Notes under the pieces: model-generated | The model's database searches: none | What the model saw: the letters and a program-made list of their open reading frames with translations, nothing else | Told to the model about the DNA's origin: nothing | Origin: Carcharhinus longimanus | Lineage: Eukaryota | Reading direction: 5' to 3' | DNA length: 64,000 nt | NCBI GenBank assembly: GCA_030264375.1 | Contig: JASCQW010000190.1 | Span: forward strand, 51,994,078 to 52,058,077 | Translations under genes and position numbers: made by a program | Shown here: positions 1 to 64,000 of the stretch, piece after piece | Layout of the letters: the number at the start of each line of letters is the position of its first letter | Position numbering within the stretch: position 1 is the first letter of the stretch

Positions 1-303
1 TTTACTGTGCATACTGTCCTCCGCAGTGGTTGCATCCTGCGCTTTGTCTGCAATTGCTCCACTCTTTCGGCTTGTACTGTCACTCAGCGTAATGTATTTC
101 CTGGCCTGCTCTGCCATTCATATGCTCTATAATGTTTCATAATTTTGACACACATCTATTGCTTTCTTTAGTGTCAGTATCACACCTTTCAATAGACTTG
201 CTCTCACAGTGCGGTCTCACACTGCCAGGACGAATCTATCTTTAATCTGATCATCTTTTAGCTGTGCAAATCCACATGATTCTGCTAGATGCATCAATGC
301 CAT
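1..303 (-). mobile_element. Ty3/Gypsy gag remnant
   Basis: Minus translation LAESCGFAQLKDDQIKDRFVLAV*DRTVRASLLKGVILTLKKAIDVCQNYE. Confidence 0.7.
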
Positions 304-309
304 GCTGTA

Positions 310-600
310 CAAAGAACGATAAAACACGGGAACAGCCCCTTTTGCTCTCCAAGCCTGCACCAATCATGTTATCCTATCTAGACCAACGGCTTATATTCCT
401 CTGTTCCCCGTCTGTTTTTAGGTGTCTATCTAGATAAGTCTTAAATGTTGCAAACATGTCTGCCTTAACCACCTTACCTGACAGTCCATTCCAGGCCTCC
501 ACCGCCACCTGTGTAAAAAAAAATCTTCCCCCGCACATCTCCACTGAACCTTCCCCCCCTTATCTTGAACTTGTATCCCCTTGTAATTGTCATCTCTGTC
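310..600 (-). mobile_element. CR1 LINE 3' fragment
   Basis: Similar to the CR1 3' end at 29865-30200. Confidence 0.7.
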
Positions 601-604
601 CCAT

Positions 605-1120
605 GACCAGTTAGGGAACACTTCAGCATGGGCATTCAGCCTCTAATCTTTGGGTAAGTGTTATCCAAAGCGGCCTTCACAACACACGACAATGCAGAAT
701 CGCTGAGCAGAAACTGATAGCCAAGTTCCGCACACATGAGGACAACCTCAACCAGGATCCTGGGTTCATGTCACACTAATACATGACTTGCCTAGGCTTG
801 CAAATCTCACTAACTGTCCTGGCTGGAGACAATACACATCTCCTTAACCTGTGCTTAACCCTCTCTCCACTCACATTGGCTGTGCTTTTAAGATTTCATT
901 ACCTCTAAAGACTTGCGTTCCAACCATTGTTTTGTAAATTGAGCTTGTGTCTTTATATGCCCTGTTTTTGAACAGAACTCCCACTCACCTGATGAAAGGG
1001 CAACGTTCCAAAAGCTTGTAGCTTGTGTTACCAAATAAACCTATTGGACTTTAACCTGGTGTTGTGAGACTTCTTACTGTGCTTACCCAAGTCCAATGCT
1101 GGCATCTTTACATCATGGCT
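605..1120 (+). mobile_element. Penelope-like element 3' fragment
   Basis: Encodes VIQSGLHNTRQCRIAEQKLIAKFRTHEDNLNQDPGF (GIY-YIG C-terminal region) and carries the CTGATGA...AATAAACC pseudo-LTR also seen at 32700, 49450 and 58100. Confidence 0.75.
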
Positions 1121-4100
1121 CCAATCCCCCATGGACCATCATGTCTGGTCTCTACTGATGACCATTAGTGATTCTCACCAGCGTGAGGTCACACCATTGA
1201 GGTGGTAAGCATCTGTGAGGCCATGTGAGATGCATTAATGTCATACAAATCATCACATTGATCTGCTAATGGGGCTTTGTGCTTTTTCTGGGCGTGAAAC
1301 CAGTCCTGCCATCAAACAGGGCTGGGAACTACGCATGTGGTGCCAAACCAGGCATGAACTCAATTTCTGGTTCCCCACACAATCTTACCAGTTCGCTGTG
1401 TTGATCAATTGCACAATGAACCAGTAAGATAGTGGCCTGTCTTTCCCAAGGTCCAAGGAAAATCCAGCCAGCTAAAGTTCTAAATTTATAAGAGTGGATG
1501 AAGTCTTGCTGTCTTATGTTTAAATTACCATCCTCCCTCATGCAAGAGGGCTGCCCACTATCCAACCTTCATTAAGACAGACGATTCAAACATTTAACAT
1601 TTAACATCCTGCTCAACTCAAACCTTCCCTTTTAAGGGGTTAAAGTTACTATATGTGTCAGTCTCACTTCTGATTTCCATTACTCAGTACATACTTTCCT
1701 CGTTTCACTCAATGTTTCGTTATATTTTAATTCTGTTATTTACCAGAAGTTCTCAATGGTGAAGTTTGCCTCCTCCATAATTAAGAACAGGCTTGCATTT
1801 ATCTTGCATAGATCATGACCACAGGACATTCTAAAGTACTTTACAGCCAACTGAATCTTTTTGAAGTTTATTCCCTGTTGCAATATAGGAAGCAAAAAGA
1901 ACTAATTGCATTCAGAAAGCTCCCAAAAACAGTAATGTGCTAATGACAATATAACATGCTCTCATGGTCTCTGTTTTAAGTATAAAGACAGAAGTCTTCT
2001 TCAGTGTCTTCCGCTGCAAAAAGTTTTAGTGAACCGAATAGAAATGACAGTCACATGATTATGAAAAGTGAGTAAGATTGTGTTTTCAAAACCCAAACAT
2101 CCTCTTTTTCACTTTGAACACAAGTTGCAATCAGTGTTCACTGAACAATAAATATTGGCCAGACCACAGAGGGAACTCCCCTGCTCATCTCCAAAATAGT
2201 GGCAAGCAATTTTTTTATACCTATCTGCAGGGGGCTGACAAGATCTTTGTTTATCCAATAGATGGCAACTCCAACAATGCAACCCTCCATCACTGGAGTG
2301 CCACCTTGGATTACATGATCAGATCTCTGAAGCATGCCTTGAACCCACAAACTTTCTGACTTGAGGTGAGAGTGCTACCACTGCTGAAACTCTTTCATGG
2401 GTATATTTCAAAACTGGGCTCCAAAGCAGATTGTTTCCCTTTCTGATACTGACTGGCCTGCAAGCATTACACTTCTGATTTTATTTCAAACTGTCAGCAT
2501 TTTTCACATTAATGAAGATGTACTACTAATGTAGTAGTACATTGGTGTACTGGCACACTCTGTGAGGCACTCAGAGTTCTCACAAAGGCTCTCATCTGGA
2601 ACATCAACCTCTCTTTCTAACCTGCTGTTTTGTTCCAGTGTCATTTCATTAAAACATCGTTCTTTTGACATTGTTTCTGACTTAATCTTGAGGCCTGGGT
2701 TAAAATTAATTAGCTTACTGTAGGTATTATCTTTTAAGTACAGATTAGTCTTTTTATCAAAAATACATGCATTTCCTTGCCAATGTTCTCCCCCTTCCTC
2801 CCCCAAATGGGTTGCCAAGGCACCATTTCACAAACATATCCTTTAATACCTCACACAAGTGAAATTTGACAGTGGGGCTAATTGGCTGGGCTGGATGGAA
2901 AGAACATCTTATCCGGGCCCAATCCTGTCTTCATTGGAGTTTCAATTAATGCCATTGGATAGCAAACAAGCCCATTTACAGCCATCACAGTGGTCTGAAG
3001 CCACTGGGGCACGCCCACTACCTTTCCAGCTAAGATCAATGAACCCAGCATGGAGCCTTCTGATCCTTTTGGTTTACATGATTACTGGATCAGAACAGAA
3101 AATTCTGTCAATTCATTCAGTACCTGTAGAGATAAAATCAAGTTAGATTTTTGGAGTTATATCCTTTATCTGACGTTAATTTGTCGTTCTTTCCATCTGC
3201 TCACTCAATTATTGCACATTGACAGAACATTCTATTTTAACTTCAGATAATTAGCACCTTTTGCATTTCTTTCTAAAAGTTCTCTGGATGCACTGGTTGG
3301 AATCTTACAAAACAGCCTTGAGGATGTCAGGAGTTATTGGAACAGGAGTAGGCTGTTCAATCACTCTGGCCTTTTCCAATTAATTCTGATTTGTAGCTCT
3401 TTATTCATTCATAAGACATGAGCGTTGCTGGATGACCAGCATGTATTGCCCATTCCTAGTTGCCCTTGAGCTGAGTGGCTTGCTAGATATTTCAGAGGGC
3501 AGTTGAGAATCAACCACATTGCTGTGGTTCTGAAGATTTTCTTCCTTAAAGGACATTAGTGAGCCACTTGGGTCTTTTGGACAATCGGCAATGGTTTCAT
3601 GGTCATCAGTAGATTCTTAATTCCAGATATTTTTTATTGAAATTCCACCATCTGCCATGGCAGGATTTGAATCCAGAACATTAACTGAGTTTCTGGATTA
3701 ATAATCTAGTGATAATACCACTATAATAACCTAGTTGACAGAAATTTTCTTCCTGACTTCAATTTTATAACGGCTTGCCAGTCCCACATTTGATCAAATA
3801 GATAATAAAAGGATGTGCGGAGAATATGTTTAAATTAATAGAGAATCCAATGGGCTCTCACTGTATTTTCTGCTTGTAACATGAATAAAAGATATCTTTT
3901 ACTTACGTTTTTAAATGTTAGAATAGGTGAGAAGGCAGAAATTAAAAGAAGATATTATTATCACAGATTGAAGTGGGTAAAAAGTTAGACGTGTTGTTAT
4001 GCCTGAAAAGTTGTTATAATTCTTAGCGAGTTAGTGGTGTAATGGTAATATTGATGGGTTAGTAATCCAGAGACCCGGGTGAATGCTGTAAGAACATGGA

Positions 4101-4396
4101 TTATGATGGAATTTGAATTCAGTTGATAAATTGGGAATAAAAGTAATGGTGACCATGAAACCCATGTCATAAAAACCCAGTTGGTTTTAAAGTCCTCCCC
4201 AACTCCATTTAGCTCCTTATTCCTTAATGTCTGACCCAAGACAAATCTAAATTCTCTCAGCACCCAGTCTTTTGTTGGGGAGAGTTCCATCCTATTCAAA
4301 TCATATTAACATCATGGTCAGATCACCCATTCAGTCTCCTATACTCACCAAGCTGAAGGAACTCACCAAGCTCTTTCAAAAGCACTATTCCAAATG

Positions 4397-4652
4397 CGTG
4401 GTGGCACAGTGGTTAACACTGCTGCCTCACAATGCCAGGGACCGAGGTTCAATCACTTGGGTCATTGTCTTTGTGGAGTCTGCACATCTTGCCCTTGTCT
4501 GCATGGGTTTCCTCTGGGTGGTCTGGTTTCCTCCCATAGTCTGAAAGATGTGCTGGTTCATGCATTGGCCATGCTAAAATTCTCCCTCAGTGTACTGGAA
4601 CAGGTGACTAGGATTTTCACAGTAAGATCATTGCAGTGTTGATATAAACCTA
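4397..4652 (+). mobile_element. V-SINE, type B tail
   Basis: tRNA head, V domain, and tail GACTAGGATTTTCACAGTAA...CATTGCAGTGTT. Confidence 0.85.
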
Positions 4653-5293
4653 TTTTTAAAAAATTTATGACCGCTACCATTAGAAAGATAAGGTGGGCAG
4701 ATGCTTAGGATCACCACTACCCACAAATTCCTCTTCAAGCTACTCACCATCCTAACTTGTAAATATATTGCCATTCCTTCACTGCTGCTGGGTCAAAACT
4801 CTGGAAAGCCTTCCCTAACAGCACTGTGTACCTACAGCACATGGACTGTGGAGGTTCAAAAAGGCCACCAGCTGCTCAAGAGTAATTAAGGATGGGCAAT
4901 AAACATTGGCTTAGCCATAAATGAATTTAAAAACTCAAAAAATATAGGACAGATTTATACAATCTATTCTCATAATTTAACCCTTTAATTTCTGAATCTG
5001 TGTTACACCAATGTATACTTCCTGGGGCGCAGTGACCAAAACTGAACACAATACTCCAGAAGTATATCAAGAATCCTAAACATCATTGCTCTTCCACGGT
5101 TTCTTGTTTCTCACCATTTAGAAAATATTGCAATTTATCTTTCCAAGACCCCACATATCAAACTTCTTCTTCCATTGCAAATTTGGAGAATATGTACCAA
5201 GTTATCTTGTTCCCATTGGATCAAATACAAATTCATCTCATAATTTTATCCTAATGCCTTCCTTATTTCAATGGATAGAATGGTGTCCATTGA

Positions 5294-6225
5294 TGTTGTA
5301 TGCTTCTGTGAGAATTATGGTTTTAAAAGATATTTTTGGGGAATATTGTGTTATTCTGTAGAGACAGCTATGGGTGTGTGTGTGTAAATTAATTAAGCTA
5401 GGGAAAGGATACTAGAGACAGGTTACCTGGGAGGTTTAAGACACGAAGGAAAGAGATGTTAGANNNNNNNNNNNGTGACAAGATATTATGATGTGTTTGA
5501 AGTAAAAGTAAATAAGTTGGATCTAATATTTGCATTTTAAATAAGTTGCAGTTTCATTTGAAGAAACATTTTGCATCTTACAGGAGTTCCATGGGTAAAC
5601 AAAAGGTATATTACATTTTATTGATTTGAAAGCAGAGACAAATTAGAAACATGGAAGATTCTATATTTGAAAGGATTTGCATTTCAAAGAGGTGCAAGAA
5701 CAATGGAACCTGAGATGAAAGGGGGAAAAAGCTACTTTAAATTACTGTGGAGAGCATAGATGCTTTGTGCGGAAGACCTGTTGGAAACAGCACTGGATTG
5801 GAAGATGTGAAACTTGAATCAGCAACCAGTAAAGCCAGAAAAGTCTTGACCTGCAAAAAGCTAGTGTTTGAGAGGGAATGTTGTATACTTTATTAAAGCA
5901 ATAACTGCTTTGCTTTGGGTAATATTCTTATCATTAAACATCTATAAGGGAATGTTGTCTGGAAGATATCTACTTGTGTATCTAAGTAGGGAGCTGTTTG
6001 GGGAGAGCATTTTGTAGGACCAATTTTAACTGTGTAATTGTAATCTTGTGTGCTTAAATTTTCTTTTCTTGTCAATAACCCTTTTAATTTTAAAATCACA
6101 TAGGTGTGCCTTCTTGCTAATGATATCAGTATTTTTCTTCTAAGATTACAAAACTTGGTGTGTAAGCCAAGTTTTCCTCTGGAATTTGGTGTGCTCAGTA
6201 ATGACCATCTGCTGTGGTCATAACA
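5294..6225 (+). mobile_element. Probable solo LTR (Gypsy-type)
   Basis: TGTTGT...ATAACA termini and imperfect flanking duplication CATTGA/CTTTGA. Confidence 0.45.
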
Positions 6226-8184
6226 CTTTGATAATTCAGTAACTTCTGAACACTTTACTATTTTGTTTACTATGTACCCATTTGACATATACAGATTGTT
6301 CTCCATGCCTTTCCCCAAGGACCATTTCTCATATGTGATCCCAGCCTGTTATGTATCATCAACTTTTACAATTCTAAGATGGATTACAGCTTTCATCGAA
6401 CATCTATACAGAAACTATCTGGTGAGGCAGTGTGAACTTTAATTAGATACAGCTAAAATAGAAAAATCAGTGTCGTGAAGCCAACAGCTAGATATAAAGT
6501 TGGGTAGCCTCACAAAACAGCAGAAACAAACCATTGCAGAGGAGTCATCAGAGGGGCACAAATGGGACACAGCTTCTAAGATGGGTAGTAGTGAAAGCAT
6601 TACAGGGGAGGATCACACAAAATATGGGATTAGGCTAAAACAGAAATAATATCCCTGCTCTTCTTTGAAAAAGCACCATGGGATCTTTTGCCTTTACCAA
6701 GCAAGGTAGATAGGACCTAAATTTAACAACTCTGAAAGACTGCATCTCCGAAAGTACAGTGTTTCCTCAGTACGGCACTGGAGAGTCAGCTTTGATTTTC
6801 GTATCCAAGTCCTGAAGTCAATCTTGAACCCAGAATCATGTGGTGCAGAGACAACTATGCTACCAACTGAGCCACTGACACTCAAATGATGGAAATACTT
6901 AGCAGGTCAGATAGCATCATTGGAGGGAAAAAACAAAATTAACATTTCAGGTTGATGACCTCCCAACAGAACAAATGTGATTGGAATTACAGGAAAAGAT
7001 GAATAATGGTCATTAATTACAAAGGGGATCAAAGCTTATGAAAAATCAAATGGGACAAGAGCGCTGAGGAAAATATATAATCTCTTGGATTAAGTCTCTT
7101 TCAATTTTGGAATAATATCTCCTTGTTGTGTGATTGTTCAAATTATATGACTTGCTTAGATAAGTAACATTCAACCATTTTAACATTAAGGATGTGATTC
7201 ATATCCACTCTGCATTGGCTTCTCCCCAGTGACAACAAGTTGAACTAATCAATTTCAAAGACCCATTTTGCTCTTGTAAATTTGACTGGTCTACGTGACA
7301 TGTTCTGCTTGATATCTGGTTAGATATAACTAGCGGATGTAAATAGAACAGATGATAGTTATTGACACTCTCTTTAAACATAGCAGTTTGCCAACTGGTA
7401 ATTAGTTTCCTCTGTTCATCTACTTGGAATGATACTACTGTGTTTTCATGCAATTGGTAAATCTGTTTGACTTTTATACGGAACATTGATTGTTCAATCC
7501 CAGCCAGAGAGATCCCAGCAATATTACCTGGAGTGAAAAGTTTGGATGAAAATCAGCACGGTCATTTTTCCATGACACAAAGAAGTTTATGCAGCAAGTA
7601 GAAATTGTTTCTTTGACCTGAATCAGTTAATCTGAACACAGTGAATACTTTTGAGATTGTGTTCTGGCTTAGGATTTTTAATGAGATCTCCAAGAGCCAC
7701 GAGTTCAGGAGTATTGCTGACCGTACTTTGAAGAAATCAGATCTCTGCCGTTCCCTCCTTCCCCCTGGTGTTTCTTATTGTGTGGCTGGTCTGTATTACA
7801 TTGCTTCAAGTCTGCAGTGCACAGCTTGCAAGAAATTTTGAACACGTGGAACAAACTGACCTTGGATTTGGGAGGTGTTCAAAGTCACTGCTCAGTTTAC
7901 AATCTCTTCCAAGGTATTCATTAATAATCCATTGTTCCAGTGTGAATGCAAAAGGTTGCTGCTGCACTTTCCAACTGTCTGACAAAGTTTTGCATGAGTT
8001 GGCACCTCTTTTGGATCAAAATTAGCAGAGCTGATGTCATTCCTTTTCATCTCCTACTTACCTTTAGCTTGGACTGTCTACTTTGTTCCCCCCCCAACTT
8101 GCAGCTGGCTTAATTAACCTCAAATTAGACTGGTGACTGTACATCTGGTCCACTGCCAACATATTGTCCAATTCACAATGCATT

Positions 8185-8390
8185 CACTTCTTGAGAGGGG
8201 ACAGAAAAGATTTACCAGGATGTTGCCTGGTATAAAGGATATTAGCTATGAGGAGAGGTTGGAGAAATTTGGTTTGTTCTCACTGGAAAGACAGAGATTG
8301 AAGGGTGACCTGATAGGTATCTACAAGATTATGAGGGATGTGGACAGAGTGGATGGTCAGAAGGTTTTTTCCAGGGTGGAAGAGCCCAGT
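8185..8390 (+). mobile_element. CR1 fragment
   Basis: LERGQKRFTRMLPG...SYEERLEKFGLFSLERQRLKGDLI. Confidence 0.8.
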
Positions 8391-9321
8391 TGACAACTCA
8401 GGCACATCATGGAACTTGCCCACAGCAAGAGCTCCGATTCAGAAATGCTGCTAATGTTCAGTTATCACCTAACAAGCAGCTAGCCTGTAGAAGGAAATAA
8501 AATATGGTTTTATATTTTTTATTTCAAATAATAAAATGACAATAATGTACATTAACAAAGTTTGAATTGCACATGAGTAGCAGATACAGACTTTCTATTC
8601 AGGTACACAATGATTACAGCTTCAGGCAATGTTTTTCAAAGCCCTCACCAGCAACCCACTGAGCAATGTTTCTGCATCAAATCAGACTAGCAGATTCCAG
8701 CTTTTGAGTCACATTACCTTCATGGATATATACACTCAGTTATAGACTCTTCCTCACCCTCGGAATTATTCAATAATCACATCTGTTCCTTTATTACAAG
8801 ACAAAATAACCATTTGTCTATGTGAATCTCTATTCCCCAATCAACAGAACCAAAAATCAGATCATCCAATATAAATAGAAAGAGATTTAGGCAATACACA
8901 GTATACCCTGTGATCTCCATTGCAAATTTGTTATGGTTCCCTGGCTGAAGATCTTTCTACTCTGCCATCAAACAAACTTGTGTGTATACAGGGGGATTTA
9001 AAACAAAAAGGTTGTTTCAATTGGCAGCGCAGTGGGCCAGCCCACAGCAGTATGAAGATAATACCCCCATTGGATCATCACCAGTACTTTCAGCTGTTTT
9101 GTCAGCTTATTGCAAGTCAGTGAAGGGGAGGTTAGAAGGTCCCTACCACTAGAGGAAGGGAAAAATATATACACTTGGGTAGAATAGTCACTGCAGACCA
9201 CTTGGTGGTTTCCTAGAATTGGTAACTGGGCATTGCCTTATTAGAGACAAAGAACATTGGGAATGCCAGGTGAGAATCGCTGCGCAGAAAAACAGCAAAA
9301 GAAAAATGACAGGAACAGGTT

Positions 9322-9327
9322 TTTATT
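9322..9327 (-). terminator. Candidate RFWD3 polyadenylation signal
   Basis: AATAAA on the minus strand about 340 nt after the stop, followed by a U/GU-rich tract (tcatttttcttttgctgtttttc). Confidence 0.65.
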
Positions 9328-9668
9328 CAAAGACAATTTCCCTAGAAATGTCACAAATATGAAAACAACAAATATATATTCATCAGTAAGTAGCAAAACT
9401 TTGGATATGTCACTACTAATCATTATATTTAACTAAAGGTCACGGTTTACAACAAAAGGTGAAGTTTGCAGATTACTAGGAGACAGCTCGGTGGGATAGT
9501 CACATAAATCAAGCCCTATCTGCTAGGGAAGGTGGGCTAGTTTAAAAATAGATGCTTAGTTTCCTGATTGGGTGCAGCAATTCAATTATGACATTAGCAC
9601 CAGATTTGAGCCATAGATTTCCAGTCCTAATGAGTCTGTAATGGCAAGCACTTGAGCATGAAGTCCCA

Positions 9669-9812
9669 TTAGGCCCATTTGTAGATCTTGACCATTTTTT
9701 CTGTCAGAGTTCCCAAGAAATTAGTGTGGTTCACCTCAAAGGGGCAGATATCCAGTACAGGCTGATCGGCTTGAAGCTTCTGGATGAGAGAGCCACTCCC
9801 TCCATTCCATAC
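9669..9812 (-). CDS. RFWD3: RFWD3 terminal coding exon ([47 protein letters not shown])
   Basis: Read by hand because it is absent from the ORF track. ggtag| acceptor, 144 nt, TAA at 9671-9669. [13 protein letters not shown] matches the human C-terminus (recalled). Confidence 0.95.
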
Positions 9813-12159
9813 CTACCATATCAAGGAAGTAAAAAAAAGTGTCAAACACCTTCAGAACAAAACTGAACAGAGAATAATATAATACAAAATAATAATACAA
9901 AAATCTAAGTATTTCTCAAAAATATCCTATCCTGGATAATCCAAGATCTACGGGTCAAAGAATCAGGGTGTCTGTTTCTTTATCCACTAATAATCCCCTA
10001 CACCCTCCCAACAGTCTAACCCTGACATTTCCACATTTATGGTTGCAGGGTGAAAGGACAGAAAAGTTATGTAAAAAACTCGTACCAGGAACAAAAGTGA
10101 AAATAAATGCTGGAAACACAACAAGCAGGTTTAGTCAGATGACCCAACAAGGATGTGTAGTTCATACATGAATGCAAATTTCCCTTTCACAGATGTCAAG
10201 GAACTTGCTATGCTTAGTCAGCATTTTAAGTCAGAAAGGCTGTCTATCTTTATACAAGATATCAATAGACTGCGCCCAGTCACACAACATTTACACAGCC
10301 CCACCCACATATTTATAAAGCAGTTTTCTGTCTCTCCATCACTGCTCTCATTCCCACCTCTTCTCACCACACAAACACATCTTGGTCCCTGACCAAACAG
10401 CATGACCATGACCTCCTTCACATATGCCCAGCACTCTTGGTTACAGATTTTTGTCCATCTTTTGATGACATCAGCAAAAAGGTCAAGCTTGCTGCAAAAT
10501 TACATAATGCAGCAAATGGAAAGAAAATGGAATCACTTTTTCATGACATTAAGTCTTCAGAGTTCAAAAATGAAATGAAATAAATAGCTTTCATGAATTT
10601 ATGTTTTAAATTGAGTTCAACTCTGGGAGTCTGAAATCACAATTACAATTGGAGGGTGAGGGTTAACAAAACCCTGGATGATCTCATCAGTGCTGCCATG
10701 ACCAAAGTATTCATTTCGTTAATTGGATTAATTGGACAAAACAAAAGCCTCAATTACAAATATGAGGATACCTGCTGTCACCAAGTGGCTTAACCTACGA
10801 TCACTAAAACAGGCAGAATCAAATATTCTAGATTCTGATTGGCTAGTGTGCACACAACCCTTAAAGCTATACTGTAGAATTTGTGAACCATGAACATCTG
10901 TGTTCAAACACATACTAAGTCATTATCTATATTACACATAAGACGCTACACTGAGACTTACTGCAGCTGTACCACACCAGTGAAATTGCAACTAGGACAC
11001 AGGTTCATTGCCCTGAAAATTGTATGGCAGTGATTGTCAATTAGCTGAATGTCCGCTCTCGTGTAACTCACAACTTGTAACAAATGTCCATTCTTGTGTA
11101 ACCCACAGCTTGCTTACAGCATTAATATAGGGATTCCCAATCTGTGGATGGCAACCACAATGGGATCACATCAGTCACATTTGGGGTCACAGGATTCTCC
11201 TGCCCCCAACTCCCCCCTCTCAGCAGCAATATCAATTGTGCATCAGAGATGACCCAGTCCGGAGGCTCAAGTGGGACAGCTCCGAAAACAGCTGGACCAA
11301 ACAGCACTAGGCAGACAGTGGACCAAAGTGCTTGTAGGTTTCAGAATACACCTTCAGTAGCAAGTGTCAACTTGCCCCAGGATGTTTGTGTGCCCACTTG
11401 GCATAACTAGAGGCTGGCAACTGTATCTCCATCACCAAGTGAGTGCAGAAAAAAGGAAAATGGTCCTGTGGCTGAGCCCAGAAAGTAGTGACAGATCTAC
11501 ACTATGGTCTAGTCCTTACATCATGATAACATCTGCTTCACAGTTATGGGCAACCAGACAGCAAGGGAGGCAAGGAAGAGGAGCTAGTAAGTGAGTGGGA
11601 GAAAAGGGGTTGGCTGAGTCAATGAATGGGGTGTGGGAGATGGGAAGCAGGTCTGTTGAGTGAGTGGGGCAAATGGAGGTTTGGAAAAGGGGCTGCTTAT
11701 GCATCTACATCACCAAGGGAATATAGACAGCTTGGCTAGAAGTTATGGCTTCATAAAATAATATTTTCACAAAATGCTTTGTTAAGGCGAGGTGATGGCC
11801 GAGTGGTATTATCATTAGACTATTAACCCAGAAACTCAGCTCATGCTCTGGGGACCAGGATTCAAATCCTGCCATAGCAGATGGTGGAATTTTCATTCAA
11901 TAAAAATATCTGAAATTAAAAATCCTTGACCATTGTCAATTTCTGGAAAAAACACATATAGACAAGGAAGTCTGCCATCCTCACTGCTCTAGCCTACATG
12001 GGATGGCATGNNNNNNNNNNNNNNNNNNNNNNNNNNNNNNNNNNNNNNNNNNNNNNNNNNNNNNNNNNNNNNNNNNNNNNNNNNNNNNNNNNNNNNNNNN
12101 NNNNNNNNNNTATAGACAAGGAAGTCTGCCATCCTCACTGCTCTAGCCTACATGGGATG

Positions 12160-12450
12160 GCATGGTGGCACTGTGGTTAGCACTGCTGCTTCATAGTGCC
12201 AGGGACCCGGGTTCAATTCCTGGCTTGGGTCTCTGTGTGGACTTTGCATGCCCTCCCCATGTCTGAATGGGGTTTTCTCCAGAATCTCCAGTTTCCTCCC
12301 ACAGTCCAAAGATCTGCAGGTTAGGTGCGTTGGCCATGCTAAATTCTCTCTCAGTGTACCCAAACAGGCAGAGTTGACAACTAGGGGGATTTTCAGAGTA
12401 ACTTCATTGCAGTGTTAATGTAAGCCCACTTGTGACTAATAAATAAACTT
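12160..12450 (+). mobile_element. V-SINE, type B tail
   Basis: Same head, V domain and tail, ending GTGACTAATAAATAAAC. Confidence 0.85.
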
Positions 12451-13084
12451 GTACATGCGACTCCAGAGCCACAGCTACCCTAGGGCAATTAGGTATGGAG
12501 AATAAATGCTGGCCAGCCAGCTATGTCCATGTTCCATAAATGAATTAAAAAACAGATTTTCATACTTGTATGTTGTAATATTGTATGTTGATCTATAACA
12601 TGCAAACTAATAATGTACTAAATATTACAATGCCATTTTATTTTTGACATGAGATCATGATAATTTTCAGATGTTAAATTTGAGTCACATTGGAACATAG
12701 TTCAGAAAGCAGTAATCTAACAGATCAATCCACCCATTTCCTCAACGATACTTAACAAAATGCTGTGAATGCTGAAAATCTGAAATATAAACAAGATGTG
12801 GGAAATATTCAGCAGATCTGGCAATATTTACAGAGAGAGACTTAGCATTTCTGGTCCATGATCTGTTAACACTGCATTGTGGTATATGCTCTTTTCATAA
12901 TTTTGTTCTTTGTAATCATATTAAATCATTGCTGAATACGACAGTATAAATGACCACCTTTGTCCCCACTCATCTAGCCAGCTGCCATGTTACATTCCGG
13001 GGCAGAAAATATCAAGGAAGGTAGCCTGAAAGTTGACAGCCAAGTTGCAGCTGGTGACAAGATTTACGGATTGCTATTACTTAC

Positions 13085-13302
13085 CATAGCACTGTTGGTT
13101 GCCTCATCCCCAGCACACACTAAGACATTGCCGTCATTCTCTGGACTTGTGAAAATGGCATTTTTGGTCAGCAGTTTACATGTTGGACCTGCTCTAAATG
13201 TCTGCACTGGGTAACACGTGCAGACCAGGTTCTCGAGCGAACCTGGGGAGGGACTGCTCGACAGTTCCATCATCACGCACCGTAAAGAACTGTGGGTTTT
13301 AT
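13085..13302 (-). CDS. RFWD3: RFWD3 coding exon 11 (...[35 protein letters not shown])
   Basis: aagcag| acceptor (tandem NAGNAG), ATG|gtaagt donor, 218 nt. Confidence 0.95.
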
Positions 13303-14048
13303 CTGCTTTCAAAAAGAAACATTAATCATGCATTTAAGACTGGCAGCAGTTTACAATTCTGAATGAATAAAATTCTCCCTTTCTACAGGTAAAGGCGTTT
13401 GCTGAAGTTTAGCTCCATTTGCCAGCAACTCTTCACCAGGACAGTGCATAATCTTCATGCCCACATTAAAACACGTGATTGTGGGTCCTTCACAGCTGGG
13501 TCACTATTTAAAAATGACAGGTTGCTTATTTAAGAACAAGACAGAAGTCAATTTTTCTCGTAGAGGATCATGAGTCTTCAGAGCTCTTCCTCAAAAAGCA
13601 GTGAAGCATTCTCTTTAAATAGTTTTAAAGTCAGATGTAGATAGATTCTTAGTAAGCAAAGAAGTGAACAGTTAGGGGTAGATGGGAATGTGGAGTTGAG
13701 GTTACAAGCAGATCTGTCATGATCTTCTTGAGTGGCAGAGCAGGCTCAAGGGGTGAAGTGAACTTCTATTTTGTGTGCTGAAATGGAGCCTGATGCTGTC
13801 TTCAGAAGGCTGACAGGACAGTTGTCAGCAATATGCAATCCTGGCTGGATCAATTTTCCCTCACCCAAGGGCACTGAAGCCAATGGCACTCTGCTTTGTC
13901 ATCCAAGCCAGATTGCCCAAAAGTATCAGTGCCCATAACCGTTTCATGGGGTATGGCATAGCACCACCTCTTCCTCCCCCCCATCCCCTCCCTACACATG
14001 CGCACGCACACACACACACCCCCACCACCCAAATATTGCTCCACATAC

Positions 14049-14263
14049 TTGGCCTGTAAGTAACAAGACAGTGTCGCATTGTGGGTTCGATCTGTATATC
14101 TGTGCAGCCTCCAGCTTCCAGAGGTAGCAGGTGCGCCTTGTATGTGTTTGTGGACTTCTGCTCCCAAAAGCACCCTCCCTCCAGAGTGCCAGCCACCAGA
14201 CCACCACATGGAAATGCAGCAGAAGCCATACGCGGAAGGTAAGACAATGAAGTCACAGGACAC
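14049..14263 (-). CDS. RFWD3: RFWD3 coding exon 10 ([21 protein letters not shown]...RHCLVTYRP)
   Basis: tgtag| acceptor, A|gtatgt donor, 215 nt. Confidence 0.95.
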
Positions 14264-14843
14264 CTACACATTGAAATGTAGAATAGAGAAAAATGTTAGT
14301 TATAACAATGCAATCACATGGGAAAGAGGGAGAAAATTAAAATCATCTTTCCTAAAAAACTGCATTATGCAAGGAAGTATGCAAGTTAGAGAATCACAGT
14401 TATTAATGCAGTCACTAGCAGTTATACATTGATCAAAAAGCTCAGCCATGGAATAACTGAGGCAGATCCTGGGAAAAATAGAACAGATGTGATGGACAAT
14501 TTTTCTCAGATATAATGTGGGTCAGTCATGTGACTTCTGCCTGAAAAGTGACTCAAGTGTGCTCTGGTGCTCTCCACCTCTCAATCCCTGATCTCATCAA
14601 TCATTGTACTTCTAGTTAGTCAAGGCATCTGAAGCACTTTATAAAGCAATGTTCCACGCTGGATTATCTGACTGCATCAGAATTTCCCACCTGTCCACTG
14701 CAAAAAGCGCCAAATAATCAGCTCCCAAGAGACCCAGACTGTTGTGCATCTGCTGTTATGCAAGAACTATAGCAAACATCAGAAGGGACAAAGGCAGTAC
14801 ACCAGCAAAACATAAGACTCCACAATGTATTGAAATGACACAC

Positions 14844-15020
14844 CTGGAACCTTGTGATGGCAACTCCTGGACATGTGTTGTGGTGTCCCTCATGTCGTAA
14901 ATCAAGATGGAACCATTTATCAACCCAGCATAGATGTAGTTTGTGTCATCTGAACACCAGCAGCAGCTCCAGACAGGGCGACCAGTGTTGTAAGTCTGAA
15001 CCACAGTGTTGGCAATCAGG
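14844..15020 (-). CDS. RFWD3: RFWD3 coding exon 9 ([22 protein letters not shown]...)
   Basis: ctgtag| acceptor, AG|gtgtgt donor, 177 nt. WD40 motif RPVWSCCWC. Confidence 0.95.
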
Positions 15021-16105
15021 CTACAGGGACAGTAATTAACAGGATCATTGCAGGCAGTTAGAAGAAGCACAGGGTGCTGGAATGGCATTGCCAAAATCTT
15101 GAATAGTTGACAAAAGGACCAAAAACAATTGAGACAAAATGTGGCTGCAATTCTAGGTTTTTCTAATGAGTAGCAGGATTATGCAGACCAGGAAGGTCTT
15201 CGTTTTGTGCCATGGCTGGTTTCAAGTTGGAGCAGCACAAGGGGACAACAAGTCAGCCTGACCTGCTGTTTCTTCTTAGAATGCAAGAAATGTCAACAGT
15301 ACCAAACGCAGATGAGGTGGTGATGATGCTGGGCCTACTTCCAATGTTAAGCTACTTCAGAAGATGTATCAATTGTTTTGAAGTCATTTTTTGTCATGAC
15401 CACATAATACCAGATTTACTGAATACAGTTTGACATCTTACCAAAGTGTGATTTGAGCTTATAACCTGTGGAACGCAAGGCCAGTACCATAACCACTTAC
15501 CTGTATACTGAGCTAGTGGTTAAAGGATCAACCGGGAACTGCTCATATATTATCAGCAATTCCTTATCTAAATGCATGAATGGGTGAGGATCAGAATTAG
15601 CTGTAATGCTCTGACAGTCAAATAACTTGTTAATGATCTAGGTTTAGGTTTGCACAGACATGTCACTGGAGAATGATTGCTGCCAGATTGCAGGAAAAAG
15701 TCAAATCCTTTAAGAGAGGAAAGGGGGGAAAAAAACTTCGAGGAAGCAGATCATCTGCTGTTCCTCTTCTCCATTAGCTGCGATGGAAAGTGTAGGGAGA
15801 GTTCTCCTACAAGATGTGTGTGGCATTCTTTTTGATAAAAATCTAAGTCCAAAACAACTACACTTGTTTCTGCCACCCCTAAGGCAGTCAAGAGACATGC
15901 AGAAAAACAAAGAACCTAATGCCAACATACCTGAATATATGAGAAATGTGTACTGGTTTTTCAACCTCTGTCAGGAGTTGTCAAGCATCAACCAAGATAG
16001 AATCTTATTGATTTCCCCAGAAGGCACCAATGAAAACTACTAGTTTGTCAGTGCTTTGTTCCCTTCTCCTTCCTCAATGGCCACTGTCGAACGATGCCCA
16101 TTTAC

Positions 16106-16256
16106 CTGGTTAATTTGATAGTGTTGTCCAAGGATGCAGAAAGGAGTACACTTTCGGGGCGGTCACTGAATGCCAGACCTCGGATCTGTTTGGAATGGAT
16201 TGGGACGTACTGGGTGCTGCGGAANNNNNNNNNACTTATCTTCTTCACGCCACACC
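16106..16256 (-). CDS. RFWD3: RFWD3 coding exon 8 (GCGVKKIS[23 protein letters not shown]...[11 protein letters not shown])
   Basis: aacag| acceptor, AG|gtaa donor, 151 nt. The 9-N gap at 16225-16233 preserves frame. Confidence 0.93.
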
Positions 16257-17279
16257 CTGTTCAGCAGACAAATGAGGTAAGCTGGGTAGCAAAACCTGAA
16301 CTGATGGAGTTACCTTAATTGCACTGCAACAGCAGAGCTACAGACAAATATGAACACCCCACAAAAGAAACCTCAAACCGATGGCTAAAATGGAAATCAG
16401 CTGTATGCAGAAAGGACTTAAAATACGAATGTTCTAAATGAAGGTTATGTAGATCATGGGTTCACAGGGTCATTAGGAGCTGAGCGGAAAAGTCTGTTTA
16501 CAATCTTTGGTAATAAGGTCTCTCAATGGTCTACCAGTGTACTGATATTATGTCATCTTGCACGTACGTAAACTTGTCACATCATACAACAATATCTACA
16601 AAGCAGTCCAAAATCTCAACACTGAGGGAAATAAAGGATAAAAAACAAACAGTTAGCAGCAGGGAAAAGCTTAAGACAAGGAGATTGCTGCAGGAAACTT
16701 GAGCCTCAAGTTAGGGGAAATGAATGGGAGGCAGAAAAATAGACGGATTTTTGGGAACTATAATGTTAGATACCAGGACAATGTCTGAAATCCAACTGTC
16801 CAAATACTGGGGTTGTCCGAAAACCAGACAATTTTATAGGCTCCCTTTCTATTTCCATCGATAGTAACTGAGCAAAATAACTTACCAGGACAACTCAGCT
16901 GTGTGCTGCATTTGCACAGTGACACACCGTGCTAATTTTTGGCTTTGAGTGCCAATCTTTATCATGCTGCTGAGCAGGCCAAACAGCCCTTGCTCCCACC
17001 TGCCCTAAGAGCCAGTCTTTCTTGTATTATTTAATTTTTTTCCAATTCTTTTTACTATTATGTACTCTATTTGCAAACTTTAATAAAAGGAAACTTATTC
17101 ACTTGTTTTCATGTGGCTCCTATTAATTGAATTCAGATTCTGATTTTTTTTCTCTAAAAAGCAGCAAGAGCCAAGGCCAGAAAGACTCAGCTCTAAGGTT
17201 ATTGGTTTTGAGATACTTTACTTGCAAGTCAGCACTGCAGCAGAAGCTAGTGGCAGTTGTAAATCACTGTGAAGCTTAC

Positions 17280-17508
17280 CAGGTAGGAGAGTTGTTTGAG
17301 GAGAAGGTTGGGAGACAACAAGACAGCTCATCAAAGCAGAATACGCCATGACTCGACAGTTCCCACTCTGTGAAACCATGATTCCTTTCTCAAACTGGTA
17401 CTTGCTCTGATTTTGACTAGAACTGGTGTGACCAGTTAGGGAATTACAGGAACTAGAGGGACCTTGAGAAGCACTTGGATTGTGCTTGGCCATCAGACAT
17501 TTCAGCTC
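17280..17508 (-). CDS. RFWD3: RFWD3 coding exon 7 (start of WD40, ...[12 protein letters not shown]...SQPSPQ)
   Basis: ctgcag| acceptor, G|gtaag donor, 229 nt. Lies within ORF 17218..17523. Confidence 0.95.
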
Positions 17509-18307
17509 CTGCAGTAGAGACACAGAAAATTCAATGACATGTTCACAAAATAATCAAATATGGTTATACTGACTGTGCGGCTATATTGGAATGCGTATGC
17601 ATCTGAGAAAACCCAACTGAGTGCCAAGTTGAAAAGATGGGAATACAGCACAGAAAGGATTTAGAATACAACTACAAATACACTCACATAGCAAATTCAA
17701 AACATGACTTTATAAACAGGGAATTCCATTTCGAAAAATTCAATACAAATACAAGTGGAGGAACCTCATTACACACCCAACTGCTATCTTCTACTCCATG
17801 CGCAGGATAATCCGAAATGCTGCTGTGTCTCCACCCTGTAGCCTGCTTACTGTTTAACTGATTATCATCTCAATATTTTTTGCACATTTTGTCTCAACCT
17901 GGTTCAGCTGCTGGCTTCAAATGTGCTAAATGGAAAATACAGCCACACATGCCAAGCCTTAATACAGAGAGTTGCATAAATACAGGTAATTTAGTGTAGA
18001 GCTACACACATCAGGTATAACACAGAGCTGATGACACACACAGGGAATTTAATCTCTTTATCCCTTCTTTGATCTCTCTTTTTTGCTCCAAGTAAGTAGA
18101 GTTCCAATAAGCTCTGGGTTTGGGACTATGCCTCCACTGAGTTCCAATGTCCATTTGGTTGGAGGCAACAAAATGATCTGTCAACTCACAATTACAGAAA
18201 ATTGTAAGATTATAATTTGAGCCAAAATTAATAGATTTCAGATCAACAAATAAGTGGACTCAGTGCAGTTTATGGGATTAGGAGAATGCAGACATATTTA
18301 GGGTGAT

Positions 18308-18612
18308 ACAATGGCACAGTGGTTAGCACTGCTGCATCACTGCGCCAGGAACTCAGGTTTGAATCCAGGCTTGGGTGACTGTGTGGAGTTTGTACATTCT
18401 CCCTATGTCTGCATGGATTTCCTACGGGTGCTCCAGTTTCCTCCCACAGTCTGAAAGACATTCTGGTTAGGTGCATTGGCCATGCTAAATTCTCCCTCTG
18501 TGTACCCAAATAGGTGCCTAGTGTGGCAACTAGGGGGTTTTTGACAGTAACTTAATTGTGTGTTAATGTAAGCCTACTTGTGACAATAATAAAATAAGTA
18601 AACTAAATAAAC
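18308..18612 (+). mobile_element. V-SINE, type B tail
   Basis: Same family, ending TGTGACAATAATAAAATAAG. Confidence 0.85.
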
Positions 18613-21056
18613 AGGCAGAAACACCAGTTGAAGCAACAAATCAAACAAAAGGCATGGGATCATTACAGAAAATTTACTATGGCAGTGTGATTTGACCATA
18701 AAAAAATAGTTTTAGTTTGAGTTAATAAAAAAAAAGCATACAAAGAGGAGGCTATATAAGAAGTTCCCAATTTTAGTCTCCAAACATGGCAAAGTATATG
18801 AAGGATCTAGAGAAGGCGCTGAGCAGGGCAACCTGAATGATGCCTAGCTGAGACCTTTCAATTATTTGGAGAAACTCCTCGTGTTCAGGTATTTACTTCA
18901 GAGAATCATAGATTATTTCAGATAAAGGGATCAGATTAGTTTGGATGCTGTCTTGTTGATTTGGTGAGGTGGGTAGGGATGGCAAAGCAAGGGAACAATA
19001 TTAGAGTAGTTGGAAAGGACTAGGTTAAACTGTTGGAAAGTCCATAAATAGACATCACACTGCTGAATAGATCAGCTAAATAGATGGATATTGATCAAGT
19101 GCATTGGAGCAAAATTATTCTGAACAACAGCTCAGGACCCTTCAAAGAGTGTAACATTTCTATTGCAGAATGTAAACTGTTAGCTGCCAATTGGAGTCCA
19201 GAATTTCTAGTAGTCATAATGTAGGGGCTGTCAACAAAAACTGACAGCAGCTTCTGGCATTTGCACATACACAGTTAAATGCAGAAATCTGGCTGCTGCA
19301 ATGAGTGATATTCTGGTTCTCTTTAGGGTACGCGAATGCAATGTTTGCAAATTGAATCATTAGAAATCACTGATTTATTGTAAACTTGAACTACACATGT
19401 GCTATTGTCACTGTTAAAATAGCAATAGAAATGTTGACCCTTATTTAATCAGGGCAGTTTTTCAAAAATTGCAGATTTTTAATTAAATAACACTCTAAAG
19501 AAGTTTTGTTATCATATTGATGTTTCTCCCTTAAATCCATTTGTTTTCTGTGTAATGAATTAAATGGTGATATTGCCTGTCTGAAAATTCTTCAAACTGA
19601 TTAGCCTACCACTAAATGTCCTGTTGTTACTGGATTCCAGAAATTCCACCAAACTGAGGAAATGAGGAAATCTACACTCTTCAGCCTGCTAAATCTTAGT
19701 GGCATTGCCCTTTTGCAACTGCCCACAAAATATTGGTCCACTGAGTAACGGGCTAAAACAATTTCCATAGGCCGCTCCATTTCCTTTATGGTATAGAGTA
19801 ATTTCCCCAGAGCATTTTATAAATTGATCACTTATTCTCTTTTTATAGTCTTGCAGAAAATTGTACAGTCAAGGACAAAATAATGTTCCAGATGCCAGCA
19901 CTGAATCTGGACTGGGTGCCTACTCTCTTTGCACATGTACACACGTCCAGCCAATCCAACACCAGTATCTACATCCACAGAGCACCTGGACCATGGGGCC
20001 AGCCCGACATGGAGCGCCAAGACCACAGGACCAATTTGAAATCAAGTTAAATACATGCATGCGACACACATAGCTAAGAATCCAAAACACAATAGGTTTT
20101 TTTTAAATGAAGAGTGTTGGCCAATTCAGCATTTGGTCATTATTTGACTAATTTGATCTATTTGTGCCTACAAATATAATTGCTAACTGTTGATGGGGTG
20201 CAAGAATTAATACAACACCATCTAGTTATTCATATTCAATGCATTTTCTAGAGGCAAAAGAAAATTGACTAAACCTCTCATGTTGGAGGAAACTGGCAAG
20301 AATTGATGTTCAGTGGGACACATGGAGATAATGGTAGCAAAATTAAAAGGTATTTTTATATTACAAGAGTGAGTAAACCAGAATTGCATTCCTCTTTCCT
20401 CCAGCTGAATTAAGTATGCGGAACTGGACCTGCAATGAACCATCACCAACACAACTTTTTGGTTCCCTGTGAATCTGTTGCTGGGTTAAAGTAAACGTTT
20501 CTGCAGCAAACATAGGAGTCAATCTCACATTTGGACCCAGCCCTTATATTACAGAACAGAATTATCAGGAGATCACCACTCAACAGTACTACACATCAAG
20601 TTCAGAGAACACCTGCCAAACAGAATAGTCTTAAGAGCCAGACAATGCCAGTCTCGGCTCTATATATACTAACAGATTAGAAGCAAATGATCTCTAATGA
20701 TAGCTCACTGTCAAGCACAAGCTGCGAACTAAGTGTGAAGGTTTCTGACTCAATTAGAGCAACATTAGAAGTATATTGAGTCTTGCAGATTAGAAATACA
20801 AACCCAATGTAGAATCACATTACTTGAGAAATAGAAAATGTTATTCCTTTATCATAAAACAGATCAACTTCAGAAATGAAAAGACTACAGGCATTAACAC
20901 CTACCCAAACCTCACACCAACTGACAGAATTCCAGGCCTGCATGTTAATCAGAACTGCAACACAGATTAATTCCAGAATTCCTGCTGGTTAAGTCAATTG
21001 TAAGAAAGCCATTTTCTACAGTTATTTATGAGGATTTAGAGCAAATTAATCCTTAC

Positions 21057-21171
21057 CTGCAGCTGTTTACGTAACTTGCTACACTCATCTGTCAAGAACT
21101 GCAGTTGGAGACGACACTGCGCAGATTCAAGTTCTGCTTTCCGACGCTTCATCTGCTCCTTCTCCAGGTCA
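21057..21171 (-). CDS. RFWD3: RFWD3 coding exon 6 (coiled coil, [38 protein letters not shown])
   Basis: ggcag| acceptor, CAG|gtaag donor, 115 nt. [13 protein letters not shown] is a conserved RFWD3 motif. Confidence 0.95.
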
Positions 21172-23096
21172 CTGCCCAGGTGAAAGAGATCAAGGTGAAG
21201 GCAAAAGGACAAAACTCAAAGATTTCTCAAAAATCAATGAAAACGTATAAACTTCACAAAATAATAATGGATGTCCAACATTTCATTCTCCGTGAGAACA
21301 AACAAACTCACATTTCCATAGTCCAACCACAGATCTCAAAGTGCTTTATAGTCCACAAAGTACGTTTTGAAACATTACCACAAACGCAAGGAAAACGGCA
21401 ACCAATCTGCACGCAGCAAGCTCATACAAACAGCCATATAATAACCATCAGATCATTGATTTGAATGATGGCACCAGAGGGATAAATAGTCAACAAGTCA
21501 CCTGAGTGCCAGGGTGGGAGAGGGGAAGAGAGAGGAGTACGGGGTGGAGGGGAAGGGGATTGAATTCCCCAAATTCTCTTTTATTTAGCACCAAGAGCTT
21601 TTTCACATCCATCTGTAAAGGTAGATGAGGCCTTGGTTTAGAGCTTATCAAAAGAAAGGATGGTACAGCACTCCCTCGGTGCTTCATTGGCGTGCTAGCC
21701 TGAATTACCTGCTCAAGATCCTGGAGCAGGGCTACAGTCAGAAACTCTTTCATTCAGGTAACATCTGATACCTGATGAAGTCACGTGCTGTGCATCAAAT
21801 AGCGAATGGAGGGCAGACTCCTCCAGTTTACCTCTAATAGCCATAGGAATGACATTCACAGCAATAAAGTTGAAAGATTGGGATCAGGTTATTTTGCCAC
21901 ATTCTCGGGCCAATACTTTGTCAGATAGAGAAGAGAGCCACAATATTTTACAGCAGCATTCCTACTAAGAGTTAAATTAGAATTAACAAGCATTCATTGA
22001 CATTTTGCATATTTTCTTTCCCTTTCTTTCCAAGGTCTTGGGAGGACACGCAAAACGCCATTTTAGAAACACGTCCGAGGAGGTCACAGTACCAAACAAA
22101 AATAGAGAGCTTTCTGAAAATTGCTTTGTTTAAATTCGTTTGAGCCCTTGTGGGAGAATGGCTAGAAGTGAACCTTTAGAGCTTTCTCATCACTCCAATC
22201 AAGTGCAATTGGTTACTGACAGTACACCTGGGAAAAGGGCGCAAGTAAATTTGCTGGAGCTAGTATTTTAGGCTACTTCCTCTGCCAAGCAGTCTGTGGC
22301 TCTGTTACTATTATGGTGGGAGCCAGAATGCATTTGCACAACTTGGAGATGTCTGCCCTTAGTGAGGTTGCAGCTGAGTTCTGCTTTAAGTAAATGAGGA
22401 CCTGGCTGCAAGAAGCTGGGGCAGGTAGGAGTTGTTACTTCCTTAACCATCTCCCCAGGCTTTAATTTGGTTCATATTTAGGACATGAGCACCTCTGGCA
22501 AGATCAGCATTGATTATCCCATCCCTATGAAACTGCAGTAACATAAATATAATAGACACAAAATCTAACATACATCAATTGGCAGTTACAGATCCTGAAA
22601 AGGTAGTGATTGGCAGAGAGGTTTGTTAAATCACTTCAAACAGTAGTTCATCTCGGATCAATTTAATTCGGATGGGATTGGAGTTACACGTAGGCAGATT
22701 TCCTTCCCTGACAGAGTTTATAACAACAATCCAGAATTTTAATGTCACTTAATCAATATCAGATTTTTTTAGTTACTGATTTTTCAAACTGAAAACTAGT
22801 CCAGTTATATAACTATTAGATTACTGTGTTCACATTTTGGCTGTAGATTCTGAACTTTAATAAATCTTTTCCCACTGATCCGCTTATTATCATTCACATT
22901 CAGCTGCCCTGTGTTCTCTCCAATATCCAAATGTTCCCTTTTCAGTTTTGTGACCTGATCAGCACAAAGGACACCAAGACAGAAGTCATTTTTTTCATGG
23001 CTCCTCCACAGAAGTTAGGCACTCTTTTGCTTTTTTTTTTTAAGTGTGAAACTTCAAAAAATGTGAGTCACAAGTATGTTCACATCATTTGTGTAC

Positions 23097-23188
23097 CTCT
23101 TCAATCGTTCCTGCTCACTGGTATCCACAACTTTCACTGTTGGGGCATAAACCAACACCACATCTGACCGCTTAGCTTTCTTATTACA
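23097..23188 (-). CDS. RFWD3: RFWD3 coding exon 5 ([30 protein letters not shown])
   Basis: ttttgcag| acceptor, AG|gtac donor, 92 nt. Matches human [30 protein letters not shown] (recalled). Confidence 0.95.
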
Positions 23189-23329
23189 CTGCAAAAGACA
23201 AACACGATTCTTGTTCACTTATAAAGCAGGTGCAATTTTCCACATGAGGAAAAATAATGAACCATATAATTGTACTGGGGAACATCACAAATCCTTGTCC
23301 CCAAAACCTCGTCCCAATTTCATAAAAGA

Positions 23330-23810
23330 GATAGAGGAACTGGAGAGGGTTCCAAAAAATATTTACTAGGATAGTGCCAGGAATGGGGGGATATACTTAT
23401 CAGGAGCGGGTGAACAGATGGGGCTAAAACTTTTTTCAAGAAATGATAAGGAATGACCTGATTAGTGTTCTTTAAAATTATGACAGGTTTTAACAGAGAA
23501 AATGTTTTCCACTTGTGGGGAAGAACAAAACTAGAGGCAATGGAAAGTAGTCACCAATAAATCAAATTGTGAATTCAGAAAAAACTCCTTTACTAATAGA
23601 ATGGGAGAAATGGGGAATTCACTACCATAGACATTGAAGTGAGTAATGCAGATGCATTTGGGGATCAGACAAGTACATAAGGAGAAGGGAGAAAAAGGGT
23701 TATGTTGATAGGCTTGGACGAGTAAAGGCAGGAAGAGAATGAAATGTAACATTAACACTGGCATGGACTGACTGAGCTGAAATGGCCATTGTCTGTGCTG
23801 TATACCGCAG
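23330..23810 (+). mobile_element. Old CR1 3' fragment
   Basis: Degenerate QKIFTRIVPGM...YQERVNR and a CR1-type 3' end. Confidence 0.6.
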
Positions 23811-24289
23811 GTAATTTCATGCAATGCCAAATATTGACATAATGCCAGAGACATTTTCACTGTTGTTGAGAATTCTTGGATGAACTTTGCTTCCTCCATC
23901 ATAGAACAAGGGCCGTGCACACCATAAAACAAAATCAAAACTCTCTGCATCTCTTCTTGAAAAAGAACATTTAAACAATTCCAAAATGTTTTCATTCCGT
24001 TTGAAACCTCACAAAGTTTTGATGGGCACTAAATTAAGTTGAGCGGCAGATCTATTTAGGGCTTTGGGAAGATGATGGGTGACCTTCAGACCTCATTTCA
24101 AAGATCATTAACTGTTCCATACATTCACCCCTCTTACTGAAATTCATCAAACCTATAGAACAAAAAAGGTATTAACCAAACCCAACTTCAACCCCAGTGG
24201 TTCAATGTACATGAGCAGTTCTTGTTACAATGAAATTCTAATAAAAATACGAATTGTCAGTTTGATCCCGAAAGCATGCCACCTGTTAC

Positions 24290-24514
24290 CTGTGGACATT
24301 TTCCTCCTCCTCCCCTCAGCCACTGGTAGATGCAGGTAGAGCCGAAGAGATGGCCACAATGCAGAGCAGCAAGATGGTGCCCTCCATTCGTGCATGGCTC
24401 AAAGCAGATGGGGCATGAATATGCTTCATCATCAGAGACTGTATCAGTGACTTTGATGCCTGCTGCATTTTCTTTCACATTTAAAGTATCTTCGGAGTGC
24501 GAAGTCAGGCTTTC
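24290..24514 (-). CDS. RFWD3: RFWD3 coding exon 4 (RING finger CPIC...CGHLFG..C...W....KCPQ)
   Basis: ctttag| acceptor, CAG|gtaac donor, 225 nt. RING motif matches RFWD3. Confidence 0.95.
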
Positions 24515-25262
24515 CTAAAGGTAAAGCATTATTCAGTTACTTATGAAGACCCTGCTGAACCTCCATTACGGACCTATTTTATTCTCTCTTAGGTGAAGTG
24601 TGACACAAGAATGCTGGAGAATACTTTCCCAATGTTCTGATTATACGTGTAACACTCCATGGGCATGATTACTGCTGGCTCATTAAATGAGAAAATACTC
24701 CTAAACCTCCACAAGCTTTATCACTATTCAAAACTGTCACTTATGTTTCTCAACTTCCCTGAACTTTTTAATGGCAATCCTGAAATTACAACAATGTGAT
24801 GTTTCTGCAGGGATGCAAGAGGACTAATAGTAACTGCTTCGAGTGCTTGTTCCAGTGGTACACCTCACTTAAGTTGGAACAAGCAAAGACCTAAAGAGAC
24901 TAGTTTCAAGCAAATCCCCATGGCTTGCTTTCTGCTCTATAATGTACTTCAACAATTAACATATTGAATCAGTCTTTTAACTTTTGAAACGCACTATGAG
25001 AAGAAATAGGTAACCAACGCTGTACAGCAGTAACCAAATCATGATGTTTAATTCTCAGTAGCAGTCATTACAACCGTAAACCCATGCTAACAGTTGACTG
25101 ACCCAAAGTTCAAAGTAATCTATGAATTTTCCACTACTGTTTCTTTTATTAATGTATCAAGATGAAATAAAAATCATTTTATTTCAAGCTTGAAGCATGT
25201 TGCCAATTGCAACAAAACTAAATTGAATAGCAATGAAACACAAATGTCCAGCAAAAGACCAT

Positions 25263-25389
25263 GGGCGGAATTTTCCTGACTCGCTTGCCATAAGAATTGT
25301 AGCGGGCGGGACACGAACTATGCAAAGGTCTGTTGACCTCGGGCAGGATTTTCTGGTCTTGGGGCGAGCACGGCCAGGAAATCCCACCC
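25263..25389. mobile_element. About 125-bp MITE-like element
   Basis: Imperfect TIRs GGGCGGAATTTTCC / GGAAATCCCACCC. A second copy lies at 61531-61655. Confidence 0.65.
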
Positions 25390-26196
25390 TGTGTCCACTT
25401 ACTCTTGAAACTAGGTTTTGTGTTCAAGTCTCTGGACTAAGACTTGAAAGCACAAACTTGGTCATCAGAGGCAAGAATAAGCCACAGCTGACATCTTAAG
25501 CCTTAAGTTAAAAGCTCCATCAGATACTGTTTACTGCATTACAACCCCACCCTGAAATCGACTTCCCTCTTCCCATTCCACCTTTCAGTTTGCCTGCACA
25601 CCTTCAAAGAATACACAGGCCTTGCAAACCACTCAGCGTACCATCTATTTTACTCAATCCGCTAAATATTGCTGTTAATTATGCAAATTTATGTCTTTGC
25701 ATTTTATGACCAATGCTCTGTCTAATTACTTTAGTGGGGAAGCAAATACTTGAAGTGGGCAACAATGTTTTTGTTGCTGTACAATGATGTAGGATAGAAA
25801 GGACAATGTTTGTCGCAGGACCGTCAATATGCTAAGTTATTATGCCACCATATATTGTACACGTACTTGGAAATAACGGTTCATCACCAACAGGTCGCCA
25901 AGTGGGAGTACCTAACATCAGAACTGATCTCACACAACACAAGCAGCCCTATCGTGGTTGATCTAAATCTCAACTTCATTTTCCCACCTTGATCCCATAT
26001 TCCTTCATATCTTTACTGAACAAAAATATCTATTAATCTCTTGTTTTTGAGGATTCAAGAATGCTCATTCCTGATTAGCTGTTCCCAGTTAATTTCTTTT
26101 GAACCCTTCCGACCAGATCTAAATGAGTTATAATGTATAACAGAGATTTGAGGTTGTTCATGGAATAAGACAGTTATAATTTTTGAAATGCCCTAC

Positions 26197-26279
26197 CTGC
26201 AGGTGTGCAGACTGCGAATCTCCAGTCTCAACATCCTGAGCTGGCACGGGGTTGACCAGACTGGGAGCAGTAGCAGGGG
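26197..26279 (-). CDS. RFWD3: RFWD3 coding exon 3 (APATAPSLVNPVPAQDVETGDSQSAHLQ)
   Basis: ttttgcag| acceptor and CAG|gtaggg donor. 83 nt converts phase 1 to phase 0, exactly as needed between the flanking exons. Confidence 0.8.
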
Positions 26280-28426
26280 CTGCAAAAGTACAGGATACTT
26301 ATAACAAAACTTTGTGTGTACAAAGAAGTGGGAGTGTCAACAGTTAGGGCCATGAATAGGCACAAAAGTAAGCATTTGCCAGCAACTATTGATCACTTAT
26401 CATTGAAACGTACTGCAAAACACTTCCATACCATCATTATTAAATGCCCAAGTAAATGTCATTTGTTTTGGGGAAAATTGAACTACAGAATTCACTTTAA
26501 TACAACAAAACTAAGCAGCATGTGCTGATGTTTTAACGTTAACATTTTATACAAATTCACTCTCAGGATGTGAAATCACTTGCAAGACGAGCATTTTTTT
26601 GCCTATCCTATTTGCCCCAATATCACTCAGTAATTAAGTGATTTGTTTGGCCTTTTTCAAAAGGATATTAAGTCGATCAAGTTGATGCAGGACTGGGGTC
26701 ATTGTAGCCAGATCGGATAAAGACTCCAGGTTACCTTTCTCAAAGGACCATTTGGGTCTTTACAACAATCTGATGGCTGCACGGTCATCAAATGAGCTAA
26801 TGACACAAGTTCAAAAGCAATCTTCTAAATAGACTTAGCTAAAAAAAAGCTTCCAGTTCAACTGAACTTATATTTTGAAACAATGATGTTTCAGAGTTTC
26901 CCTCATCTTTAAAAACGATCATACGCCTTGCGTCAGCTACACATGAAAATGGACCAGTTGCAAGGAATACAAGGCAAAATGACACCAGCACTCACATAAC
27001 AAATACATTTGCAGCTGATGAGAGATCTTCTAAAGTGAAAGGAATATGTTATGAACAAGACACAGGAGATGGGGGGATGGGGGGGTGCAGTCAGTCAGTC
27101 AGACTGATAGGAAGATCTGAGAAGACAAGTGCTTCTTAGCTGTATTAATATCAAACATGCAAAAAGTTTATTACATTCACCAACTCTACTGCTCTCCAGA
27201 TTTTAGAGGATGCAGTGAATTATTTGAAGAATTCCAATCAGTTATAAATATATTGCAAATAAAATTTAACACTAAAAAAGTAAATCATCGGCTTGCAAAG
27301 TACACTAATCCTGCATTATAACAGTACCTTTAACATCCCCAGGTGGTCTTACAGCAGCATACAGACAAATTAGAGTGGTTAAGCTGTGGCATTCTCTCTC
27401 ACAGAAGACTGTGGAGGCCAAGCCACTGAATATGTTGAAGGAGGGAATAGATTTCTCAACTCTAAAGGCGTAAAGGGGTATGAGGAGAGGCTAAAGTATG
27501 TTGTTGATAAAGGATCAGCCATGATCATACTGAACAGTGGGACAGGCTTGAAGTGCCAAATTACCCACCCTCTTCCTATTTTCTAAGTTTCTAATAAATC
27601 AAAAGCTTGGGAATACTGTATTACAATACAAAAGATATGTGCAGATATTGAATAGAGCTCATCAGAGACTTGCATCTTTCCTAGTGGAAGCCAGCTACAA
27701 GATAGACATGGTAAATGATACAAGTCTAAAAAGGTAGCTGAAGGGCAAAAATACTGAAAAAAAAATAACTTTACTACTCTTAATTCAAAAGTATGCCAAA
27801 AGTATGAAACATCCTATTAAACGTTGAAAGCATGACCTTGGAATAATCAAACTGTGGTTAGTGCTAAGGCAGGTGTATTTAGTTTTGATATTCAAATGGC
27901 TTTGAAGTGTTTGAATTTTTTTCACGTTAGTGTATTATTACAAGTCATCCACCAAGTACTTCAAGTAGATTAAAGTAAATTGCATTTTAAAGTGTGAATT
28001 AAATCCCCATTCATTCTTCAATTAAATATTCATATATATTTCACCTTTCACAAATTGAAAGCAATAATAGCCGATGTAGCAGATATGTAGTGAGCTTGTT
28101 GCTACACTTGCAAGGTGGCATGTTATGCGTACACTCAGTTTAGCTGCACGTCACCTCTCTGATCCAGACATCCTTGAGCTGCTGCTGATGGATTGGTGGA
28201 TGCAGAACATCAGAAGCAAAGTTCTATCCAACCAACTATACCAATTCCTGATCCTGCACTCAATGCAGGAACCAGCATTTCAGAGAACGGTAACACAGAA
28301 GAAAGTTAGAGGATATGAAACCCTCAAAGATGCAAGTAGAATTTATATATTTGGGTTGGTTCTGCTACAATAAGTTGGTGAAACTGGTGAGTCTTCATGA
28401 CACTTAAGTGAAAATAACTTACTCAC

Positions 28427-28635
28427 CCGATGAAGCTGCTGCAGTCTCATCGCCCTCATACTCATCCTCTATCTCTGTGGTGCTGCCACTCTCCTCAGAC
28501 TCACTGATATCAGTGCTCAGATCAGTACTTGAATCTTCACTGCTCATCTCACCTTCGCCATATTCGGCTGCTAACCTGGCTGATTCTGTGCGTTGCTGCC
28601 TGTTAACTCGGAAGTAGTTGTCCAGCGCTCCAGGC
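28427..28635 (-). CDS. RFWD3: RFWD3 coding exon 2 (RPGALDNYFRVNRQ... acidic/Ser-rich)
   Basis: ttccag|G acceptor, G|gtgagt donor, 209 nt open frame. LDNYFRVNR resembles human LDAYFQVSR (recalled). Confidence 0.9.
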
Positions 28636-29864
28636 CTGGAATTAAGAAAGTTGCATATAAGTTATATTCCATGCTCACCAGATGCCAACAGGGGATAAAA
28701 GCATTACCAGCTTTTTCACAGGAGCTTCAATTCAACTGCTATTATTAAACTGGTGCAGTTACATTTTTTGACCTTCACAGCAACAGAAAGGGTTTACCTG
28801 CCATTTGGGAGCTCAAAAAGTTACAAAGCCACTTGTTTTGTGTGCAGGATCACATTGCTTTAACATGCAGCACTGTCGCAGCAAAATGCTCTTCCACCAT
28901 GTACCAGTCAGTTGCAACCTGCCAAAACAGCAGAGTCCCAGCGCTGTTGCTTTTTTAAAAAAAAATCATTCCTGGGAAAGATAACAGAATGGAAATGCTA
29001 CTGAACTAATAATCTGATTGCTTGAGGTCTGGGGGGTTACAAGTTTAAACCCGACAAAGCAGCTGGAAGAAATAAATTAAACAAAATTTAATTAATTCAA
29101 ATCTGAAATAAAATGTTAGTCCCTTTAACAATCATGACACCACCAAACTGTCATAAAAACCCAGCTTATTTACTCATGTTCTTCAGGAGAGGAAATCTGT
29201 CTTCCTTTCCCAGTCCGGCCTCCTGATATCTCCAAATCAGATGACTCTGAAATGGCCTAGCAAGCCACCCAGATGTATCAAATTGTTACAAAAGAGAAAC
29301 ACAAGTGTATCTACAATACATGGTCTGCAGCAGTTCATCATCCATCCACTGAAGGGCAATTAGAGGCAGGCAATAAATACTGTCCCAGTCAGCAATGTTC
29401 ACATTCTAAGAATGAATTCTTAAAAAAATGTATCACAATAAATGTTGGCATTTCCAGTGACACTTGCACTAATTTTCCCCCATTCTTGCAATGTATTACT
29501 GACTAGGCCTGCATTTAGTGCCCATTGCTATTTCTCTCGAGAAGATAGCGGTGAACCAGCTTCTTGAACCAGTAACGACCACTTGTTATTGATACATTCA
29601 CCGTGATGGCAAGAGGGAGTTCTAAGATTTTGATCCAGAGTCAGTGAAGGAGCAGTAATATCATTCCAATTCAAAGTGACATGTCCATTGCATGGAAACT
29701 TCCAAGTAGTGTTCCTCCGTACCTGCTGCCCTTGTTCTTCTAACTGATAAGAGATTGTAGGCTTGGAAAGTGATGTTGAAGGAGCCTTTTTAAATTCTGT
29801 ACCGCATCTTGTATATGGTACAGACTGCTACACTGTGTGTCAGAGATGGAGGGAATGAATGTTT

Positions 29865-31487
29865 AACAAGAACAAGGAAAGGTACAGTACAGTAACAGGC
29901 CCTTCAACCCTCCAAGCCTGTGCCAATCATAATGCCCGAACAAAACTAAAGAAAAGGCCTTCTGCCCTTACTTGGTCCGTATCCCTCTATTTCCTCCCTA
30001 TTCATGTACTCATCCAGATGCCTCTTAAATGTTACAAATGTGTCTACTTCCACCACCTCCTCTGGCAGCACGTTCCAGACACCCACCATTCTCTACCTGA
30101 AAACTTCCCCCACACATCTCTCTTAAACTTTCCCCTTTTCATCTTGAATCTGTGCTCCCTTGTAGTTGACACATTCACCCTTGGAAAAAGCCTCTGACTA
30201 TCGACCCTTGGGAAAAAAAAACCTGATTTATCCACCCTTGGAAAAAAACCCCTGACTTATCCACCCTATCCATACTGTCATAATTCGTAGACTTTTATCA
30301 GGTCTCCCGTCAGCCTCTGTCTTTTCAATGAAAACAGTCCTAGTTTATTCAACTTCTCCTCATAGCCAATACCGTCGAGACCAGGCAACATCCTGATGAA
30401 CCTTCTTTGCACTCTCTCCAAAGTTTCCATGCCCTTCTGGCAGTGTGGTGACCAGAACTGCACACAATACTCCAAATGCAGCCTAACCATGGTTTTATAT
30501 AGCTGCAAAATGATTTCCCAATGCCCTGGCTGAAGAAGGCAAGCATGCCATTTGCCTTTTTAATCACCTTGACCACCTGTGTTACCACTTTTAGATAAAT
30601 GTGAACCTGCACGCCCAGATCCCTCTGTATGTTAATGTTCTTAAGGGTTCTGCCATTTACAGTATAATTCACACCTAAATTTAATCCTCCAAAATCACAT
30701 TTGTCTGGATTAAACTCCATCTGCCATTTCTGTGCCCAAGTTGGAGGGGCATGGTAGCACAGTGGTTAGCACTGCTGCTTCACAGCTCCAGGGTCCTGGG
30801 TTTGATTCCCAATTTGGGTCTCTGTCTGCGTGGAGTTTGCACATTCTCCTCGTGTCTGTGTGGGTTTCCTCCGGGTGCTCCGGTTTCCTCCCACAGTCCA
30901 AAGATGTGCGGGTTAGGTTGATTGGCCATGCTAAAATATTGCCCCTTGGTGTCCAGGGGTGCATAGATTAGAGGGATTAGTGGGTATAATATGTAGGGAT
31001 ATGGGGATAGGGCCTGGGTGGGATTGTGTTCAATGCAGACTCGATGGGCCGAAGGGCCTCTTTCTGCACTGTAGAGTTCTATGGTTCTAAGTCTCCAATC
31101 TATCCTGTTGTATCCTTTGACAATCCCCAGCAACTCCAGCAATCTTCAGGTCATCCATAAACTTACTAATCAGACCACCCACATTTTCCTCCAGATCATT
31201 TGTATATACTACAAACAACAGAAGTCCCAACACTGATCCCTGCAGAATACCAGTAGCTACAGATCTCCATTCTGAAAAACACCCTTCCACTGTTACTCTC
31301 TGTCTCCTATGATCAAGTCAGTTCTTTATCCATCTAACCAGCCCATCTGAATCTTACATGATTTTATTTTGTACCTGTCTGCCTTGTCAAATGCTTTACT
31401 AAAGTCCATATAAACTACATCCACAACCCTTCCCTCATCAATTGTCTTTGTCACCTCTTCAAAAAATTTAATCAAATCAGTGAGACA
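29865..31487 (-). mobile_element. CR1 (HER1-like) LINE RT/3' portion, interrupted by a SINE
   Basis: Minus ORFs with QGSVLG.LLFVVYTNDLEE..SKFMDD, LYKTMVRLHLEYCVQFWSP and HRFKMKRGKF. Confidence 0.9.
30742..31090 (+). mobile_element. HE1-like tRNA-derived V-SINE with a CR1-type tail (type A), nested in CR1
   Basis: A/B box head (GGTAGCACAGTGGTTAGCAC...GGTTTGATTCC), V-domain GGGTTTCCTCCGGGTGCTCCGGTTTCCTCCCACAGTCCAAAGA, and tail ...CTGTAGAGTTCTATGGTTCTA. Confidence 0.88.
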
Positions 31488-31609
31488 TGCTATGTATCTA
31501 TGTCATGTTTCTTGCGCAGGCATTTTTTTTAGCAGTTAATTCTATTTATCAGTGCCACAATTGGCCCGAACTATTACAATGTTTATTTTATGCTAGACTA
31601 ATACAGTTC

Positions 31610-32199
31610 TGTTATTTTTGTGTTTTCCCCTGGGGTTTTTCAGAGTAGGGTTTGATTAGGTTGATTGACGGGGAAAATGATGTAACTGGCGGGACAAAGA
31701 AGTAAGCTTGGTTGTTGCTTGGAATTGTTAGAAAGGAGGGCCTCTCTTTCCCTCTCTGGATTTGGAGACTGGGATCCATCAGAAAATAAGTCTCATTCTC
31801 TGGAGGCTGCTGTACAAGAGTTAGGAGGCAGGTGTCTTTCTGAATCAGGCCAGAGGGGTTAAAAAGCTGGGAATCTAGCACCCACATGAGTATATCGGTT
31901 TTTGTGTTGCCTGATTCTGAAGAAAGATGCATGTCTATGAGGATACTGCTTAAATTGGAACTATAGAGATTGCTAGCTGTTAAGAATTATACCTTGTTAA
32001 GCATAAGTATGTCAGTTGGTAAAATTTACACTAGTTCTTTTTGTTACCTTTGAACCGTGTTGTTAAATAAAGTTCTTTTTCTAAAGGGTCAATCAAATCA
32101 TAAAATATCTTACGCTCACACTAATGCTAAAATCGAATAAAATTGGGGAATAGGGTAATATCAGGATATACCTTGGAATTTCTGATCTGGTTCCTAACA
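31610..32199 (+). mobile_element. Solo LTR (Gypsy-type)
   Basis: TGTTA...TAACA termini, internal AATAAA near 32066, and flanks AGTTC/AGTTG. Confidence 0.65.
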
Positions 32200-33021
32200 A
32201 GTTGACAAATGGGATTGCAGCTGAATGGGGTGGGGTGGGTTCAATGGTTACACGGTCTCGCCCTATTACACAGGGAGGTGCCCTAGAAATTGATCTGCAT
32301 GACCCTGATAGCATTCTGGCAGGTTATTCAGTTACACGCTCACTCTTGGGTTTTTGCACTGCCTATCAGGATCATGTAGAACAATTTCTAAGGCACCTCC
32401 CTGTGTAACGGGGCGAGAGACCGAGTGTCAAAGAAATTGAAGAGTTGTTGACCAGAAGCACAGGAAATTACTCAGGAAGAGCCAGCTCAAATAATGAGGT
32501 CAATTCAGATCAACAGAACTGGGAGGGGTCGGGGAGGGGACTCAATTATGAAAGAGAGAGAGACAAAAACAATCCATAAAGTAAAATTAATAACATTTAT
32601 TTTCTAAAAATCTCCAGCAATAATTAAAAGCTGAAGGATTGAGACTCATTAATTTTTGGTGACAGAGAGAGGTTGTTAGACTTGCCACACTGTGTAAGAA
32701 GTCTGACAACACCAGGTTGAAGTCCAACTGATTTATTTGATAGCAAACTCGCAAGCGTTCGGGGTTTGCCCCTACATAAGAAATAGGAGCAGGAGTAGGC
32801 CATCTAGCCCTTCGAGCCTACCCCGCCATTCAGTAAGATCATGGCTGATCNNNNNNNNNNNNNNNNNNNNNNNNNNNNNNNNNNNNNNNNNNNNNNNNNN
32901 NNNNNNNNNNNNNNNNNNNNNNNNNNNNNNNNNNNNNNNNNNNNNNNNNNACAGTACTTCAGCTGCGGCCTCACCATGAAGATATCTGTTAACCCCCCAG
33001 TTATTTCTTCCCTTGCCTTGC

Positions 33022-33873
33022 TGTGATATTGTATGAATGAAGTAGTGGCATGATGGGAAAATTGGTCAAGCATTTAGTACAAAGGAAAACTGACTCTGCA
33101 CAACCTAAGACATGAATAAGATCAGAGAAGGCCAAATGCCCGACCTCAGTCTGTCTCGATAAGGTTGACTCCACATATCTTTAGTTTGCATATGTAGTCT
33201 TAAGGTAAGTTCAGAGATGAAAGAATCACAGAACCTTCTACTACATCAGAAAACAAGATATGGCCAGAGATCACGGAACCTTCTTGTTCCTTCAAAGGAC
33301 AAGATAATGATATTATTGATGAGACTTGTTGTTCATCCATCGTCATCGATGAGGACCTCAACACCATTAGTCATTTTGAGGATGGTTGTGGTGTGTCCGA
33401 AGACGACTGATCAGGCCAATTCGGGCACGAAATGTCCTGGCACATATTGGACAGACTTGTGTAGACACTGTAGTTGTTGCGCTGGTGGCTCTGGACTTAC
33501 GCAGCTCGCGCATAAGTTGTGCTTCAGCAATACACCTTGCTTCGTGAGCTTGACAGCCTTTGTGAGACATTGATGCAACAGAGGGGTCTCCGAGCTCACC
33601 GGGTTACAATACAATTAATGATGTTCTACTGCTTGTATTATTAATTGAATTCCTGAAGTCATGTAAGCCGATAAGAAAAAGGTATAACTATTGAATTGAT
33701 TCTTGTGGTTGGGGCGGTTTTGGGATAGAATCAGCAGTTTGTATGGACTGCTCTCTGTTTCCAAGATTCAGCCATATACTGCATGCAGTTTTGTGATAAT
33801 AAAATCTAGTTGTTTTTTCAAAGCAAACTGTTAAGTTTTACTATCACAAAACAAGAAATTCTCCACTACAACA
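33022..33873 (+). repeat. ERV 5' LTR (type A), interrupted by an RTE-type LINE fragment
   Basis: TGTGATATTG...CTACAACA, with AATAAA near 33798. Aligns to 45910-46515 apart from about 250 nt of insertion. Confidence 0.92.
33326..33568 (-). mobile_element. 5'-truncated RTE-clade LINE 3' end inside the 5' LTR
   Basis: Encodes CPICARTFRARIGLISRLRTH (degenerate C2H2 typical of RTE ORF C-termini). Has a (CAA)n tail, imperfect 11-bp TSD ATTGATGAGAC/ATTGATGCAAC, and is absent from the 3' LTR. Confidence 0.75.
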
Positions 33874-33875
33874 TT

Positions 33876-33893
33876 TGGCACTGCGAGCAGAAA
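33876..33893 (+). promoter_or_regulatory. Retroviral primer-binding site, tRNA-Ser-like
   Basis: TGGCACTGCGAGCAG lies 2 nt after the LTR CA end and resembles the complement of the tRNA-Ser(CGA) 3' end (TGGCGCTGTGAGCAGG, recalled). Confidence 0.7.
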
Positions 33894-34094
33894 CCAAAAT
33901 CCTGGGTGAATTCCGTGGGGGACTGAAGAAGTGATCGAGCCATGACTGGAGGGAAGAGACGGACGCCAGCACAAGCTAAGATTTACCTTGGTCTCTCTCT
34001 CTCTCTTGGATCGGTGTTACGACCCTTCATCCCTTGTGGAGGATGCTAACAGGTGACGGTGTTCAAATCTAAATTATACTGTGAGTCGTGGTTA

Positions 34095-34338
34095 GGGTCA
34101 GGGAGCCAGTTGTTGTCAGCCTAGGGTCAGGGATCCAACGAGTAGAGTATTTAGGATCAGGGACCCAGCGAATAAGAGTGTTCAGGGTCAGGGACCCTAT
34201 TGCAACTCACCGAAGGTCAGGGACCCCTTGATCTCTTTTAGATCCAGATCAGGGATACACAGGCTTAATTTGAGTCAGGGACCCCGTGATTTTTCTTAGT
34301 TTGGGTCAGGGACCCCATGATTTTTGGGTCAGGGACCC
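34095..34338 (+). repeat. Array of nine 13-nt GGGTCAGGGACCC hairpin repeats in the ERV leader
   Basis: Copies start at 34095, 34124, 34154, 34185, 34214, 34246, 34272, 34303 and 34326, with a period of 23-32 nt. Confidence 0.9.
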
Positions 34339-34408
34339 CGTGGTTTAATTTTGGTACCAGGAATTCTTTTTATTACCGTTTTTGCCAGGGGCATAGTATA
34401 CTGACGTT

Positions 34409-34486
34409 ATGGGACAGATCTTAGACAAGACAGGGGACAAATTCATTAAACAGATGAGGAAAGAGGGGTGGGATCCATCTCGCCCA
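34409..34486 (+). pseudogene. gag: ERV gag N-terminus (MGQILDK..., myristoylation-type MG start), cut by an assembly gap
   Basis: MGQ start located after the PBS and leader. The rest falls in the N-gap 34487-35001. Confidence 0.65.
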
Positions 34487-35049
34487 NNNNNNNNNNNNNN
34501 NNNNNNNNNNNNNNNNNNNNNNNNNNNNNNNNNNNNNNNNNNNNNNNNNNNNNNNNNNNNNNNNNNNNNNNNNNNNNNNNNNNNNNNNNNNNNNNNNNNN
34601 NNNNNNNNNNNNNNNNNNNNNNNNNNNNNNNNNNNNNNNNNNNNNNNNNNNNNNNNNNNNNNNNNNNNNNNNNNNNNNNNNNNNNNNNNNNNNNNNNNNN
34701 NNNNNNNNNNNNNNNNNNNNNNNNNNNNNNNNNNNNNNNNNNNNNNNNNNNNNNNNNNNNNNNNNNNNNNNNNNNNNNNNNNNNNNNNNNNNNNNNNNNN
34801 NNNNNNNNNNNNNNNNNNNNNNNNNNNNNNNNNNNNNNNNNNNNNNNNNNNNNNNNNNNNNNNNNNNNNNNNNNNNNNNNNNNNNNNNNNNNNNNNNNNN
34901 NNNNNNNNNNNNNNNNNNNNNNNNNNNNNNNNNNNNNNNNNNNNNNNNNNNNNNNNNNNNNNNNNNNNNNNNNNNNNNNNNNNNNNNNNNNNNNNNNNNN
35001 NGTCACTGGGAAAACTCCAGCCCTGGAGTGCAAATGCCAAATTTTGGTA

Positions 35050-36040
35050 TTATAATCGTCTCACAAGATATTTATGGTATTAGATATAGTTAATGAGTTC
35101 TGGTCCATCCCCTTGAACTTTAATTCACGGGATACATTTGTCTTCACAATAGGCGATAAGCAGTATACATGGACTGGACTCCCACAGGGATTCCGTAATA
35201 ACTTGGTCGTATTTCACCAAGCAATGAGCAATTTCTAGAACAACTGGAACTCCCTAAAGGGAGCACAATCTTACAGTATGTAGATGATATTTTGATAGCC
35301 TTTGAAACTAAAGTGGAACTTCGATCTTGAAGCACTTAGAAGATCAAGGGTTAAAGGCAAATCTGGAAAAGGTCCAATTAGGAAAGGTGTTATATCTGGG
35401 ACATTTAATATCCCAACGGATCAAGGAGTTGCCCGTGGACAGGAAAGCCATCATATAGTAAATGCCTAGGCTGGTGACCTTCTGAGGGGTAAGAAAGATT
35501 TTGGATTTATTTAATTATAGCTGCAACTTTATGCCAGAATTTGCTAAATTGGCTAAGCCAATGAGAAGGGCGAAGTGGGAGGCAGTGCTTCCCCCCCCCC
35601 CTTCATTGTATGAGACATGAGAGAAAACCCCGCTGAAGGAAGGTTAGATGAAGGAAGACCACATACATGTGGGAATGTGGATGAGGGAGCAGAGGAAAGT
35701 AGAATAAGGGAGGTGTCCCTGGAGGCACCAGAGAAGACCCTGTTTGTGGATGGGTCACGGAAGTATATAGATGGGTCACCATGAATGGGATGGACCTACA
35801 AGTGGTCTGAACGGGAAGAGTAGAGGGAGATATGTCAGCACAAGTGGCAGAACTGGTAGCCCTGACATAGGCTTTTACTGAGTTGCTGGGAGAACATTTA
35901 TACTGATAGTGGATATGTATTTGGAATTGTGCATGACTATATGACTGTTTGAGGGAGAAGGGGATTTGTCACAACATGAGGCACCTAAATCAAACATGGC
36001 CAGATTTATTAGAGGCCACTGAGCTCCCATCAGTAAAGGG
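35050..36040 (+). pseudogene. pol: ERV pol lineage 1: degraded RT and RNase H
   Basis: Hand translation gives LDIVNEFWSIPL, QYTWTGLPQGF, QYVDDILIA, VLYLGH, then LFVDGS, SAQVAELVAL, YTDSGYVFG and IKHG, with stops, frameshifts and a deletion in the connection region. Confidence 0.85.
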
Positions 36041-37644
36041 TTAAAAAGGATCAAGCAGGCTGACTCTGTATGGTAGAGACAGAGAGAGAGGGCATAATTG
36101 TGCAATCGAGAGCCTCATGTGGTGTAGTAGGGTATAGCCAATCAAAGTGAATTGCTTCAAATTTAATAAATTACGTAGGGATCGGACAGAGATTTGAGCT
36201 CTGCCATGTGGGAAAGGTGGCATTACATTACATCTGAAAAGTTATAAGGAGAATTAACCATTTAGGCACACAGTAGATTTGATTTTGTACTTGCCTGTGT
36301 TGTTTACAAAGGCAGAGCTGTAGAAATAATTAATCATGTAGATTGCTGCACATCAGAATGCTTTCAGTATTTCTTTGTGCATCTGTGCTCCAAGTGATAA
36401 GATCCAGTTGTGTGCTCTTGTGAAACTTTTTTTTACTGTGCCAGAATTGTAAGAATGTGCAAGTGTCTTAATTTAGTAGGGATATTTAAAGGTGATAAAA
36501 ATAGACCTTATTTTGCATTTTCTGGATCAGACTTTTGTTAATTTAAAAATGTGTTCTTGCTAGAACTGACAATGAAAGAATTATTCCTAAGTGTTTGAAG
36601 AGTCCATCTGAGTGAACTTACTCCCCCCACCCTTCTGCTGAAACAAGTGGAGAATCAACCCATTCTGTATCAGACAGAATGTATCTTGGTGTTGTAAGAC
36701 TTGCAGTAATTTTGGGACATAAAGTCAAAAAAAACTAACAGAAAAGGGAGTTATATAAGGTAGAATAAGTGCGTGTGTTTAAAACGTGTGCAAGTAGTGA
36801 ATCAACTACAAACCTGGAGTAGAGCTGATCACAAAGCACACTCTGTTGTAATCTTAGTTTTTGTATTTCAGTGTGTTTGTGTGGTCTGGTCATTTGTCTT
36901 TTGTGAAATATTTATTGCGGCATTAAATACAATGCTTTACATTTCAGTTTCAACATCAAAGCGGCTGAGAAATTGTTAAACTGTTAAGATTTCTTGAATT
37001 TACTTCTGTTTTGAGTTTAATTAGTTTGGAAGAAAGACGAATGAAGATGACTTTACTCATTTTAGAATGCATGTTGGAAGCCTCCATGCGTTTCCGTGTG
37101 TGTTTAATAAAGGGGTTGCGTAGCTATTTCCTTATTATTTGCTTTAATGTTCTTCCCCTAATTGTGATTTTACAACAGTACGTTTGATACAGAGTTTAAA
37201 TAAAAATTGGAAAGTAAATTGAAGTTTAAGAAATGATGTAGACCTTGGAGGGAACCATGCGCTCCTTCCTTTGTCTTGAAGTAGAAATTACGCGAGAGTT
37301 AATTGAGAAGTTAAGAGAATAAGTAACTTTGTGGAAAGAGTCGACTAGGCACCACAAACAATCATTATTAATAAGTTAGAGGGTTAATGCACGTAGAAGA
37401 GGGATTGAGGTATGTGCAGATGGGAAGTCAAAGGATTGGGAAACTTTGAAATTGGAATGTGAACTTTGGGAAAGGAAACATGATGACATGAAAAGACAGG
37501 TAGAGGGCATGAAGCCATTGGCTGATGGGCTAGCCCAACCTGCCTATCAAGTTAAACAACAGGAGGATCCTCCCAGTTGCCCTGGCATGCTGCTGTTTCT
37601 CTATTCACGCAATACAGAGGGAAGAGGACCCCTAGACCTTCCCT

Positions 37645-39035
37645 TTCTTTGGGTTAAAAATCTCCTTGATGCTGTTCAGCTTCCTTGTCAATTGGCTGTT
37701 ACTAAAAGTGTTGCACATACGAAAGGGGACATTCCTGTGCAATTAGGGAATGCCTGTGCTGATTCAGCTGCCAAGGCGGCAGACGAAACAGCATCCGTGA
37801 TTGTTCCCACTGGGGGTAATCAGGCTCTAAACTGGGTACCTGCATTAGGGACTAAGAGCATGCCAGCGATAACTGAGGTTCAGTGTTTACAGAGGGGCGT
37901 CTCTGATTCTGAGCGCACACTATGGAAGTCACTGGGGTATTCATACTCCTTGGCATGGGACCTCTGGCTTACTCCAGTTGGTCAAGTTTGTATTCTGGAT
38001 TCTTTATTATCGGTATTTACTGACTATTTACATTCTTGTACCCATCTTGGCAAGGAGGGAATGGGACAGCTACTTCTAAAAACTTGGTGGCACCCAGAGT
38101 TGAATACAGCAGTGCAAAAGTGGCTGGATCGATGCCTTATTTGCATGAAAAATAATAAGGGTAAAGGTATTAAATGCCCTCTTGGAACCACTTCCTTGCC
38201 AGATGGTCCTTTTGCCTGTATACAGCTTGGTGTTATTGAATTACCAAAAGTACATTGCTATGAACATTGTTTAGTAATAATCGATGTGTTTAGTAAATAG
38301 ATTGAAGCCTTCTCCACCAGGAATTGGACTGCACATACGGTGGTGAACTTGTTGTTGACAGAAGTTATTCCCCGTTTTGGGGTACCCAAAATGGTGAGCT
38401 CAGATAATGGACCACGTTTTGTGGCCCCGATCAACACTGAATTGTGCGATGCACTCATAATTAAAGAACAACTGCACTGCGCGTATCACCCACAGGCAGC
38501 AGGAATTGTGAAAAGGGCTAATGGAACTTTAAAAGAAAAATTATCTAAATTGACTGAAGAAACTGGATTAAATTGGCTAAAGGTATTGCCCTTGGCATTG
38601 CTTCACATGCATTGATTCCCCATTTGCGGACCGGACTGTCAACTGCAGAGATAGTCTATGGTCGGCCAATGAGGACTCCCTGGAACGCCCATGAGAAATC
38701 CCTGGAGGGAGTAGACCTCCATGTGATGGGTGAAACAGATGCAGAATTATTTGAAGCAATTAACACTTTCTCTGAAGTTTCTCCACTCCTTGGTAAAACA
38801 GGCACATGTCCTAGTGACAGCAGGGAGAACCACCTTTCGATACCCCATGATCGAACCCAGAGACTACGTATTGGTGAAGAACTAGGATAGGAAGAAATTA
38901 GGACAACGCTGGATCGATCCTTTTCAAGTGCTACTGACAACACCGACTTCAGTCAAGCTTGACGGACGTTGAAGTTGGGTTCATCTGTCCGATTGAAAGA
39001 AGATTATATCTAACCCAGATACAAATAGAAGATGA
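37645..39035 (+). pseudogene. pol: ERV pol lineage 2: RNase H C-terminus and integrase (copy 1)
   Basis: LLDAVQLP..AHTKG..GNACAD, HHCC (HSCTHLG...CLIC), SSDNGP, YHPQAAGIV.RANGTLK, and a GPY/F-like C-terminus. Stops are present. Confidence 0.9.
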
Positions 39036-40063
39036 AGATCCTCATTATAGTTTTCGGACTTTGTGGACAATTTGGACTTAATGGACACATGGTAGTAAAA
39101 AAACGAGTTACCCAAAGTCTGTATGCTAATACTTATTTATTTATGTCATATATGTATGCTGAAAAATTGAATATAAGCAAGTGTTGGGTTTGCACCCACA
39201 TCCCCGTCCATTCGAGGGAAGGAATACCTCTCCAATCCCTCCAATTCTATATAGCAGAAACAGTTGAATGGATTCTATGTCAAAACCGAACTGGGATGGG
39301 GGAGATATGATAAAATGGAAATCGACTGGCTATGAAATGACTAGGTTTTCAGCTTGGTACCAGCCTACTTATAATCATGCCTTGCTTCCACCCTCCTTTA
39401 TTATCCCCTTGAATAATGTGTGAGGTTCCCTATGTTTTAGTAAATCAGATAAAGGAAAATGGATGGGGCAAAGTAGATGCAACCTTACAGCTGAGTGGCA
39501 AGGACCAGTAGCAAACCTATTGACCAAGGGTATATTTTTTCTTGATTGGTCTGGGGTATGGAATATAACCTCCAATAGCTTGTGGGCACATACATCCCCA
39601 ACACCCTGGATGACATTGGCTCATGATTTTATGGCCTATAATGGAACAACTGACAAATGCAATAGCAGCAGAAGCCAGGACAACTGGACAGGCACTGGCC
39701 GAAGTCATGGCTGAGCTGGTGGCTGTCCGGACCATGGCATTACAAAATCGACTGGCTTTGGATTATCTGTTAGCCTCGCAGGGAGGAACGTGCGCCATTG
39801 TAGATCAGGAATACTGTACTTATATCCCAGATGCCTCTGAAAATATCACCAACCTGGCTGACCATATTAAGAGACAGGCTGCTCAAATTCAAGAGATTGG
39901 CTGTGAATTTCTTGACTACGACCCACTGGGTTGGTTGGGATGGTTGGGTCACGGATTATTTGATTGGATTTTTAAGGCCTTCATGCTACTGCTACTGGGG
40001 ATAGGATTGCTTGGTTGCTTGTGTAAATGCATTTTTAATCAGGTCATGGATATACCTATTTAA
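39032..40063 (+). pseudogene. env: ERV env copy 1 (gamma-type, internally deleted, frameshifted)
   Basis: Signal peptide, CWVC motif, ISD LQNRLALDYLL, degenerate CX6CC (CAIVDQEYC) and TM helix. No furin site or fusion peptide. Confidence 0.9.
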
Positions 40064-40094
40064 TTAGTTGTCATGATATGACAAAAAGAGGGAA

Positions 40095-40664
40095 TGTGAA
40101 GTTGTATGAATGAAGTAGCGGCATGATGGGAAAATTGGTCAAGTATTTGGTACAAAATAAGGAAAACTGACTTTGCATAACCTAAGACATGAATAAGACC
40201 AGAGAAGGTTAAGCTGTGCCTAACCTTGGTAAGACCTGATAAGGCTGACTCGACGTGACCTAGAGCTGGATAACAAGATAAGGTCAGGGATGAAGGAGTC
40301 ATCAACCTTCTTCTGTTCTATCAAAGGACAAGATAAAGATATGACTGATGAGACAAAGAGTTCTGGGAGGTCTGCAGGCTGTACCATGATTTATGACATT
40401 GCTTATTACGCTATTACTGATCAAATTCCTCAATAAGCTCTGGTCATCCAAACAGATAATGATTATGTATAAATACTGAACTGATTCTTTATGTTAGGGT
40501 GGACTTGAGGAAGAATCAGCAAGTCGTAATGACGGTTCTCTGAACTCAAGTTTTTGCCAATACTGCATGCAGTCTTTCGTAAATAAAGACAAGTTATTTT
40601 GTTGGAACGGACTTTTTGAGTCTTTCTACCACAGTCAAGAAGCAGGAAGATTTCCACTTCAACA
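40095..40664 (+). repeat. Internal 3'-type LTR (type B, related but distinct subfamily) preceded by a PPT
   Basis: PPT AAAAAGAGGGAA at 40083-40094, then TGTGAAGTTG...CTTCAACA, with TATAAATA near 40468 and AATAAA near 40582. No PBS follows. Confidence 0.85.
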
Positions 40665-41229
40665 CTACCACTACACCAGAAGACTGCCTTGGACATTTAC
40701 TGCACCGTATCAATTTTACGATTAATAGATTTGTAATTATTAACAAGGTTTTTCAATGGGTATCTTGATGAAACAATCTTTAAAAATGATATATTGGTAA
40801 GGAGAAAATGAGGAATTTGGAGATTAAAATGATCATTTTTAACTAATTAACCACTCTTTTATAATCTGTGATTTTATGTGTGGAAGTTGAGAAAAAAAAA
40901 TTATTTTCCTTGTTTAATAATTCAAGAGAAAAGACAACAACAATACTGTCAATTTTTAGAGTGTCCCTGAATTTTAAGAAGTATTGCTAAAGGGATTATC
41001 AGTAGACTTTGGGATTTTCTACCTTCTGACATAATTAAATTAATCACTAGATGCTAGACACCAATTCAGCGTCCATCACCAAGATGAGACAGATAAATGA
41101 CATACGTATGAAATGATTGATAATTCATGATGCAATAAATGATTGGAGTTAGTTCCTTGGTCTTCAGAATCCAATATAGTGCTAAACAATCTTCATGCTG
41201 TAATACAAGGCATATGCCTTATCTGATCC

Positions 41230-43020
41230 CATCTTGTTTATTAGACTTATTTCCTGTTCCATCAAACCTGTTAACACTAAACTGCTGATCACCCAACTTC
41301 CCCTCCTGGCTCCCCTGTTAGCTGATATTATTAATGGATCTCACTCTTCAGGTATTGTTCCTCTGTCCTTTCAATCTGCCACCATCATCCTCTATTTAAG
41401 GAACCAATCCTTAACAGCACCATCCTTGAAAACTACTACCCAATCTCCAACGTCCCTCTCTTCTTCAAAGTTCTTGAACATGTTTTCGACTCCAAAATCT
41501 GTTCCCATTTTTCCCAGAATTGCGGATTTGAATCCTCTAATCAGGTTTCCGTCCCTGCCACAGTAGCAAGATCACAAATAACATCCTATTTGATAGTGAC
41601 AAAGGTAAATTTTCCCTCCTTGGCCTTCTCGACCTTCCATAAACTTTGACATTATAGAAGCCATTGTTGTCTTTACATTTGCAGAGAAGGGGACTTATAA
41701 TATTTGTCTTAAGTTGGTGGGGCATAGGATGTTCCTAAATCAAAACGTAGTTTCTTGTTTGTTTCAAGCTGAGCCACACCTAGTGAGAATTAACCAAGAA
41801 GGGCAGTAGTAAAAAATATAACATTTTGAAAGCAGCTCATTTGTAATCCTGGCGCAATTACAGTTTCTTGATCAGCATTATCATCAACAACGCTATCATC
41901 ATCTGTTAACATCATTAAATCAACAGCATCTTCATTATTATCAACAAATCAACATCATCTTCATCACCATCATCTCATACACATACCAATTGACTTTAAT
42001 TTATGACACAATAAAGAAACAATACGAATGCAACTGTGCAAAGCAAATATCAAATAACTTATTGATGTTCGAATTTAAGAATCTCCACCCATGTGTCAGC
42101 TACCGTTGTAAGTAAATAAATCTCCTGTTTTTCAATGTTCAGGAAGTCTAAATGCCTGGAATTACTCTTAAATTTTCTTACATTGAGCCAAAGTGGCAGA
42201 GTGGTTAGCACTGCGGCCTCACAGCATCGAAATACGCATTCAATTCCAGCTTTGGGTGACTGTGTGGAGTTTGTATGTTCTCCCCATGTCTGTGTGACTT
42301 TCCTCCAGGTGCTTCAGTTTCCTCCCACAGTCCAAATATATGTAGGTTAAGGGGATTAGCGTAGTGGGGTTAAGGGAAGCGGGGTGTTGGTCTGTGTATG
42401 ATGCTCTATTGGGAGTTGGTGCAGACTCGATAGGTCAAATGGCCTTCTTCTGCACTCCAGGCTCTATGAATCTAAGTATAACAACTTAATGGTGAATCAT
42501 GAAACCTTAGCTTAAGGAACTCAAACCAACTAAGGAATGATGTAATTGCTTTGCTTTTGCTACAGAACAGCCATAGATAGAGTTGATCACACCATTGCTC
42601 TCTTCCAATGCTTCTCCACTGTCGTCCATTTGGGCGGGACTGGTCTCAAGTGTCTCCATTTTTATCTATCAAATCGTTGACAAAGAATCACTTGCCACAG
42701 CTTTGCTTCTTGTCTTGCCTGACATCTCGGTGTCTCCCAAGGATCAATCCTTGGCCCCTCCTATTTCTCGGCTACAAGCTGAGATCATCTGAAGTAAAGC
42801 AATAATTTTCACATGTATGCTGATGACGACAATCTCTACTTCACCACCACCTATTTTGACTCCACCATTGTTGCTAAATTATCAGACCAATGAGCAGAAT
42901 TACCTCCCATTAAATATTTACAATATTAAAATCATTGTTTTCAGCTCCTGTGCCAAATTATTTCACTATTGGCTCCATCCCTCTCCTTGGCAACAGTCTG
43001 AGATTAAGCCAATCTGTTTG
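41230..43020 (+). mobile_element. Degraded L2-type LINE RT in two pieces (about 41230-41640 and 42575-43020) with intervening insertions
   Basis: LAPLLADIINGS..SGIVP..F.SA, then LLDL, (V)DH, PQGSILGPLLF and HMYADD motifs with frameshifts. Confidence 0.6.
42190..42475 (+). mobile_element. V-SINE, type A tail
   Basis: Head, V domain and CR1-like tail. Confidence 0.8.
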
Positions 43021-43254
43021 TATCTTTGATATCACAAATGTGTCACCAAGTTTTGTCAATCTGGCTTAATAGGGACGTTCTTACTGTTGTGCCCAGATGG
43101 GCAGGGCGAGTAGGTAAGATTGCAAGTGAGCTGGAAAGTCAGATTTGCACCCGATTTCTCATCTCTTGCAATCTTACCAGTACCGGATGTGCTGCACGAT
43201 CAGCCTCATGCCCATTTATTTAATTAATTCATTAAATTCATTGTAATGGTGATT

Positions 43255-43575
43255 TGGCAGCACAGTGGCACAGTGATTAGCACTGCTGCCTCACACTGTC
43301 AGGGACCCAGGTTCAATTCCAGCCTCGGGTCAGTGTCTGTGTGGGGTTTGCACTTTCTCCCCTTGTCTTGTGGGTTTCCTCTGGGTGGTCTGGTTTCCTC
43401 CCACAGTCCAAAGATGTGCAGGTTAGGTTGATTGTCCATGTTAAATTGGCCCTAGTGTCAGGGGATTAGCTGGGTAAATGAGAGTTACAGGAATAAGGCC
43501 TGTGCGGGATTGTGGTTGGTACAAACTTGATGGGTCAAATGGCCTTCTTCTGTACTATAGAGATTCTATGAATGA
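43255..43575 (+). mobile_element. V-SINE, type A tail (an inverted type A tail follows at about 43640-43775)
   Basis: Head, V domain and tail. A reverse-complement tail lies before the gap. Confidence 0.8.
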
Positions 43576-43875
43576 AATCAGTGAGCCCAGGACTCAATCT
43601 CCAGGCTCACTCGCCTGTGTGGCCTCGCCATGGGAAGTTCTGAACCATATTACGGAACCCTACAGTGCAGAAAGAGGCCCTTTGGCCCATTGAGTCTACA
43701 CCAAACACAATCCCACCCAGGACCTATCCCCATGTCCTTACATATTATACCTACTAATCCCTCTAACCTATGCATNNNNNNNNNNNNNNNNNNNNNNNNN
43801 NNNNNNNNNNNNNNNNNNNNNNNNNNNNNNNNNNNNNNNNNNNNNNNNNNNNNNNNNNNNNNNNNNNNNNNNNNN

Positions 43876-44741
43876 TTAAATGCCGTCCCGGAACCACTCC
43901 CTTGCCAGATGGCCCTTTTGCCTGTATACAGCTTGATTTTACTGAATTACCAGAAGTACATTGCTATATATATTGTTTAGTAATAATCGATGTGTTTAGT
44001 AAATGGATTGAAGCCTTCCCCACCAGGAATTGTACTGCACATATGGTGGTGAAATTATTGTTGACAGAAGTTATTCCTCGTTTCGGGGTACCCAAAATGG
44101 TGAGTTCAGATAATAGACCACATTGTGTGGCCCGGATCAATACTGAATTGTGCGAAGCACTTGTAATTAAACAACAACTGCACTGCATGTATCACCTGCA
44201 GGCAGCAGGAACTGTGGAAAGGGCTAACAGGACTTTAAAAGAAAAATTATCTAAATTGACTGAAGAAACTGGATTAAATTGGCTAAAGCTATTGCCCTTG
44301 GCATTGTTTCACACGCGAGTGATTCCCCACTTGTGGACTGGACTGTCAGCTGCAGAGATAGTCTACGGTCAGCCAATGAGGACTCCCTGGGATGCCCATG
44401 AAAAACCCTACAGGGAGTAGACCTCCAGGTAATGGGGGAACAGATGCAGAATTATTTGAAGCAACTAACACTTTCTCTGAAGTTTCTCCACTCCTAGGTG
44501 AAACAAGCACATCTCCCAGAGACACCGGGGACAGCCACCTCTCGATACCAAAATGATCGAACCCGGAGACTACGTATTGGTAAAGAACTGGAATAGGAAG
44601 AAATTAGGACAACGCTGGAGTGGTCTTTTTCAAGTGCTACTGACAATACCGACTTCTGTCAAGATTAAAGGACGTTCAAGTTGGGTACACTTGTCCAATT
44701 GTAAGAAGATTACATCCAACCCAGATACGAATAGAAGATGA
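43876..44741 (+). pseudogene. pol: ERV integrase (copy 2)
   Basis: ORFs 43770..44420 and 44553..44741 (QLDFTELP, IDVFSKWIEAFP, SSDN, ERANRTLK). Paralogous to 38170-39035. Confidence 0.9.
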
Positions 44742-45878
44742 AGATCCTCATCATATTTTTCCAACTTTGTGGACTATTTGGACTTAATGGACATGTGATA
44801 GTAAAAAAACGAGTTACCCAAAGACCGCATGCTAATACTTATTTATATATGTCATATATGTATGCTGAAAAATTGAATATAAGCAAATATTGGGGTTGTA
44901 CCTACATCCCCATCCATTCATGGGAAGGAATACCTCTCCAATCCCTCCCATTCCATATAGCAGAGACAGCTGAATGGATTCTATGTCAAAACCAAACAGG
45001 AATTGGGGGAGATATGATAAAATGGAAATCGGCTGGCTATGAAATGACTAGGTTTTTAGCTTGGTACCAGCCTACTTATAATCATGCCTTGCTTCCATCC
45101 TCCCCTATTGTCCCCTCAAGTGATGTGCGAGGTTCTCTATGTTTTAGTAAATCAGGGAAAGGAAAGTTAATGGGGCAAAGTAGATGCAACCTTACAGCTA
45201 AGTGGCACGGACCAGTAGCAAATCTATCTAGCAAGGGTATGTTTATTTTTGATTGGTCCAAAGAGCTAACTTCCAATAGCTCGTGGGCACATCCCCAACA
45301 TCCTGGATGACACTGGCTGATGATTTTACAGCCTATAATGGAACAACAGCAGAAGCCAAGGCGACTGGACAGGCACTAGCCGAGGTCTTGGCTGAGCTGG
45401 TGGCTGTTCAGACCGTGGCATTACAAAACCGAATGGCTTTGGACGATCTATTAGCCTCGCATGGAGGGACGTGTGCTATTATAGGTTAGGAGTGCTGCAA
45501 TTATATCCCAGATGCCTCTGAAAATATCACTAACCTGGCCAGCTACATTAGGAGGCAGGCTGATCAACTTCAAGAGGTTGGCCGGGAATTTCATTCCCAG
45601 AAAGCGGGAAAGTGGATTTGATCCACTTCAGATCAGCCACGATCTTAATGAATGGCGAGGCAGGCTCGAAGGGCTAGCTGGCTTACTCCTGCTCCTATTT
45701 CTTATGTTCTTATGTTCATGATTATAACCCACCGGGTTGGTTAGGATGTTTGGGTCACAGATTATTCGGTTGGATCTTTAAGACTTTTATTTTGCTACTA
45801 TTACTGTTACTTGGGATAGGATTGCTTGGTTGCTTGTGTAGATGCATTATTAATTGAGTCACGGATATACCTATTTAG
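44738..45878 (+). pseudogene. env: ERV env copy 2 (defective; open 190-aa SU fragment, TM broken by a stop and a CR1 insertion)
   Basis: ORF 44738..45310 is homologous to copy 1. ISD LQNRMALDDLL is followed by a TAG inside the CX6CC motif. Confidence 0.88.
45595..45714 (+). mobile_element. Short CR1 3'-end insertion in env copy 2
   Basis: CR1-type 3' UTR with a (TTCTTATG)n tail and TTCAT duplicated at 45590-45594 and 45715-45719. Absent from env copy 1. Confidence 0.8.
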
Positions 45879-45909
45879 TTAGTTGTCATGATATGACAAA
45901 AGGAGGGAA

Positions 45910-46515
45910 TGTGATATTGTACGAATGAAGTAGTGGCATGATGGGAAAATTGGTCAAGTATTTGGTACAAAGGAAAACTGACTCTGCATATTCTAAGACA
46001 TGAATAAGACCAGAGAAGGCCAAATACCTGACCTCAGTCTGTTTTGGTAAGGTTGACTCCACACACCCTAAGTCTACATACGCAAAACAAAGATAAGGTC
46101 AGAGATGAAAAAGACACAGAACCTTCCATTACATCAGAAAACAAGGTATGGTCAGAGATCATGGAACCTTCTTGTTCCTTCAACAGACAAGATAATGATA
46201 TTATTGATGAGACAGAGGGTCTCGGAGGTCACCGGGTTACAATACAATTAATGATGTATTACTGCTTGTATTACTAATTGAATTCCTGAAGTCATGTAAG
46301 CTGATAAGGAAAAGGTATAACTATTGAATTGATTCTTGTAGTTGGGGCAGTCTTGGTATAGAATCAGCAGTTTGTACGGACTGCTTTCTCTTCTCAAGAT
46401 TCAGCCATATACTGCATGCAGTTTTGTGATAATAAAAGCTAGTTGTTTTTTCAAAGCAAACTCTGTTAAGTTTTACTATCACAGCTCAGAAAACAAGAAA
46501 TTCTCCACTACAACA
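45910..46515 (+). repeat. ERV 3' LTR (type A)
   Basis: PPT AAAAGGAGGGAA at 45898-45909, TG...CA ends, followed by the TTGC TSD. Confidence 0.93.
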
Positions 46516-47580
46516 TTGCGCCGCAACCTGAGATAGATCCCATCTGGCCTGGGGACTTGTTTATCTTAATGCAATTTAAGATTCTCAACATTTCCTCCTT
46601 CAATATATTGATATTTTCTGGAGTGTTCACACACCCTGACCTCAACATCTGTCATGTCCTTCTTCTTGGTGAATACTGATACAAAGTATTCATTAAGAAT
46701 CTCACCCACTTCCTATGGCTCCATGTATAACTTCCCTCCATTGTCCTTGAGTGGACCTACTCTTTCACTTGCTACCCTCTTGCTCCTAATATATAGATAA
46801 AAAGCCTTGGGATTCTCCTTGACCTTGTTTGCTAAAGACATTTCATGCCCCACTTTAGCCCTCCTAATTCCATATTTAAGTTCCTTTCTACTTTTTATTC
46901 CTCGAAGGCTTTGTCGGTTTTCAGATGCCTAGGCATATCGCATGCTTCCTTTTTCCTCAGCTGAGAATTTCCCTTGATATTTAAGGTTCCTGAATCCTGC
47001 CATTTCTATCCTATGTTTTTACAGGGACATGCCTGTCCTGCACTTCAATCAACTGACCTTTAAAAGCCTCCCACATGCCAGACATGGATTTGCCCTCAAA
47101 GAGCTGCTCCCAATCCACATTTCCCAGTTCCTCTCTAATTTGTATGTAATTGGCCCTCACCCAATTAAGCACGCTCACCCAAGGACCCCTCCTGTCCTTA
47201 TGCATGACTACCCAAAATCTTAAGGAATTATGGTTGCGAAGCTCAAAATACTCTCCCAGTATATCAACATACTGTGTCAAAAAGTCCTCCTGGACACATC
47301 AAACAAATTGTTCTCCATCCGAGTCCCTGGCTTTAAGAGAATCTCAGTCAATATGGGAGAAGGTAGTCACCCACCACAACGACCCTGCTTTTTTCACACC
47401 TTTTCAGTATCTAACTGTCTGCTCCTCTGCCTCATGCAGGCTGCTGGGAGATTTTTAGTACACTCCCAACATTGTGATTTCCCCCTTCCTATTCTTGAGC
47501 TCCACCTGTAATGCCACTCTAAAGGATCCCTCCAATGTGTCCTCCCTCAACTCAGCTGTGCCCCCCAGTCCAGCAATGCA
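46516..47580 (-). mobile_element. CR1 LINE ORF2 fragment split by the ERV (other part at 32951-33021)
   Basis: Removing the ERV and one TSD restores SPGPDGIYLRLRRKAREEITGGLTDI. The minus ORF 47011..47280 is CR1-like (IREELGNVDWEQLFEGK...WEAFK). Confidence 0.85.
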
Positions 47581-47609
47581 ACTCCCCCACCCCGTTTGTC
47601 CTGTCTAAA

Positions 47610-48620
47610 ACAATCACAAATTGATGGATGAAGTGCCTAATGGGCTTTGATGGTTCAAGTTTCTCAAGCTACATTCATTCCAATCAAGTAGAAGGCATCA
47701 CATTCTTGATAGCGTGACAGTGAGTTGCTGGTTACAGAACTCCCAGCCTCTGACCTGCTCTTGTAGCCACGATATTTAGATGGCTGATCCAGTTCAATAG
47801 TAACCCCCAAGATGTTGAAAGTGGGATAATGTTTTAAAATGTCATGGGATGATGGTTATTGCCTGGCATCTGTGTGGCTTACTTAGCAGCCCAAGCCTCA
47901 ACTTTGTCCAGGTTTTGTTGCATGTCAGCACACACTGCCTCAGTAACTGAATTGCAAATTGTGCAATCATGATCTAACACTATGTTGTAGGGAAGGTCAT
48001 AGATGAAGCAGCTGGAGATGATTGGGTCTAGGACAATGCCATGAGGAACTCCTGCAGCAACGTCCTGGACATGAGAAATTTGGCTTCTAGCAAACACAAT
48101 TTTGTGTGTTAGATATGATTTCAATCATTAAAGATTTTCTCCCATCCCAATTTCCACTGATCTCAATGACAATACTATTGACAACAACTTCTACTGTTAA
48201 TAATAGAGTGAACTAAAAGGATGATAAATTGGCTGGATTGGATTTGTCCTGCTTTTTGTAGACATGATGTACCTGGGCAATTTATCACATTGCTGGGTAG
48301 ATGCCAGTGTGATAGCTGCAACAGGAAGATTGGTGAGGACAAAGTCAAGTAGATATTTCCCTCTTGTTGGCTTTCACCATCTGCTGCATATCATGTCTGG
48401 CAGATATGTCCTTCATTATCTGGGCAGCTTGGTCAGTGGCTTATGGAATTGATGTGTTCCTCCCTCCCCGCTACACAGCACATTTGGTGCCCTTGCTATG
48501 GCCAAGTAGTGTTCAACATCAAGGCAGCGTATCATCAGCTGAGAGAGCAGTTGGTGATAATCAGCAGGCCATGAGATGTTATGGGGTCTGGAGTCAATGT
48601 TAAGAACTTCCAGGGCCTTT
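47610..48620 (-). mobile_element. CR1/L2-clade LINE fragment
   Basis: Minus ORF with AGVPHGIVLDPIISSCFIYDLP...MQQNLDKVEAWA. Confidence 0.7.
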
Positions 48621-48839
48621 CCCTCTTGATTATATATTACAGCCCCATTGGTTGCTCCTGTTTTATTATTCTTTAACTTTTCAGAAACAGTGTGATATAC
48701 CCGGGTGACTTACTAGGCCACTTTAGAGGGCAGTTAAGAGTCAATCATGTTTCTGTGGATCTTGAATCATATGTACGTCAGACGAGAACAGGAAAGCAGA
48801 TTTCCTTCCTAAGGACATTAGTGAACCAGGTGGACTTCC

Positions 48840-49055
48840 ACAGAATCCCTACAGTCCTACAGTGCACAGGGAAGCCGTTCAGCCCGTCGAGTCTGCACCG
48901 AGCACAATCCCACCCAGGTCCTATTCCTGCAACCCCACATATTTACCCTGTGAGTCCCCCTGACACTAGGGTAAATTTAGTATGGCCAATCCACCTAACC
49001 CGCACACCTTTGGACTGTGGTTGGAAACCGGAGCAACCAGAGGGAACCCACGCAA
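48840..49055 (-). mobile_element. V-SINE type A, partial
   Basis: Reverse complement of the tail and V domain. Confidence 0.75.
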
Positions 49056-50085
49056 ATTTATGCGACAATCCTGGAGTTTCATTATAATCGTTAACAATGA
49101 CAAACTTTCAATTCCAGATTTATTTGTTGCTTGAATTTAAATTCATCCGGTTGCCATAGTGGGATTTGAACATGTCTCCAGAACATTAATCTTGGCACCT
49201 TGTCTAACCCATCTCTACAACGTTCTCTGGCTTACATTCCTGACCTGTGAAATTTCCCACCTTCATCCCACTACAGATAGATGTTTACTGCTGCAGTGGC
49301 CCAATACACCTGGAACTTCCATGAGGAGAGAAGAAGGATTTTAGTTTNNNNNNNNNNNNNNNNNNNNNNNNNNNNNNNNNNNNNNNNNNNNNNNNNNNNN
49401 NNNNNNNNNNNNNNNNNNNNNNNNNNNNNNNNNNNNNNNNNNNNNNNCAGTGCTCCGAAAGCTAGTGGCGTTTACTACCAAATAAACCTGTTGGACTTTA
49501 ACCTGGTGTTGTGAGACTTCTTACAACTGATATATATAGAGGGTGAGACAAGCAGCAGTTCTGAAATGCATGGCTTACGTCCTTCTTTAGCGTACTGGTT
49601 GCACATAGACAGGTGGTTTCCAGTCTAAATACAATCTATCCCAGGACAGGAAAATCACTGAACTTGAGCATTGAAAGTATGTTATTCAGAATGACAATAA
49701 TTCCCACTACAGTATTCCTTGCCTAAAAGTTGGTGGCAAGTGTTACTGGATTTAGACAGTGACAGAGCAGTACAACAAAGTTTCCCATGAGCATACACAA
49801 AAGTACAATGTAGCGCCCTGATTTCATCAAATGAAAATACAATTCATTGGGATTTCAAAATCCAACCCAAATTTTTTTACAGTATAGCTGGCCATTCAGC
49901 TGGATCATGGATGCGGTGCTACCAAGTGGAGAGACAGACTGAGAGAACCAGAGCATTAGATTATTCACCTCGTCAAAGGAATATTGAAGTAAAAGCAATT
50001 GACCTGAACCTAATGCTTGTAAATACTTGAAAATCTAGTTGGTTTTTTATGTGAATTGTCACTGGACACCAAGTTTCAGGGTTAC

Positions 50086-50435
50086 CTGGATGATGTAGAT
50101 CTCTGGGAAGCACTTGCTCCCAGCTGACGACGGCCATTCCGTCTCATTTGTCTACGCTGGTGCCCAGGTCTTTGTCCAAGAGAAAAGTGCTGCGCCACAG
50201 TTCTCAGCGCCCCTTGCAGTCTTTGAAGTTCCTCAGTTAGCAACGCTGCTTCCAGTCCACCACTGTGAGCAGTTGAAGGGGCTTCGGTTCCCGAGGGTGC
50301 CCCTGCCTCCTCGCCAATGGGCGCAGTACTCAAACCTGGTACTGTTGGCCTCAAAGCTGCATCTCGGAGAGTCAATTGTGTAGGAACAGCTTCCTCTTCT
50401 GGCTGCATATCTACATCAGTTACTTCTTCAGCCAT
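50086..50435 (-). CDS. RFWD3: RFWD3 coding exon 1 (N-terminal disordered region, MAEEVTDVDMQ...)
   Basis: Acceptor tag|GA-ATG (AG 50439-50438) and donor AG|gtaac. 350 nt, phase 2, which joins in frame to the exon at 28635. Confidence 0.85.
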
Positions 50436-51396
50436 TCCTATGACAGAGAGCAGCAGAGATCAGCCAGTGGGGGAGGTTGGCAAGGCGCAGTCAGGAGAGG
50501 AAAAAAGAGGGTTTGGGGTCTGTGAAAGGAGCTGTATGGGGTTTGGGATGGGCAACGGGAGCCAGGTTTTGGGGGGGGGAAGAGTCGCGAGCACTCAAAC
50601 CCAAACTGCTCCTCATTTTGCTTCCAGGAAGACGCAAGCTGGAGGGGACAGCTCCTTACAGAAGCCCTGCAACCGTCTCGGAATTATCCACAAGTTATTC
50701 CTCAAGCGAGCAGAGCCAAAATTACTTTGTGATTGCCTGGGAATTTCACCGGCAAATCCACTTCAATTCTGAGACGGCAAATAAAGGAGTCCAATCTATT
50801 GTCTAAAGATTCATTTCTTTCGTATAAATAAATAATGGGGTTTAATAACGTCAGTAACTCAGCAGAACCTGTAATNNNNNNNNNNNNNNNNNNNNNNNNN
50901 NNNNNNNNNNNNNNNNNNNNNNNNNNNNNNNNNNNNNNNNNNNNNNNNNNNNNNNNNNNNNNNNNNNNNNNNNNNGTGTGGGGTGTGGGAGGGGCAACGG
51001 GAGCCAGGGTGTGCGGGGGAACGGAGATTTGGGGGCGGCACAGAGTGAGTGTTTGGAGGAAGTGTGCAGAAGGAGAAAGGAGCTGGGTATAGCGGTGATG
51101 GGGTGGGGTGGGGTGGGGGGTAATTCGGTTAGGGACAGTGTTGGGGGGGGGTGAAACTTCGGGTGCTGCCTGTGCCGGCACCAGGAATGTGTTACATTCG
51201 AAGAGAGGCCTCGCCTGGCTCCTGGACCCAGGGCGAGTATCTCAGGGCCTCACCGGGGAAAGCTCTGGGATCCCGGGCGTCCAACTGGAGCCTGGGGCTC
51301 CGCAGGGCCGCACTGGTCACAACAACGATAAACGGAGCCAGGGATATTCCGGGAGAAGGCGGCTCGGCCGCAGCCCAGCCTAGGCCTCACACTCAC

Positions 51397-51475
51397 CCCC
51401 CGCCTCGGGCTCAGCTTCAACCGAAAATCCGCGCCACTCGCTAGGCCGCCCGCTGCGGCCGCCCACTCCAGCGCC
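51397..51475 (-). other. RFWD3: Probable non-coding first exon of RFWD3 (5' boundary approximate)
   Basis: Minus-strand donor G|GTGAGT (plus-strand actcac 51391-51396) inside a CpG-rich island, just downstream of CCAAT boxes and about 1 kb upstream of the ATG exon. The TSS is not directly visible. Confidence 0.6.
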
Positions 51476-51550
51476 AACCAATGGGTGCGTCAGTCCACAT
51501 GCCAATCAACCGTCAGCACCAATCAGATGCGGAGTTGGGCTGTCAATCAG
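51420..51550 (-). promoter_or_regulatory. CpG-island promoter of RFWD3 with clustered CCAAT boxes
   Basis: Strongest CpG-dense stretch in the window (about 51150-51530). CCAAT at 51478, 51502 and 51519, TCAAT at 51543, CGTCA half-sites at 51488 and 51511, and an E2F-like TGGCGCGGA on the minus strand at 51428-51436. Confidence 0.7.
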
Positions 51551-53989
51551 CATAACAGTGCCGTTTGTTCTGAGTGCTGTTGCTTGGGGCAGCTCAGAGA
51601 GTCAGTGTCTCTTCCACAGCTCTCACTACCCATCTTCCTCTCACTACCACCATGCGGACTTGGCTGTGACCCGTGTTCCTCCTTCATCCAGTCTCCAATT
51701 GGACAATTGCACATTTTAATTTGATGTTTTCAAGTTTCCTTTGTGCTTTGATTTTGTTTGGGCTGTTCCCCCTCTTTTTGGGGAGCTGCCCTTTTTACTT
51801 TGTCTTGATTTAACTTGTTTGTTTACTTGGTTTGACCTTAAAAGGAGCCAATTGGAAAATTGAACAACAACATATCGTACCTTGGAGGGGAACGACCATT
51901 GCCCTTGGTGGGACAACAGTAGTGCTCAAAGCTTGGCCTTCTTTCTGGTGTCTCTTGAGAAGTGTCACAACAGCAGGTTAAAGACCAATAGAATTATTTG
52001 GTAACAGAGTTACACCAGGGTTACCAGATAAAATTCATTGCAAGTGTTCCTTTTCAGGCACTGTTCCCATGGAATCAATCTAGAAGGATGCCAAAATAAA
52101 CATTAAGTGCTACCAAAACAAAAGGATCCTTTTCAATTAAATCAGGAATTTATTATTGCATTGACACCAATCCAACTGTCCCATGAATCAGGAGACAACT
52201 TTTTAAACATCAAACTTAATATAAAATCATAAATTGTTATTATTTTCAAATACAAACCAATTGTGGCGATCAACAAACAAATGTAAATTTACTGAATAAT
52301 CATCCACAAAATAAATTACTCAACAAGATTTTACTTTTTATAACTGACTTCAACAAAACAAAAATTAGCGTAAATTAAACCTGAATTAACCGGCAAATCA
52401 TGTTCAATATAGGTTATAAATTGCACTTTTAACAGCAGGTGCAACAAAGTCAGATCTCACAGACTTACTAAGCAATGAACCCCAGCATACATGTCACCTG
52501 TTCCAAGAACAAACTCCTTCAAAGCCCAGGTAGAATTTCAGCCCCTTCAAGGATTTAGCCACCAAATTCTCATCTAATAGCACTCCCTTTCAACCCAAGT
52601 TCCGTAGACACGGCCTTCAACAAACAGTGCATTTTTCCAGAATCAGCAGCACCAATTTTGTATTTGTCTATTCTCTGCTCCTGGATTCAGCCTTCATGTT
52701 CTTCTTTTTCATTTATGGCCAATTACAGTGAGTCAGTTACTTCAAGTAACAGAAACACCAGCAGCTAACTTGTGTTTGCCTATTCTCTGCTTCTCGGTCC
52801 AGACTTCACATTCTTCTTTTTCACCTGTGTCTCACACCTTGTTCATTTCCACATAAACCTTGATCACATAGGGCCCAGTTCCACTGCAACTTCTGGGTCA
52901 CGTAGATGGACCTGTATTTCACTCTTTCAGAAACTGGGCCAATGAACTTGCTTTCAACTGTGCTCGCATCTCAAAACAGTGGAATTTCTAGCTCTCTGCC
53001 CAGAATTGCCCCCACCCCACCATGTTGAAGAAAACCCCACCCACACTGTGAATGAACAAAATGCTCTCACTCCACCTCTGCAACCAAAGAACGGGAAACA
53101 GGCCCTTCAGCCCAACGAGCCCAAGCCGCCGTATCTTCCTACACCTACCCTGCCCTGTGTGTATGTGAGTGGAACCCCTAATGTAGCCAGATTCAGGGGA
53201 GAATAGTGTNNNNNNNNNNNNNNNNNNNNNNNNNNNNNNNNNNNNNNNNNNNNNNNNNNNNNNNNNNNNNNNNNNNNNNNNNNNNNNNNNNNNNNNNNNN
53301 NNNNNNNNNAATAAGACAAAACATTAACATGTAATACTACATTTCCGGTGTCGTCCCGAGTCTCTGACCCTATTTAATACCCTCTACTATAACCCTCCAT
53401 CCTTGATTCGCTCATGTGTCTATCTAAGTAAACCTTAAACAATTCCAACGTGCCTGCCTCCACCACCCTACTCGGTAGCGCATTCCATACCCCCACGACC
53501 CTCTGCGTGAAAAATGTTGGTATCCATTGTGACACACTGCCACCCACTCTATCATTGTGGTCTCCGTCATAAAATATAGATTGGCTGTTGATTTATAAAG
53601 CTCCTTACTGGCTTATTTAGTCTCAAATAACTCATATGAAGCTATGCCCAATAACACAGTTTACCTGTCCTTATAAAAACTTACCCAGAGTGTAATGCTC
53701 AAAGATCCATGAACCCCACTCCTGCTTCCAATCCAAATTCAAGTTCACTGAAATTCCCATAAGGCAGGAAATCAAATTCCATGCTTTTGTATTTGTCAGT
53801 TCTGCAGTTTGTGTCATCAGAGAATGAATTCTGTACGTTGAATATCCAAATTAACATTTTATCGTTCCTCTTATCCAGTAAGCTCATTTTTACGTTCAGA
53901 TGTTCATGGATCCAGATTTAATAGTAGATTTTACAATGTAAGCACAGAAAACCAGGGTACAAATCATTCTCTTATTATGGAAGCTGATG

Positions 53990-55195
53990 TGAATTAATCA
54001 AGATGGTGATGTTTTGCTGCAATTGTATACAATGTTGGTGAGGCCACGTCTGGAGTATTGTGTGTAGTTTTGATGCCCTTATCTGAGGAAGGATGTCCTT
54101 GCCACATATAGGGGGCGTACAGCAAAGATTTACTAGGCTGATCCCTGGGATGGCAGGTCTGTCATATGAGGAGTGACTAAGTTGGGTAGGACTCTATTCC
54201 CTGGAGTTTAGAAGAGTGACAGGAGATCTCATAGAAACTTACAAAATTCTAACAGGGTTGTATAGGGTAGATTAAGAAATAATGTTCCCAATGGTGATGG
54301 AATCCAGAACTGGGGGTCATTGTTTAAGGATAAGGGGAATTTTTAGCGCTGAGGTGAGGAGAAATGTGGACTTCATTACCACAGAATGTAATTGAGGCAT
54401 AAACGTTGTCTGATTTTGAGAAGAAATTAGATATAGCTCTAGGGGCTAAAGGGATCAAGAGATATGTTGGGGGGAAGGGCGAAATCAGGATATTGAATTC
54501 GTTGATCAGCTATGATCAAAATGAATAGCAGAGCAGGCTCGAAGGGCCAAATGGTCTACTCCTGCTTCTAGTTTCAATGTTTCTCAAGCTGTTCTCAAGA
54601 CTTTTCATTTAACCTTGCTTAATTAAGATGTTGCCTGAAGTACGTGAGTTTATTGGTATGTGAAATTAGAATAGAAGTTAGTTTAGTGAACAACAGTTTG
54701 CAATGAATAAAAACAGGTGAACTGAATGGCTATTATGAACAACTTGTTAACAGATCTCATGAACAGTCTAGACATAAACAACTGACAATGGATTAGGTAT
54801 AAATAATGAAACTTCTGGGGGGTAGTTTGGCCAGAGCTGGAATGTCACTAGGAGGGTGAAACTAGTCAGGAGAGCAGCTTGAGATGCAATGAAGAAAAAC
54901 ATAGGTGAGAGTGATTGAGGGGTAAACTTTTTAGAACTGAGATGAGGAGAAATCATTTCACCCAGAGGGTGGTGAATGTGTGGAATTCACAACCATAATG
55001 TAATTGAGTCAAAAATGTCGCCTGATTTCAAGAAGAAACTAGATATATCATTTGGGATTAAAGGGATCAAGGGATGTTGGGGGGTGATGCGAAGAAGGGA
55101 TCAGGATATTGAATTCAATGATCAGCCATGATCAAAATGAACAGTGGAGCAGGCTCGAAGGCTGAATGACCTACTCCTGCTTCCAGTTTCTATGG
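53990..55195 (+). mobile_element. Two CR1 3' fragments (about 53990-54585 and 54915-55195)
   Basis: LYTMLVRPRLEYCV motif and the CR1 3' UTR GCAGGCTCGAAGG...CTACTCCTGCTTC. Confidence 0.8.
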
Positions 55196-55264
55196 GAAAG
55201 TGTTAAATATAACAAAATGTTTAGTTGTAAATGGAGATCTAATAACAGTGTCATAATGCAGACA

Positions 55265-55830
55265 AAGAATCATAGAACCCTACAGTGCTGAAAGAGGCCC
55301 TTTGGCCCATTGAGTCTGCATCGACCACAATCCCACCCAGGCCCTACGCCCATATCCTTTACCCACTAATCTCTCTAACCTACGCATCTCAGGACACTAA
55401 GGGGCAATTTTAGCATGGCCAATCAACCTAACCCGCACATCTTTGGACTNNNNNNNNNNNNNNNNNNNNNNNNNNNNNNNNNNNNNNNNNNNNNNNNNNN
55501 NNNNNNNNNNNNNNNNNNNNNNNNNNNNNNNNNNNNNNNNNNNNNNNNNTCTTATTATTAAGTAGGCTTATGTTAACACTGCAATGAAGTTACTGTGAAA
55601 ATCCCCTAGTTGCCACACTCCAGCATCTGTTCGGGCACATTGAGGGAAAATGTAGCACAGCCAATTCACCTAAGCAGCACACCCTTTGGACTGTGGAAGG
55701 AAACTGAAGCACCTGGAGGAAACCCATGCAGACACGGGGAGAACGTGCATACTCCGCACAGACAGTAACAAATTGAACCCATGTACCTGGTGCTATGAGG
55801 CATGCTGACCAGTGTGCCTCTGTGGCTCCC
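55265..55830 (-). mobile_element. Two V-SINEs (type A at 55265-55449, type B at 55551-55830) separated by a gap
   Basis: Reverse-complement matches to the two SINE types. Confidence 0.75.
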
Positions 55831-56284
55831 AGCAACTCAATCCATGCATCCTGTTCCTTATTCTGTTGAAGAATAGCATACATGTGCTGACCCTAAACTC
55901 TGGAATTCCCTCCCTATGTCTCTCCACATTTCTACATCTCTCTGTTCCTTTAGAAACCTCCTTGAAACTTATCTCGCTGACCAAGCTTTTGATGACCTTT
56001 CCTGATACTTCCTCGTGTGGCTCAGTGTCAAATGAAATTTGATAAAGCTCCAGCGAGGTGGATGTTACAACATTAAAGGTGCTATATAAATGAAGGTTTT
56101 TGTTGGTAAAGGCTCTGAGGTTGTGCTGGCGTTGTCACTAGTGCTTCGTCCTCTCATGGACCACACTTGGCCTGAATTGAAGAAGTAAATAATCTCAAAA
56201 GTGGTATTAAAGACATTGGCCTGAATTCTCCAGCCATTCACACCTCACTGCCACTGTCAACGAGGACAGAGAATTTGACACTTC

Positions 56285-56552
56285 AGTGATTAGCACTGCT
56301 GCCTCACAGCACCAGGGGCCCAGGTTCGATTCCTGGCTTGGGTCACTGTCTGTGCAGAGTCTGCATATACTCCCCATGTCTGCGCGGGTTTCCTCCCACT
56401 GTCTGAAGGACGTGCTGGTTGGGTGCATTGGCCATGCTAAATTCTCCTTCACTGTACCCAAACAGGGGCCAAAGCATGGTGACTAGGGGATTTTCACAGC
56501 AACTTCATTGCAGTGTTAATGTACACCTACTTGTGACACGAAGAAATGAACT
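56285..56552 (+). mobile_element. V-SINE type B nested in a MITE-like element (about 56217-56641)
   Basis: SINE head, V domain and tail, flanked by GGCCTGAATTCTCC ... GAGAATCCCGCCC terminal motifs. Confidence 0.75.
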
Positions 56553-57244
56553 TTAAGCTTCATCTCCGTTCATTGCAGCGGGACCAGAGAATCCCGCTGC
56601 ATACGTACAGTGGTGCAAATGTACTCTAGAGAATCCCGCCCATTATATAACCCCTTTCCCCATCCACTTTCCCAGGCAATCCACAGGCTGATTGGCTGTT
56701 AGTAAAGTCACTTGAGTATTTATCTGGCTTGAGAACAATTGTGGCAAGGGCTGATTTTATAGCAAGTTGCAAAGTGACCCAACATAAGCAATTTATTGAA
56801 GACGTCAGCAGTCACACTCATTATTTCTGCAGGCTCCTTGCTGCGTGTGCTTTCAGAAATGCCTTGAAGCTGCAGTCCGAATGAATCATTCCTCCAACAT
56901 CCAACTCAGCATTCAAGATTTACATTCAGCAAGCATTATTTTTGCTGCAGTTATCCAGGTGTGAGCTGAGATGGTGAATGTTGCTGGGATCTTTGTTTGT
57001 AGGGAGCGCACATCTAAATCTTCATTCACGTGTTCTTTAAGCCAAAGTCACTGGAGAAGAAACAGAAACAGGAGAACTTTCTGGTTTTCCACACCTTAAT
57101 TTACAATATCCTGCCTGAAGCAATCAACATCAATTCGTGAAGCACCTGAAACAGCAAAAGCAGAAAATGCTGGAAACACACTGTATCAATAGAAATAAAA
57201 TATGAGTTAATGTTCCCAGTGTAGAACCTACACCTATGCTACAT

Positions 57245-57595
57245 GGGTAGTACAGAGGCTAGCGCTGCTGCCTCACAGCTCCAGGAACCCAGGTTCAATT
57301 CCAGTCTTGGATAACTGTCTGTGTGGAGTTTGCACATTCCCATTGTGTTTCCATGGGTTTCCTCCAGGTGCTCTGGTTTGTTCCCACTGTCCAAAGATAT
57401 GGGTGTTGGGTGGACTGGCCATGCTAAATTGCCCTTTTGTGTCCCAATATGTGTAGGTTAGGTGGATTAGCCATAGTAAATGTGTGGAGTTACAGAGATA
57501 GGGTGGGGAGGGCCTGGGTAAGATACTCTGTCAGAGACTTGGCACAAACTCAATGTGCCAAATGGCATCTTCTGCACTGCGGTGATTCTATGATG
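57245..57595 (+). mobile_element. V-SINE type A
   Basis: Head, V domain and CR1-like tail. Confidence 0.8.
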
Positions 57596-57979
57596 CTCTC
57601 TCAGAATTCTGGCAGCTATGGGTCTTTTTGGTGTTATTTAATAATGTGAGACAATGGTGTCCTTGCTACAACCAACTCTGGCTGCAGCCTGTGGTATGTC
57701 ACCTTAGGAAGAATGGTATAGTTACAGCATTCAAATCAATGCTTTTTTTTAAATGTATTTTCACCACAAGATGGAGTGAAATAAAGTATTCTTTGGAGGA
57801 GGCTAGCTTCCTCCCTTTTAGAAGTTCAGGTGCAATGTCCATCTGATTTAGTGGAACAGCAACTGCATGATCGAATCCAATTTTCATTATTCGCTACAAT
57901 GCGACAAATTCTGCACTTGTAAAGTACGCCAACCAAATTCAACAGGCTTTCAACAAAGATTTCTGCAAAATTTATTTAA

Positions 57980-58185
57980 GATGTGGAGATGCCGGCATTG
58001 GACTGCCCAACAGCTTTAAAGCCCAACAAGTTTATTTGGAATCACTAGTTTTTAGAGCGCTGCCCCTTCATCAGGTGAGGGACTCACTCAGCTGACTGCA
58101 TTCACCTGATGAAGGAGAGGCGCTCCGAAAGCTCGTGATTCCAAATAAACCCACCAGACAACAACCTGGTGTTGTGAAATTTACT
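57980..58185. mobile_element. Penelope-like inverted pseudo-LTR pair
   Basis: Arms 58030-58078 and 58102-58150 are reverse complements, homologous to 985-1075. Confidence 0.75.
58102..58138 (+). ncRNA. Candidate minimal type I hammerhead ribozyme (Penelope-associated)
   Basis: TCAC-CTGATGA-A-GGAG(aggcg)CTCC-GAA-AGCT-C-GTGA gives stem I TCAC/GTGA, core CUGAUGA, stem II, GAAA, palindromic AGCT and an NUH of CUC. Confidence 0.6.
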
Positions 58186-58289
58186 TAAGAGGCAGGACAG
58201 CATGAATTGAACACATTTTTTTCCTAAAGTCTGCGGGCATCTTAGTTACAGTGTGTTTTGCTTCTCAATCCATATCGTATGAGGGCATC

Positions 58290-58900
58290 ATTCATGTTGG
58301 TTTCAAGTTTAGGTCACAGCAGAGCCTGAGCAGGAGGCATCATGGTTATTTTGCACTTGGAGAAAAGTCACTGTTCTGACAAGGACTTGCCCTGTCATGA
58401 TGGATTTCACGGGCTGAGGTGTACAGCATAGTCATCTGTTTGATTCCCTGCACGTTTTCCGAGAAGATGCTTAGCTGAGGGAACTGCCAGTCCTGCCAGA
58501 CCGTTTGATTGTGGATATAGGGTGTTGCGCATGGTGTGCTCTAAGTCCCATGTGCTTGCAATATTTCAAAATTCAGTGGTGACAAGCATTGTCTGTCATG
58601 AGTCTTTGTGGGATTCAGGGTGTGGCAAAGCGTCTCTTAACCTTGAGGATTACTGATTTACTCATCATGTTTGGCAGCTAGTTGAGTTCAACCCACCCGG
58701 AACATGAATCAGCTAAGACTAAGTGTTGTTTGCTGTTCCAGTTAAAGTTGTCAGCTGCTGTGAATGACCACAGGAGGTCTGGGGCCATGTGCAAATGCAG
58801 CAGCTCTTTTGCCTGATGCGGCTTGAGTGACCACACAGCGAGTATCTGGAGATTTCCTTTTCCACATCTGTGTACATGGAGGGCCAGTACAGTGATTGTA
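58290..58900 (-). mobile_element. Gypsy integrase remnant
   Basis: Minus translation fragments LYWPSMYTDVEK, TDNA and YPQSNGLA. Confidence 0.7.
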
Positions 58901-59509
58901 TGTTGACATCAAGTCTTTGTTAACAACTCATAGCTATGCACATAATTACAGTAGAAGGCATAGATATGGAGCTGATCCCATTCTAGGTCTTAGCCCAACT
59001 GTGTTCACTTCCAGACTGAACCTGGCTCTGGGGCATGTGTCTTCTTACATCACTGTGTGAACGAAACTGTACTTAGCCCCACAATGACCCTTTATGTACT
59101 TAACCTTTCTACTCCACTCTCCTCCTGTAAGGTCCTTAAAAACTACTTATTTAACCAAGCTTTAGGTCATTTGTCCTAATACATTCTTAAGTAGTTTGGT
59201 GCCAAAATTCCTTTGACAATTCTCTAGTGGAACTTGGGAATGTTTACTATGTTAAAGATGCTATAAAAATATTGTTCTAATAATTCAAGCTCTGATTTGC
59301 CACTAATTCCATAAGGATTCAGTTGCTATTGCTTTGTTTCTGATTTGTGGCTTGCCCCCTGATTGGGGATAATAAGCTCAAAATCTGGACCCTCTACCAT
59401 AACTATGTAGTTAGTTCAGTATTGTTATTAAATACTTCTTGGTAACTTCTACAAGACAGCTGAATGATTTCTAATCAATAAGCACCATGGGTTTTGACAA
59501 TCCAACAAA

Positions 59510-60655
59510 ACACTGATCTCATTATAGCCTTGGTCAAAACATGTACAATGAGCTGAACTCAAGAGATGAGGGGAGAGTGACTACCCTTGATATCAAGGCA
59601 GCATTTTACTGAGAGTGGCATCAAGTTGCCCTTGCAAAACTGGAATGAATGGGAATCAAGGGAACGTTCTCCATTGGTTACTCATACCTGGACAAAGAAA
59701 GATGAGTGTGGTGTTTGGAGGTCAATCAGTCTCTGTTCCAAAGGAACCACAACTGGAGTCCCTCAGGGTAGTGTCCTCGGCCCAATTAACCTCAGCTGCT
59801 TCATCAATGACCTTCCTTCCATCATAAAGTCAGATGTGAGCATGTGCACTGATGATTGCACAATTTCCAGCCCCATTCGTGACTCTTCAGATCCCAAAAC
59901 AGCAACATACAAGCCTGGTCAGAAAATTGGCAAGTAATATTCGCACCACTCAAGTGGCAGGCAATGACCATCTCCAACAAGACAGGGCCCAATCATCTCC
60001 TCAGGACATTCAATGGCATTCCCTTCACTGAAATACCATCTGTCAATGGGGGTTACCATTGACGGGAAATTGAACAGGGCCAGACATATAAATACTGCGG
60101 ATACAAGAGTAGATCAGAGGTGAAATTCTGCCAAGAATGTCTCACCTCCTGACTCTGCAAAGCTTCTCCGCCATCTAGAAGGCTTAAGTCAAGCACGTGA
60201 TGGAATACTGTCCACTTGTCCAAATGAGTGCTGTTCCATCAATACTCAGCAAGCTTGACACCATCAAGCAGCTGCTTGATTGGCATCCCATCCACCACCT
60301 TAAACATTCAGTTCCTCAACCAACAGTACTCAGTGGCAGCAACTCACCAAGGATCCTTCAACAGAACTTTCCAATCCCGCAGTCTTCACCACCTCAAAAG
60401 ACAAAGGCAACAGAAACATGGGAACGCCATGTTGCCCTCCAAGTCACGCACCATCCTGACATGGAACTGTATCACCATTTCTTCAATGTCACTGTGTCAG
60501 ATTCCTGGAACTCCCTCCCTATCAGCACTGTGGCTGATCCTATTCTGCATCAACTGCAACAATTCAAAAAAGCAGCTCACCACCACCTCCTCAAGGGCCA
60601 TTAGGGATGGAAGAGAAATACTGGACAAGTCAATGATGTCTGTGCCTCAAGAAAG
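59510..60655 (+). mobile_element. CR1/L2-clade LINE 3' portion
   Basis: GVPQGSVLGP..SCFINDLPSII..DDCT, MEYCPL, and a 3' end ...CACCACCTCCTCAAGGGCCATTAGGGATGG. Confidence 0.8.
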
Positions 60656-61530
60656 AATTTTTGAAAGTACCTGTATTTTTTGTACACAAGAAAGAAATAA
60701 ATTCACAGATATATTCAGAGAAAACCATAAATATTAATCTGAAATTATTTCTAAAACCCAGCCAAACCTTCACAAACCATGCCAGAAACATGGCCTTTCA
60801 TGTTCTCATATCCAAATCTTCTAAAATGGGTGGCAGAGAAATCTCTGATTCTACTGCAGTCAGTCCTGCAAACTAAAAACTATGCACAGATGGTGCCACA
60901 TAAATCCCCACTTGTAAAATCCACATCCACTGACAAGGAACAGAAACCTCCGAATTTCATCACTGACACACAACTTCTCAAAAATAGAACTTGGCCTCAT
61001 ACACAAACTGCAAGCTCAAGACCTGGAATCAGAACAATCATCACCATACATGCTCTTGGAATCACTCTGTTTTATTTAAATTAATAATGGGTGAAAATAT
61101 GACCATAAAAACTAATTACTTTTGAATAAAGCAATAAATGTGTTTTGACAAATGGTACTTTATGTAAATTGAAGTATTATTATTTATTGCAACTTGAACA
61201 CTCCAAAGAGCAAACTTAAATTAACACTTCTGCTTTATTTACAGACACAGACAGATCTGTGAATGGCATCAAAAATGGTACTGTTCCACTGGTAACATAA
61301 TTCTGTACAGGTCATCATCTGGAAGCAATGAGTGACTCATTGATGGTTGTGAGAGCGTGATCCCTTGAAGAGCGATTCTTTACAGGCCATGTGATCAGGC
61401 CGGGCCCTACAGAGTGGCCATGTGGAAAGCTGGGCCAAGTGGAGCGAGGGGGTGTACCCTAGGATGTTTCACTTGGAGCCAAGGAAGTGAAGACAGTAAA
61501 CCTGTGCATAAGTTTTGTCAGACTGTTTGG

Positions 61531-61655
61531 GGGACAATTTTCCTGTCCCTCCCACCACGGGGATCGTAATGGGCGGGGGGCGGACCATGCAAAGGTCTGT
61601 TGACTTCAGGTGGGATTTTCTGGTTTTGGGGGAGCATGACCAGAAAACCCCACCC
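61531..61655. mobile_element. Second copy of the about 125-bp MITE-like element
   Basis: Shares ATGCAAAGGTCTGTTGAC and GGATTTTCTGG with 25263-25389. Confidence 0.65.
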
Positions 61656-62679
61656 TTTATCTTGTACATAGTTACATTAGTTAATAACCCCTTTGTTGTT
61701 GGAGCAATATCAAGTCACCTCCAGTCATTGCATTGGCAAACATAGTCAAAATAAAATAGAAAAATTGTCCTTGTAGCCCAAGTTTCTGCCTACCTGCATT
61801 AAACTTTCAGCATTTTTTTAAATTCATTCAAGTGGTGTGGGCTTTATTGGCTGGTCAGCATTTACTATCCATTTCTAATTGCCCTTAAGAAGATGGTAGT
61901 CAGTTGCTTTCTTCTACAGCTGCAGTCCACGTGCTGTTTGGGACAGATTTTGACCCAATGACTGAAGGAAGAGTAATATATTTCCAAGTCAGGATGGTGA
62001 GTGGCTCAGAGGGTAACTTGTGCTAGGGTGCTAGATCAGAAACTCCAAGATATGCTATGAAGCTAGATGAAACACTAACAATTTTTCTATTTTGGCATAA
62101 ATGTGAGGAAAGGGAGTTTCACCTCAGGAGTGATTCCATTGACAAATGAGGGATTTTAAAAATCAAAACAAGTTTTATTTATCACACAGTTTTAAGTATA
62201 AAACTCTAACAAGATGAAACAGTTTAACTCAACCATTGAACGATCTTTAAACATAAAAATAAACAATTCATAACTTCTAACTTAACATGATTGTATTCCA
62301 ATTAAGCAATATTTCTCTTATAGACTTAAACCTCTAAAATAGTTAGCAAATACAGATAAACTTAGCCTCACTTTGGAGCTTTCAGAGAGGGAGAGAGAGA
62401 GCTCAGCTCGTAGGCTTTTATCTTTGACCAGCACTTTCCAGTAACTGAACAGCAAGCTGTTTCTCTCTGCTACAAAACTAGTTCCTCCCACTTCTTGGCA
62501 GGTGATACAGTGATTAGCACTGCTACCTCACAAGGTGTGTTCAACTCCCGGCTTGGGTCACTGTCTGTGCAGAGTCTGCATATTCTCATGTCTGTGTGGG
62601 TTTCCTCCAAATGCTCCTGCTTCCACCCACAGACTGAAAGATGTGCTGGTTAGGTGCATTGGCCATGCTAAATTATGGC

Positions 62680-63413
62680 ACTTACGTCAACAAAAAAGGA
62701 GATTGTCATCGACTTCAGGAAGCATAAAGGAGAACATGCGCCTGCCTACATCAATGGGGACAAAGTGGAAAGGGCCGAGAGCTTCAGGTTTTTAGGTGTC
62801 CAGATCACCAACAACCTGGTCCTCCCGTGCTGACACTATAGTTTAGAAAGCCCACCAATGCCTCTATTTTCTCAGAAGACTAAGGAAATTTGGCATGTCA
62901 GCTATGACTCTCATCAACTTTTACAAATGCACTATCGAAAGCATTTTTTTCTGGTTGCATCACAGTTTGGTATCTGGTCTGTCCAAGACTGCAAGGAACT
63001 ACAAAAGGTCATGAAAGTAGCCCAATCCATCACACGAAGCAGCCTCTCATCCAATGATTCTGTCTACACTTCCCGCTGCCTCGGCAAAGTAGTCAGCATA
63101 ATTTAAGGACCCCACACACCCAGACATTCTCTCTTCCCCCTGCTTCCAGCGGGAAGAAGATACAAAAGTCTGAGGTCATGTACCAACTGACTCAAGGACA
63201 GTTTCTTCCCTGCTGCTGTTAGACTTGTGAATGGACTTACCTTGCATTAAGCTGATCTTTCTCCGTACCCTAGCTATGACTATAACACTATATTCTGCAC
63301 TCTCTCATTTCCTTCTCAATGAATGGTATATTTTGTCTGTATAGCACGCAAGAAACAATACTTTTCACTGTATGTTAATATGTGTGACAATAATAAATCA
63401 AATCAAATCAAAT
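62680..63413 (+). mobile_element. Rex1/Babar-type LINE 3' portion abutting a truncated V-SINE (62500-62672)
   Basis: EIVIDFRKHKGEHAPAYINGDKVERAESFRFLGVQIT and LYFLRRLRKF, with an (AAATC)n tail. Confidence 0.75.
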
Positions 63414-64000
63414 AAGCTCATGGTGTTGCAGATATATAAGGAATAGAGGTTTGGCTAACAAACAGGAACCAGAGGGTCAGGATAAATGGGTCATTTTCAG
63501 ATTACCAAACTATACCAGTAGACCACAGACATCAAATGTTTACAAGCTATATTAATGACTTGGGTGAAACAACTAAGTGAATTTTATCCAAATTTGCTGA
63601 TGATACAAGGAGAAGTAGGATAGTAAGTTGTGAGGAGCATGCAAAAGGCAGCAAAGAGACATTGCTAGGTTAAGAGAATGTAGGGAAATTTAATTTTCAT
63701 ACTTATTCACAATAAGTTTGCAGTTTAATTATGGGTATTAGTCAAATAATCAAACCCAATGTCAACCCAATATGGTTTTATGCTAAATTTTAGGACACTA
63801 GCTCATCACATTACTTGGTCTTAGCATCACAGCCAAACCTGACAAGGGAGTGAAAGTATATGGCCTTTAAGACAGTGATGCCAGACTTCAAGATTGCATA
63901 GTACTAGTGTGGAGCCATCCACCTCCCCAGCAATTAAAATTATCTGTTGTGTTCACTAAATTCAAAGACCCACAATGCAAAGAAAAATGTGTTAAAACAT

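What the first reader, a model, noticed from the sequence alone, without database searches (positions are those of the whole stretch)
34095..34338. Regularly interspaced hairpin array (9 x GGGTC-AGG-GACCC) in the retroviral packaging region
Seen: nine 13-nt repeats at about 30-nt periodicity with largely different 10-19-nt spacers, between the PBS and the gag ATG. The consensus is a perfect 5-bp stem with an AGG triloop. The TCAGGGA core is invariant in all nine copies, and one variant (GGGTC/GATCC) keeps pairing through a G-U wobble. Established: this interval carries psi/dimerisation stem-loops with G-rich loops that bind nucleocapsid. Inference: a multimerised NC-binding or dimerisation module that might give a defective, non-autonomous genome a packaging advantage. 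Repeats far more conserved than their spacers argue for selection rather than simple slippage.
Basis: partly seen in the sequence, partly recalled or inferred. Interest (0 to 1): 0.7.

Follow-up and report, generated by a model that had tools for sequence, protein, structure and literature searches.

The report
Expandable hairpin cassette in shark retrovirus
A family of old shark retroviruses carries 2 to 12 copies of a short fold-back repeat just before its gag gene, and a sister family carries a different fold-back repeat at the same place; the cassette likely helped pack the viral RNA into particles, but that role is untested.

Summary
The nine repeats are real and far beyond chance. They sit 3' of the major splice donor and before gag in a class I (gamma/epsilon-like) endogenous retrovirus of a cartilaginous fish.

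Only 3 of 9 stems are perfect, and copy 6 is the arm of a different 9-bp hairpin with a palindromic loop. Across 31 paralogs the spacers fall into recurring classes that are about as conserved as the repeats. Unit number varies from 2 to 12 by tandem duplication, and compensatory changes are nearly absent.

New evidence still favours selected RNA hairpins. A sister family has an array at the same position with a tRNA T-loop-like loop and stems that covary between unit types. In this family the first base is usually free of G where the neighbouring hairpin takes its partner (20 of 27, against 9 of 133 elsewhere).

Most copies lack the family's own reverse transcriptase, and the window's copy is a recombinant. 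A packaging/dimerisation role is likely but untested. Leader repeat arrays are known (ZFERV), and this scan reported a T-arm-type array in another genome.

The parts
33022..33873 (+). 5' LTR (TG...CA)
   Evidence: 91% identical (543 of 597 aligned) to the LTR at 45910-46515 and 75% to the LTR at 40095-40661; the same 4 bases TTGC flank 33022 and 46515, a likely target-site duplication
33876..33893 (+). Primer-binding site, tRNA-Ser type
   Evidence: complementary to the 3' end of ARAGORN-called tRNA-Ser(AGA) genes in this genome
33972..33990 (+). Major splice-donor motif inside a 6-bp hairpin, shared with sister families; altered at 33976 in this copy
   Evidence: paralog comparison; a 20-nt pattern gave 57 genome hits against 2 for the control. 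Splicing itself was not observed.
34095..34338 (+). Array of 13-nt quasi-palindromic units (8 true units plus copy 6)
34226..34254 (+).
   Evidence: 94.6% of 297 cells paired in 33 aligned modules, no double changes; RGATCY in 29 of 34 loop hexamers scored
34409..34486 (+). gag start; switches near 34434 to gag-like sequence of another ERV family
   Evidence: paralog L002 matches L151 from the equivalent point; contig loose ends at 34434 in six runs
34487..35001 (.). Assembly gap, 515 N
   Evidence: close in length to the matching stretch of paralog L002
35002..35562 (+). Broken RT piece related to the L151 family, not to this family's RT
   Evidence: 74% to L151, no match to L063; RVT_1 hits on the paralog L002
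36032..37281 (+). Segment shared with sequence inside sister-family loci
   Evidence: 74-94% to L054 and L060
37647..38900 (+). RNase H end and integrase, interrupted by stops
   Evidence: Integrase_H2C2 and rve; 83-86% to L063
39032..40063 (+). env remnant
   Evidence: TLV_coat E 6e-9
45910..46515 (+). LTR that most likely pairs with the 5' LTR

Best explanation
The array is a variable-length cassette of short fold-back units in the leader of a shark class I endogenous retrovirus, lying between the major splice donor and gag, and it likely worked at the RNA level as the multivalent part of the packaging and dimerisation signal. Shown: position, unit shuffling and copy-number change (2-12), a usually single palindrome-loop hairpin among the units, and a sister family with a different repeated hairpin at the same place. 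Inferred: units were duplicated and deleted by reverse-transcriptase template switching between repeats, which also homogenises the repeat along the array. Selection in the replicating virus would have kept each unit able to pair and to present unpaired guanosines next to U-rich linkers for the Gag zinc knuckle. The palindrome-loop hairpin would start dimer contact, and the interchangeable arms would allow register shifts, as in MoMuLV. Recombination of this leader onto another family's gag implies co-packaging, so the cassette likely let defective genomes ride on helper Gag.
For: Position: the first unit lies a median 124 nt (this family, F1) and 130 nt (sister family, F2) after the shared donor hairpin, and before the gag start. 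All 31 F1 loci scored have at least 2 units. F2 stems covary across unit types: 44 cells changed on both sides against 27.1 +/- 3.5 in shuffles, 0 of 500 shuffles as high, and slid controls lower. Own flanks fold at -7.3 kcal/mol against -5.6 +/- 0.13 for swapped flanks. In F1, base 1 is non-G in 20 of 27 units followed by the 9-bp hairpin, which takes base 13, against 9 of 133 others. After the same upstream spacer ending it is G in 0 of 19 versus 12 of 13, and three different bases occur. Tandem duplication of unit plus spacer is visible in L002, L004, L017, L028 and L110. One frame of locus L063 shows a CCHC knuckle. Only one place has RT above 67% identity to F1 RT among 150 of 588 candidates scored, while integrase lies about 0.3-1.6 kb from the leader in at least 9 copies (coordinates). 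MoMuLV precedent: pseudopalindromes shift register on dimerisation and NC binds a G after pyrimidines (PMC7599994).
Against: No functional or RNA-level data. Within F1, only 2 of 640 stem cells are double changes and pair-breaking changes outnumber wobbles. Equilibrium folding does not favour the local hairpin: P>0.5 for 16 of 160 F1 units and 42 of 281 F2 units in whole leaders, and 64 of 160 and 118 of 281 with a 30-nt span limit. The window's leader folds no better than shuffles (z 0.22 and -0.64). Predicted dimer gain is not above shuffles (mean z -0.2 and 0.06, 9 loci each). Nine of 34 loop hexamers are AGATCC, with only a 4-base palindromic core. F2 covariation rests on about three inherited changes, not 44 events, and 9 of the 12 G cases in the matched F1 comparison come from one locus (L110). 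F2 units fold as well antisense as sense. F1 and F2 spacers share no excess 7-mers (4 vs 7.3 expected), so homology of the two arrays rests on position only. A family that exchanged gag with F1 (L151) has no such array.
Confidence: 0.55

Rival explanations
1. Nearly neutral tandem expansion: a fold-back motif that makes reverse transcriptase pause and switch template is duplicated and homogenised, and copy number drifts.
For: Copy number 2-12 with perfect tandem runs. Spacers are about as conserved as repeats across paralogs. Substitutions ignore pairing. An unrelated ERV in this genome has a 40-nt A-rich tandem array in its leader.
Against: It does not explain unit-specific complementary stems in F2, the release of base 1 beside the 9-bp hairpin, or why no scored F1 copy has fewer than two units.
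Confidence: 0.17
2. DNA-level array of host factor sites acting as an enhancer or insulator in the provirus, like the gypsy 5' UTR repeat. F1 units contain an RGGTCA nuclear-receptor-type half-site and F2 units a B-box-like sequence (both motifs recalled, not from a call).
For: The anatomy (short core, AT-rich spacers, between LTR and gag) matches the gypsy insulator (PMC3286476 passages). The base-1 A variant gives AGGTCA. F2 units show no sense-strand folding bias.
Against: The two families would need unrelated factors at the same place. 98 of 281 F2 units have A at the position matching tRNA C56, while 262 of 281 keep T54 and A58. Covarying flanking stems are not expected for a double-stranded site.
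Confidence: 0.13
3. RNA element for host proteins that sets the balance of spliced to unspliced RNA, export or gag translation, for example G-triplets downstream of the donor (known role recalled) or T-arm mimicry as in the brome mosaic virus replication enhancer.
For: The array begins about 120 nt 3' of the donor and each F1 unit has two GGG runs. The F2 core equals the T-arm core of this genome's tRNA-Ser. A viral T-arm mimic that is modified in vivo is known (PMC13191261 passage).
Against: GGG pairs are not general in F2, the F1 loop fails the T54/A58 pattern, and no splicing data were found.
Confidence: 0.15

Closest known systems
MoMuLV core encapsidation signal (DIS-1, DIS-2/SL-B, SL-C, SL-D, UCUG linkers; PMC7599994, passages and section 4.2.1 read)
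   Same: Class I retrovirus leader before gag; several short hairpins; pseudopalindromes able to shift register; pyrimidine-rich runs ending in G beside stems; a CCHC knuckle in Gag
   Different: The MoMuLV elements described there are distinct hairpins of fixed number; here one unit is repeated 2-12 times and shuffled. No binding or dimer data exist for this family.
ZFERV repeat region (517 bp, 9 direct repeats; PMC3382231, passages read; its leader position is recalled, the original paper was not held)
   Same: Fish class I ERV with a block of direct repeats outside the ORFs
   Different: Units average about 57 bp; no hairpin core with variable spacers is reported in the passages seen; the sequences could not be compared.
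gypsy 5' UTR tandem-repeat insulator and other LTR-retrotransposon UTR repeats (PMC3286476, passages read)
   Same: Repeat array between LTR and gag
   Different: Acts as DNA through a host protein; no evidence for that here, and sister-family stems covary as RNA hairpins would.
Brome mosaic virus RNA3 intergenic T-arm mimic (PMC13191261, passage read)
   Same: The sister family's loop resembles a tRNA T-loop in a viral cis element
   Different: One element in a plant RNA virus; the window's own repeat is not a T-loop.
CmiERV lineages II/III of elephant shark (PMC4422223, part 1 of 2 read)
   Same: Epsilon-like ERVs of cartilaginous fish
   Different: Leader not described in the part read; membership not tested by a tree.

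Membership tests
Class I (gamma/epsilon-like) ERV | LTR-PBS-gag-pro-pol-env-LTR layout | tested here: met
   RVP, RVT_1, RNase_H and rve in paralog L063; integrase and TLV_coat in the window; LTRs
Class I (gamma/epsilon-like) ERV | RT closest to MLV among solved RTs | tested here: met
   MMLV RT E 3e-34; Pr125Pol-type chains 5e-18 to 2e-15; HIV 1e-7
Epsilonretrovirus or a CmiERV lineage | Pol tree placement with WDSV/WEHV | not tested
   no reference sequences fetched; nearest named proteins are shark, ray and teleost records
Retroviral packaging signal (psi) | In the 5' leader, 3' of the major donor, before gag | tested here: met
   the donor is identified by motif and conservation only
Retroviral packaging signal (psi) | Conserved RNA hairpins with covariation | tested here: inconclusive
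   met in sister family F2; not met inside F1 apart from the base-1 pattern; ensemble folding is mixed
Retroviral packaging signal (psi) | Self-complementary dimer-initiation loop | tested here: inconclusive
   RGATCY in 29 of 34 loops, 20 fully self-complementary with G-U allowed; no dimer gain above shuffles
Retroviral packaging signal (psi) | Binds Gag/NC and directs encapsidation | not testable with these tools
   needs bench work
tRNA T-loop mimic | 7-nt loop with U54 and A58 closed by G-C | tested here: not met
   the window's repeat has G at the A58 position; the sister family meets it in 262 of 281 units
Known Rfam family | Reaches a gathering score | tested here: not met
   3 loci searched; 2 matches, both far below gathering
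gypsy-type DNA insulator | Host protein binding and enhancer blocking | not testable with these tools
   anatomy only

The most novel reading that the evidence does not exclude
A tunable, portable packaging cassette: one dimer-initiation hairpin plus a freely expanding run of Gag-binding hairpins, whose loop was rewritten across every unit between sister lineages (AGG triloop versus tRNA T-loop mimic), and which let deleted, recombinant genomes hitch-hike on several helper retroviruses.
Probability: 0.25. Interest if true: 0.72.

Novelty: new variant of a known kind. Interest (0 to 1): 0.45.

Why it matters
The packaging reviews searched here do not cover packaging signals of fish and shark class I retroviruses. 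A signal built from one repeated unit, with natural 2- to 12-copy variants and two loop versions, is a ready dose-response series for how many binding sites select a genome. It also shows concerted evolution of a cis element. If the cassette is neutral, it is still a clean record of template-switch duplication.

Tried and rejected
Alternative register (3' arm of one unit with the 5' arm of the next, spacer as upper stem): it folds as well as or better than the triloop (-6.4 to -9.0 class means for short spacers, against -5.8), but real spacers are no better than shuffled (mean z +0.3; 23 of 70 better) and mean P is 0.08 against 0.14. Not supported.

Self-dimer energy was not above shuffles. 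Spacer homology between F1 and F2 was not supported, and two registers for aligning their cores score alike, 0.59 and 0.55. A donor-like motif at about 34081, first suspected, was dropped for the better conserved one at 33972. G-quadruplex was rejected by inspection because paired GGG runs are not general in F2.

Metagenome scan: 12 matches, none with a comparable array or an RT hit. Of 40 stretches upstream of more distant RT hits, two held F2-type arrays (L146, L152), one a different leader array (L142), and the rest none that I could place in a leader; many had gaps.

Expression: no RNA holder listed. Contigs of guessed-RNA runs cover parts of the leader but show no splice joint, and RNA status is unproven. 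Rfam gave nothing. The original ZFERV and SSSV papers were not held. Alignment A1 has one mis-referenced row of 78 (L086), left in the count, and used only the units with the bulge next to the upper stem.

Full report
Observation. Nine 13-nt repeats start at 34095-34326 with spacers of 10-19 nt, and all nine carry TCAGGGA. In 5000 Markov resamples no 7-mer reached more than 5 non-overlapping copies. An independent run holds 33907-34276 with 5 other letters, so the array is not an assembly artefact. But only 3 of 9 stems are perfect, 1 has a G-U pair, 5 have mismatches, and 2 do not fold alone. The window's leader folds no better than shuffles.

Context. The array belongs to a class I ERV of a cartilaginous fish: RT is closest to MMLV among solved structures, and the nearest named proteins are from sharks, rays and teleosts. 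The order is LTR 33022-33873, tRNA-Ser-type PBS, a splice-donor motif in a 6-bp hairpin at 33972-33990 that is altered in this copy, the array, then gag at 34409. The copy is a mosaic. Gag switches near 34434 to another family's sequence, the RT piece matches that family, and 36032-37281 matches sister-family loci. Only one place in the genome has RT above 67% identity to this family's RT among 150 of 588 candidates scored, and integrase lies within about 1.6 kb of the leader in at least 9 copies. Most copies are therefore internally deleted. One frame of one locus shows a CCHC knuckle.

Paralogs (family F1). The leader search gave 63 matches. I scored 31 loci that have the donor region and readable sequence after it, leaving out duplicates, contig ends, gaps and loci without the donor. 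They hold 160 units, 2-12 per leader, median 5. Spacers recur: 104 of 129 fall into 10 classes, and unit-plus-spacer blocks are duplicated in tandem. Within a class, spacers differ between loci by 0.11-0.23 per site, repeats by 0.03-0.16, and the unrepeated donor region by 0.155. Substitutions in the repeat look neutral: at pairs 2-3, 19 are A-C and 10 are G-U, and 2 of 640 cells are double changes. Recombinant-gag copies do not have significantly more units (p=0.12).

Two structural signals remain in F1. First, copy 6 is the 3' arm of a 9-bp hairpin (34226-34254), usually present once per leader. It is 94.6% paired in 33 aligned modules with only one-sided changes, and its loop ends in RGATCY in 29 of 34 hexamers scored. 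Second, that hairpin uses base 13 of the preceding repeat, and there base 1 is non-G in 20 of 27 units against 9 of 133 elsewhere, with A, C and T all seen. This is what a constrained 1-13 pair predicts, though the counts share ancestry. The conserved motif also extends upstream as Y-T-W before the first G.

Sister family (F2). Elements with about 50-55% integrase identity share the donor hairpin and carry, at the same distance, 2-13 copies of a different unit with a 7-nt T-loop-like loop (39 of 45 loci scored, 281 units). Their flanks are complementary in a unit-specific way. Own flanks fold at -7.3 against -5.6 kcal/mol for swapped flanks. In 77 distinct rows, 44 cells are changed on both sides against 27.1 in shuffles, 0 of 500 as high; about three inherited changes underlie this. 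T54 and A58 are kept in 262 of 281 units, and 98 have A at position 56. Whether the F1 and F2 units share an ancestor is open: position agrees, spacer words do not, and two registers fit equally. F1 shows no unit-specific outer stems.

Results against the hairpin model. Local hairpins have P>0.5 for 16 of 160 F1 and 42 of 281 F2 units in whole-leader ensembles, and about 40% with a 30-nt span. The arms are mostly paired but in mixed registers. Dimer gain is not above shuffles. A family that exchanged gag with F1 lacks the array. An unrelated ERV has a plain tandem array in its leader.

Mechanism. Shown: position, modular turnover, covarying stems in F2, the base-1 pattern, and mosaic non-autonomous genomes. 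Inferred: template switching drives turnover; selection in the virus kept pairable units with exposed guanosines; the palindrome-loop hairpin starts dimer contact; and Gag binds the array multivalently. MoMuLV gives the model, with register-shifting pseudopalindromes and NC bound to a G after pyrimidines, not to isolated hairpins (PMC7599994, passages and section 4.2.1). I put this at 0.55, neutral expansion at 0.17, host RNA regulation at 0.15 and a DNA element at 0.13.

Known work. ZFERV has a 517-bp block of 9 direct repeats (PMC3382231, passages). UTR repeats and the gypsy insulator are known (PMC3286476, passages). A viral T-arm mimic is known (PMC13191261, passage). Shark ERV papers seen do not describe leaders (PMC4422223 part 1 of 2; PMC4977317 passages). 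PMC12789967, PMC13736810 and PMC2717909 (passages) added nothing on such arrays. Six searches found no description of a short-hairpin array in a shark ERV leader. Subscription papers, Repbase and Dfam were not searchable, and the original ZFERV and SSSV papers were not held. This scan noted a T-arm-type leader array in another genome (e1-7858707), seen after I had found F2. That note is not independent support, and a look-up by the window's own sequence found nothing.

Verdict. A real feature and a new variant of a known kind. Interest 0.45.

Noticed in passing
L142:2017-2680 (G000:C53238): An unrelated ERV with a long intact-looking gag frame has about ten A-rich 40-nt tandem units 3' of a donor-like motif, like the ZFERV repeat region.
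   Followed up: partly
window 33022-46515: The outer LTR pair with a likely 4-bp target duplication encloses a second, different LTR (40095-40661), host repeats and a second integrase-env block: a nested insertion, a recombinant or a scaffolding join.
   Followed up: partly
window 33326-33564: Extra block of about 240 nt in the 5' LTR, absent from the matching LTR and 90% alike to a stretch of L036.
   Followed up: no
L073, L078, L086, L101: Leaders with the same donor hairpin and T-loop-type array use three different PBS types.
   Followed up: partly
window 34215-34222 (runs X21, X22, one study): Contigs show a family copy with clustered G-to-A changes in one unit; paralogs in this genome show no general G-to-A excess over C-to-T.
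   Followed up: no
window 30173-30267: Three 29-nt tandem units outside the provirus.
   Followed up: no
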